Shown piece by piece: positions 1 to 64,000 of a DNA stretch of 64,000 nt. Source of the stretch: Eledone cirrhosa (Eukaryota); assembly GCA_964016885.1 (NCBI GenBank), contig OZ024742.1:61318001-61382000 (forward strand). Direction: 5' to 3'. The notes below the pieces were generated by a model. It saw only the letters and a program-made list of their open reading frames with translations, did not search any database and was not told where the DNA came from. Positions within the stretch are counted from its first letter, which is position 1. The number at the start of each line of letters is the position of its first letter. Both the position numbers and the translations under genes were made by a program.

Positions 1-135
1 TCCCTAAGACGAACCTACAACATACACACGTCAACATACATACCTACATCAGCACACATCTCTACCCACATATAAACACAATGACATACGTAAACACACA
101 TGCTCTATGGTGCAACACAAAAAGATATATGTGTA

Positions 136-181
<46 letters not shown>

Positions 182-545
182 ATATATGTGTATGTATATA
201 TATATATATAGTGAATATCATTTCACACCTTTTATTGTTAAGATTTTTGATGTTCTATTAAGAGAACCGATTTTACTGAAAAAATCGAATAATGTACACC
301 ATTTTACCAGGGGGGAAAAAAATACTGGTCCACCCACACACACACACACACACATATATATATACACACACACATACATACACACGCGTACATTAACATA
401 CAAAGAGACTTATACACACACACACACACACACACTTCTCCGTATAAGACAAAAGCTGAAAAACATATTTTGACATGCTAAAATACCCCCCACTGCTTAC
501 AGACACATTCCTACTGACCATCCCTGTTACCACGAATTACTCTGC

Positions 546-580
<35 letters not shown>

Positions 581-716
581 GCACGCACGCACGCGCACAC
601 ACTTATCTTAATAGCCATTTGACACACATCCCTGCTAACCATTATCACAACATCGAACACCTTACTACTACACACACACACACACACATATTTGTTGTGA
701 AAGAGTCACTCCTCTG

Positions 717-960
717 TCTTGGCGCAAAATCAATTTTTTATTCACATGACCTCTACCGACCAATTAAAATTGTTTTGACCACAAGAATTTTTGCAAACAC
801 CAAGTAGCGCTGGAGCCACTTTTTTAACATAAAAACAGTCTTGGTGCAAAATCAATTTTTTACATTCACATGACCTCTACTGACCAATCAAAATTGTTTT
901 GACCACAAGAATTTTTGCAACACCAAAGTAGCGCTGGAGCCACTTTTTTAACATAAAAAC
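717..960. repeat. Tandem duplication, ~121 bp unit x2
   Basis: tcttgg(c/t)gcaaaatcaatttttt...cacttttttaacataaaaacag occurs at ~717-837 and ~838-960. Confidence 0.85.
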
Positions 961-1168
961 AGGTAGAATTCCCAAAACAAATCAGATAAGAGCAAACAAC
1001 ACGGACAAAATTATTTTTGAAAAGCATTTAGAAATGCGCAACCGGTAAAAACTTAAAAATTTAAAACCACAACTGAATACTAACCCATACAATTACTAAT
1101 ACTCTTTTATTCCTAATTAAACCATTTTTCAACTGTGAACAATTTGTCAACATTTTCTATTCTGTTTA

Positions 1169-1219
<51 letters not shown>

Positions 1220-1253
1220 TTCAAAGTATAACAATATATATATATATATAATA

Positions 1254-1895
1254 TAATGAAATGACAGGAGGCTGGATTTGTGTAAATCCTTGAAAGGTTT
1301 ATTATACTATGATCATTTCAATGACCGGGTTCCGTATGAATCCGGTGATATCATCAGGTATTCGAAATATAATACGTGAATGTAATAGGTAAAATCCATG
1401 GGGCTGAAAATCGAGACCCGAGGGCGACCGCTATTCTGTTCCTTCAACCTCAGCCGGTCGCCCTGGAGTGACGTGGCTAAATTTTACAGTATGCTACTAC
1501 CGGTCAGATGAACGAAAACAGAAAGGGGTGGGAGCATAAGTTAACGTCGATCCCATGACACAAGGTAAAAGAAAGGAAGAAAGGAAGGAGAGAGAAGAAG
1601 GGGGAAGAAAGAAGAAGAGAAGCCAGGGTTAATGTCAGCTAAAAGAGGAAGGCAACTACTACTGGTCAGATATAGGCAAGCAAGAGGGGGAAGGAAGATA
1701 AGTCTGCGGGAGGAAGACAGGAGGAGGGGAGAAGAGAAGGAAGGGAAGAGAGAAGTAGAAAAGTAAGGGTTGATGGCTACAAGAAGGAAGATAGAAAGAA
1801 AGAGGAAGAAAGGTCGATATTAATGTCAGACCACAGTCAAGCCAGGAGTGGTGCGAGAAAATTTTCACAGGGACCCGCATCTTAGCAGAGGTGAA
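1254..1895 (-). mobile_element. Penelope-like element 3' remnant (GIY-YIG tail, pyrimidine-rich UTR, degenerate hammerhead at 1315-1368)
   Basis: Minus strand has a degenerate GIY-YIG-like C-terminus near 1810-1890, a long pyrimidine-rich tract, then CTGATGA-tat..ata-cGGAA-cccgg-TC flanked by atttcgaa/ttgaaat. Ends in (TA)n. Confidence 0.5.
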
Positions 1896-2383
1896 TATAT
1901 TGGGAGTCAGTGTGTTACAGTGTTTAGACTTCTAGGATGAAGTTAAAAAAATATAATCAATATTCAATATTAAAGAGGTTAGAAAATTTAAAGTTCAACA
2001 GTTTAACTTTTAATTATATAATAGTTCCGATTTGTTCTGTAATTTAAAGGTACTATGTGGCGGTTAAAACACCGGCCGCGCCCCAGGCCCCATGGCGAAT
2101 TAAGCCACGCCGAGTATTTTCATTTACTGAAAGAAGGGGAAATTTATTTTTCCAAGCACTCCAGGTGAGCTCGTTCGTCAGGGAGCTGGTCGCGCCGCCA
2201 TTAAGACCCACCCATATATTGGGAGTCAGTGTGTTACAGTGTTTAAACTTCTAGGATGAAGTTAAAAAAATTTATAATCAATATTCAATATTAAAGAGGT
2301 CACCTGGAGTGCTTGGAAAAATAAATTTCCCCTTCTTTCAGTAAATGAAAATACTCGGCGTGGCTTAATTCGCCATGGGGCGA
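1896..2383. repeat. Tandem plus inverted duplication (pLTR-like)
   Basis: 1896-1980 is repeated at 2214-2300, and 2088-2168 is repeated in inverted orientation at 2300-2380. Confidence 0.8.
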
Positions 2384-3020
2384 ATACATACATATATATA
2401 TATATATACATATATATATATTATATATATATATACATATATATATATTATATATATATATACATATATATATACTATATATATATATATACATATATAT
2501 ATATTATATATATATATATATAGTTAGAGAGATATTTATAGATATAGATAAAGGGGCTGATAAATTTACCTACATATACTTTTATATATGATTATATACA
2601 CACGTGTATGTGTATGAATGTGTGAGAGAGTATGTATGTGTTCGTGTGTGTGTTTCTGTCTTTTTGTGTGTATGCGTATATGTGGTGTGTGATACGTTAT
2701 GCATCTAAGTTTTTATGATTGCATGGTTTATATTTCTGTAGTAAAATTAATAAAACGGCAATGACTGATAAGTGTGTAATATCAAGTAACCAGCAACACT
2801 GTATCCGGTCGGATATTAACATCTTCATTTTTGACCCCAATTTCGGATAATATATCAAATATACTTCATCATAATTACGTAGTATGACCTATTTGCATAT
2901 TTCTCTCTTTGTTATCTATCCTTCTGACTATCCATAGGTTTCTCTTTAAATCAATCTTGATGTTTGTTATATATCTATCTATATATATGTGGCCTGGGTC
3001 TCTGTATACACGTTCTCAAA

Positions 3021-3120
<100 letters not shown>

Positions 3121-3539
3121 GGTGTGTGGACGTGTGTGTGCTGCTGTGTACGTGTGTCCTTGTGTGTAGAGATAAAAACTGTAAGGAAGGGCTAGAAATG
3201 CGTGTATTTACAAACATCGAGTAATTAAAATAGCGGAATGTCAGAAATTGTATCCAGCCGAACCTTTTCATTCTGTGTTTCTATTTTCCTTGCATCACTC
3301 AATAAAGTTTTTTTTCCTAATTATCGCTTGAAATTGATGTAATAAACTATAACACTCCTCTATAAAATTATTACCCTGCTGATGTGTATTACTTACTTGA
3401 GCTCTGCAGTTCTGATAAAGCCGTAAGGGGGTCATTGTGACATTTAAACATTTAAAACCAAGTGGAAGCTATTCCTCTTCAGGTCATATCACAAGCGACT
3501 TTTTCCAGTGGGAGAGTGAGAGAAAGAAAGAGAGAAAGC

Positions 3540-3590
<51 letters not shown>

Positions 3591-3699
3591 AGAGAGAGAG
3601 AAAGTGGGTATGTATGTGAGAGAGTAAGAGGGGCAGTGCGAGGGTAAGAAAAAGAGAGAAATGTGTAGCAAGAGAAGTGGAAATCTTCATCCTTTTAAT

Positions 3700-3835
3700 A
3701 AACTAAAACACTTTATCGAGCCCGAAACGATGAAATGTAAAGTTGACCTCAACGGTATTTGAAACCAGATCGTAAAGAACTGAAACGAATACCACTCATT
3801 TTACTCAATATCCTATTGGCTTTTCTAATTCGCCG
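3700..3835 (-). mobile_element. Degenerate tRNA-derived SINE
   Basis: ttatcgagcccgaaacgatgaaatgtaaagttgacctcaacggtatttgaa is a diverged copy of the SINE core at 17.5 kb. Confidence 0.6.
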
Positions 3836-4734
3836 GTTATGACGTGATTATAAAGCATTTAGTTGTTTTCTTTTTCTACACAAACAAATCAATAACAGCA
3901 TTACGTTGAATTGATTTTATCTATAGGCACCAAAGGTTCTAGTACTTTTCGATCATGTGGTTGCCGATAGTTATCACACAGGGTGAGATTATTACAATTC
4001 AGAATGTAATGATATGAGATATCAATATTTAAAATCTTCATGAACAATAAGAGTATCAGTAAAGGTTTGAGTGATATCATGTTATTCGTAACATAACTAA
4101 TATTAAAATCGAAATATTTGTGTTTCTTTTATAATACTTCAATTTGATTTTCACATTTTATATTGAACATATTTAACAAGAATGTTCTTCTGTGTCGAAG
4201 GTCACACGCGTACTCTTAACGCAATTCTATAGAAGATTAAGCGTTAAATTCTTTAAATTAGAGTTACAGTCCATTTTGCATTAGAATGTATGCTCTTGAG
4301 TATTTCATATGCATATATGAATTACAAGGAACGGCCTGCCTCAAATATCATGTGGAAAAGCTAACCCTTTTGAATTACAGGTACAGTCTACCTTATATTG
4401 TAGTGTGATTGGGTACCTTAGAAACGGGTACTTTTCACGTAATTCTCTTTAAAATTCATCGTAAGACTCTATGTAACACGGCTGATCCTTTTGAATTATA
4501 TGAAGAGTCAATCCGACAGAGTTTTAAGGTTTCTCTTCCCACTTTCAGTTCAAATCTTCTAGAGGGGAACCCTTATCATCTCTCAGCCACTAGCCGCCTT
4601 ATGAAGCCGGGATAAACTCTGGTCTGATGAAAGTCTAGGCTCGAGTCAGACTTTAAATAGCTTGAGTTTTCCCAAAGGTTAGCCTAATTGCTACGTGCTA
4701 ACCCTGCGGTAAACAACAGCAACAGCAATTAACA

Positions 4735-5140
4735 ATTGTTTCTAATTTTAGTACAAGGCCAACAATTTGAAGGGAAGGAGAAAGTCGATTAAATCAATCC
4801 CAGACCGTTAGTGGTAATTTATTTATCGACTCCGTAAAGAAGACAGGTAAACCTAACCTCGGTGGATATGAACTCAGAACGTAAACGGTCGTAACTATAT
4901 GCCATAAAGCACGTTTTTTGACGCTCTTGCAATACTGCCAATCCTCCGCTGTAGCAACAATTAATAATAATTGTTTCTACTTTTGGCACAAGGCCAGCAA
5001 TTATCCCAGTGTATTACTGGTACTTTATTTAATCGACCCCGTAAGGATGAAAGGCAAAGTTAACCTCGGCTGGATGTGAACTCAGAATGGCAAGGACCGT
5101 AACTCTATGCTTGGCGTCCGACCCTCTACCGAGCAACAAT
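4735..5140 (-). mobile_element. Two tandem tRNA-derived SINEs (Meta-domain-like core)
   Basis: Two copies (~4735-4955 and ~4968-5140) of tactggtactttattt..atcgaccccgtaaggatgaaaggcaaagttaacctcggc..gaactcaga, the reverse complement of a B-box plus conserved core. Confidence 0.8.
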
Positions 5141-6542
5141 TAATAATAATATTGATTAGAGTTTATCTCTACCACGAACTCACATCTCAATATATAAACT
5201 CGTCCTGAATCTATCTACAAACAAGATGTTTAATAAATATAGAAAATATACATTAACACGCAATGTTCTCACGCAGTGTTAGAACAATGCAAATTTATTT
5301 CAATTGAAGATTAGCAGCTTCCGGTTGGAGTTTACGTTGTAAATTTGATGTCTGATATACAAGATATATGTGACTAGGGAAGCGATGACTCGGGAGCCAT
5401 GAGTGGACACACCAGGAATGTAGATACATTATTTTGAATTAATTAAAATAATAATTTAGGCCTAGTTATTAGACATGTTAGATCAATTAAAGGCATTCCA
5501 TTGGTAACATCCCGTCTAAGTTTTTGTATATCAGGGAGTACACTTTCCAAAGTAACCCTTTTTGGGTTAAGGAGATTTGAGGAAAATTTATCCGCTAGTT
5601 ATAGTAGCGTTACAGACTACATGCAGGGTCTTTCCCTGGGTCGTTTCTGTAAATTTTAAATCTCTAAATATGTTAAAGTGCAACATTTTTAAAATGAATT
5701 CTAATCTATAGAAAATCCTGAGGAATATTAGGCTGCTATTTCTAGCATATATACTCATCCGTTTTTTTTTTCTTTTTTTGAAAATCTGTAAAAGTGTGAC
5801 ATTTTTAAAATGGAGTTTAAATTTTGCAAACTTTTATAAGCAACATTGAAGGAGATGTGACTGTTATTTCTAACAAAGACTCTCTCTATTTCTCTTTCAC
5901 TCTCTCGTTGGTTAGTTGCTTTATTTGTCCATATTATACATAAGTAGAAAATATTTCATTTTAAAAATGAAATCTAATAAGTTACAAAATTTTATACAAA
6001 AATAAATCTGAAAAAGATTTAGCTGCTATTTCTAAAATAGCCTCTCTCGTTTGTGCTTGGTTGTATTGTCACATGCAGTCCTACTTCAACAGGATTATCG
6101 TACAGAAAAACGAACAAGAAGAGCTTCAAGAAACGGAAACAACACAGTACAATAAAGACATATGCGTATATTTGTTTAACACTTGATATAGTAGGGAAAG
6201 ACTCTTTTTATCTCGGACATTAGTCTTTCATCGGAAGATAGAATGAGAAATAAAAGGTGAAACAAAATTATAGAGATTGAGAAGAGGAAGGAACGGGAAA
6301 ATATATTTTGAGAAAAAGCATGTCTGTGAATTCAGTCAGCCATTAAATGTGTATATATAAGCATTTTATAAGAAATACTGTGTAGCGCCGGGCAATTCTG
6401 TAAATCAAATATTGGAGGATACAAGCGGAAACAAGCGAACAATTTCCGATCTTCAGACATCCATTCTCAGCGTGAAAATCCAAAGATATAGATATTAAAG
6501 GAAATTCGAGCTTTCAGTGTTTTAGACCGTCCAATATATCAT

Positions 6543-6655
<113 letters not shown>

Positions 6656-7727
6656 TGGATGTATGTATATTTTTTTCTAATTTAGGCTTATTGATCTTTC
6701 GTCATTTTCAGAGTTATTACATTTTATTTACATTCGCTATTTATTTATTATAATTTATTATTATATTTATTATCAGTTCTTATAAATAGAAGATAGAAGA
6801 CTGTTTACTATAGAAGACTATACCAAAGCTAATTGGACAATAGATAACCAAAACAAATATATTGAAATATTACCTTAAATATTTAATTGATGCCTATAGT
6901 TAGGAGAAATTCCCCTTTACAATGAGTTGAGAACATACGAGAGAAAGAAAATTATTCTATTTATATTACGTTGGCATTCTGAATTTATTGATAGCTATTG
7001 GCGGATTCGTTTGAACGTCGGAGACAATTCGTTATTGTGCTCGTTTTAGCTCTCATTTCAGTACCAATCTAGTAGTACTGCAGGCTCGATTTTCCTACAT
7101 AACTCTTTCACACTTCGTTTCTCTCTATTTATTCTTTTCTGGTAGAAATCTCTTGTGTTTAGACATAAAAAAGAGATGGGCTTTGCCAGGTTTTACAAAA
7201 TGCCCAAGAAATGATGTATGTCTCTGCGGCACCCCTACGACACCATCATCAGTTACGGCTCCATACATACAATAATAATACATATATTTTTACTGAGCAG
7301 GTTTTGAACATTTTGAAATGTCGTTCAACGTATATACTTATGAATTCTCTCAGTGTATTTTGGAATAACGGTACATATTATAAGTCTATTAATATTAAAT
7401 TATTTGCTAGTGTCAGTTAAAAATGGCCTAAGGAAGAGGAGTGTAACAAGCACGCAACTTCAAATATATTCGTCAATTATTAGTTAGACAATTGGGATTT
7501 GAGTAAATTTAATGGTATCAATGAGTTGATGTTATGAAAGTGTTACAATAGATAATGGAATAAAATAAAATAGATAAGCTACAATAAAACGAATGTCGTG
7601 ATAATAATTTCAAATATATTCGTAATTTCTTGTGTACTAAAGAAGACGGTTGGCGTGGAATAGGAAATAGACATACGATTAGATTAAACATCATAGACAT
7701 TTAGAATTTGTTGAAATATAGGCAATA

Positions 7728-7768
7728 GAAGAAGAAGAAGAAGAAGAAGAAGAAGAAGAAGAAGAAGA
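7728..7768. repeat. (GAA)n microsatellite
   Basis: Direct observation. Confidence 0.95.
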
Positions 7769-7865
7769 TATAATTATGCATGTATAAATGTTAGTGTATA
7801 TGTGTGTACATACATCAAAGAACTATTATATATATATATATATTAGATATCCAGTGATGTTTGTA

Positions 7866-7928
<63 letters not shown>

Positions 7929-8377
7929 TTATTTATTTATTTATTTATTTAGAAAAACTTATTTTCTACCAAGTTATCAATACGAAGAAGTTACTTAAAT
8001 CACGATTTATAATAATCTAATAACAATTGAATTCTATGTTTACAGTGTCGTTTGTACGACAACTCTATAAGCATTCAATAACCGTCCAATGGTAGTTAAG
8101 TGGCGGCTCTCTTACCCACAATAGTTGTGATATGACTGGCAGTAAACTGTTACGCTTTGTCCAGTGTTACATATTTAAATACACTTAAATTGATGTTGAC
8201 AGGCTTTTAAGCCGATTTGGTGTTGTGGTCTAAACAATGATGTTATATACAACAGATATGTTTAGATTCAGTGATAACCGACCAGTTTTTCAATCATATT
8301 TTCGCACGTATAAATGCATGATTTATTATATCAAAGTTTCCTTAGATACCTATACATATGCATATATATATATACAC

Positions 8378-8408
<31 letters not shown>

Positions 8409-8649
8409 CATACATATAAATATATATATATATATACATATATATATACATACATATAAATATATATATATATATATATACATACAGTATATTGCCAAAT
8501 ATACTACACATACATTCATATACATTCATATATATATATATATACAAGCAAATTATAAACGTAAACATGTAAGTATGTTTTGAAGCGGTACGCGAGTTTG
8601 AAATTAGAAATTAGAAATTATAAGCTTTCACCGTATTTTAGACTAAAGA

Positions 8650-8872
8650 CATTTCTAGCCTGATAGTTGGGTTTATAATTTGCTTGTTTATCATTCACTT
8701 GCTAAGTTCATAGCTTCTAATTCGAATGGAAGGAGATGGGATGTGTATTGGTGTAATGGTAGCACAGTGGTCTGGATAACCAAAGATGTGGGTTCGACTC
8801 CCATGTACGGCAACACTCATCTTTTTTCATTTCTCCGAGGGTTATAAACCCCACTATCAGGCTAGAAATTTC
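8650..8872 (+). mobile_element. tRNA-like (SINE head) sequence bracketed by ~28 bp inverted repeats
   Basis: A-box-like tggtgtaatggtagc and B-box ggttcgactccc at 8749-8803. atttctagcctgatagttgggtttataa (8651) is inverted at ~8842-8869. Confidence 0.55.
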
Positions 8873-8984
8873 TTTAATATATATATATATATATATATAT
8901 ATCGTCCTCAGACGACTAAACTATTGCTCTCACCTGTGGTCGCCCCACACTATCAAATTAATTGTAGAAAAGATACTGGCAAAG

Positions 8985-9300
8985 GAGGAGACGGGTGAGA
9001 TGAGCAGTGATATACATATGCAAGATCCTAGAAAGATTAACACCAAACTTTGGCATTGAAGGCAGAACCAGCCCGCGAACAGGACGTCACTGTCTGAGGT
9101 TTAAGGGGCCCCAGCTTTTTAATAAGCTGCCAAAAGGTCTAAGAGATCTATATGATGTGCATGTAGAACTTTTCAAGAGACATATCGACAATATACCGAC
9201 CAAGATCTCGGATGAGCCCCCACCACGAAGCGAAGCACAAACAAGAGCAACAGACTCCATTATGCACCAATGGCCACCAACCAGGTAAGGCTGGCTATAG
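8985..9300 (+). pseudogene. CR1/L2-group LINE ORF2 C-terminal fragment
   Basis: IYICKILERLTPNFG..RTGRHC..LRFKGPQLFNKLPKGLRD..FKRHID..I..DEP resembles the post-RT tail of CR1-group LINEs. Confidence 0.7.
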
Positions 9301-9376
9301 AAAGTGTAACATTGGTGGCGATGCCCCTCGGCTGGAACACAAATAAATAAATAAATACACATACATACATGCATAC

Positions 9377-9414
<38 letters not shown>

Positions 9415-9952
9415 GGGGGTGGGCTGTGTGCGCGTTTATACATGAACATCACATAATTTTGTATTGAATATATTGAAAGTAGTTTTATAAGCATGAATTT
9501 TCATTAGCGCTTCGTAGCTGTCTCAGTGGACTAGCCTTATGTACACGAGATGTTGGAAACCCTGGTCTTGGGTGCTGGTCCTGGTCGGGGGCACGTGTAG
9601 TTTCTTTCAATTTTTATTTTACATTCCATAGAAAAATCTGAAAAGGTTTCGCAGGAACCATACTCCCAACCAGGATCGAAATTCTGACCAGGATCAACAC
9701 CGTATATGATTCCTCCAACTAAGCTACCGACACAGCTACAAAATTGAATTGAAAATTAATAATTGTAACCTTACTTTCAAAATCAAAGTAGTTTAAAAGA
9801 TCTGGTGTCGTTCATGGCTTTCCTAGCGCTGTTAATGATATTTAGGGTCGACTTGTCAATCATCTGGCTCATTGGTAACAACCATATTATTCCTATGTCT
9901 GTTTAACTGTTGCATTAATTTAATTTGATTATTTTAGCAAATAAATAATATG

Positions 9953-10018
<66 letters not shown>

Positions 10019-10039
10019 CATAAATGCAGGTAAAGAGGC

Positions 10040-10570
10040 AGGCTGTGTGTTTACTGAAAACGAAGTGTAAGAACGTAATAGGGACGTAAACAAAAGAAGC
10101 AAGGTAGTCCTTAGTCAGCTGTTTACTACGGATCATAGATGTTTCGGCGCTTAAAACAGGACATCGATCCGTAGCGCGCCCATGGCCTTTTATCAATTAA
10201 AAGGCCACGAGGGAAAGAAGTGACAGTGAAGAGGGAGGAAGAAAGGAAAAAAGGGAAATAGGAAAAAACGAAGTAAACATACCGAATAGGACACAGGACA
10301 ATGGCACATGTATGTAAGTAACCGAGGAGGGAATAGAATAAGTTTTACTGTACTGCTGGGAATAGGCGCGGTGGCCGTATAACCTCGTAGCAAGGTTTTT
10401 CCGTGGGGATCTCAGTAAAGTGAGTGTAGAGAGAGAGAGAAAGACGGAGAAACAGGAAGTGAGAGAGGGTGAGTAAGAGGGATAGAGAGAGAAGAAGGAG
10501 AAGGGAAAGGGATTTAATCCAAAAGGGGTTTACAACACGTGTGTGACCAGGGCGAAAACAAGCATATGGA
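10040..10570 (-). mobile_element. Penelope-like 3' remnant carrying a permuted hammerhead-like motif
   Basis: GIY-YIG-like tail (..VNPFGLN..) at ~10510-10560, pyrimidine-rich UTR, and a structured motif at 10107-10214. Confidence 0.55.
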
Positions 10571-10576
10571 TAAGGA

Positions 10577-10614
<38 letters not shown>

Positions 10615-10652
10615 CAAAGAGAGAAAAGGAGAGAGTCATTTCCTATATATAT

Positions 10653-10800
10653 AACGGCTGAGCTCCGGCCGTTTCGACAGCTAGTTCTGAGCTCAGCCGT
10701 CGGGTCCTGACTCTTTTCCTATTACCCACTCTATTACCCATAGTATCGAGTACTCTGTTGCGTTATGATCCACCTGGTTCCTTACCACACTTCCTTCGTT
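10653..10800 (+). mobile_element. Short foldback copy of PLE pLTR family A (cggc-tgagctca-gccgTC)
   Basis: Same sequence family as 16081, 33027, 57525-59490 and 60348. Confidence 0.8.
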
Positions 10801-11114
10801 ATATATATATATATGCAGTGGCAGACTGTCCGGGTTGACAGGTTGCCCAATGATAATTGGGCACCAGGCATCCCACGGTAGCAATACAGGGGCACACAGT
10901 AGCATTGCAGGTCCCGCTGCAGTATTTTAGGGGCCAATGCTTTCAAAAAATACCTGAAGTCTAAGAGAAAGAATAAAATTTCTTTTAAAATAAATAAAAC
11001 AATTAAGCAAAGCATTTGGTCAGCCAATTCCCCAGGGTATTAATAGGAACCAAAATATATGATAGTGCAAATAGCTGGAATCAGTGGTTGTATATTCTAC
11101 TAAATCTAAAGCTT

Positions 11115-11970
11115 CGTATATATAAAAATGAAAGTCCAAAGAATCATTAGATAAAATATATACAGTATTTTCTCTCCCAATCAGTATAAATTAATCACAC
11201 AGAAAATCATTTAAACGAGGCCATAAGTTTAAAATCTATTTATGACGAAATAGTAGACAAATGATACAGATTCTTTTCCGCGATGTACAGCCATATGAGA
11301 TTTACCTAATATTCCTTATAGCCTGTAAAAATTGGACAAATAGTTAACTACACGGAATTAGATACAAAATCGAAGTTAGAAGAAAATATGCACATGAATT
11401 TTACCTGAATTCTCATAGTCTCTAGCAACCGGCAGTTTCGTTCCACTTTCTGGATATATCCGGTCTTGGATAAATCCACGTGGCTCGGAACTCATCAGGA
11501 GATACCCCAAACTGGACTAAGATTCTTCCACCATGATCCCCGCCAGATATGAGTTCAAAATGGCTAAGAACCATCACGTGGCCAGTGGTCAAGGCAGAAA
11601 GTTTGTGATTGGTGCCTGTCGGCGAGTAGGCTGGTTGCTAGAAAGCGCAGCCGAATACTGCCTAAAGTTTTACTCAACCTTACGGGAGTATATATTAAAT
11701 TCAAAGGGTATATATATATAAATTAGACAAAGTCATAGATAAATATATGTTTGGCAACCATTCACGGTGTGGCTCAATGAAGAATTAATTAAATAATTAT
11801 TAGTCAGAGCAATATATAAAAATGTAAATTCAAAGAATCATTAGATAAAATATATACAGTATTTCCTCTCCCAAACAGTATAAATTAACCACACAGCAAA
11901 CCATTTAAACGAGGCTATAAGTTTAAAATGTACTTATGAAGAAATAGTAGACATATGATACAGATTCTTC
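11115..11970 (-). mobile_element. Tandem pLTR-like unit (~695 bp) with an extended-stem-II hammerhead candidate at 11419-11502
   Basis: 11120-11275 is repeated at 11813-11970. Minus strand reads tctc-CTGATGA-gttcc..ggaac-GAAA-ctgccggttgc-TA-gaga. Confidence 0.6.
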
Positions 11971-12327
11971 ATATATATATATATATATGCATATATATAT
12001 ATAGAGAGAGAGAGATATAGATATAGATATATATAGATATAGATATATATATGTATGTATATATTGAGTGAGTGTGAAAGACCAAAGATCATTATTGAAA
12101 GAAAGTCTCTGGATTACATAATATTTTTATTGGAGAAGGTAAGATATCTTTCTGCAAAAATTTGATTGCACTGTTTTTGTATTCACTTATGTATTTTTTT
12201 AAAACGTTATTTATTCATTATAAAAATTAAATGATACCATTCTATATGTAGGATGGCACCTTTCATCTCCTGACAACCAATATTTTTAGACGCAGTCCGC
12301 CACTGTATACATATATGTATATATATA

Positions 12328-12489
12328 TATGTTATATTTGGGGATGGTCATATTGTTATAGTATTGCCAGAAATGATATTAAACACACTCACTGTTTAGT
12401 TTGGAATGGTTTTCGCTTCTGCATATTTTATATCCCTATAGTTGATTTAGTTGGCAATCAATGTTAACCAGTGATTGATCAACGGTTAA

Positions 12490-12490
<1 letters not shown>
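12328..12490 (-). mobile_element. PLE pLTR family B terminal fragment
   Basis: tgttatatttggggatggtcatattg..acacactcactg matches 31912, 37848 and 53820. Confidence 0.7.
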
Positions 12491-12541
<51 letters not shown>

Positions 12542-12551
<10 letters not shown>

Positions 12552-13797
12552 TACATGAATCAAAGTTCTGTTTAAACCATTTATTCGCTTACAATTGTTT
12601 CTTCCAAACCGAGGTTTGGTGTCTTCGGAGCAATTTTTCAATGATTGTTTACATACTTGACCTCTTTTCCAACACAAGAGACATACAGAAACATATGTAT
12701 ATATTGATGCACAGTGGGTTGACATCCATTATAATATTTAAGCATGGCAATTTACATTCAAAGATTAAAGTCATATTAAAAGAAAACAAAATTTAAGTTA
12801 AAATACAACATTGGCAGTTTACGAAGAAAATGCAAGATGATAGTGAGAAGTAGTTAGTGTATGCAATAGTTACACGTGGGGCATGCACGTGTGTCTTATT
12901 TATATAAGATTATAGTGCGGCAGGATGTTATATGTAATACAAGCACTTTAAGTGGGCAATTAAGAGTATTATGGGGGTTGTATTGGTAAAGTATTTTTTT
13001 ATATGTATGATATAGAAGCTTGTGTGCAGATAAATATAAAAAATATTTAAATTGAGAAGCAAAACAATGTTATTTCTATATATATATATTTCTATATATA
13101 TATATAATTTCTATATATATATATATATATAATATGTATTTTTTATATTTATCTGCACACAAGCTTCTATATCATACATATTAAAAAAATACTTTACAAA
13201 TACAACCCCCATAATACTCTTGATTGCCCGCTTAAAGTGCTTGTATTACATATAACATCCTGCCGCACTATAATCTTATATAAATAAGACACACGTGCAT
13301 GCCCCACGTGTAACTATTGCATACACTAACTACTTCTAACTATCATCTTGCATTTTCTTCGTAAACTGCCAATGTTGTATTTTAACTTAAATTTTGTTTT
13401 CTTTTAATATGACTTTAATCTTTGAATGTAAATTGCCATGCTTAAATATTATAATGGATGTCAACCCACTGTGCATCAATATATACATATGTTTCTGTAG
13501 GTCTCTTGTGATGGAAAGGAGGTCAAGTATGTAAACAATCATTGAAAAATTGCTCCGAAGACACCAAACCTCGGTTTGGAAGAAACAATTGTAAGCGAAT
13601 AAATGGTTTAAACAGAACTTTGATTCATGTAATTTCTATATAACTGCTCTGTACAACAACTGATGTTATTACATTGAGCTATTTATCTTACTGGTAATAA
13701 GGTAGTAATAAATTACTGTCTTTCACTATTTAGGGTTTAAAATATATATAACTATAACAGGTTTTAGTATATACATAACCATAAATAGTATCCTTAA

Positions 13798-13800
<3 letters not shown>
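12542..13800. mobile_element. ~510 bp inverted repeat (foldback PLE pLTR) with a hammerhead in each arm
   Basis: 12542-13054 is the near-perfect reverse complement of 13127-13641. HHR gct-CCGAAGA-ca-ccaaacc/ggtttgg-aa-GAAA-caattg-TA-agc at 13551-13597 (+) and 12586-12632 (-). Confidence 0.85.
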
Positions 13801-13891
<91 letters not shown>

Positions 13892-14126
13892 AAGGCATGT
13901 ATTGTGTTAGAAACTCAAAATGGTCTCTTAGAATAAATTAGCTCTAGGAAAGAGGTTTTTCCGAGCCGTATAATATAACTGAAAAAAAGGAAAAACGAAC
14001 ACAGACATATACATATATGTGTTCAAATCGTAAGGGACCAGATTCGCTAAGGTGAAAAGAACACTAACTTTACCAGACTCAATTTAAGAATAAATCAAGA
14101 AAAATCAAGAAAAATAAATACAAACC

Positions 14127-14179
14127 AGAATTGTGGTAACTACCAATCACACGGGTGATTGGTAGTTACCACAATTCTG
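14127..14179. repeat. Perfect ~24 bp hairpin
   Basis: cagaattgtggtaactaccaatcac-acgg-gtgattggtagttaccacaattctg. Confidence 0.9.
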
Positions 14180-14197
14180 TTATATATATATATATAT

Positions 14198-14291
14198 AGT
14201 CCATAAGTTCTTTCAGTACCCACCTGTGATACCATCAGTGGTAATATTATGTTTCCTCCTGTTGTATTGTGATGTCTATTCTATTTTTTTT

Positions 14292-14354
<63 letters not shown>

Positions 14355-14560
14355 TTCTTGTCTCTGCTTGCGCATGCATTTGTGTGTGTTTTCTGTTTGG
14401 TGTGTGATTTTTGTCAGAGTTTGTGTGTGTTTGTATTCTATCTTTGCTCACTAGTGTTGTTGTTGTTATTGTACCTGTGTATATTTATTTATATTGTGTG
14501 TTTGTGTATAGTTGTTGTTGTCATTCCATTCATTTTTTGTGTTCAACTTCAGTTTTCTTA
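14198..14560 (-). mobile_element. PLE pLTR family B copy with degenerate hammerhead (14201-14241)
   Basis: Minus: cca-CTGATGG-..-GAAA-gaact-TA-tgg. Body homologous to 32100-32470 and 54030-54280. Confidence 0.65.
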
Positions 14561-14647
14561 GTTCTGTTATATCATCACCATCATCATCATCATCATTTTA
14601 CGTCCGCTTTTCCCTGCTTGCAAGGGTGGAACGGGAACTGATTCTGG

Positions 14648-14687
<40 letters not shown>

Positions 14688-15331
14688 TTACAATAAAGAA
14701 AATCCACACTGGTATTTTGCTTTATTTTGTGAATTGAAACAGCATCAAGTGTCCTTTCGTGAAGCACTTTACAATAAGAAGAAATATATATATGACAAAT
14801 TCTTGTGAAAGGAAAATGAAACAATGTTCACACTCAATATGTTTGGAGTTAAAATTATAAATAGTAATAGGCGGATGAAATTCCTTACGATAGTCATTTC
14901 CCAATCTTTGCGCTCTAAGTTCAAATTCTGTCGAGCTCCACTGTTTTTGAAGTATATGTATAAAGTACCAGCATATATCTATATATATAAAGAGTAGTTC
15001 CTGTCTGTTTGTTTTTGTTTGTTTGTTCATGAACTCCTCCTATGGTTTTCTGGAAATAGACGCCCATAACCATATATATTCTGAAACTACATTGACCACC
15101 CAGGGAAGTTGGATAAGTATATTTCATTTTAATCAAAGGGTTCGCCGTTGTAAGGGGGTTCCACGAGGGCACAAACCTCTGCTGAAAGTGTTTTCCCTTC
15201 GATTTATATGATATTTAAACCATAGGTAAATGACAAGATATTATGTCAATTCATAAAATTTCAGCAAATTTCAATAATATTAAGATACCCTAATAGGAGT
15301 TGAATCCCCTATAGTGAAAGCTTTGCCCAAT

Positions 15332-16033
15332 AAATGGAACAAGGTGTTTTGTAACAAGATTGCATGAGAACTTGATTGAAACAACCATTATATTCGGGGC
15401 TTACAAAGGTCAAACTCTTCTCATTCCGAGGATTCCACTTATACCAAGTGATAGCGTGTTGCCTTTTACATTTAAGAGTCTGCAGTTCCCGGTGAAACCA
15501 TGCTTTACCATAAGCACCAATAAGATTTTAGGTCAAACTTTCAAAACTATTGGTATAGATCTGACAAACCCATGTTTCAGTCATGGCATGTTTTATGTGG
15601 CTGTTTCAAGGACTGGAACTTCAAAAAACCTCTACATTTTAGCCAATCAAGAAATGTTGTTTACCCTGGAGTTCTTCATTAGGACAAATATATTTTCATA
15701 TATTTATTATGTTAAAAAATAAATAATTAAACTTTGAATTTCTAATTTGAAAATAATGCTTTACACAAAAATGAAATGATCAAGTTTTGAATTGATATTT
15801 TGAAAAAAATAATTTACAAGAAACAAAATAAGAATAAGATTTAATAATGTAATTTTGATTTGATATATGACAAAATATAATGTTTTCCAATTTTTCATGC
15901 GCTACATTTTACATTGAGTAATATTGAAATGCAGAGTTTTTCTCCATAAATCATATCACTGATTTAAAATCAATCATCATTTTCTTACAAAAAGAAATGT
16001 GTTAAACGCGTCAACGCGCGTGTAACTCGGTTA

Positions 16034-16034
<1 letters not shown>
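15332..16034 (+). mobile_element. Helitron 3' fragment (Pif1 helicase C-terminus plus 3' terminus)
   Basis: NGTRCFV..LIPRIPL..PF.F...QFPVKPCF.I..NK..GQT...GIDL..PCFSHG..YVA.SR (SF1/Pif1 motifs). Subterminal cgcg-tcaa-cgcg hairpin, then TTAG followed by T. Confidence 0.85.
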
Positions 16035-16080
<46 letters not shown>

Positions 16081-16082
<2 letters not shown>

Positions 16083-16275
16083 AACGAGTAGGACCCCGAC
16101 GGCTGAGCTCAAGCCGTTTCGACGGCTAATTCTGGACTCCAGAATTAGCCGTCGAAATGGCTTGAACTCAGCCGTCGGGGTCCTACTCGTTACTATTACT
16201 CACTCTACTACCCAAAGTATTGAGTACTTTGGTGCGTTATGGTCCACCTGGTTCCTTACCACATTTCCTTCGTTA
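16081..16275. mobile_element. Palindromic PLE pLTR family A insertion
   Basis: Arms are inverted about tctggactccaga, the right arm is ~85 bp longer, and both ends abut (TA)n. Confidence 0.85.
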
Positions 16276-16282
16276 TATATAA

Positions 16283-16315
<33 letters not shown>

Positions 16316-16729
16316 ATATATATATATAATATATATTATATATATATATATAATATATATAATAATAATGAGTTAACGGACCCAGCATATTTATCAATGC
16401 CAGTAGCGGTTGTATCTCAGCGTACTCCATGGGCAGTGTAAGATACATTCCCAGAGTATACACATAGTTATTTGCTTCAACACAACAGACGTAAAACGAG
16501 TGCCTATAATGGTTCCAGGACTCGGGTTTCTGCCGCACCAACCCTCTACCGATACTGCCAATTTACTGCTCTATTATATATATAATAATAAGGAGTTGAC
16601 TGACCCAGCATATTTTTCAATGCCAGTACCGGTTGTATCTCAGCGTACTCCATGGGCAGTGTAAGATACATTACCAGAGTATACACATAGTTATTTGCTT
16701 CAACACAACACACGTAAATCGAGTGCCTA

Positions 16730-17318
16730 CAAGTGATAGCGTGTTGCCTTTTACATCTAAGAGTCTGCAGTTCCCGGTGAAACCATGCTTTACCATAAGC
16801 ACCAATAAGGTTCTAGGTCAAACTTTCAAAACTATTGGTATAGATCTGACAAACCCATGTTTCAGTCATGGCATGTTTTATGTGGCTGTTTCAAGGACTG
16901 GAACATCAAAAAACCTCTACATTTTAGCCAATCAAGAAATGTTGTTTACCCTGGAGTTCTTCATTAGGACAAATATATTTTCATGTATTTATTATGTTAA
17001 AAAATAAATAATTAAACTTTGAATTTCTAATTTGAAAATAATGCTTTACACAAAAATGAAATGATCAAGTTTTGAATTGATATTTTGAAAAAAATTATTT
17101 ACAAGAAACAAAATAAGAATAAGATTTAATAATGTAATTTTGATTTGATATATTACAAAAAATAATGTTTTCCTATTTTTCATGCGCTACATTTTACATT
17201 GAGTAATATTGAAATGCAGAGTTTTTCTCCATAAATCATATCACTGATTTAAAATCAATCATCATTTTCTTACAAAAAGAAATGTGTTAAACGCGTCAAC
17301 GCGGGGGTAACTCGGTTA

Positions 17319-17319
<1 letters not shown>
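16730..17319 (+). mobile_element. Second, duplicated Helitron 3' fragment
   Basis: Near-identical to 15445-16034. Confidence 0.85.
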
Positions 17320-17360
<41 letters not shown>

Positions 17361-17434
17361 CTCTCTTACTCTTTTACCTGTTTCAGCCATCCGGCTGAGG
17401 CCATGCTGGGGCACAGCCCTTGAATTATAATAAG

Positions 17435-17620
17435 ATAACTGTTTCTACTTTAGGCACAAGGACAGCAATTACATTACTGGTACTTTATTTTATCGACCCC
17501 GTAAGGATGAAAGGCAAAGTTAACCTCGGCGGGATTTGAACTCAGACTGTAAAGGGACGTAACTATGCTAGAAAGCATGGCGTCCAACCCTCTACCGATA
17601 CTGCCAATTTACTGCTCTAT
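17435..17620 (-). mobile_element. tRNA-derived SINE
   Basis: Minus: ggcagtatcggtagagggttggacgcc..ctgagttcaaatcccgccgaggttaactttgcctttcatccttacggggtcgataaaataaagtaccag. Confidence 0.85.
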
Positions 17621-18066
17621 TATATATATAATAATAAGGAGTTGACGGACCCAGCATATTTTTCAATGCCAGTACCGGTTGTATCTCAGCGTACTCCATG
17701 GGCAGTGTAAGATACATTACCAGAGTATACACATAGTTATTTGCTTCAACACAACACACGTAAATCGAGTGCCTACAATGGTTACAGGACTCGGGTTTCT
17801 ACCGCACTAATGCAGCAGTAAGTTGAACTGCACCATCCCTCTGCATATATTATGGAACAATGCACAATCGGCTTATGCAGCTTCATCAGCGGGTATCGCC
17901 TAATCAATAACCAATCGATCGAATGAATCCAAACACCAGCCCATGCTAGTCATGACTGTTTGTGACGACTGACACGGTTAAGCGGTTAGCAACTGGCACC
18001 CGATACGATTCTATCTCTCGTCTAGCCACCGATTTACAAATTTTACGTGGCTCAAAAAAGACTCAA

Positions 18067-18487
<421 letters not shown>

Positions 18488-18512
18488 ATATATATTATAA
18501 AAGAATCAATCT

Positions 18513-18626
<114 letters not shown>

Positions 18627-18695
18627 AGATTGATTCTTTTATAATATATATATATTATAAAAGAATCAATCTTATATTATATATATATATATATA

Positions 18696-18960
18696 AGGCG
18701 GGTAAAATTCCCGAGATTCATGGACGAGTTCTCTCCAGCGGTCTCTGTCCCTCATTATGCCAAAAGTCAGCTCAAAAGTGACACAGAGGAGACTGAGGTT
18801 AGCTGGACATGCTCACCGACATCCAGAGTTGACATTGCACTCAGTGCTCCTTTGTAAGCCGCTGCATGGACACACTAGAAGAGGAAGACCAAGGTTAACG
18901 TATGTTGATGCCCTAAGGACAGACACTGGTCTGTTGGAAACGCAGGACATGACAGCGATA
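18696..18960 (-). mobile_element. 5'-truncated, internally inverted RTE LINE copy
   Basis: 18696-18758 matches 21110-21173 in the same orientation, and 18760-18960 matches 21171-21372 inverted. Confidence 0.9.
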
Positions 18961-19084
18961 TATATATATATTATATATATATATTATATATATATATTAT
19001 ATATATATATTATATATATATATATATTACATATATATATATTATATATATATATATTATATATATATATACATTATATATATA

Positions 19085-21059
19085 TCTCTTTATATATATA
19101 AAAGCGAGGATGTGTCTGTGTCTCTGTACAACTTTGCATACTTAAGGCTTTTACAATTACCAACTGAATTTGACCAAACTTTCTGTGCACGTTGCACAGG
19201 TCGCTACGATTGTCACATCACAAACATTTTTCAAATCGACCCACGTTGAGCAATAAAAAATCATATCAAAATTATCGGTGGAAAAATTGATGTATGGGAG
19301 ATAACAAACTTTATTGACAATCCTTATTAAAAAGGGAGATAACCAACTTTTCAGAAATATAAACATCACATTCATTTGAAGATAAATCACTAATATTATC
19401 GTTTGTTTCTTGTTTATTCTTTGTTGCACTTTCAAAGTTAAAAAAAAACACTTGTTTTAACTTGTTTCACTATATTAAGTGTTAATTTTCGCTTTAAGGG
19501 TCTATTCTCGCAGCAGTCTCGAATTGACGAGATTTTGATGATGGTTTGTTTATTTTTAGAACAATCGTTATGGGACTTTCCATTTGAAACCATTGGGACC
19601 TAGAACTTTTACATTTTGAAAACTTTCATAAGCCATGTTGCACTTTCAAAGTTAACTGTAACGCTTCAATTCATACATTTTGACTTTACAACTTTTCACC
19701 AAATATGCCCCGTAAAAGAAAGTATGCACATATTGGATATCGGTCGAAGAAAACAATGCGTGTAAATGACGCTCCGCCGATAACCGAAAATAGACTATCA
19801 CTAAATGCGGTGAGTACAGTTATTGCAACATATTTGTCCGCCGCTGAGCGTCGGTTAGTGCGGCGAACCAATAATGCTAAAGCAACTGCTGCAGCACGAG
19901 CTGCATAGACTACAGAGCAACGTGAAACACGCCTTCTATGGATGCTACAGATACTGCTGCAGCAAGATCTGCAGAGACAGTACAAAAATATGAAAGACGC
20001 CGTGCGCGTAATGCTTCAGCTAATGTTGCAGCAAGAGCAATTGAGACTGAGCAAGAACGTCAAAGTCGGCATTTGAGAAATGCTTCAGCTACTGCTACGG
20101 CACGAGCTGTAGAGACTGTAACAAGTCGTGCTATTCGGCTGGAGGGTAACGCTTAACGTAGAGCTTTATCGCGGGGTATTTCAAAGGCATCACACTCACG
20201 ATGATACCTTAAGGCAGTTAATTATGACCCAAATGTAAACTATCAAATCCATCCTGATATTCAAATATATGCCATGAAAAAAATACTTGCCAACATTGTA
20301 AAGCTAGAAAGTGGGGGGCAGAATCAGCTGGAATGTGCTGCTCCAACAGTAAGTTTAATTTGCCCACCCTTAGGGAACCACCGCAACCTGTCCAGATGCT
20401 TCTAACAGGTAAGCATTCACAATCATGTGAGTTTCTGAAGTATATCCGACAGTACAACATTGCGTTTCAAATGACCTCTTTCGGTGCAAAACGTCTGCTC
20501 CCGAGTTGGCAGTCGAGATAATCTCTTTGCGTTTGTTCCGAAGAGAAAAACAAAGAATATCGTCTATCCTGAAATGCTTTAGTGTTAACAAAAAAAACTT
20601 ATTACAGCTCTGCCTTGACCTCACCTTACTCATTACAAAACATACCAATGTCATGCAGGATATTTTGGATTATAAGTTCAAAATTTAACCATACACAGCA
20701 AAGGATGCTCTCAAAGAATAGATTTTCTCTTATTCTACTCTCATTGTTTTTTTTGTTTGTATACAACTCTGCTTTCATTACAAATTTTTGTACTTTAGCA
20801 AAACTGCCTGTTTTTTTACAGATTTGCAACGTGTATTGTCTTTAATCATTTGTATAATTACATCCTGTTCAGTGCTTTCCTTCATTATCAGCATAGTTTT
20901 ATGTGTACAAAGATTGCACTAAATATTCGTTTGCATTAATTATTGAAGACTTCTGCTTATTTTGACAGTTTGGTGACAAATAATGTTCTTCTTTTACTTC
21001 CTAGCTGTATATTCCTAGCATAATTTCAAACCCCGAGCAACGCCAGGTAAATCTGCTAG
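19085..21059 (+). mobile_element. Internally deleted Helitron with both termini
   Basis: 5' A|TCtctttatatatataaaag. Degenerate RepHel N-terminus (MPRKRK.., helical repeats, CQHC..W..E...MCCSN..L..L.EPP..FLK.IRQYN.AFQMTSFGA). 3' cccgagcaacgccagg hairpin plus CTAG|T. Confidence 0.85.
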
Positions 21060-21107
21060 TATTATATATATATATATTATATATATATATATTATATATA
21101 TATCTAT

Positions 21108-24100
21108 CTAAGGCAGGTAAAATTCCCGAGATCCATGGACGAGTTCTCTCCAGCGGTCTCTGTCCCTCATTATCGCTGCCATATCCTGCATCTCCAACAG
21201 ACCAGTGTTTGTCCTTAGGGCATCAATATACGTTAACCTTGGTCTTCCTCTTCTAGTGTGTCCATGTAGGGGCTCCCAAAGGAGCACTGAGTGCAATGTC
21301 AACTCTGGATGTCGGTGAGCATGTCCAGCCAACCCCAGTCTCCTCTGTGTCACTTTTGAGCTGACTTTTGGGATGCTCCCATACAGCTCTGAGTTTTTCC
21401 TCCTCAGTGTATACTGATTAATGTTCAGAGCCATCCTCAGCATTCTCGTGTAGCACCCATCCACCATCTGAGTGAGTTTCTTGGTCAGTGTCCAAGTCTC
21501 AGACCCATACAGCAGCACAGACTCCACTACAGCAATGAAGAGGCTGATTTTCAGGTCTCTACGAAGGTCCGACTTCCACACCGATCTCAAGCTGAGGCAC
21601 GCCGCCCAGGCCTTGCTCTTCCTCTCAACCACATCATCCTCCGTATTCCCAATCCTTGCTCCCAAATACAGGAAGTCCTCAACCAATTCCAGCGACTTCC
21701 CGCCTACATTAGTGATCCCCTCTGGCTTCTCAACATTCTCTCCCAGATATTTTGTTTTAGTCTCATTCATTCTCAGCCCCACACTCATCGACACAGTCTC
21801 AACCTCCCGCATCAAATCCTCTGCCTCCTTCACTGTATTTGTCACCAAAACTATGTCGTCGGCAAATTCAGCATCCGATACCTTTTTCGCCCTAACTCTC
21901 CTGCTCTAAGCCAGTGCTACAGTAAAGCCAGAGTCCTGGAGTTTCTCCAGTGCAAGGCGCATACAATAGTCCACTACGATGACAAAAAGATAGGGAGCCA
22001 ATGTATCTCCCTGGAGCACTCCAGCCAGTATCTCAAAGAACTCTGTCATCCCATCAGGTGTAATGACTTGGGCTTTGGTGTTGGTGTAGAGCAGTGATAT
22101 CAGGTCCACTATCTTCTTGGGGATTCCATAAGCCTGTAAGATCTTCATCAGGCAGTAACGGTCCACAGAATCAAAGGCCTTCCTAAAGTCAATGAAAACC
22201 ATGACCGCAGGAAGCCACTTTGCTCTAGCTCCCTCTAATATCCTCCTCAGCATCAGGATGTGACTGGTGGTTGATCTACCCTCTCTGAAGCCGTTCTGCT
22301 TGTCCCTGAGCTTCTTCTCCATCTCAGGATGGATCCTGTTAAGAATCATCCTGTTGAGGGTCTTTGCCACAAGTGACGTCAGTGAGATCCCCCGGTAGTT
22401 GTTGGTGTTAGAGAGATCTCCCTTCTTTGGCACTGGGACGATGTTACTGATCCTCCACTGATTCGGGGCAACTCCTTTCTCCAGTGCCCCGTTACAGAAC
22501 CCCAGGATGATATCATCAAAATCACACCTCTTCATCACCTCTGATGCCACTCCATCTTCTCCATGAGCCTTGCCCTCCTTGATCCTCTTCTTGGCTCTCT
22601 GAAGCTCCTATCTGGTGAAGGGCTCTGTCTCAACATCCAGTTCCTCAAACAGCCGCCTGATCTCCCCAGTGCTCTGGGCTGTGGAGGGTGGCTCTCCTAG
22701 TAGGGTCCTAAAATGGTCTAGCCATTTCCTCTTCCTATCCTCGGGCCCCGTTCCCTGGATCTGACTCGAACACCTTCTCTTCCTCCCTGTGATCTCGTTG
22801 ATGATCATCCAGCTCTCCTTACATCCAGATCTGTCAACCGCTCTCTCCACACTTCTGATCTTCTCTATCAGTGCCTCCTCTCTGACCTCAGTGTAAGCGG
22901 TACAGAGCTCTTCCCTCATCACCTCCACAGTCTCCATCCTCTCCTCCGTAGGATCAGCATAGAATTGGTCCCTGGCAGCTTTCAGGTGTTCTCTGGCTGC
23001 ACACACTTTTGGGTTTGCAGAGCTGACGTGCTTCCCTTTATTCTTTTTCCTCGGCACCAGGGCTTCACTTGCTTCCGCCACTGCATTGTTAAAGTGCCCG
23101 TACCTCCTCGTCACACTCTCCCCTGTCCATCCAATCTCTCTCTCCGCTGACTCTCCACACAGAGCACTAAACCTGTTTCTCACTTCCACTGTGAACCTCT
23201 CCTGTAGCTTATCATCTTCCTTGAAAGCTCCCCAGTCATAGATTGTTCTCCGGGGCTGAGCCTTGCTCTTTCTTAAGCTCACGCGGACCTCACTCATAAC
23301 AAGCCGGTGGTCACTACCCAGTGTACTGAAATAGCTGTATGGTTCCGTGTTCAGAACACTATTCCGCCACTTTTTCCTCACCAGAATGAAATCAATCTGG
23401 GACTTGGACAGGTGCATATCTGAGATGTAGGTCCACATCTTCCCCAGATTCTTCCTAAACCTTAGGTTGGTCGCCATCAAGTTCGCCTCCAGCAGGGTGT
23501 CTCTCAGTAGTCTTCCATTTCGGTTGGTGTTGTTATGGAAGTACCAGCAAGGATCTTCACTGCCCTCCTTACTCAGGTGTGCATTGAAGTCCCCCAAAAC
23601 AAGCAGGATATTGTGTGCCTGAGTGGTGTTGACAGCTCTACAAACCTCCTCATGGAACTCTTCCGCATTCACATCGCTGTCCCCCTCGGTTGGACTATAG
23701 GCTGAGATGACTGTCAGTCTTGGGTTTCCATTGAAGGTCACCCTCAACACTCGCGGGGAGATAGGCATTATTTCCCTCACCAACAGATTGGTTTTTGCAC
23801 TGAACACAAAACCCACTCCTCCTACTGCAGCATTTGTTGTGTTCTTCACTGCCGATGTAGTGAGCTGGCTCTTCTTCCCAATCATGACACTCCTCATGGG
23901 TTCATCGTGTAGAATCCTGTGTTCTTGGATCGCAAGTATCTGTATACCACTCTCCTCGAACAGATGTCCCAACTCCTCTCTCTTCTCCAGCGTCCGAATA
24001 GTCCTCAAATCAAAGTGCCCATTTTGATGGCTCTTCTGCAGGACAAAACTGCATTCTTTATATTTGTCTCAAAGACAGCTGATCCATCATCCACTGGCCC

Positions 24101-24403
24101 TCTCTGTGGCTCTAAGCCAGCAGAGTCATAACGACCAGGCTGCTCCTTGACAGTGTTATTAGGGGCTCTAACCCTAGTGCTGTTAGATCGACTCTCCATA
24201 TTTCTTTTCAATGGCTGACAATACCTTACCGGCGCCACTCGAATAAGGTAGTTATTTATGACATTAAACTACATCCAGTGGCAAGGCTCCAGTTCGGGAG
24301 TTCAGGAGATGTGGGGAATGTGGAGTTACCCCTTAGTTGTCATGACTCCCAGGTCTACCCTGGCCCGGGGTGGTAGTACCTGTTAGGGCTCCATTTATGG
24401 GTT
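21108..24403 (-). mobile_element. Near-full-length RTE-clade non-LTR retrotransposon (APE endonuclease plus RT), mildly decayed
   Basis: APE motifs (ILAIQEHR, YSPT, LGDFNA, SQIDFI, SDH) and RT motifs (VPKKGD, NYRGISL, QNGFREGRST, FIDFRKAFDSV, GVLQGD.LAP.LF, EFADD). One frameshift near 24008 and in-frame stops at 22608 and 21906. Flanked by (TA)n. Confidence 0.95.
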
Positions 24404-24459
24404 ATATATATATATATTATATATATATATATTATATATATATATATATATTTATATAT

Positions 24460-24801
24460 TTTTTATTGTATAAAAGGAGCTTCTACAGGACTAGTACTGT
24501 TTCATTCAGATGAAATCTTCAGGAAGCTGGGTGTCATATTAAGTTCTGGTATTTATACATTTAGGTAGTGGTAAGGGAGGGGTAGTGGCTGGGGGGGGAT
24601 TTTGGGGGGTAGGATGGTATTTAGATACACAGGACCACAACATGGCACAGGCCGTTTTTTCTTTGGGGAGTGGTCAATTAGCCGGAGTGCTTTTTGAAAT
24701 AAATAAATAAATAAATAAGTAAATAAATAAATAAATAAATGAATAAATAGATAAATGAATAAATAGAATTACTATTCTTGGGGTTTCTATTTATTTTTTT
24801 T

Positions 24802-24836
<35 letters not shown>

Positions 24837-25218
24837 TTTTTTTATTTTATTTTATTTATTCAATTATCTATTTATTCATTTATTTATTTATTTACTTATT
24901 TATTTATTTCAAAAAGCACTATGGCTAATTGACCACTCCCCCAAGAAAAAACGGCCTGTGCCATGTTGTGGTCCTGTGTATCTAAATACCATCCTACCCC
25001 AACCCCCCAACCCCCCAGCCACCACCCCTCCCTTACCACTACCTAAATGTATAAATACCAGAACTTAATATGACACCCAGCTTCCTGCAGATTTCATTTG
25101 AATGAAACAGTACTAGTCCTGTAGAAGCTCCTTCTATACAATAAAAAATGTTTTACTCTGCCATGTATTGAGTACCTTACTTACTGTGGTTATCCCCGAC
25201 TTAACCCGGGACCTACGT
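24460..25218. mobile_element. ~300 bp inverted repeat (foldback PLE pLTR family D)
   Basis: 24460-24765 is inverted at ~24850-25149, and the right arm extends to 25218. Related copy at 59581-59790. Confidence 0.85.
24478..24528 (-). ncRNA. Type I hammerhead ribozyme (canonical core)
   Basis: agcttc-CTGAAGA-t-ttca-tc-tgaa-t-GAAA-cag-tactagtc-ctg-TA-gaagct, predicted GUA cleavage. The mirror copy at 25079-25129 has CTGCAGA. Confidence 0.85.
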
Positions 25219-25225
25219 ATATATT

Positions 25226-25291
<66 letters not shown>

Positions 25292-25298
<7 letters not shown>

Positions 25299-25723
25299 GT
25301 GAGGTTTTTTTTACAAAATGAAAAATAACCGAGGTGTCCTACACGAGTGGAAGTATAAAGAAAAAGGGATGAAATCGAAAATGCAACTGAAGTCTTATTT
25401 TTTTTTAAAATATATATATTTTTATTTGGTTCCTTTACCGGTTTCGCAGTTCTTCTGCTTTTCAAAAGGTGAGTTGAGATGGAGGGTCTGTGGTTTTTCT
25501 CACATCTGTGAGAAAAACCACAGACCCTCCATCTCAACTCACCTTTTGAAAAGCAGAAGAACTGCGAAACCGGTATGTGAGAAAAACCACAGACCCTCCA
25601 TCTCAACTCACCTTTTGAAAAGCAGAAGAACTGCGAAACCGGTAAAGGAACCAAATAAAAATATATATATTTTTTAAAAAAATAAGACTTCAGTTGCATT
25701 TTCGATTTCATCCCTTTTTCTTT

Positions 25724-25725
<2 letters not shown>
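25292..25725. mobile_element. Palindromic plus tandem pLTR family E with three hammerhead copies
   Basis: Inverted about cacatctgtg (25505). HHR cctt-TTGAAAA-gcag/ctgc-GAAA-ccgg-TA-aagg at 25432-25469 (-) and 25611-25648 (+), with a truncated copy at 25542-25575. Confidence 0.85.
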
Positions 25726-25744
<19 letters not shown>

Positions 25745-25758
<14 letters not shown>

Positions 25759-26380
25759 AATATGTGTGTTTGTGTGTCTGTGTGTGTGTGTGTCTGTCAG
25801 TTTGAATCCCTAAAACTCGAGAAGTACCCAACCGATTTTTTTCAAACTGCACATGAGTATTACTTATGTTTCAGGGTGTGTTATCAAGTGTTTGATCCCT
25901 TAGAGTCCACATTAGGTGAAAAACTGCGTTTTTTCAAGCTTTTTATGGGTTTTTTTAGGCGTTACGTCAGACCGATTTTCTTGAAATTGTAACTATGTAT
26001 TAGTCAGTCTCTTCTTCATACCGTGAACAAAGAAAATCCAACTTTTTTATGGTTTACAGCCCGCATTAGGTGAAAAACTTCATTTTTTCAGCTTTTTAGG
26101 GCTTGTATGAGGTGTTACGTCTAGCCGATTTTACTAAAATTTCAAGGTATACTATGCACATAAAAAAATTCATTTTCTTGGTCCCTAGGGCCCGCATCAC
26201 ATGAAAACCTACATTTTTCCTGCTTCATCGAGGAAAATCTTAAAGATTATCCAGACATCAGAGTATTTGGTTTATTTTCTTTACATATTATCCAGGCATC
26301 CAGTTTTTCCACGATTAGGTTTGTTGGCGGCCCGCGTTCCAAAATACCTTATCCCGTGCAACGCCGAGTACCACTGCTTG
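25745..26380 (+). mobile_element. Non-autonomous Helitron
   Basis: 5' gtctg/GT microsatellite then aaactcgagaagtacccaaccgatttt. Internal subrepeats (attaggtgaaaaact). 3' cccgtgcaacgccgag hairpin plus CTTG|T. Confidence 0.7.
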
Positions 26381-26391
26381 TATATTATATA

Positions 26392-26446
<55 letters not shown>

Positions 26447-26449
<3 letters not shown>

Positions 26450-27407
26450 TTTAGTACAGCATAGACGAAGCTCTAGTATACGGCCAAGCTAGCGTGTATG
26501 CTTATTCGGTTTGTAGCTTTAGCACTCAGATGAGGTAAGGCCCCAGAGTATAACATTATGTTCAGACAGCTTAGCAAATTAGATATAGCAGTCGGCAGTC
26601 CGACTGCATCACTAGAGCAACGAAAATACAGGACCCAGGTAAAGATTTTTTACTGACCCGGACATAACGCTGAGGTTGGGTGTAAAATATATAATCCATA
26701 TGTTGTTTCCACAATATTGATCTTAAAATCGCACGCAGCGACAGCGCTAAGTTTCTGCAAATCCATGATCGACAAATTCCTATTGCAGGAGTCTGCAATA
26801 TAATGGTTTTTGACGACAGAACATAGGATTTACTTCTTCAGCAAGTCTTTCGTTCTTAGCCAAAGCGGGTATGCTGTGACTTTAAAGGTCGCCACAGACA
26901 CATGGTTTTGTCCGAAGGGAGGTAACCCCCGCTTAGGCGGTGTATTCTAATTTCAGATAAAGGGATGAATCCCCTTATTCAAACCGAATAAAGCACTCGA
27001 CTAGAAGTTATCAAACAAACTTAAACAATTAATTAATCAATAGAATCATCTAATAAAATTAATCAGTTAATCTAGGAGTAAATATAAATTTTAGTACAGC
27101 ATAGACGAAGCTCTAGTATACGGCCAAGCTAGCGCGTATGCTTATTCGGTTTGTAGCTTTAGCACTCAGATGAGGTAAGACCCCAGAGTATAACATTATG
27201 TTCAGACAGCTTAGCAAATTAGAAATAGCAGTCGGCAGTCCGACCGCATCACTAGAGCAACGAAAATACAGGACCCAGGTAAAGATTTTTTTACTGACCT
27301 GGACATAACGCTGAGGCTGGGTGTAAAATATATAATCCACATTGTGTTTCCACAATATTGATCGCAATATCGCACGCAACGACAGCGCTAAGCTTCTGCA
27401 AATCCAT
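26447..27407. repeat. Direct duplication (~320 bp, ~640 bp period), pLTR-like
   Basis: 26447-26766 is repeated at 27085-27407, flanked by (TA)n. Confidence 0.85.
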
Positions 27408-27429
27408 AAGAACTATATATATATATATA

Positions 27430-28600
27430 TAGTTCAAAGAAACAACAAACAGAGTCAAACAAATTCTATATTATTTTGATGCTTTATTTGGAAAAGCGGA
27501 AAGAAAGTTTGTCGTCTCGGGCTTTCGCACTTCTTCCTTTCTTCAGGAGTACAAAAATAAAGACAGGATCACTAAAATTAGATACAGAAAACTAAAAGAA
27601 AAATGAAAATAAAGAAATTAAACAATAAGAACCGTTTGGTAGTTTTGGTAACGATTTTTGAACGCAAAGTGAAGTGTGTATGTATTAACGAGTTTGTGAC
27701 ATAGGATGAAGGAAGTATGTTTAGTGTGTGTTAGAAAATATAAAACAGAGCAGACAAAAGGAAGATGGGTGGGGGAATTAAGGTTAAGGGATGAAATGTT
27801 TGTTAGGAGAAGATAAGTTGTTCTCTCGGCCAGCGCGAGTCAGAGAGTACAGCACATTGTGTGAGCCCGAAGACACTGAGGTAGCGTGAGGAGTGATTCG
27901 CGGATCGAAAATGACGAGAAATCGGAGTCGGGTTGCGGCCCCGAATGTCCTGAAGGTTTTCAGCAAATCTGTCGGCCAGTTTGAACAAGGTATATGCACA
28001 GAGTACAATAGAGCCCATAGAGAAGGCTGGTGGAGGTGCAGCTGAAGGAGTCCCTAACCCGGAAGGACCGGTTATTGGGACAGAAAAGGGTGGTGGAATT
28101 AGAGATATGGCTGCATGTATGGCAGCGGGGTCTGGAACAGGGGTGGGATCCAGGAGATGAGTTGGGGGAGTAAGGGACTTGCGGACAAGGACGTTCCGAA
28201 TGTTACGAGCGCGCTTGAATGAAAGGATAGGTGGAAGTAGGAAATGGGTGAAGTGGGGGGATCAGACGGTAGGAGGCAGAAAAGATGGAGGATCGTCTTC
28301 TGGAGGCGCAACGTAGAAGGATGATAGATGACGGGGAAGGGCTGTCGGTTTGTAAAGGGTGGTGGCGTGGAGGAGTGGCAGTGGTACAATCAAAACCATG
28401 GGCATGGATGAGGGCCGCTTGGATTAGGGTAGTGGGGTATCCGCGTCTAGTGAAAAGTTTGGCCATCTAATGAAACTGAATCTCAAAATCTTGGGTTTGA
28501 CTACGCAGGCGGGGTGGACGGAGGAAATGAGAATAGAAGATAGAGGGTCTGGTGTGAGGAGGGGGTGTTGAGGTATGCGTGTGAGTCCGAGGGCTTGAAG
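27430..28600 (-). mobile_element. Penelope-like element remnant (RT C-terminus, GIY-YIG, pLTR)
   Basis: Frameshifted ..HSYL..SSH, MAKLFTRRGYP, FSCTS, LADRFAENL.DIR...PISRHF, REQLIF. Degenerate HHR ctc-CTGAAGA..GAAA-gc-cc-gag at 27516-27549. Confidence 0.8.
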
Positions 28601-30869
28601 TAGGCAGAAGTGATGAGGGAGCGATTGGAAGGGTCAATGGTAAAAGAAATGTGAGAGAATCCTCCCACAATATATTGTTATAGCACGCTAGAGGTCGTTA
28701 AAATCAATGTTAGTTACATACTTCTGATATACGCCCAATCATTCTTATGTTATTTTTAAGAAGCACGTTATCATATGGTATCTAAAATAGCCTAATGTTG
28801 CAAATTGGGCGATGCAAAGCTTGTCTCTTGAATGCTATTTGTGTGAATAGTACAGCAAATGTTTATATCCGCTCTGCAGGCATTCACTGTTTGTTGTTGT
28901 TTCTAAATTAAGATTGGTCCGACTACAATGTGTAATTCTTTCTAACTATAATTACTATGGCTCTCGATAAGAACTAAAAATTCCGGAAGTTTATGATAAA
29001 TATGTCGATGTGTAATGTGACTGTCGTATAAGTGGGGTCATTTTGAGGTGAGGAGAAAATGTCTGATTTTCAAGGTTAACGTAAGTTTGATGGTGGGTTA
29101 CTGTTGATGTTTGACTCAAGGACAGCATGACAAACCTGGTGTCTGGAGGTTGTGGTCACATGTTATGCTTTCGTTTTAAGATAATGGAATAACAGACACC
29201 CGTCTTTTCCACAAGGAGAGTTACAATTGTTTGGTTAAATGAATGGCTTAATTGTTATATTAAATGGTTCAGTATTCTACAAACAAATGCAAACTTAACT
29301 TAAATCATTGGCATATTCACCATAATGTAGTGTGTGATAAGACTGGCTCCTTGAATTGCAGGTACAGTCAATTTTGTATTATAGTCTACATGAGCGATTA
29401 TACCTCAACTACGTGTATATTTAACTTAATCGAAAAGAAGATTCCACGTGACACAGTGTGACAAAGCTGGTCATATGAATTACTGGTACAACGGTAATTC
29501 AAGTCTGTTCGTTTCATCAGACATGATATAGAATACATCTACATCAAAAACAAAACAAAATGTCCGTGATGTAAAGTGTCAGTATAAGTTCAGTGCTGAT
29601 TTAAATGGCTAATGGGAGCAAGCATCGTAAACAGGTTACTCTGGAGTGCTACGACCAGCATGTAACCCAGTACAACCTATCACGTAATCGGGTCATTGGC
29701 AACCAAATCGGCAAACCCACCAAGCTTGCTTGATGAGGAGGTTAATTTTGGGACAGGGATAAATGGCCGGGAAACTCATGAGAGTCAATACGGGTAGGCT
29801 GTGCTCATTGGCCTTCGTTGGCAGTCTGTCTACGAGAAGCATCCCTCTGTTACCAAAATTGAGGTAGATTGGGTTCTTCTTCATCCATGTCATGAACGAG
29901 GATCAACTGTAGCTCGGTAACCAGCTGGCGTGTAAACGTTTGACGAGAATTCTAGACGCACTATCGTCATTTCACCGATGAGAATCACGAGCTTACAGCC
30001 TCATATAGATAAGAACTGGTGCAAATATTCATGGGAACAAAAAGGGTGCAACTATGACTGTGTTGTTCTGAGTTCATTTCCCCTGTGCGGAAATCCGTTC
30101 GGTAATTATTTTGTCTCTTATTTATCTTAAATCTATAAAACAAATTATACAACCCGAACATGATCCGTAGATTTATGAGGACTACTTTACTATAATTATA
30201 TCTCTTAACGACACATGAGATCTAATATTTGATTTCTAACAAAGGTGTTGTATTAACAATATTTTTAGAGCATCAGACAGGATACGATATGATATTAATA
30301 TACGGCACTTATGTTCGAAGCTCAAATCCTGCAAAGGTCAAATAAGATTTTACATATAAGAGAGAGGGTGGCTCAAGCACTGGCCTGTTACTTTATCTTA
30401 TTGATCCACAGAACATGAGAGACAAAATGGTCTTCGGCGGATTTTGAACTTAGACAGCAGAGAGACGGGATGAATATTCAATGTTCAACAGACTGATGAA
30501 TCGATTACCTTTCTAAATATTTTGAAAGCTATATCAATATTTCTACCATATCAGTTGGAAACGATTAACTTGGTTCCTGGGGAAGTAGATTTTGATCTAC
30601 AATTTAAGTAGATAGTTGGTTATCTAGAGAGCCATCTATATACACGTCCGTTTCTCACTAATTGAAGATTAATCTTTATGTCACACATCAGTTTATTAGC
30701 TTTCTAAGATAGTTGTAACCTTTCAATGTACCACAAAACTGCATGAAGCTATATGTACGTGCTGGATCATATATGTATATGCGTATGTTTGTGGGTGTGT
30801 GAGCGCGCATTTGCCTATCAATATATATATATATGTGTGTGTATGTGTGTGTGTGTGTGTGTGTGTGTA

Positions 30870-30975
30870 AAGTAGCGTAGCTTAGTGACTAAAGAGTTAG
30901 TTCAGCAATCGCATGGTTGTGAGTTCGATTCCCGGTCACGGTGATGTGTTCGGTCCTTGAATACACTTAGATCTA
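30870..30975 (+). mobile_element. tRNA-derived SINE head
   Basis: gtagcttagtg..gtgagttcgattcccgg..gtccttga, A/B boxes. Confidence 0.6.
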
Positions 30976-31464
30976 AATATGTGTTTGTATTTCCGTTGGA
31001 TGACATCGGTGGTGCCGAAACTGCTGGTCTTCCACAAAAACATCTTGCCCGGGATTGTGTCCAAAAGGCGATCTTTCTATATGCAAACCCCTTGGTCATT
31101 CGTGACTGCAGCCTTCTCTCTTCCTGTCATTCAACTGACAGTGAGCATTCTCTATACGGGGTGTGTCGGGAATCCCTCGATTGGAAATAGCCATGCCTGC
31201 TCCCTGCAAATGTAGTTGACAGTTGGCACCTTTTTGTAAGGCTTAGAAGTGTCCTTTCTATTTATTTGACATCCATTTCCTCAGATTTATTCACATCTTT
31301 CTCGATTTTTCTTTTTCACTCCTTACTTCCACATAAGAGGGAGAAAAAGATAGAAAAGGTGAGAGCCGTAGAGCTATGCATAGTGTACAAGGTGCCATTA
31401 CTTCGGAGGAAAAAGCGCAATATCAGTGAAGGGTAAAGATTTTATAATATGCATTAAAAGAACA

Positions 31465-31650
31465 ATGGATTGGCAGTATCGATAGAGCGTCTGACAACGT
31501 ACTTTGCATTCTGAGTTCAAAAAGCGTCGAGGTTAGCCTTGCTGTTATTCCTTACAGTGTCAATAAAATAAAGTACCAGTAACGCACATTACATCCCTCC
31601 CCTAAAATTGTTGAATTTGTGCCTAAATCGGAAACCATTGTAAGCTTCAG
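31465..31650 (+). mobile_element. tRNA-derived SINE
   Basis: tggcagtatcgatagagcg..gagttcaaa..gaggttagccttgc..aataaagtaccag, the same family as 17.5 kb. Further degenerate copies at ~30365-30480 and ~41520-41685 (minus). Confidence 0.75.
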
Positions 31651-31723
31651 AAGTTTCAATGATTGTCATACAACAATGTACGTCAAACCTTGCATAACCT
31701 ACGTTAAAAACAGTGGACATATG

Positions 31724-31778
<55 letters not shown>

Positions 31779-31911
31779 ACGCACACATAAAACACTCACA
31801 CTGACATGATCTTGTCTCTATTTTTGTACTTTTGAAGAAGGGTTAAAGCCCGACTAATAAAAGATGTTGGACCTCTATTGTGCCGTTTCCTTGAATTATA
31901 TATATATATAT

Positions 31912-32560
31912 ATTGTTATACTTGGGGAGGGTCATATTGTTGTAATAATATTGCCAGAAATAATAACAGAACACACTCACTGTTTGGTTGGTTTTCGCTT
32001 CTGCATCTTTTATATCTCCATAGTTAATTCATTCGGCAATCAATGTTTACCATTGACTGACCAACGGTCAAAAATACAGATATAAATAATATATATAGTC
32101 TAACAAAGTTCTTTCGCTGCACATCTGCAACATCATCAGTGGTACTATTATGTTTCCTCCTGTTGCATTGTATGTCTACGCCATTTTTATTTTATCTGTT
32201 TATTTATTTATTTATTTTTGTCTTCTCTACGCATGCGTTTGCGTGTGTGTATGGTGTTTGGCGTGTGTGTATTCGCGTTTGGATAACTGTGTTTTGGTTA
32301 TTGCATTCTATCTTAGTTTATTAGTGTTTGTTGTTATTGTGCTTGTGTATATATTTATTTATTTATTTATTTATTTATTTATATTTCTCTTAAGTCAGTA
32401 TTGTTTGTTTGGGTGGTGTTGTTATTCCATTCATTTTTTCTGTTTAGCTTTGGCTTTCTAAGCTCTATTTCGCTTGCTTCTCTGATTTGCCTACCTGCTG
32501 GGTCATTTCTATGTTTAGATATTATTTTAATTTCTATGTTGTCTGTGTTACGGTCATGTT
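31912..32560 (-). mobile_element. PLE pLTR family B copy with hammerhead (32102-32143)
   Basis: Minus: acca-CTGATGA-t-gttgca-gatg-tgcagc-GAAA-gaact-tt. Confidence 0.7.
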
Positions 32561-32987
32561 GTTGTCTGGCGTGATCGTATAGTACTGAACAGTTTCTCTA
32601 GTCAAAGAAGAAATGAAAAACAGTTTATTCTTGCGAACAAGATTACAAGAGTCAAATAAAATATACCTTACATATGTGAACATAACAGTAGGAAATAAAT
32701 GATGCGCAAATAGACATAGGTAGACAATATCAAGATTTCAATAGTAATAATATGACGTGTTTTTACTTCATAACTAATATATATATGTAATTTCTTTGTA
32801 TTGTATATATATATATATATTGAGTATTGAATGTTCGACATTATATTACTAGTCAGCTTTTACATGCGTGTATACGTGTGTATCTCCACCCTCTCTCTCT
32901 ATATATATATATAAACAAACAGAAATAACAACACAATATGTACAGTATATGGAAGGAATATATTAGGTTAACGCTTGAAACAGCATG

Positions 32988-33026
<39 letters not shown>

Positions 33027-33028
<2 letters not shown>

Positions 33029-33211
33029 AAAAAGTATTACCCCGACGGCAGAGCTCAAGCCGTTTCGATGGCTATTTCCAGAAATAGCCGTCGAAACGGC
33101 TTGAGCTTTGCCGTCGGGGTCATACTTTTTCCTATTTCCCACTCTACTACCCTAAGTATTGAGTACTCTGGTGCGTTGTGGTCCATCTTGTTCCTTACCA
33201 CAATTCCTTTG

Positions 33212-33213
<2 letters not shown>
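33027..33213. mobile_element. Palindromic PLE pLTR family A insertion
   Basis: Inverted about ctatttc-ca-gaaatag with the same end points as 16081. Confidence 0.85.
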
Positions 33214-33273
<60 letters not shown>

Positions 33274-33415
33274 CATTTGTAACACGAAATAAACTAAGTC
33301 CAGATGCATCACTGATTTTTCGTTTTCTTTATAATATCTACACTCTACTCTGATGAATAACGAGTGCTAATTTTCACATACCGCCCATGGAAGCACCATA
33401 GCTACCACTATACAC

Positions 33416-33451
<36 letters not shown>

Positions 33452-33498
33452 AATGAATAATAACAGGTAGACATCATAAAAAGGTAATTTATTCCGTG

Positions 33499-33610
33499 TG
33501 CTTACAAGTGTTTCCACGGTGGTACTGCAGCCTAGTTCCGCTACGTACAAATTCACAAGTATTTGCAGAACTCGAATATCCAATGCTGTGACCACTGTTT
33601 CCTCAGAGCA
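33499..33610 (-). ncRNA. Type I hammerhead with extended stem II
   Basis: tgct-CTGAGGA-a-acagtggt..accaccgt-g-GAAA-cacttg-TA-agca, downstream of a pyrimidine-rich PLE-like tail (33650-33830). Confidence 0.7.
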
Positions 33611-34065
33611 GAATGGTAAATGTACAATGTAAAAACCCTTAAGTGGGGTTGTTGGGGAAGATAGAGTGGAACATGAAGAGAGAAAAGTAGGGAAGAAGGA
33701 GAGAGAAGGAAAGATATGCAGGGGTTGGAGAAGTAGGAGAGAGTGGCTTGTAGATATCTTAATCAAAATGTTATGGTAGGGGTTTTATTAGTTACTTTTG
33801 GAGAGATGCGTAGATAGTTGAGGTCGGAATTATTTATTGCCCCAGAGGGCAGGTTCATAGATGTTGAGAGGGAAGTAGGTCAAAGGCGAGAGAGAGAGAG
33901 TGAAATGGATGTAGAGAGAGATATATAGGTAGAGAGGAGACAGATAAAGTATGTGTGGTGAGTGAACTTTTGGTTTTGTAGTAGTAATCTAGGAATTGTA
34001 CTGAGTTACCATGTATAGTGATAGCATATATATATACATATGCTATTTCAAGCGTTAACCTAATA

Positions 34066-34104
<39 letters not shown>

Positions 34105-34977
34105 GCACCTTACTGGTTGAGTTCTATATTGGAGGTAGCTCTACATTTTGAATACACCTACCATAGCGTGTTTTTACTCATACAACAGTTTCTTCTATAT
34201 TTTTAGACGTCACGTATCATGGTAGCGTAGAACTGCTAGATTCATTATGGAAACAATACGCGCTAGTATGTACACACTAATGGCCTATGTAGTCAGTGGG
34301 GCGTTAACCAGTAAAGGACATGCAATTGCCCAATTATGTAATATCTGTTGATAATACGCAATTTTCTGAACACTTCAGTTTTAATAACTGTTGTTGGGCT
34401 GGCTATTGTACAAAAACGGAAACTGTCCAATAGCTAGATATGTAACGTATCTTTACCAAAAACGCAACCACTGCACTCGCGATTTAACTATCATGTGTGC
34501 ACTCAGAACATCGAGATGCAGTTTCACAACTCCAATCTTATTGATTCATTGGGTGAGATAGTCATGGACAGAGATCGCTGAAATAGCATCAGTGAATTTC
34601 GTAAACCCTGTATGTATCTTTATATATATATATATATATATATTATTTATTTATATTTACATTTATATACATCTATATATATATATATATGAGTGTGTTG
34701 GTGTGTGTGTGTGTGGACTGGTGATTTTTTCATATAGGCGATGGCTACACAGGGCCACTTGAATTAGAAGTGACTTATTTTCCATCTGAAGGCACTGAAG
34801 TAATGTCAAATAATTACAGGTAACGGTGTGTTCAAGGTGTACTTCAGCAAAATAGGTTATTTTACGATGTTCGTCTTGCCAGATGCTGCGACCGGCTTAT
34901 AGTATCAGCAACGGAAAGACCAAGAGAAACATTGTTTCCATGGGCCGATCTAACGATCGATTTATATATATATATAT

Positions 34978-35395
34978 ATTGGAATTTCATATTTCTGAAG
35001 AAATGCGGTATTTTTATAAATGAACTTTTAGAAAGCTCTGCAAAGACACCAGAGGCTATCGCCACGTGGTGATGTCCAGCAGTAGCAGGGCGGACAATCG
35101 TCGATGCATTTCTAACTTAACTGGTCCTCATCAGGACGATCCCTCCCGCCCTTGCAACTGCTGGACTTGAAAACAGACGAAATATATAGGTGTCTCCTCT
35201 GTGTAAATGAGGTGATTAATCTCGTTTGCGTATGAAGCTGTATAAGTTGGCTCAACTAATAATAGCAGAGAATTAGAATTTAGCTTCAAGCATAGCTGTA
35301 TACAGATATGTATTGAAATTTCGTATTTCTAAAGAAATACGGTATGTTTATAAATAAACATTTAGAAAGCCGTAGCTATGCAAAAACACCAGCGA
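34978..35395 (-). mobile_element. Tandem PLE pLTR family F with hammerhead (35097-35140)
   Basis: atcgtc-CTGATGA-..-GAAA-tgca-TC-gacgat. Homologous to 60510-61170 and diverged 62970-63180. Confidence 0.75.
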
Positions 35396-35439
35396 GCAAA
35401 GTAGTTGGAGGAAGACCAGCAGTCGCCTTTGCATAGCAG

Positions 35440-35660
35440 CCTCCCCTCTCCATGACAGCAATGATGTCCAAAGGAAAGGCTATGGCCAATAGAGCTTGGC
35501 ACCAGTGGCGTCGCAACTTATTTCTACAGCTTAGTAAACCGGAACAACATCAAATAAAGTGTCTTTCTGAATGACACAACGCATCACCCAGTCCGAGACT
35601 CGAACTCAAAACCTTTCGATTGCAAGCCCAATACTCTACCCATTAAGCCATATACCTTCA
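35440..35660 (-). mobile_element. tRNA-derived SINE (second family)
   Basis: Minus: ggcttaatgggtagag..gagttcgagtctcgga..gttgtgtc..ttgttccggtttact. A related head lies at ~56290-56385. Confidence 0.65.
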
Positions 35661-35850
35661 CACCCACACATATATATATGTGTGTGTGTGTGTGTGTGTA
35701 TGCGTTGTGTGTACGTGTGTGTGTGTATTTATATATATAACAAATTACACACCTGCCTATTGATTTATTTATCTAACCTATATATTAACCTAGGCACCAA
35801 TTTTTCAATACAAGAATGAATATGTATTTATGTACGTATGTATGTATGTG

Positions 35851-35898
<48 letters not shown>

Positions 35899-36229
35899 AT
35901 ATATATAAAGAGAGATAGAGAGATATATGTATATATACACACACATATATATATATATGTATGTATGTATGCATATACATATGCATATATGTGTGTATTT
36001 ATCACAGGATGTACACATAGGTATGTATGTATGTATGGATTAGTTAGGTATGTGTGAATACATGTATGCATATATTTACCAGATTATTTAAACATATCTT
36101 TATTTTTATTTCCATACATTCACTGTTGTGAGTTGAATAACGTTGCCGAACTAGTGTTCAGACAACATCTCACTACCATTCAATAAATATTATTCTCCTT
36201 GCTTTATCAGCATTCTCATTGACAGGGCA

Positions 36230-36276
<47 letters not shown>

Positions 36277-36819
36277 GTTTACGTGAACTCCTATGATTTT
36301 GCTATAACTATTGATCCTGACCACGAGTGATATTTTTAATGCAATGTAAATGTTTGCTGATAGGGGAAAGGAAAACATAATTGTAGAAGAGGACGGCAGA
36401 TCTATATAAAGATTACCATGCGGAGTTGTAATAATGCTTTCAGTGTAGGCGAGAGTAGAAAATCAGTCCATTAACGCTGAATTAAGAAGTGAAAAACACC
36501 TTTTTCCATTTAAAAGTTATACATTTCACTTTTTCGTGTAAATTTTATCTCGAAATACTAAACCTATTTCCAAATAAAAATAAAGTCATTTTTATAATAT
36601 TATTGGTAGGTAGAATATTCTCAATAATGATATACTACACACCATCACAGTTGGGGTTTAAATTAAAACCGAAAACATTAAACTTGAAAGACAGTCATTC
36701 TGTGTGTGTGTGTGAGTGAGAGAGAGAGAGAGTGTGTGTGTGTGTGCGTGCGTGTGTGCGCTCGCGCTTCTATGTGTGTGTTTATATATATATATATATG
36801 TGTATGGGTGTGTGTGTCT

Positions 36820-37570
36820 ATCTGGCCGTCCTATCGTTTCTGCGTGCAACTGCCCCACCGAGAGAATTTCTGAATATGTAGACACCATCCTCGCCCCGTT
36901 GGTCGGCAATCTCCCCTCCCACATCCACGATACAAATCATGCCCTTAGACTTTTCAACTCTTTCTCTTTTCCTCCTGGTCACTCCCGCCTCCTCTTTACC
37001 CTGGACATCACTTCTCTCTATACCGCCATCCCTCATGATGACGGCCTCCGCGCTCTCCAGCATTTTTTAGATTTATGCCCTACCCCTTACCCCAGCACTA
37101 CCACTCTTCCCCGTCTGGCTGAACTTGTTCTCACCCTTAATGGATTTTCTTTTATGGGTGAATTTTAGCAGCAGGTCTCTTGGGTAGCGATGGGGAACAA
37201 ATGGGTCCAAACTATGCCAACTTGTTTGTTGGCTACGTCGAAGCCCAGATCTTCTCCCAGTACGCTGGACTGACTCCTGAGCTATACCGTCTTTATATCG
37301 ACGACTGTATCGGTGCCACCTCTCTATCATGAGAACAGCTCGACTGTTTTCTTTCTTTTGTCCAATCTTTCCATCCTGCTCTCAATTTCACCGCCTCCGT
37401 CTCCGATTCTTTTGTCGCTTTTCTAGACATCTCTCTGTCTATTAATCTCTCTCACCACACCCTCTCTGCTTCCATCTAGATTAAACCAACAGACTCCCAA
37501 TCTTATCTCTACTTCACACCTCCCATCCAATCCACACCAAACACTCCATACACTATTCCCTCTTCCTGCT
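36820..37570 (+). pseudogene. Penelope-like reverse transcriptase fragment
   Basis: GRPIVSACNCPTE.IS..VD..L, LFTLDITSLYT.IP..DG, VAMG..MGPNYANLFVG, YRLYIDDC, FLDI, KPTD..SYL. Confidence 0.9.
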
Positions 37571-37790
37571 ATATCAAGCGTTAACCTAATATATACCTTC
37601 CATATACTGTACCGATTGTGTTGTTATTTCTGTTGTCCTTTTACATACATATATATATATAAGTACTCTCATATATATATATATATAAGTACTCTCCATA
37701 TCATTACATCAAGATTGACCATACGGAATGACCAGCTCTATCCAGTGGTGAACCTTCAAACCTAAATAAATATATATATATATATAATAT

Positions 37791-37847
<57 letters not shown>

Positions 37848-37853
<6 letters not shown>

Positions 37854-38405
37854 ATACTTTGGGAGGGTCATGTTGCCAATAAGAAACACACGCACCAGTT
37901 GCTTTCACTCCAATTTATTATAAATTAAACTATCAATTTAAACATTTAAATTTCCGGTTGGTTGGTTGGTTCCACAACCGGACGGTTGGTCATATATTGT
38001 CAAAGTTCTTTCGTCATACATTCTGTGACCTCTTCAGTGACTGGGGATTCTTTTCTTTGTTTTGTACCTCTCCTTTGTTCTGTCCTACGCCATCTTGTTT
38101 TTTCTGTGTGCTGTGTGCTTAGTTTGTGCATGTGTTACATCCGGGTGTCTGTGTGTGTTTTTATTTGTTTATTTATATGTTTATTTACATGTTACTGGTT
38201 GGTTGTTTGTGCTATGTGTGTGTGTTTTCATTTTGTCCTCAATTGTAAGTTGTGATGTTGCTATTCCATTCATGTTTTCTATTTCATTTTGGTTGGAGTT
38301 CAATTATGTTTATCGCCTCTGTGATTTGTCTAAACATTGCGTCTTTTCTACACACAGAAAAGACGCAATGTTCAGACAAATCACAGAGGCAATAAACATA
38401 ATAAA
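37848..38405 (-). mobile_element. PLE pLTR family B copy with hammerhead (37999-38041) and terminal foldback
   Basis: Minus: gtca-CTGAAGA-g-gtca..tgac-GAAA-gaact-T-tgac. ~45 bp hairpin at 38303-38402. Confidence 0.75.
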
Positions 38406-39594
38406 CTTTCGGGATCGTTAAACAAAATACCAGCCTTGTTGCTATCCTCTCATCTTCCTGCTGTCACACTTCTTGATGTTCTGCCAAGTAAGAAGGCGAA
38501 AACGTGTCTTCATCTGCTCGCAAATGCATGGCATATACAATCAGATCATACTCATTGCGTGTAACGCCTTTATATATATAAATATATAACGCAGATCGTT
38601 GATATTATGTCAACGGTCCCCGCCCAACATCTAGTTTACTCAATGAATCTACCAGAATGCAGTAATGCAACTGCAACTAGCTGTTCAGAGTGTACACATT
38701 TTACTTAATAGCAGGTACGGTGGCTGTGGTTTGGTAGAGATAAATGTAAAAATCTTGACTCCTGGACGATATCGTTTCTGTGCAACATTTCTTCACAGAT
38801 GCAGATATTAAATCCGCAGTGCTGCGTAATATCAGCAGATAGTTACGTAATCGGGCAAAATGCACGTCATTACCAGACGGCCTATGTTAGTAAATTGGTC
38901 TATTCCTTTCGTGTGGTAGTCTTTACCACTCGATAATATATATGTATGTGTGTGTGAATCAATTTAATTACCTTGCATTGAAACCATCCATGATCATCTT
39001 GTATACACTTTGTCATCGTTTAAAGACTTGAAGTTTTATTTCGTAACAGATTAAACAGAATGATTATCACTGTCAACACTAATTAACCCAAACCAAGTCA
39101 AGCTTGTACTGGATGGCATTTCTTCTCCATCAGATGCTTTATAAGCAAAATGTTTATAAGCCATAGCTAATTCAAATATCAGTACCGAGTGATTAAACGC
39201 CACTGATGATGGATAACATTCTGAAACACTAGTGCCCGGAGTTCTCGCACGACTACTAACGTAGCTGTGACAGGATAAGGGTTTTTGGAATATTTACTTC
39301 TTTCTACTCAACAAGTAGGAAGCCCTGTCATCACTAGTCCGATGTCGGACTTGAACTAAGAACGACGTAAATAGCCGAAATAAATACCGCAACCCAACAT
39401 ATCCGACGCCCCAATCACTCAACCAATTCACTTTTCTTGAGGTGAATGGTTCTTGATTCATCGGTATCAAAAGGATAATAAGCAAAGCTATCCTCGCCAG
39501 GATGCGAACTGAGAGAGCCAGAAGTAATACCGTAAATTATTTGATCAGACGTTGAATCGATTATGCCAATTCGCCACCACACGCACACACAAAT

Positions 39595-39599
<5 letters not shown>

Positions 39600-39658
<59 letters not shown>

Positions 39659-39683
39659 TATATAATATATATATATATAATAT

Positions 39684-39726
<43 letters not shown>

Positions 39727-39782
39727 TATATATATATAATATATATATATATATAATATATATATATATATATAATATATAT

Positions 39783-39814
<32 letters not shown>

Positions 39815-39917
39815 ATATATATATATATATATAATATATATATATATATATAATATATATATATATATATAATATATATATATATATATAATATATATAT
39901 ATATATATAATATATAT

Positions 39918-39998
<81 letters not shown>

Positions 39999-40020
39999 CA
40001 TAAATATAAATATATATATC
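39600..40020. repeat. Compound (TA)n array with periodic AA interruptions
   Basis: Direct observation. Confidence 0.95.
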
Positions 40021-40064
40021 GTGCGAGAGAGAGAGAAAGAGAGATTTGTACATATACTCGCAAT

Positions 40065-40107
<43 letters not shown>

Positions 40108-40661
40108 TATTTGTCATTATAAATACGCATTTCAGGCTAAGTGATAGATTGATAGATAGCGAATGAGGAGATTGTATAATATATATAGAAAACGAACTTT
40201 GGAGTCAAATAAAGCTGGTAGTTTGGTTCTTATCCTTTTATGTAAGAGAAAGCCTTCACATTAAAACACAATCGCTATGGATGAAACGGTAACTGAAAAA
40301 TCGGTTTCTTTAATGTCAATTGACGTATTCTTTTTCTTACATCTGCACATGTTCCCTTAGCTAAATTTATCAAAGTGGATTACCAAGTTATGGAGAAGAT
40401 TAAAAGATACTAACATCCTTTACAGCTAGATCAACGTTATATAGAAATTTCTCAAATCGATTGTTTGTTGTTGTTTGTTCTTTGTTTTCTTTTTTTTTTT
40501 TTCCTTTTTTTTTTTGCATTCCCACTTTTAGAGATTGACCATTTCAACGTGGACTCTCGTTCGGCTCACAAAGAATATTTCCTTTTAATTCCACTTCGCT
40601 GACTGAGAAAAATGACATTATATAATAGAATATACAGTGTGGCTTAGAGACTATTTGTTAA

Positions 40662-40734
<73 letters not shown>

Positions 40735-40932
40735 CCTCCTCCCCTCTCTCTCCAAACACACACACACAAACCTCGAATCCTGATGTTCAAATCACGCCTC
40801 CTTCTGCTGGAAGTTGCAACCAGCAAATAGTATCCGCAACAGAAAGACCAATGGAAAAATTTACCTTTACCTTTACTCTGATATGACGATCACCGTGTTC
40901 CCTTTTATTATATATACTTATATAGACTTATA

Positions 40933-41020
<88 letters not shown>

Positions 41021-42022
41021 CGTGTGTGTGTGTGTGTGTGTCCGCTTATTTGGCGTTATTGGCTAGAGTATCTCTCCGTATGGTAGTTTGTGTATGGTTA
41101 GTATAGTTGCGGTTGCACTCGGTTTCTTTTTACTACTTCACTAATAATACAACAACAAAATAAAAGTGCTCCAGTTTGGGCCAAAGGAATCTATACGATC
41201 CCTGGTGTCATCAGTACTCCTCAGGGGTAACTATACCTACGGCGGATATCTCCAGATAACATATGATGGTGGATGTCTCAAGCTGTATATAAAATATTAA
41301 TAGATGTATGTTTTCGTATATCATATCGCATTAATCATACACAAATCAATGCCATCCAGAGGCTCGATAATCCTGATGAAATTTTAGGGACGCAAAGGTT
41401 ACACGAGGCGTATGTTGGGTATTTAAAACCTGGCTTAGTCCAACCCTCTCCAGATCTTTCTTCCAAGAACAAACTCAAGTGAGAAAGCAAGAGAGAACTA
41501 AGAAAAGGAGTATAGAGGAATAATTGACCCCAGTATATTGAACTGTTAGTTTATTTATCGACCGCGAAAATATGAAAGGCAAAGTGGATCTCGGCGGAAT
41601 TTGAAAGCTGGTCATATAGAATAGAAACGATTACTGCGAAGCATTCTATCGAACGTTCTAACGGCTCTACTAATTCGCTGCTTCACACACACGTTAACAC
41701 ATACATACGCGTGTATGTATATCTTTGTTTTGAAGAGCATAACTTCATTGTTAGGGTGTTTAGCTTATGATCAAAAGGTCTTGAATTCGATTACCGGTAG
41801 CGCATTAAAATAACGTTTTATATTTGTCTCTCAAGACACTGAGCTGGAAAAAAAGGATTGTAACTCTGGTTCAAAGGATCAGCGTTGTCATACTCTGTGT
41901 TACCATCAATCACCATGAGAATTGCATTAAGAGTACACATAAGGGTGGAATGTATATATGATTTTATATATATATATATGTGTGTGTGTGTTTGTGTTTG
42001 TGTGTGTGTGTATGCATCTATG

Positions 42023-42159
<137 letters not shown>

Positions 42160-42241
42160 GATAAACAGAAATAACAACACAATCGGTACAGTATATGGTA
42201 AGAATCTATTAGGTTAATGCTTGAAATAGCAGGAAGAGGGC

Positions 42242-42275
42242 CTTAACGTTTCGGACGCTAGTCCTTCATCAGAAG
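42242..42275 (-). ncRNA. Minimal type I hammerhead
   Basis: ctt-CTGATGA-a-ggac-tagc-gtcc-GAAA-cg-TT-aag. Degenerate relative at ~6205-6238. Confidence 0.7.
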
Positions 42276-42690
42276 AAAGAATGAGAAATTAGAAAGATAG
42301 AAAGGACAGGCTGGGCGGCATCGGAAAAATGTTTTTAGAGAATAATAACAGGTCCATTCCTGTTGCCTTCTCTTGGAAAATTGTTGATGTTGGCGTTTTG
42401 TGTATGATTTATTTTTTTAGAAAAGTGGATGATGGACGCGTCTACCTGAAGTGGAAAAAACCGCTTTCTATAAAGAGATGTACTTGTGCACGTGCGTACG
42501 CGTGTTTGTGTGTGCGTGTGTTTGTGTATATGTAAGTAAAAGTGTGTGTGTGCTTGTAAGTACGAAGTTATGTGCAAACGTATGTTAATATAAGGGTTTG
42601 TGTGTGTTTATACAGAGCTGTGAGGGAAAGTGGAATGTGCGTATTTTGTTGGTCTGTATTAACTGTACTAAAGAAATCATATATGTATGC

Positions 42691-42736
<46 letters not shown>

Positions 42737-42746
42737 ATATATACGT

Positions 42747-42802
<56 letters not shown>

Positions 42803-42805
<3 letters not shown>

Positions 42806-43993
42806 CTGTCCTAATAACTTAATTTAGTTATTATTGCACCGACGTGAGGTATATGATTTTTAATGCAATGAAATATCTATGATCGTCGGCAAATCACTTA
42901 TGAGGGACTCATTTTATTACTTGTTATCCATGTGCAACCTGCAGTATTCTTCTCCCCATTTTTTTAAATATATTTACCTTAACTGCGATTCTGTTTTTTT
43001 CTCTCTCTCTCTCTTACTGCTCCCTCGTTCTCTCTGTTTCTCCTACTTTCTTTCGCCCCCTCTGTCATGTCAGTTAACTCTTCCTCACACTTCCACTCAC
43101 TCACTCACTGTTTCTCCCCTTCTCACTTCACCCCATTCGCGACGAAAACATTTTCTCTCTTTCTCACATTTGGATTCATCCCGAAAGGTCTTTTTTCTAA
43201 GCGCTCATATATTCACCTAGCTTATGCTAACAGAATAACTATGTAGCTTGTTCCCTTCCTCTCTACGGTTAGCTCTCCTCTTTGTTGTTATTTTGTCTCA
43301 CTCGCTTTACGCGTTTTAATTGTCCTAATAACTTAATTTAGTTATTATTGCACCGACGTGAGGTATATGATTTTTAATGCAATGAAATATCTATGATCGT
43401 CGGCAAATCACTGATGAGGGACTCATTTTTTATTACTTGTTATCCATGTGCAACCTGCAGTATTCTTCTCCCCATTTTTTCACATATATTTACCTAAACT
43501 GCGATTCTGTTTTTTCTCTCTCTCTTACTGCTCCCTCGTTCTCTCTGTTTCTCCTACTTTCTTTCGCCCCCTCTGTCATGTCATTTAACTCTTCCTCACA
43601 CTTCCACTCACTCACTCACTGTTTCTCCCCTTCTCACTTCACCCCGTTCGCGACGAAAACATTTTCTCTCTTTCTCACATTTGGATTCATCCCGAAAGGT
43701 CTTTTTTCTAAGCGCTCATATATTCACCTAGCTTATGCTAACAGAATAACTATGTAGCTTGTTCCCTTCCTCTCTACGGTTAGCTCTCCTCTTTGTTGTT
43801 ATTTTGTCTCACTCGCTTTACGCGTTTTAATTGTCCTAATAACTTAATTTAGTTATTATTGCACCGACGTGAGGTATATGATTTTTAATGCAATGAAATA
43901 TCTATGATCGTCGGCAAATCACTGATGAGGGACTCATTTTTTATTACTTGTTATCCATGTGCAACCTGCAGTATTCTTCTCCCCATTTTTTCA
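42803..43993 (+). repeat. Tandem array, ~512 bp x 2.3 units, each with a permuted hammerhead-like motif
   Basis: Units start at ~42803, 43317 and 43828. Pyrimidine-rich body like PLE 3' UTRs. Confidence 0.9.
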
Positions 43994-44015
43994 TATATAT
44001 ATATATATATATATA

Positions 44016-45372
44016 CAGGATGTTTCAAAATATTTGATATCATTTCGCAATCTAATAACTTTGCCAGTTCCCGTTGAAATGACTTCAAAGTTTAACAGCA
44101 TGTGTAGAAACGGATCAAGATTTTAGGTTTAATATTTGATATTTTTATCCTTTTAGGTATAGAAATGGCATTCACTCGAAGAGAAAAGGCGTTTTGTGTG
44201 TTGGAGTATGCTCGAACACAGTCGAACATGTCTGTGCAGCGTGCATTTGTGAGAGACTTTTCTAAAAAGTCACCAACGGCAATGCAGATTTGGACATGGC
44301 ACAAAAATTTCAAACAGGAAGGCTGTATGAACAGAGCAAAAGGATCTGGACGGCCACTAACATCGGAAGAGATGGTCGAGCGGGTTCGCCAAAAACGCTT
44401 GCGAAGCCCCAAGAAGTCCATAAGAAAACAAGTCTGGAAACCCAGATTCCTCCAACGACAGTTTGTCACATCCTGAAGAAATGCTTGCTACTGAAACCCT
44501 ACAAGCTGCAGCTCTTTCAGGCCATAATGGTAGATGACAAGCGAAAGCGCAAACAATTCTGTGTTGATATGCAAGAGAAACTTGAAGAAGACGAGTTCAA
44601 GGAACGCCTTGTTTTCAGTGATGAGGCCACATTTCATACGAATGGCAAAGTCAATAAGCATAATGTTCGCATTTGGGGCGAAGAAAGTCCCCTTGCCACA
44701 GTTGAGCATGAGAGGGACTCACCAAAACTGAATGTGTTCTACGCCATCTCCAATAAGCATCTTCATGGTCCGTTTTTCTTTGGGGGAAATGTGACCGGCG
44801 ATGTTTATCTGCAAATGCTTCAGAACAGCCTAATGGATGAGCTCATTGCAAATGAACATGAAGACTTCATTTTTCAACAGGACGGGGCTCCACCTAACTG
44901 GAAGCTCACTGTGCGGGCTTATCTCAATGACAATCTGCGAGGGAAATGGATCGGGCGTGCTGGTGATGAAGAAAATGTGCTGTTGAAATGGCCATCACGT
45001 TCACCTGACCTGACACCTTGCGATTTTTTTCTGTGGGGCTATGTGAAGGGCCTGGTCTATGTCCACACTCTTCCTGCAAACCAAGAGGAACTCAAGCAGC
45101 GAATCACTAACGCACTGCAGACTGTTACCCAAGACATGCTGCAGCGTGTTTGGGAGGAGCTGGACTACCGACTTGACTTGTGCCCTGTCTCATGCGATCC
45201 ACATATTAAATATTTATGAAATTATTCATGGAATAGACATACCTTTGAATTTCTCATTCAAATTTGGAGGAATAAATCTTATGTTGCTCAACATTAAGCC
45301 TGTTTAGTTTCATTTGCTTTGACTCTGTGATATTTACATCTCAAATGATATCAAATTTTTGGAAATACCCTG
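44016..45372 (+). mobile_element. Tc1/mariner DNA transposon, rosa/Visitor (DD41D)-like, frameshifted transposase
   Basis: Imperfect TIRs caggatgtttcaaaatatttgatatcattt / aaatgatatcaaatttttggaaataccctg, TA flanks. N-terminal HTH from 44165, FSDEATF, FQQDGAP, WPSRSPDLTPCDFFLWG. Frameshift near 44430. Confidence 0.95.
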
Positions 45373-45402
45373 TATATATATACACGCACACACACACACA
45401 CA

Positions 45403-45485
<83 letters not shown>

Positions 45486-46083
45486 CATACATAAATTATA
45501 TACATACATACATGATGGCTGCAAACTCTCCTAAGAGTATTGCAATCGCTTGTTAGATTATAGCGTTTGGCGCACTTTTAGGCTACGGCCAGCCACACCA
45601 ACCTGTAACGGATCGTGAATTATCAATGCCTATACTTTGAAGGTGTTTTTATGTGGGGAAAGGCCTTGCACTCGACCAATCCCACTCTCTGGGCATCGAA
45701 AACACTACCCGAAAAGGAGAAGTGGTCAACATCATCGGATGTTTCCGAAGCCGCAGGGTTGTTTATTTTTTCAGAGTTTCGCTCTCCTAGAAGAATGTTG
45801 TGACAACAGCTGGGGGCATTTCACTCCCAGGAAAAAAAAATACTATTTGGATGGCCGTTGACACTGCTGAGTTCCTCCGTCTTTTGGCGGCTATTGTATT
45901 TCCTCCCACAGGCTGTCCAAATATCACCTCCCTCACGAAGCAAGCTTGGTGGGGTTGCTCGTTTAGTCACCAACAACCCGACCATGAGACAGATTGTAGA
46001 GGGTTACATGTTACCAGTAGCATTCGAGAGCGAATTGATATACATACATACATACATACATACATACATACACACATCTATAC

Positions 46084-46166
<83 letters not shown>

Positions 46167-46207
46167 TGTATATGTATATATGTTTTTATATATATATATA
46201 TATATAT

Positions 46208-46646
46208 ATAGTGAAAGAGTGAAGAATAACATGATCAACATTACAAGAAGGGTTTTATTTACAGTATTTATTTATTTACAGTATTAACAATTGTAATTTG
46301 AATTTATAAACGCTATGTATAATTTTATTCAGTTTTTCTGATGATTTGGTTAAGCATACATCGTATTTAAAATTGAGTGACACAACTTCAAGTGATTAGC
46401 AATTTTAAGACAACTTAATCAATGAAACAATTGTTAATACTGTAAATAAAACCCTTCTTCTACTGTTGACCATGTTATTCTTCACTCTTTCACTATTATT
46501 ACTTACATAGGAACTCCCGAGAACTCATATACTTGCTACCTAAGGAAACCTGTTGTTGAGTCAAACAACGCCGTAGGCTAAAACTATCCATAATACGGAG
46601 TATTCACAACCTCTAACTGGATTACTTATAACGATAACTTGTTATC

Positions 46647-46650
<4 letters not shown>
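46208..46650. mobile_element. Foldback pLTR with extended-stem-II hammerhead (46330-46442, +)
   Basis: 46208-46293 is inverted at 46427-46497. cagttttt-CTGATGA-t-ttggttaag..cttaatcaa-t-GAAA-caattg-TT-aatactg. Confidence 0.7.
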
Positions 46651-46714
<64 letters not shown>

Positions 46715-46892
46715 TGTGTATTGCAAAATACACTATATATGCATTCACATATATATCGCTATTTCAGAGCACTAATTCTAATTTTCAATTTCTGCCTGAC
46801 CGGCAACCGCTCTGTATAATCAGTTCCTGATTATTACTAGGATTCTATAAGAATCAAACATTCATAATTTTCAGCAAACAGGTGGAGTACTT

Positions 46893-46937
46893 GGCTTTGA
46901 TAAGTACCAATCAGTACGAAACAGAGGTCTGTCAGCT
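46893..46937 (+). ncRNA. Type I hammerhead, U3-A8 core variant (pLTR family G, 46712-47070)
   Basis: ggct-TTGATAA-gtac-caatca-gtac-GAAA-caga-gg-tctg-TC-agct. Confidence 0.8.
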
Positions 46938-47063
46938 TTATCTCCCCTGTTTGCTGAAAATTGAAAGTAAGTGAGACTGTCACTACTCTAAAACAATAGC
47001 GTAAGGTCTTCGAAATGCTTTTAATTAAGCATACAGTGTATTGCAAAATACACTATATATACA

Positions 47064-47182
<119 letters not shown>

Positions 47183-47802
47183 GCAGTGAGTTATTTAATT
47201 TCTTGATTATTCAGCAAATTTAGTTTATAACAGATTAGAAGCACTCAACAGTATTCTTCTGGAGTATAATATCAATAATATTATTAAATGGAAGCTATCT
47301 TTATAAAAACATAACTATTTTATTATATATATTTCAAGGGTACCAACATTTTGGTACGCTCTCAAAAGATAAAATACAAAGTTGGTTTACAGATAGTGAC
47401 AAATTCAGACAAGAACTTAGAGTTATATTTGAATAGTGAACAAAACTTCAAATCACAAGATGAATATGCTAATGAGGATAACCATAAAACTGAAAAAGAT
47501 CGTTATGTTTAGATGCTAGGTAAATTTAAATAATTATTAGGATTATTTTTCATATAAGATAAAGAAATAGAGGTTATTATTAGGGTGGAAAAATATTTAA
47601 GGAAAGATTTTAAGAAAAAATATATTAAAGTTATTAACAGAATATTTATAGGAATGTACGTATATAAATGCCCGGGACATATTTGTGAGGGCGTAGAAAG
47701 AATGAAATAATTATGTTTATTTTTATTCATTTTATTATTTAAATTATATATTTTGGCAGTATTTAAAATGGCCCAGCAACCAACAAGAAACACCGTATGA
47801 GT

Positions 47803-47879
<77 letters not shown>

Positions 47880-48017
47880 TATATATATATATATATGTAT
47901 AGTATATTTGACAATATACCGTATGTTTAATTAATAACATTTTGAAGACCTTGCGCTATCATTTTAAAGTAGTGACTATGTCACTTACTTCTTTTTTCGG
48001 CAAAGGAAGTGGGAGAA

Positions 48018-48058
48018 GCTGACAGATTCTGTTTCACACTGTTGGTGTTCCTCGGAGC
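48018..48058 (-). ncRNA. Type I hammerhead (pLTR family G, 47895-48377)
   Basis: gct-CCGAGGA-acac-caaca-gtgt-GAAA-caga-a-tctg-TC-agc. The inverted truncated copy at 48341-48376 has CTGAGGA. Confidence 0.8.
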
Positions 48059-48376
48059 AGCATACTCGCCGACCTCTGCCGAAAATTGTAGAGGCCGGAT
48101 TCTTATAGAATTCCAGTAATAATCAGGAACTGACTATATAGAGCGATTGCCGCCCCAGCAAAAATTAAAAATTTGGATTGGTGCTCTGAAATGTATACAT
48201 GAATGTATGTATAGTATATTTGGTAATATACCGTATGTTTAATTAAAAAACATTTTGAAGACCTTGCGCTATCATTTTAAAGTAGTATGTATACATATAT
48301 ACATCGCTATTTCAGAGCACCAATCCTAATTTTTAATTTTGCTCTGAGGAACACCAACAGTGTGAAACAGAATCTG

Positions 48377-49203
48377 ATATGGAACTTAAAATGCAAGAAT
48401 ATGGACTATTCTTTAACATGGGCAATAGTTTCGAAAGCACCCGCATACCGAAACACAGCTTTATCTAGATTTTGCAAATTGTGTGTTGAGGAAATATTTT
48501 CATACTTAAATGTAAGAACTTTATTAATATAAGGACGAATTTATTCAGTTCTTGTAGACATCGCCTGAATTCAACGTTTAGACTATATATAATTTATAAT
48601 TACACTAATAATATTTCTACTTATTTCCATAACAATTTTATCCACTTGATTTTAATATATTGATATCTCTAAATCATACCTATAACATTTGCTATAATTT
48701 CACTTCTTAAAGTTTCTTAAAATATATACATATATGATTCTAATTTTTTTAATTTTAATTTAAATTTTAATTGTAATTTTAATCTTAATAATTTTTAATT
48801 CTTTATTTTTTATTTCTTTAATTTTTTATCTATTTTTAAAATTTACTTTTTTTTTAAAATTACTTATCTCTTATAAATTATTTTTTAAAAAGATTTTCCG
48901 AATTTTTTATATTTTTCTATATCTTTTATTAGATTTATAAACATTAACTAATTCTGCCTAAATGTATCTTTAACATTTATATTTATTTTGACAAAGTAGT
49001 CTCATACTAACGAATAAATAAACAAAACTGGAGATTTTTCCGTATCTTCCAATTTAAAAATATATAAATATAAATATTCTTATTAACTCAGTTAACATAA
49101 TTTAATTTAACTTAATATTTACTTACATTAAATACAAAACCAATATCCCTCATAACGATATACCCATCTATTCATTTATTTATCTATTTATCCATTTATC
49201 CAT

Positions 49204-49238
<35 letters not shown>

Positions 49239-49755
49239 TTTTTCAAATCTATTCTTCTATCTATTTATTTTTCTATCTACTTATAACAGTAAATATTATA
49301 TTAGAAAATAATTTTAACAACTAATTAATCGTAAATACACGTACCATTGAATATATTCCCCCAAATTAACGTTATATGAGTTTTATTGATCCTCTTCTCT
49401 CTATCCTCTCTCTATTTATTAATCCTCTTCTCTCTATCTCTCTCGTAATATTTTTCTCTCTCACTTTTCTCTCTCTCTCTCTTTCTCCAGTATCGTTTAA
49501 ATAAACGGTTGTTTTTCAATTATTTACATATTCATTTGCATATTCACACATAAGTTTGAATAAGCCCTAATATATTTCCCCTATCCAGTGACTTTCCAAC
49601 CGATAAGGTATGATTTTCATTGGTATATCTCTATTTATAAAACAAAGTTTGTATTTTATCTGATGAAAACGTACCAATGTTGTGTTGGTTGCCCTCCTTG
49701 AAATATATATAATAAAACAAATATGGTTTTATAAATATAGTTTCCATTTGTTTAA
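48377..49755 (+). mobile_element. Penelope-like 3' remnant: GIY-YIG tail, AT-rich UTR, hammerhead at 49654-49717; inverted pLTR partner at 47285-47383
   Basis: IWNLK...DYSLTW.IV.KA..Y....FC.LC.EE..SSCRHR. ttttat-CTGATGA..GAAA-tatata-TA-ataaaa. Confidence 0.75.
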
Positions 49756-49762
49756 TATATAT

Positions 49763-49822
<60 letters not shown>

Positions 49823-50034
49823 ATATAGGCAACAAATAACCAATATACAGAATTACAAATGTTATAAATATATTTATAACAATATATATTGTTATTGTTT
49901 TTGTGGTTACTAATGATTACTATAAATATTATTATTGTTATTATAATTATTATTATATATATATTTGTATTTATATGTTTATCTATATACATACGTATAC
50001 ACACAATCATACGCGCTTACTCGTGCACTTTCTA

Positions 50035-50109
<75 letters not shown>

Positions 50110-50116
<7 letters not shown>

Positions 50117-51262
50117 AATTAATATCTAGTAACATATATATATACATACAGATGCATATCAATGCTAGCAAATATATAGGTTTTGTCTTAGTAACTTTGT
50201 GGTTCAATGCATGGGGTTGCAGAACAATAATATGAGAGACGTAAAATAAGAAAATTATAAAATTAACTTACTTACTAAAATATCACTTCCAACTAATTAG
50301 TTTCTGAAATGGAATAAATATATTTTCCGAAGAAAACAAAGAGAATCATTTCGTCGTCAGGGAAGACTATTCTCATCTAAGTATCCAGGCAAAGCGTGGA
50401 CTCTGGAAACTTATTAAAAAATAATTCAGTGGATAGAAAATAGCAAAGCGTGGACTGAATTCCTAGCCATTGAGAAAATCACTGCCTCCGCGTCGGTGGC
50501 AAATTCAAAAAGAATCAATCACGTGACATCGAGGTCAATCAGTGGAAAGTGGTTTGCTAATAAGACAGCGGCAGTTTCCAGAGTCCACGCTTTGCCTGGA
50601 TACTTAGATGAGAATAGTCTTCCCTGACGACGAAATGATTCTCTATGTTTTCTTCGGAAAATATATTTATTCCATTTTAGAAACTAATTAGTTGGAAGTG
50701 ATATTTTAGTAAGTAAGTTAATTTTATAATTTTCTTATTTTACGTCTCTCATATTATTGTTCTGCAACCCCATGCATTGAACCACAAAGTTACTAAGATA
50801 AAACCTATATATTTGCTAGCATTGATATGCATCTGTATGTATATATATGTTACTAGATATTAATTCTTTATAATTATCTCCAAATTATTTGTCGAGCAAT
50901 ATTGGCCAAGACTGCTGCTATGGTAGCAGGCAGGCCGCTGTCTTATTAGCAAACCACTTTCCACTGATTGACCTCGATGTCACGTGATTGATTCTTTTTG
51001 AATTTGCCACCGACGCAGAGGCACTGATTTTCTCAATGGCTAGGAATTCAGTCCACGCTTTGCTAGTTTCTATCCACTGAATTATTTTTGAATAAGTTTC
51101 CAGAGTCCACGCTTTGCCTGGATACTTAGATGAGAATAGTCTTCCCTGACGACGAAATGATTCTCTTTGTTTTCTTCGGAAAATATATTTATTCCATTTC
51201 AGAAACTAATTAGTTGGAAGTGATATTTTAGTAAGTTAATTTTATAATTTTCTTATTTTACG

Positions 51263-51270
<8 letters not shown>
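50110..51270. mobile_element. Inverted plus tandem (~520 bp unit) pLTR-like repeat
   Basis: 50110-50572 is inverted relative to 50575-51270, which is itself tandem. Diverged partial copy at 60105-60315. Confidence 0.85.
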
Positions 51271-51318
<48 letters not shown>

Positions 51319-52329
51319 TCAGGTTATCAATAATGTAGTGATAATATATCGTTACGTTAGAGATGAACAGCGTACGTGTAGGTTTGCTCAACAAGTATAA
51401 ATTATATTCCGGAGAAAATGTAGAAAAGATTAATATAAAATGAAAGTGCTTTTTTAGAAAAGGAATTTATTAGGTATTGACATATGTTTCTGTAACAGGC
51501 GGAATACCTATGTATCGCTGCTTGCGTAATCATATAATGTTAGCAAGTATTCGATAGCAAATGTATAATCAGTTGTCACTTCTTCAGAGATTTTGGATAA
51601 ATTGGATAAAATCAGAAAAATTGAAGTATTTATATTAGTAATAGAGGAAGAAGAGAGGGGATAGTATATGACAGATGGTAATTCAATTTACTGCTAAACA
51701 AGTATATAAAGGGTTTCTAATGAGAATACCATGAGTAAATGGTTCATTTTATCTAAATAAGAATTTTTGGGAGTGCCAATTTTAATCTCTACTTGACCAA
51801 TTGGACAGTGGACAGGGCTGGTCATTTGGTGTAGTAGTATTAATTATAAAGTGTCAATTGGGGAAGGGGGAGATTTCGATTGCTACTGAATAACATCAAT
51901 GCTAGTAGCCAGCTGGTATATGCATTAGGGAATTGAATTAAGAAATCAGAAATCTCATTTTATCTATAGCAGTTTATATTAAATGGTAAATAATAGAAGA
52001 GTTGATAGAATTAAGACTAATAGAGAATGTTAATATCTATTTTGACAATCAAACGGAGATAGAGACAGTCGTTCAATCCTGGTAGTATTTATAATATGAA
52101 AATGTAGATTTTAAGCGATGGTTACAGTATAACGATCACTCTGTTCTGTTATTTAATAAAATGTTTTTGGATTTCATAATACAAAATAATTCCACATTAC
52201 ATAATTTACAAAATTCCTGTCCGTGGGAATATGGGGGGGGGAGCCGCTATTATATCCCATTTTAGGTGAAATTGTTGGTTATTTTCATGCAGCTGCCAAG
52301 CCTTGTCTGCGAGTGTTGTTACATAACGC

Positions 52330-52590
52330 TGGTTTTCATGTTTTATCGAGAAACACTCATGAAGCAATAAGATGGTTTAATAACATTACTGATAAGAAAA
52401 AAATCAAAATTTATTCAGTTTGATATTAATGAATATTATTCCTCAATTTCACCTGATACTCTACATGAAGCTCTTTCGTTCGCTAAGGCTAATTCCGACC
52501 TTACGGATGCTGAAATTAAAATTATTATGGAAGCGAGGAAAACTATAGTTAAATTCGATGATAGCTACTGGGTTCGCAAAGATAGATGGG
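52330..52590 (+). pseudogene. Penelope RT fragment
   Basis: EAIRWFNNI..K..FIQFDINEYYSSIS...LHEALSFAK....I.IIMEARKT......WVRK, with a frameshift. Hammerhead candidate on the opposite strand at 51475-51592. Confidence 0.8.
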
Positions 52591-52662
52591 TTCGCAAAGA
52601 TAGATGGGTTCGCAAAGATATATATATATATATATATATGTATTATATACATATATATATAT

Positions 52663-53287
52663 AGAAGCGATTCTTAGAGCTGAAATAATTGTAAATGACC
52701 CCATTGTGTGTAAACTCTAAGTTATATTATATTACTGCTCCCTCAGTCGAGCTGAATTTGTAATCCCATATAAACGGCTGTTATTTCTAGCACTATGTGT
52801 GGGACGTTAGAGGACTGGGATAAGTCGTGTGCAAAACCTCGTGTATTTTCGCTGCGTTAACCAGAACTTAGATATTTTTCTGAGGTGAAGTTACTTAATT
52901 TATCTGGGTACCTATTGATAAACACAGAAAATTAATTAACTCGCTACTAATTAATTAGTTATTTCACTATTATACCATCCTTTGTGAAACATGTTTAAAG
53001 TTTGAAGTTCTGACCGATCTGCGGAAAAAGTTTGTATTTTGAAATTTAAACGTGTCTAGGTACCAAGGCCTTTTGCCCATATGGGTTTGTGAGTATTGAT
53101 TTATTATTTTTTAGATCGTACAGGCAAACTATATGTATTTGAATTAAGATATTTCATTCTAACGATTTTATTAGTCAATTGCAACTAAAACATGCAAATG
53201 TTCATCAAATATTAATGTATTCTGCTCAGAAACGATTCTTAGAGCTGATATAATTGTAAATGACCCCATTGAGTGTAAACTCTAAGT

Positions 53288-53295
<8 letters not shown>
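52663..53295. repeat. Direct repeat (~68 bp) bounding a ~565 bp unit between (TA)n tracts
   Basis: cgattcttagagctga.ataattgtaaatgaccccattg.gtgtaaactctaagttatattata at ~52668 and ~53233. Confidence 0.8.
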
Positions 53296-55060
<1,765 letters not shown>

Positions 55061-55529
55061 CATACACATGGTCAAAGGAGCTCTTAAGAGTCAATGGCCA
55101 TCCAAAATCACCGGGAGAGATGAGCCCTTAGCCTTTGTCAAGGCAGAATTCTAGGAGAAGGAAAACTATGATATAACACCTGCAACCCTGATGGTATCCA
55201 ATGATGTTGACTTGTTCTTCTTTTTGGTAAATACTATCTTGGTTAAGAGAGTGGGACTGGCTTTGTGCAGTGCCTTTTCTCACTATAAAAGCTTCACGGC
55301 ACAGGCATTGCTTGATATCTGGAGATATCTCCGCACTTGTCGTCACATGGTACCATGGGCCCAGCACTATGTGTCAATAATTGTGACAAGTGTATTGTTT
55401 GTACCAGAGTTTCAAGTCGCTGGCTGAACTAAAAAGTCACACTCGTTCAGCGCATCGGTAGGGGTTCTCCTACATGGATATAAAGTAGTGGCCGTACTCG
55501 AAAACGAGTTGGCAGCCACCATGTATATA

Positions 55530-55574
<45 letters not shown>

Positions 55575-55575
55575 C

Positions 55576-55636
<61 letters not shown>

Positions 55637-57144
55637 GAGAGATAACATGGCGGAAATTAAATGCCGTAAAAACTTTAGAAGTTCAAATTGTACTATACCA
55701 TCAATATGTGTGTACGTATACATATATGCAGGAAACAAAGAAGAGAAGATATCTTTCTTAAAGATGCTCTTTAATACATTCATTCACATATGCCATGTTA
55801 ACATTTACAGATGCAAAAGATAACAAAATCGATATGCACTACTAGAAAATATTTTTACTTTTCTCCTTGTAATATTTATTGAAAAATAGCATAATGGCAT
55901 TTATAGACTTCTCATGAATATTAGTGTTCCTACTCGCCCGTGAACTTATGTGTTCACTTTAATTATTGTATATAACAGACTCATTAATTTCTTTAATTTT
56001 TTTTAATTTTTCGCTGGTTTCGGTCATTCCTGTCAAGCTGTAAATTATTGGCTTAATTCTTAATGCGTCAGACGCAGTTTCTTCCGGTATACATATTCCG
56101 GCCCATTGCGTTATTCGTTTGAATCCTGTCTTCACACATGTTTAGTCATTCTTATCAATTCTCATTAACTATGTCAATTTCGTACTCATTTCGTCAATAT
56201 CTATTCATAGAAATCACCAAGTTAGTTGTTTTTTTTTCTCATCCATTTAGCCTATTTAATCTCTAAAATATGTAGCTTCTTTTGCAGAAACTTAGAGGAC
56301 ATTGCGCCAAAATGCCCCGTGCGCAGTAAGATTGAACCCGTAATCATATAGGTTCGAAGCGAAGTTTATAACCACACGGCTATGCGAGACTTAGATCTGT
56401 GGGCGACCAACTCCGCTCTGATAGTTGTGAGTAATGATGGAATCTGAGGTCCAAGTACGCTGCAAGTCTCCACTAATACAGGTTCTACCACAAACCTATC
56501 GGAGATCGACTGTTATTATTGCGATATTTTCCTGAATGCGCCCTTTGCCATTTGATTAGTATCAATGCTTTAATATTCCATTTAACACCAACATGTCTGC
56601 AATATAATTCTTTCTAGAAATTATTAATCGTTATAAAGCGGGTGGATTCTCTCAATGTTTTGGGTTTTCTGTGTCACTCTTTCGGCATTTCTTTCTCTAC
56701 ATTGTATCTCCTTCTTTAACAATTCTTCTATCTATTGCTGTCAAATATTTTGCACTAAATACTCTACATTAAAGTCAACGTTTTCAATTTATATCTCATA
56801 TAACTAAAGAACTAATAGAACAAATGTAAGAAAATATTCTATTCCAGTTATCTCAAACTATCTTGGGAGCGATTTCATCAACACAAGTTAAATAACAACA
56901 CGAATTATAAGAAAACATAACTGTATCCTAGTGTCATCTGGAATAATTCCAGGAATGCTTATTTAAACTATAATTACTGAAACTTAAGAATACAACAGAG
57001 CAAACAAAACAAACCGAAGCAGAAAACAAAACATTTTAGTTAGAGATACTAATTTACACATAAAGTTTCACATTTGCAAAACAAAAGGAAACGCATAATC
57101 AATATATTGTATTCATATATTACAAACACTTTAATATTGAGTGT

Positions 57145-57524
<380 letters not shown>

Positions 57525-57526
<2 letters not shown>

Positions 57527-59488
57527 AACGAGTAGGACCCCGACGGCTGAGCTCAAGCCGTTTCGACGGCTAATTCTGGACTAAATGAACATTTTTATCC
57601 TGGTATTTGAATAGCCGAGCTTCTCAAGGGGTAATTCCATATATGGTCAAAGTGATTGTCACAGGGCTAGGTCAAAAGTTAGTAGTTGAGACATAATAAT
57701 TCTATGATGGCAATTAGTGGAGCGATGGGGTAGCTAAACCTGCCAGTAGAGGCCAAAATACTAAAAAGACTACCACGAAATAATAAAAGTTTCTACCCCA
57801 GGCACAAGGCCAGCAACCATCCAGTGCAAAAAAGTAAACTAATACGAAATAATAATTCAGAGTCCCGAAAAAGAATACTAATGCTATCTCTAAGGATGCC
57901 GCCACAATACACAAGTTCTAGTGCAAGCTACATAAAAGCTCGTACGAAGTAAAAGTAAAATTTGATACGGAAAATTAATTCAGTGTTTACATGCAGTAAC
58001 CAGTTCATCTTTCTTGTTTAGGAGTTGGTCCGACGAAAACAGCATTTGTAAAGTTTCCTCCGAGCATAAATTGCACGGACGGCGTCCTCCCGTGTAATAG
58101 TTGGCTCTGAACAGTAATCTCCAAGTGAGATCATAGGTAATGTTGTTATCCTTGAGGTCCCATATGTGGCCCGAAAGTGTAGTGGCGTGACGCCGGGCCG
58201 GGTTTCGGAAGGTATGTCTGTGTTGGTATAGCCGCGTCTTGAAGTCACATGCGGTTAATCCTATATAAGCTTTGTTGGAGGTGTCAGTCCTCACGTTGCA
58301 CTGGTAGATCACATTACGATCTCTGCATCTGTTGTCGAGGGGGCAAATGGATCCATCAGGACAGTTGCACCTGCTGGTCGGCTCTCCACTGCTATTTAGG
58401 TTATTTCTTACATCAGGGTTGAGTTTTTTGTTGTTGGAGGAGACGATGTTTTGTGCAAAGTTTGGTGTAGTGCTGTAAGAGAGTTTGATGGTATTTTTGT
58501 TAATTATGTTGTGGTAGCGGTGTTGTAGTGGGAAGTGTTTTTCAATGAGCCTAAAAAATATTTTCCCGATAGGAATTGTCACCTCGGCGTTGTGGGGAGG
58601 ATTGAACCATGTTACATTGCGTGAGCGGCGGTGTCGCCTGCTGGTTCCGCTAATGGGAGCTGGACAGTAGGATATTTCCTCCCGGAAACCACCTCGGTTG
58701 AGGGCCTGGTTGTAATAAGTATTCTTTTTCGGGACTCTGAATTATTATTTCGTATTAGTTTACTTTTTTTGCACTGGATGGTTGCTGGCCTTGTGCCTGG
58801 GGTAGAAACTTTTATTATTTCGTGGTAGTCTCTTTAGTATTTTGGCCCCTACTTGTTGACCCGTCACCTTAAGATATACTCGGTTTATTTACTTATACCT
58901 CTTAAAAGGGTCTCATTTTAATTCCGTCCCACCTAGTATTTTTCTTTAGCCTAGCAATAGTGAGAGACTTAGGTCGTAGTAACCAGAATTTGTTTATTTA
59001 TTTTTACATTTATTCGCTTTTTAACACTCTCAGTATTTTTCTATATATTTACCCCTCATTGTTCTACTTACTGTTTCGACTTCCTCCCCCTCCCCCTCCC
59101 TAGTATCTTCTTTGACCTCACGCCCAGCTGTAGCCAGCTATCGATGCATGAATGGGTCTCCTCCACCCCCTCTCCCTCTTTCTCCTACTGGCAGGTTTAG
59201 CTACCCCTTCCCTCCACTAATTGCTATCATAGAATTATTATGTCTCAACTACTAACTTTTGACCTAGCTCTGTGACAATCACTTTGACCATATATGGAAT
59301 TACCCCTTGAGAAGCTCGGCTATTCAAATACCAGGATAAAAATGTTCATTTAGTGCAGGATTAGCCGTCGAAACGGCTTGAGCTCAGCCGTCGGGGTTCT
59401 ACTCGTTCCTATTACCCACTCTACTACCCTAAGTATTGAGTACTTTGGTGCGTTATGGTCCACCTGGTTCCTTACCACATTTCTTCCG

Positions 59489-59490
<2 letters not shown>
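57525..59490 (-). mobile_element. 5'-truncated Penelope element (family A) with GIY-YIG ORF end and inverted pLTR
   Basis: Open frame ~58720-57980: YYNQAL..GF, WFNPP, IGK.F, KLSYS..PN, CNC....CPL...C, VIYQC.V...KAYIGLT...FKTR...H, LSGHIW.LK, C.LC.EE, LLNKK.EL...CKH. 57525-57880 is inverted at 58720-59410. Confidence 0.92.
59302..59397 (+). ncRNA. Type I hammerhead, U3-A8 variant with long stem II (mirror copy 57537-57632, minus)
   Basis: acccc-TTGAGAA-gct-cggcta..tagccg-tc-GAAA-cggct-tgagctc-agccg-TC-ggggt. Confidence 0.8.
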
Positions 59491-59579
<89 letters not shown>

Positions 59580-59668
59580 AAGGTAAGTTATTCCAGGTTG
59601 AATCGGAAGTAACCACAGTAAGTAAGGTACTCAATACATAGCAGAGTATAACAATTTTAATATAGATG

Positions 59669-59719
59669 AGATTCTACAGGAATAGAACTGTTTCATTCTT
59701 TAGAAATCATCAGAAATCT
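59669..59719 (-). ncRNA. Type I hammerhead (family D relative)
   Basis: agattt-CTGATGA-t-ttc-taaa-gaa-t-GAAA-cag-ttctattc-ctg-TA-gaatct. Confidence 0.8.
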
Positions 59720-60347
59720 GGCTTTCCAAAATAAATGTTGTGGTATGTATATCTTTTCAGGTCGTAGGAGAGGGTGGGGAGTGGGATGGGTGAAGGTCAT
59801 TAGTTGAAAGAAAAGGGATTTCATTAAAAGCTAATTCTTTAAGGCTATAATTTATATTTAGAGTGACAAAGACAGAATTAATTCTATAAACAAGTTCAAA
59901 ATGGGGTGCCAATCCTTATTTTTAAGTTTCTCTTAAGCTAACAATGCCTATATTTCAGGCGTCTATAAGATGGTTAGGGGTCGGTCATGGTTGATGGATT
60001 TAAAGAAAAGTAAAATGCTTTAAAAGCTAATTCTTTAAAGCTCTACTTAGAGTGACAAAGGCCAAGAGGATTCTATAAACCAGTTCAAAATATTTGTTCC
60101 ATTCGGAAAGCATGTTTATTCCCTTTCAGAAACTAATTAGTTGGAGTGAAATTTTAGTAAGTAAGTTAATTTTTATAATTTTCTTATTTTAAGTCTTTCA
60201 TATTATTGTTCTGCATCCCCTTGCATTGAACCACAAATTTACTAAGACAAAACCTATATATTTGCTAGCATACGTATGCATCTGTATATATATGTTGGTA
60301 GATATACTAATTCTTCATATATATATATATATATAAATATATATATA

Positions 60348-60468
60348 TAACGAAGGAAATGTGGTAAGGAACCAGGTGGACCATAACGCACCAAAGTACT
60401 CAATACTTAGGGTAGTAGAGTGGGTAATAGGAACGAGTAGGACCCCGACGGCTGAGCTCAAGCCGTTT

Positions 60469-60470
<2 letters not shown>
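60348..60470 (-). mobile_element. pLTR family A terminal fragment
   Basis: Reverse complement of ~59372-59490. Confidence 0.8.
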
Positions 60471-60509
<39 letters not shown>

Positions 60510-60512
<3 letters not shown>

Positions 60513-61168
60513 CGTATCTCCAAGGAAATACGGTTTTAGGAAGCCGTAGCTATGCAAACACCGGGGGGCTAACGCCCTCTGGTGACGTCCAGCAGAAGCA
60601 AGGGGATCAACCGTCTATGCATTTCAGGCTTAACTGGCCTTCGTCAGGACGGTCCCTCCCACCGCTTGCGACTGCTGGACTAGAAGACAGCCGAGAAAAT
60701 ATACTTTTCTCGTCTGTGTAAATGAGGTGATTAAATCCCCCGGTGTTTGCATAGCTACGGTTTCCTAAAACCGTATTTCTTTGGAGATACGAAATATTTG
60801 TAAATATTGTATAAAGCTATGCTTGAAGCGAAATCTTGTTTCTTTTTTATTATAAGTTGAGCCAACTTATGCCGCTTCACATGCACATGAGATTAATCAC
60901 ATCATTTACACAGACGAGAAAAGTATATTTTCTAGGTTACTTCTAGTCCAGCAGTCGCAAGCGACGGGAGGGACCGTCCTGACGAAGTACAGTTAAGCCT
61001 GAAATGCATAGACGGTTGTCCTCCTTCCTTCTGATGGACATCACCAGAGGGCGTTAGCCCCCTGGTGTTTGCATAGCTACGGCTTCCTAAAACCGTATTT
61101 CCTTGGAGATACGAAATATTTATACATATTGTATAAAGCTATGCTTGAAGCGAAATCCTATTCCTTTT

Positions 61169-61170
<2 letters not shown>
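60510..61170. mobile_element. Inverted plus tandem pLTR family F with hammerheads at 60610-60653 (-) and 60973-61016 (+)
   Basis: accgtc-CTGACGA-aggc-cagttaa-gcct-GAAA-tgca-TA-gacggt. Confidence 0.85.
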
Positions 61171-61202
<32 letters not shown>

Positions 61203-61340
61203 CACATACATACACATATATATATATACGCATATATATATATGTACATACATATAAATATACACATATACAAACATATACAAACACATCTACAGAAATA
61301 CACATATATACACATATACAACATACATGAATACACATAC

Positions 61341-61419
<79 letters not shown>

Positions 61420-61494
61420 CATACATATATATATATATCTAACTATATATATATATATATATGCATATGAATATATATATATATATATACATAT

Positions 61495-61628
<134 letters not shown>

Positions 61629-61665
61629 CACACATACATACACATACAGATATATATACATATAT

Positions 61666-61762
<97 letters not shown>

Positions 61763-61797
61763 CATACACATACATATATATATATACATATATTTAC

Positions 61798-61828
<31 letters not shown>

Positions 61829-61837
61829 CATATACAC

Positions 61838-61887
<50 letters not shown>

Positions 61888-61936
61888 CTGTTGAAAATTG
61901 TCAACAGTTGAAAATTGCAAACTTGACTGTCACCAC

Positions 61937-61971
61937 AACCTGAAGATTGCGAAAGCATGAAAGTACTTGTT
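61937..61971 (+). ncRNA. Minimal type I hammerhead
   Basis: aac-CTGAAGA-t-tgc-gaaa-gca-t-GAAA-gtac-TT-gtt. Confidence 0.7.
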
Positions 61972-62382
61972 CAATTAACACTTAGAATTTAATATTCTAT
62001 CATACTATTTCATTATAATCCCATTATAACTGTTAAAGGATTGTAAATAAAACGAGTAAATCAGATAAAGTTGGAATTCCTCTTATTAATATAATCTTCT
62101 ATACACAATCATACACACCCGTGTATATTTATCTATCTATCTATATATATATATATATATACATATACATACATATATATATACATATACACATACATGT
62201 ATATATATATATATATACACACAAACATACACATACATGGAGGTACATGTGAACGCACGTACACGCATCGATATGCAAATAAACGAACTCATACAAATAC
62301 ATACAAACATGTACTCATAAATATACGCATATACACAGGCACATAAAAACAGCTCTACAAGCAGAAAATGCAAATAGGTAAC

Positions 62383-62515
<133 letters not shown>

Positions 62516-62677
62516 TGTGTGTGTGTGTGTGTAGTAAATTTATATATATATATGTGTGTATGTATACATATATATATATATGTGTGTGTGTGTGTATGTA
62601 TAATAAATTTGAAGCCTAAAATCCGGTTGCAACGTTTTTTGAAATATCCACTTCTGCGTTTACAGATTGACTTTGTT

Positions 62678-62728
62678 AGTTTCAGAAGATCCCGTTAAGG
62701 GTGAAAGCAGCGATTCTTTGCTCAAACT
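62678..62728 (+). ncRNA. Hammerhead candidate with CAGAAGA core (family C)
   Basis: agttt-CAGAAGA-t-ccc-gttaa-ggg-t-GAAA-gcag..ttgc-TC-aaact. Confidence 0.65.
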
Positions 62729-62748
62729 TTAATCTGTTATTTTAATAA

Positions 62749-62833
<85 letters not shown>

Positions 62834-63304
62834 TGTGTGTCTGTGTGTGTGTGTGTGTGTCTGTGTGTGTGTGTGTCTGTGTGTGTGTCTGTGTGTGTGT
62901 GTGTGTGTGTGTGTCTGTGTGTGTGTGTGTGTGTATACACACATACACACATATATAAAAATTTAGCCTGAACATAGCTGTATACATATATGTATGGGAA
63001 TTTCGTATATCTAAAGATATACGGTTTGTTTAATATATAAACATTTGAAAGCCAAGCTATGAATATTACAAGGCTGACTGCTAGCACTGTCTAGCGGTTC
63101 CCAGCAGATGCAGCGAGGAGTAACTACCTAAGCCTATTCAATTGAAAAGCATAGGACGGCAAATCTCTTCACTGACTTACGAAATAGTTCTACCTGTAAG
63201 CTGCCGGATACGTGATAGTTGTCATAGTAGGTGTGTTCAGCAATGTAGAGTGATTTTTATTTTTAAATATGGCAAAGCCGGCCATTGATCGCTCGTATAC
63301 AGGA

Positions 63305-63416
63305 AACTGACTGGCCAGTCTGCTGATATGCAAATCTGGCTGATCAGTGGATCTTCTAATATGCAGATCTGACTGATCAACCAGTCTGCTAATATGCAAA
63401 TCAGGCAGATCAGTCA
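63305..63416. repeat. Degenerate ~33 bp minisatellite
   Basis: Repeating ctgactgatca..ccagtctgctaatatgcaaatc. Confidence 0.65.
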
Positions 63417-63799
63417 CTGTTTATTTTAGAAAAAATATTTTTTCACTAGCTCTGACAGTTAGCAGGTTAACAGTGAACTGTTATGATGAAGGGTAATGCC
63501 CAGAAATATTAGTGTCTGCAGTTCTGTTTACATGCCAACACAAGAGCAAGAATGAGGGGCTCATTCTACTGACATGGCTTTAAAAAAAGAGGCTTGTTTA
63601 CATAATTGCAAAAGAATCGAATATTATCATTAATATTCGAAAATCTCAGATTACATTTATATATATATATATAAAGATTAAGTAGCACCAAAGAGTCAAT
63701 ATGCTATTAAACTAACACATGCTTGAACCCCATTGCATCGAGCTTGAAACCCTCTGGTAAAGTTTATATCGAATATATATATCAGCAACACTGATATTA

Positions 63800-63900
<101 letters not shown>

Positions 63901-64000
63901 GATAAATACACCAATTAATGATATGGTCCAAGCCTTATGAAGAACTCAATGTAATCCGTATGTCGAAGATGTCGTGAAGCAAAGTTTAAAATACAAAATT

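What the first reader, a model, noticed from the sequence alone, without database searches (positions are those of the whole stretch)
43322..43422. Permuted, double-pseudoknotted hammerhead-like RNA with strand order not type I, II or III
Seen: the plus strand reads gtcct | hairpin aataact/agttatt | attgca | ccgacg | aggta-TA-tgattt | (t)taa | tgcaat-GAAA-tatct | cgtcgg | aaatca-CTGATGA-gggac. All hammerhead parts are present: stem III aggta/tatct, the UH site, stem I tgattt/aaatca, GAAA and CUGAUGA. Their order is substrate strand, then GAAA strand, then CUGANGA strand. Established: types I-III are circular permutations of CUGA, GAAA, UH, and this order is the reverse cyclic one. Stem II is replaced by a junction (gggac/gtcct, the hairpin, and attgca/tgcaat). 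The motif recurs at 42808-42908 (core mutated to CTTATGA) and 43833-43933. Inference: this is a pseudoknotted or multimer-assembled self-cleaving RNA in a PLE/retrozyme-like tandem unit. I do not know of this architecture being described.
Basis: partly seen in the sequence, partly recalled or inferred. Interest (0 to 1): 0.9.

Follow-up and report, generated by a model that had tools for sequence, protein, structure and literature searches.

The report
Rewired hammerhead ribozyme of Naiad retroelements
A 101-base RNA motif, present about 25,000 times in short mobile repeats of this animal genome, carries all parts of a hammerhead ribozyme in a rewired order with one stem split by a four-way junction; the same fold sits at the ends of published Naiad retrotransposons, so it is likely the self-cutting RNA that those elements were reported to lack.

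Summary
All six helices and both core words are at the stated places, in three copies of a 511-514 bp unit. The genome holds 24,909 matches to the core spacing (control 109), in at least seven sequence-diverged families. Across 50 real copies every helix is kept by compensatory changes (87.7% paired; shuffles 74.9%, slid partners 45% or less).

The S-G-C block order is not new: Eckert et al. 2023 described and assayed it (type SGC) in metatranscriptomes. New here: the stem II partner strand is moved to the 5' end and rejoined through a four-way junction at A9/N10.1. No copy fits the published descriptor (0 of 146).

The same fold can be read by eye at the 3' ends of published Naiad Penelope-like elements from five phyla, and nematode Naiads carry plain type CSG. 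Craig et al. 2021 reported that Naiads lack canonical hammerheads.

Best reading: a self-cleaving permuted hammerhead in a non-autonomous, Naiad-related retrozyme that inserts in (TA)n, probably assembling from two copies. Cleavage, expression and the mobilising partner are not shown; only broken Naiad remnants were found in this genome.

The parts
42802..43995 (+). Insertion of 2.35 tandem units (514 bp, 511 bp, about 170 bp) of repeat family F1, between (TA)n tracts
43322..43326 (+). Junction helix a, 5' strand (pairs with 43418-43422)
   Evidence: 79% paired; 114 of 140 copies with 4 bp or more; slid controls 2-9
43326..43347 (+). Junction hairpin h (7-8 bp)
   Evidence: 86.5% paired, 6 of 8 pairs with changes on both sides
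43347..43352 (+). Displaced stem II strand (pairs with 43378-43383)
43353..43358 (+). Helix p, 5' strand; equivalent to the 'I' helix of type-SGC ribozymes
   Evidence: 93.9% paired
43362..43373 (+). Block S: stem III strand, U16.1 (43366), A17 (43367; predicted cut 3' of it), stem I strand
   Evidence: (position 17 is A 94, C 37, U 15, G 0 of 146)
43378..43392 (+). Block G: stem II strand, GAAA (43384-43387), stem III strand
43392..43397 (+). 6-nt linker with a conserved GA (found first in families F1-F3, later used in search patterns)
   Evidence: also in published Octopus and acanthocephalan Naiads
43398..43403 (+). Helix p, 3' strand
43405..43422 (+). Block C: stem I strand, CUGAUGA (43411-43417), 3' strand of junction helix a
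42808..42908 (+). First copy of the motif; G5 changed to U, predicted inactive
43833..43933 (+). Third copy of the motif, identical to the second
43975..43995 (+). Fixed 3' end of the insertion, about 120 nt downstream of the predicted cut, running into (TA)n
   Evidence: 23 of 27 distinct arrays in L008-L037 end at unit position 172-186
10104..10216 (-). Copy of a sequence-diverged family (F3) with the same fold, GUC site and CGAAAC; G8 of the core is changed in this copy
   Evidence: z = -4.3

Best explanation
The motif is a conserved, rewired hammerhead fold in a high-copy non-coding tandem repeat; it likely cuts its own RNA after A43367 and likely comes from the 3' terminal repeat of Naiad-type Penelope-like retrotransposons. 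Shown: blocks run S-G-C; helix p ties the far ends of stems I and II and nests on stem III; the partner strand of stem II lies 5' of everything and is brought back by a four-way junction (core, helix a, hairpin h, stem II) at A9/N10.1, a position known to tolerate an extra nucleotide. Shown: arrays have a fixed 3' end in (TA)n, variable 5' ends, one to more than six units, and frequent inverted copies. Inferred: tandem transcripts are cut to unit length and can circularise; a PLE reverse transcriptase/endonuclease supplied in trans nicks (TA)n, primes at an internal AU-rich site about 120 nt past the cut, and copies a multimer or circle. Inferred, about 65:35: the active form is a swapped dimer in which one copy's p+III hairpin supplies blocks S and G and the other copy supplies block C, the junction and the stem II strand, so cutting would need two copies, as in tandem repeats or paired pLTRs.
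For: Covariation on 50 real copies: 87.7% of cells paired against 74.9 +/- 0.6 in shuffles and 31-45% with slid partners; 273 double-change cells against 97; each of the six helices has at least three pairs changed on both sides. Helices a and h were not in the descriptor that picked the copies, yet 114 of 140 have a 4-bp helix a at the junction (controls 2-9). F2, F3 and the window's second family were found by a profile search, and keep the core with different helix letters. Position 17 was left free and is never G (0 of 146); AUA is a natural cleavage triplet (PMC1636495). Type SGC and CSG ribozymes cleave, and all four helices are required; SGC-1 has the same short linkers and one extra U at A9/10.1 (read from oligos). 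Naiad link, by eye from File S5 passages of PMC8557442: the six-helix form in 9 records (Clytia-3, three Acropora, Morbakka-2, Pomphorhynchus, Eulimnadia, two Octopus), partly in Beroe, and plain CSG in 6 nematode records; the Octopus records share the 3-nt and 6-nt linker words of the window family. Naiads target (TA)n and were reported to have cores that fit no descriptor. In F3, 5' ends pile up just after the predicted cut: 11 of 55 at 0 to +7 against 0 of 44 at -1 to -8 (p = 0.001). Internal priming is shown for another PLE (PMC11167929). For the dimer: in the Eulimnadia and Acropora records stem III is 10-12 bp while p joins it by 0-1 nt, too short to fold back to stems I and II in one molecule (my estimate from recalled A-form dimensions); Eckert et al. 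flagged the same geometry; PLE minimal hammerheads work as dimers.
Against: No cleavage assay and no expression data. The 5'-end step is absent in F2 (4 of 63 against 5 of 59) and too sparse in the window's own family (1 of 62 against 0 of 61), and stalling of reverse transcriptase on structure could mimic it. The canonical G10.1-C11.1 pair is replaced by G.U or A-U in the window family, and N10.1/N11.1 pair in only 56% of copies. Covariation counts are not corrected for relatedness, and copies were chosen for pairing in helices II, p, III and I. No intact Naiad was found here: 55 matches to a Naiad-like stretch have open frames of 236 aa or less, and 0 of 20 downstream stretches had a same-strand motif, although F1 copies are 96-100% identical to the window unit. 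The Naiad parses are by eye and cover part of the 54 records. For another PLE, hammerhead cleavage was not needed for insertion in vitro.
Confidence: 0.75

Rival explanations
1. Same ribozyme and same element, but each copy folds alone as a compact double pseudoknot. The 3-nt by 6-nt internal loop with the conserved GA is a hinge that lets helix p fold back along stem III to reach stems I and II.
For: In this genome p (6 bp), stem III (5 bp) and the 3/6-nt linkers are fixed in length across families, as expected of a tight hinge. Type SGC RNAs with similar short linkers cleaved during transcription, and were treated as monomers.
Against: Eulimnadia, Acropora and nematode Naiad motifs have long stem III with 0-2 nt links to p, which one molecule cannot span by my estimate. 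In the sections I read, Eckert et al. report no test of concentration dependence.
Confidence: 0.3
2. The fold is kept as a binding or priming signal for the retroelement protein and no longer cuts, or cuts only with protein help.
For: No G10.1-C11.1 in most families; PLE minimal hammerheads cleave poorly in vitro; cleavage was dispensable for PAc insertion in vitro; no 5'-end step in F2.
Against: Catalytic core letters and the not-G rule at position 17 hold across diverged families and phyla; F3 5' ends step at the predicted cut; one Naiad appears to carry a twister-like motif at the same place, which points to a need for cleavage itself.
Confidence: 0.12
3. The repeat is a retrozyme that shares the fold with Naiads by capture or convergence and is now moved by a different PLE, such as the young C-terminal-endonuclease family in this genome.
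For: Only decayed Naiad remnants were found, while a family with RT then GIY-YIG has 1,789 pattern hits, long open frames and ends in (TA)n. The published Octopus Naiad 3' word is absent from this genome (11 two-mismatch hits, control 3).
Against: Shared linker words, hairpin position and junction with Octopus Naiad ends argue for common descent. That young family showed no CUGANGA core in the 3' flanks of 9 of 10 copies read. Present-day mobilisation by another PLE is compatible with Naiad origin.
Confidence: 0.2

Closest known systems
Type-SGC and type-CSG non-circularly permuted hammerhead ribozymes (Eckert, Friedrich, Weinberg, Weinberg 2023, PMC10085705)
   Same: Reversed cyclic block order; helix joining the far ends of stems I and II; 3-4 nt link from stem I to stem II; full catalytic core; an insertion point between A9 and N10.1.
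   Different: Stem II does not follow CUGANGA: block C, assumed uninterruptible there, is interrupted by two helices in a four-way junction and the RNA ends open inside that insertion; helix p joins stem III on both strands; genomic animal repeat rather than metatranscriptome RNA; 0 of 146 copies fit the published stem II clause.
Naiad clade of Penelope-like elements (Craig et al. 2021, PMC8557442)
   Same: (TA)n targets, tandem and inverted insertions, presence in cephalopods, and the same fold near the 3' end of many published consensus records.
   Different: The window element is non-coding (about 0.5 kb unit); the paper reports no canonical hammerhead and lists only 'HHR_core' or 'HHR_half_core'; no intact Naiad ORF was found next to the motif in this genome.
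Metazoan non-LTR retrozymes (Cervera and de la Pena 2020, PMC7229834; Li, Clavereau, Pollet 2026, 10.64898/2026.07.22.740005)
   Same: Short, low-GC, non-coding tandem repeats with one hammerhead per unit, dispersed in thousands of copies, proposed to derive from PLE pLTRs.
   Different: Those carry type I hammerheads in 150-450 bp units; here the ribozyme is non-circularly permuted, units are about 500-735 bp, and circular RNA is not shown.
Minimal type I hammerheads of canonical PLEs (Cervera and de la Pena 2014, PMC4209133)
   Same: Located in PLE terminal repeats; extra nucleotide between 9 and 10.1; thought to act as dimers.
   Different: They use the canonical C-G-S order with a hairpin stem II and a palindromic stem III; the motif here has full stems I and III and crossing helices.

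Membership tests
Hammerhead ribozyme (any type) | Core CUGANGA, GAAA and UH with H not G | tested here: met
   (core words were required by the searches; H was free and is never G in 146)
Hammerhead ribozyme (any type) | Stems I and III flank the core and covary | tested here: met
   92.5% and 94% paired, 5 of 6 and 3 of 5 pairs with double changes
Hammerhead ribozyme (any type) | Stem II formed between the strand after CUGANGA and the strand before GAAA | tested here: not met
   2 of 146 copies have any direct 3-bp stem; the strand before GAAA pairs with a displaced 5' strand instead
Hammerhead ribozyme (any type) | Site-specific self-cleavage after H17 | not testable with these tools
   indirect only: 5'-end step in F3, none in F2
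Types I, II, III (Rfam models) | Circular permutation of C-G-S order | tested here: not met
   order is S-G-C; no Rfam hit at gathering score
Type SGC (Eckert 2023) | 5'-to-3' order S, G, C with crossing stems | tested here: met
Type SGC (Eckert 2023) | Helix linking the far ends of stems I and II | tested here: met
   helix p, 93.9% paired
Type SGC (Eckert 2023) | Uninterrupted block C: CUGAUGA(U)G then stem II, with CGAAA | tested here: not met
   descriptor; 0 of 146
Non-LTR retrozyme | Non-coding tandem unit with one ribozyme per unit, dispersed in many copies | tested here: met
Non-LTR retrozyme | Type I hammerhead | tested here: not met
Non-LTR retrozyme | Expressed as linear and circular RNA | not testable with these tools
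   no RNA run listed
Naiad PLE derivative | Insertion in (TA)n with tandem and inverted copies, fixed 3' end | tested here: met
   shared with Neptune-type PLEs, so not specific
Naiad PLE derivative | Same 3'-end RNA motif as autonomous Naiads | tested here: met
   by-eye parse of published records
Naiad PLE derivative | Joined to or homologous with a Naiad ORF or pLTR in the same genome | tested here: inconclusive
   only decayed remnants; 0 of 20 downstream stretches with a same-strand motif

The most novel reading that the evidence does not exclude
Non-circularly permuted hammerheads are the standard ribozyme of a whole animal retrotransposon clade (Naiad) from ctenophores to molluscs and nematodes. 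They include an undescribed topology with stem II split by a four-way junction, and they work as obligate swapped dimers that sense tandem copies; the metatranscriptome SGC/CSG ribozymes may share that dimer mechanism.
Probability: 0.5. Interest if true: 0.9.

Novelty: new variant of a known kind. Interest (0 to 1): 0.82.

Why it matters
It would remove a stated puzzle: Naiads were the animal PLE clade said to proliferate without canonical hammerheads, which was used to argue that hammerheads may be dispensable passengers of PLEs. It would move non-circular RNA permutations from rare metatranscriptome RNAs to tens of thousands of copies in animal genomes, invisible to Rfam and to the published descriptors. 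It adds a topology outside the six-order scheme, because block C is interrupted. It also gives a natural series of stem lengths with which to settle how these permuted ribozymes close in three dimensions, an open point in the 2023 paper. Every step is a cheap in vitro test.

Tried and rejected
Rfam scan at gathering score: two tRNA-like hits, no ribozyme. A canonical hammerhead assembled across tandem units: rejected, because the strand after the core never pairs with the strand before GAAA. The minus strand as the functional one: no core there; its fold z-score is similar, so energy does not decide. Sequencing runs: no RNA holder listed; contigs of runs X1, X4, X5 only show presence, with one 219-nt contig from a second organism. 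A 5.2-kb repeat around one motif is a segmental duplication, not an autonomous element. Open frames beside 186 loci showed no consistent partner ORF (the output was cut). The published Octopus Naiad 3' word is not in this genome. Naiad remnants exist but are broken and their 3' ends too decayed to read. A pattern for the endonuclease returned a C-terminal-EN family instead of Naiads. Lunse et al. 2017 (PMC5785218) is not held; only its title was seen. Earlier scan notes held nothing on this motif. R-scape, RNA 3D modelling and a scripted scan of the published Naiad sequences could not be run.

Full report
Observation. The motif occurs three times in a tandem array of 514, 511 and about 170 bp between (TA)n tracts; the first copy has G5 changed to U. 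Rfam finds no ribozyme. The nested minimum-energy fold holds helices a, h, p and III but is not unusually stable (z = -1.6).

Copy number and families. The family's 18-nt core word has 17,253 matches at up to 2 mismatches, control 35. A profile search of fetched loci found diverged relatives, one of them in this window on the minus strand near 10104-10216. Their own patterns gave 2,832 matches (F2, control 1) and 366 (F3, control 0). A generic pattern fixing only GAAA, a pyrimidine, a GA and CUGANGA at set spacing gave 24,909 matches, control 109; versions excluding the main families gave 3,316 (control 39) and 299 (control 56) and exposed at least four more families. These counts cover the 3' half only; many copies are 5'-truncated. 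Unit lengths seen are 497-576 (F1), 548-578 (F2; one 897 spacing), 624 (F4) and 735 (F3). The genome is 3.0 Gb, rich in TA microsatellites and holds remnants similar to published Octopus Naiads, so a cephalopod host is my inference.

The fold is under selection. A descriptor for helices II, p, III and I found 232 hits, 146 distinct, and none in 7.2 Mb of shuffled sequence. One real copy per cluster was aligned (49 of 51 clusters; two were dropped for microsatellite 5' parts; plus the window copy). 87.7% of cells pair, against 74.9 +/- 0.6% in shuffles and 31-45% with slid partners; 273 cells change on both sides against 97. Per helix: a 79%, h 86.5%, II 83.5%, p 93.9%, III 94%, I 92.5%. Caveats: the copies were picked for pairing in four of these helices, and relatedness is not corrected. 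Helices a and h were not used for picking; 114 of 140 5'-complete copies have at least 4 bp of helix a next to the hairpin, against 2-9 with the partner slid. Position 17 was unconstrained and is A, C or U, never G. The junction has zero or one unpaired nucleotide at each exchange; N10.1/N11.1 pair in only 56% of copies.

What is already known. Eckert et al. 2023 (PMC10085705; I read the introduction, sections 7 and 13-16, the first part of the discussion, and supplement parts 1 and 8) defined blocks S, G and C, found type SGC and CSG in metatranscriptomes, and showed cleavage and the need for all four helices. So the block order is published. They assumed block C cannot be interrupted, and their patterns need stem II right after CUGAUGA(U)G and a CGAAA; 0 of 146 copies here fit, and 2 of 146 have any direct 3-bp stem II. 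Text and supplement contain no 'octopus' or 'mollusc', and the supplement no 'junction'; I did not read their alignments or figures, where accession-only rows could hide an animal sequence. An extra nucleotide between A9 and 10.1 is known from CChMVd and PLE hammerheads (passages of PMC1636495 and PMC4209133); here two helices occupy that place.

The element. Among 27 distinct arrays in L008-L037, 23 end at unit position 172-186, three at 155 and one at 100; 5' ends vary and flanks are mostly (TA)n. The fixed end is about 120 nt downstream of the predicted cut, so long insertions must be copied from uncut multimers or circles. Internal priming is shown for another PLE, where hammerhead cleavage was not needed in vitro (passages of PMC11167929). 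The layout matches non-LTR retrozymes (passages of PMC7229834; part 1 of 5 and passages of the 2026 preprint), which carry type I ribozymes.

Link to Naiads. Craig et al. 2021 (passages of preprint and PMC8557442; supplement part 1 and term searches) state that Naiads prefer (TA)n, occur in cephalopods only as remnants, and lack canonical hammerheads, though some have a core that fits no descriptor. Reading their File S5 passages by eye, the six-helix form is present in Naiad-3_Chem, Amil, Aacu, Anas, Naiad-2_Movir, Plae, EuTe, Obim and Ovul, and partly in Bfor (stem I of 2-3 bp). Plain CSG is present in six nematode records (one Pristionchus, three Nippostrongylus, one of Haemonchus or Heligmosomoides, Ascaris). 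That is at least 16 of 54 records; I saw only passages, not all records, and ran no script on them. The Octopus records share the 3-nt and 6-nt linker words of the window family. Against a direct link in this genome: Naiad-like matches are all broken (55 matches, open frames of 236 aa or less), none of 20 downstream stretches holds a same-strand motif, and the published Octopus 3' word is absent. A young family with RT followed by GIY-YIG also ends in (TA)n and could act in trans.

Indirect sign of cleavage. 5' ends were mapped for 214 copies from pattern hits; six with internal deletions were dropped. In F3, 11 of 55 at-risk copies end 0-7 nt after the predicted cut and 0 of 44 in the 8 nt before it (p = 0.001). 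F2 shows no step (4 of 63, 5 of 59) and F1 has too few (1 of 62, 0 of 61); pooled p = 0.025. Microhomology with (TA)n and stalling on structure are confounders. This is suggestive only.

Monomer or dimer. Helix p touches the far ends of stems I and II at one end and stem III at the other, on both strands. With recalled dimensions (about 2.8 A per base pair, up to 6 A per single nucleotide) the window copy needs about 38 A and has about 35 A: marginal. The Eulimnadia record (III 10 bp, p 5 bp, links 0-1 nt) and the Acropora records (III 12 bp, p 10 bp, 0 nt on one strand) need over 50 A and cannot close in one molecule unless stem III opens. Two antiparallel copies close for any length. I put the dimer at about 65%. 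Eckert et al. noted the same difficulty.

Not found in print. Searches for non-circular permutation + hammerhead, octopus + hammerhead ribozyme (32), four-way junction/stem II/retrozyme (33), type-SGC/CSG terms (47), cephalopod + ribozyme + Penelope (48), Naiad + ribozyme (56), hammerhead/Penelope-like/permut/pLTR from 2022 (62) and Naiad + Penelope-like + hammerhead from 2022 (108) listed no paper whose title, abstract start or passages read describe this topology or tie permuted hammerheads to Naiads. The library lacks most subscription papers, and the 2026 preprint's supplements were closed.

Verdict. Real feature; a new variant of the non-circularly permuted hammerheads; very probably the missing ribozyme of many Naiad elements, here amplified in non-autonomous repeats. 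Catalysis, expression, oligomeric state and the mobilising enzyme remain to be shown. Interest 0.82.

Noticed in passing
window 44016-45372 (+): DNA transposon with terminal inverted repeats and a split HTH/DDE transposase (weak Pfam DDE_3, DUF4817 hits), inserted in the (TA)n right after the array.
   Followed up: partly
window about 42235-42272 (-), also near 4624 (+) and 18200 (-): Ordinary minimal PLE-type hammerhead words (core, short hairpin stem II, GAAA) occur in the same window, so canonical and permuted forms coexist.
   Followed up: no
PMC8557442 File S5, 3' end of Naiad-1_Movir: A twister-like word sits where other Naiads have the permuted hammerhead; resemblance judged by eye against the twister alignment.
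   Followed up: no
PMC8557442 File S5, 3' ends of Naiad_CGi, Sglo, Olur, Tgra, Skow-2, Chem-1, Chem-2: Bivalve, hemichordate and two hydrozoan Naiads share a different conserved GC-rich motif just after the ORF, without CUGANGA in the passages seen. It may be another ribozyme class, known or new.
   Followed up: no
PMC8557442 File S5, 3' ends of Naiad_Ptep and Naiad-4_Dst: Spider and ostracod Naiads appear to carry SGC-order variants with helix p after the core; only part of each motif was visible or parsed.
   Followed up: partly
L263-L292 (G000): Young PLE family with RT then GIY-YIG, 1,789 pattern hits, long open frames, ends in (TA)n, and no CUGANGA core in the 3' flank of 9 of 10 copies read. 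Its ribozyme, if any, is unidentified; part of its 3' repeat is at window 716-962.
   Followed up: partly
window 8745-8809 (+) and 35593-35650 (-): Two tRNA-like Rfam hits with weak acceptor stems, probably tRNA-derived SINE heads.
   Followed up: no
L187/L188 (G000:C1:111933000-111952999): A 5.2-kb segmental triplication carrying one permuted motif per unit, next to a broken C-terminal-EN PLE.
   Followed up: yes
F2 copies, e.g. L107, L112, L113, L117: In one F2 subfamily the run of A after the core is often replaced by poly-C, leaving helix a at 2-3 bp; these may be decaying or tolerate a short junction helix.
   Followed up: no
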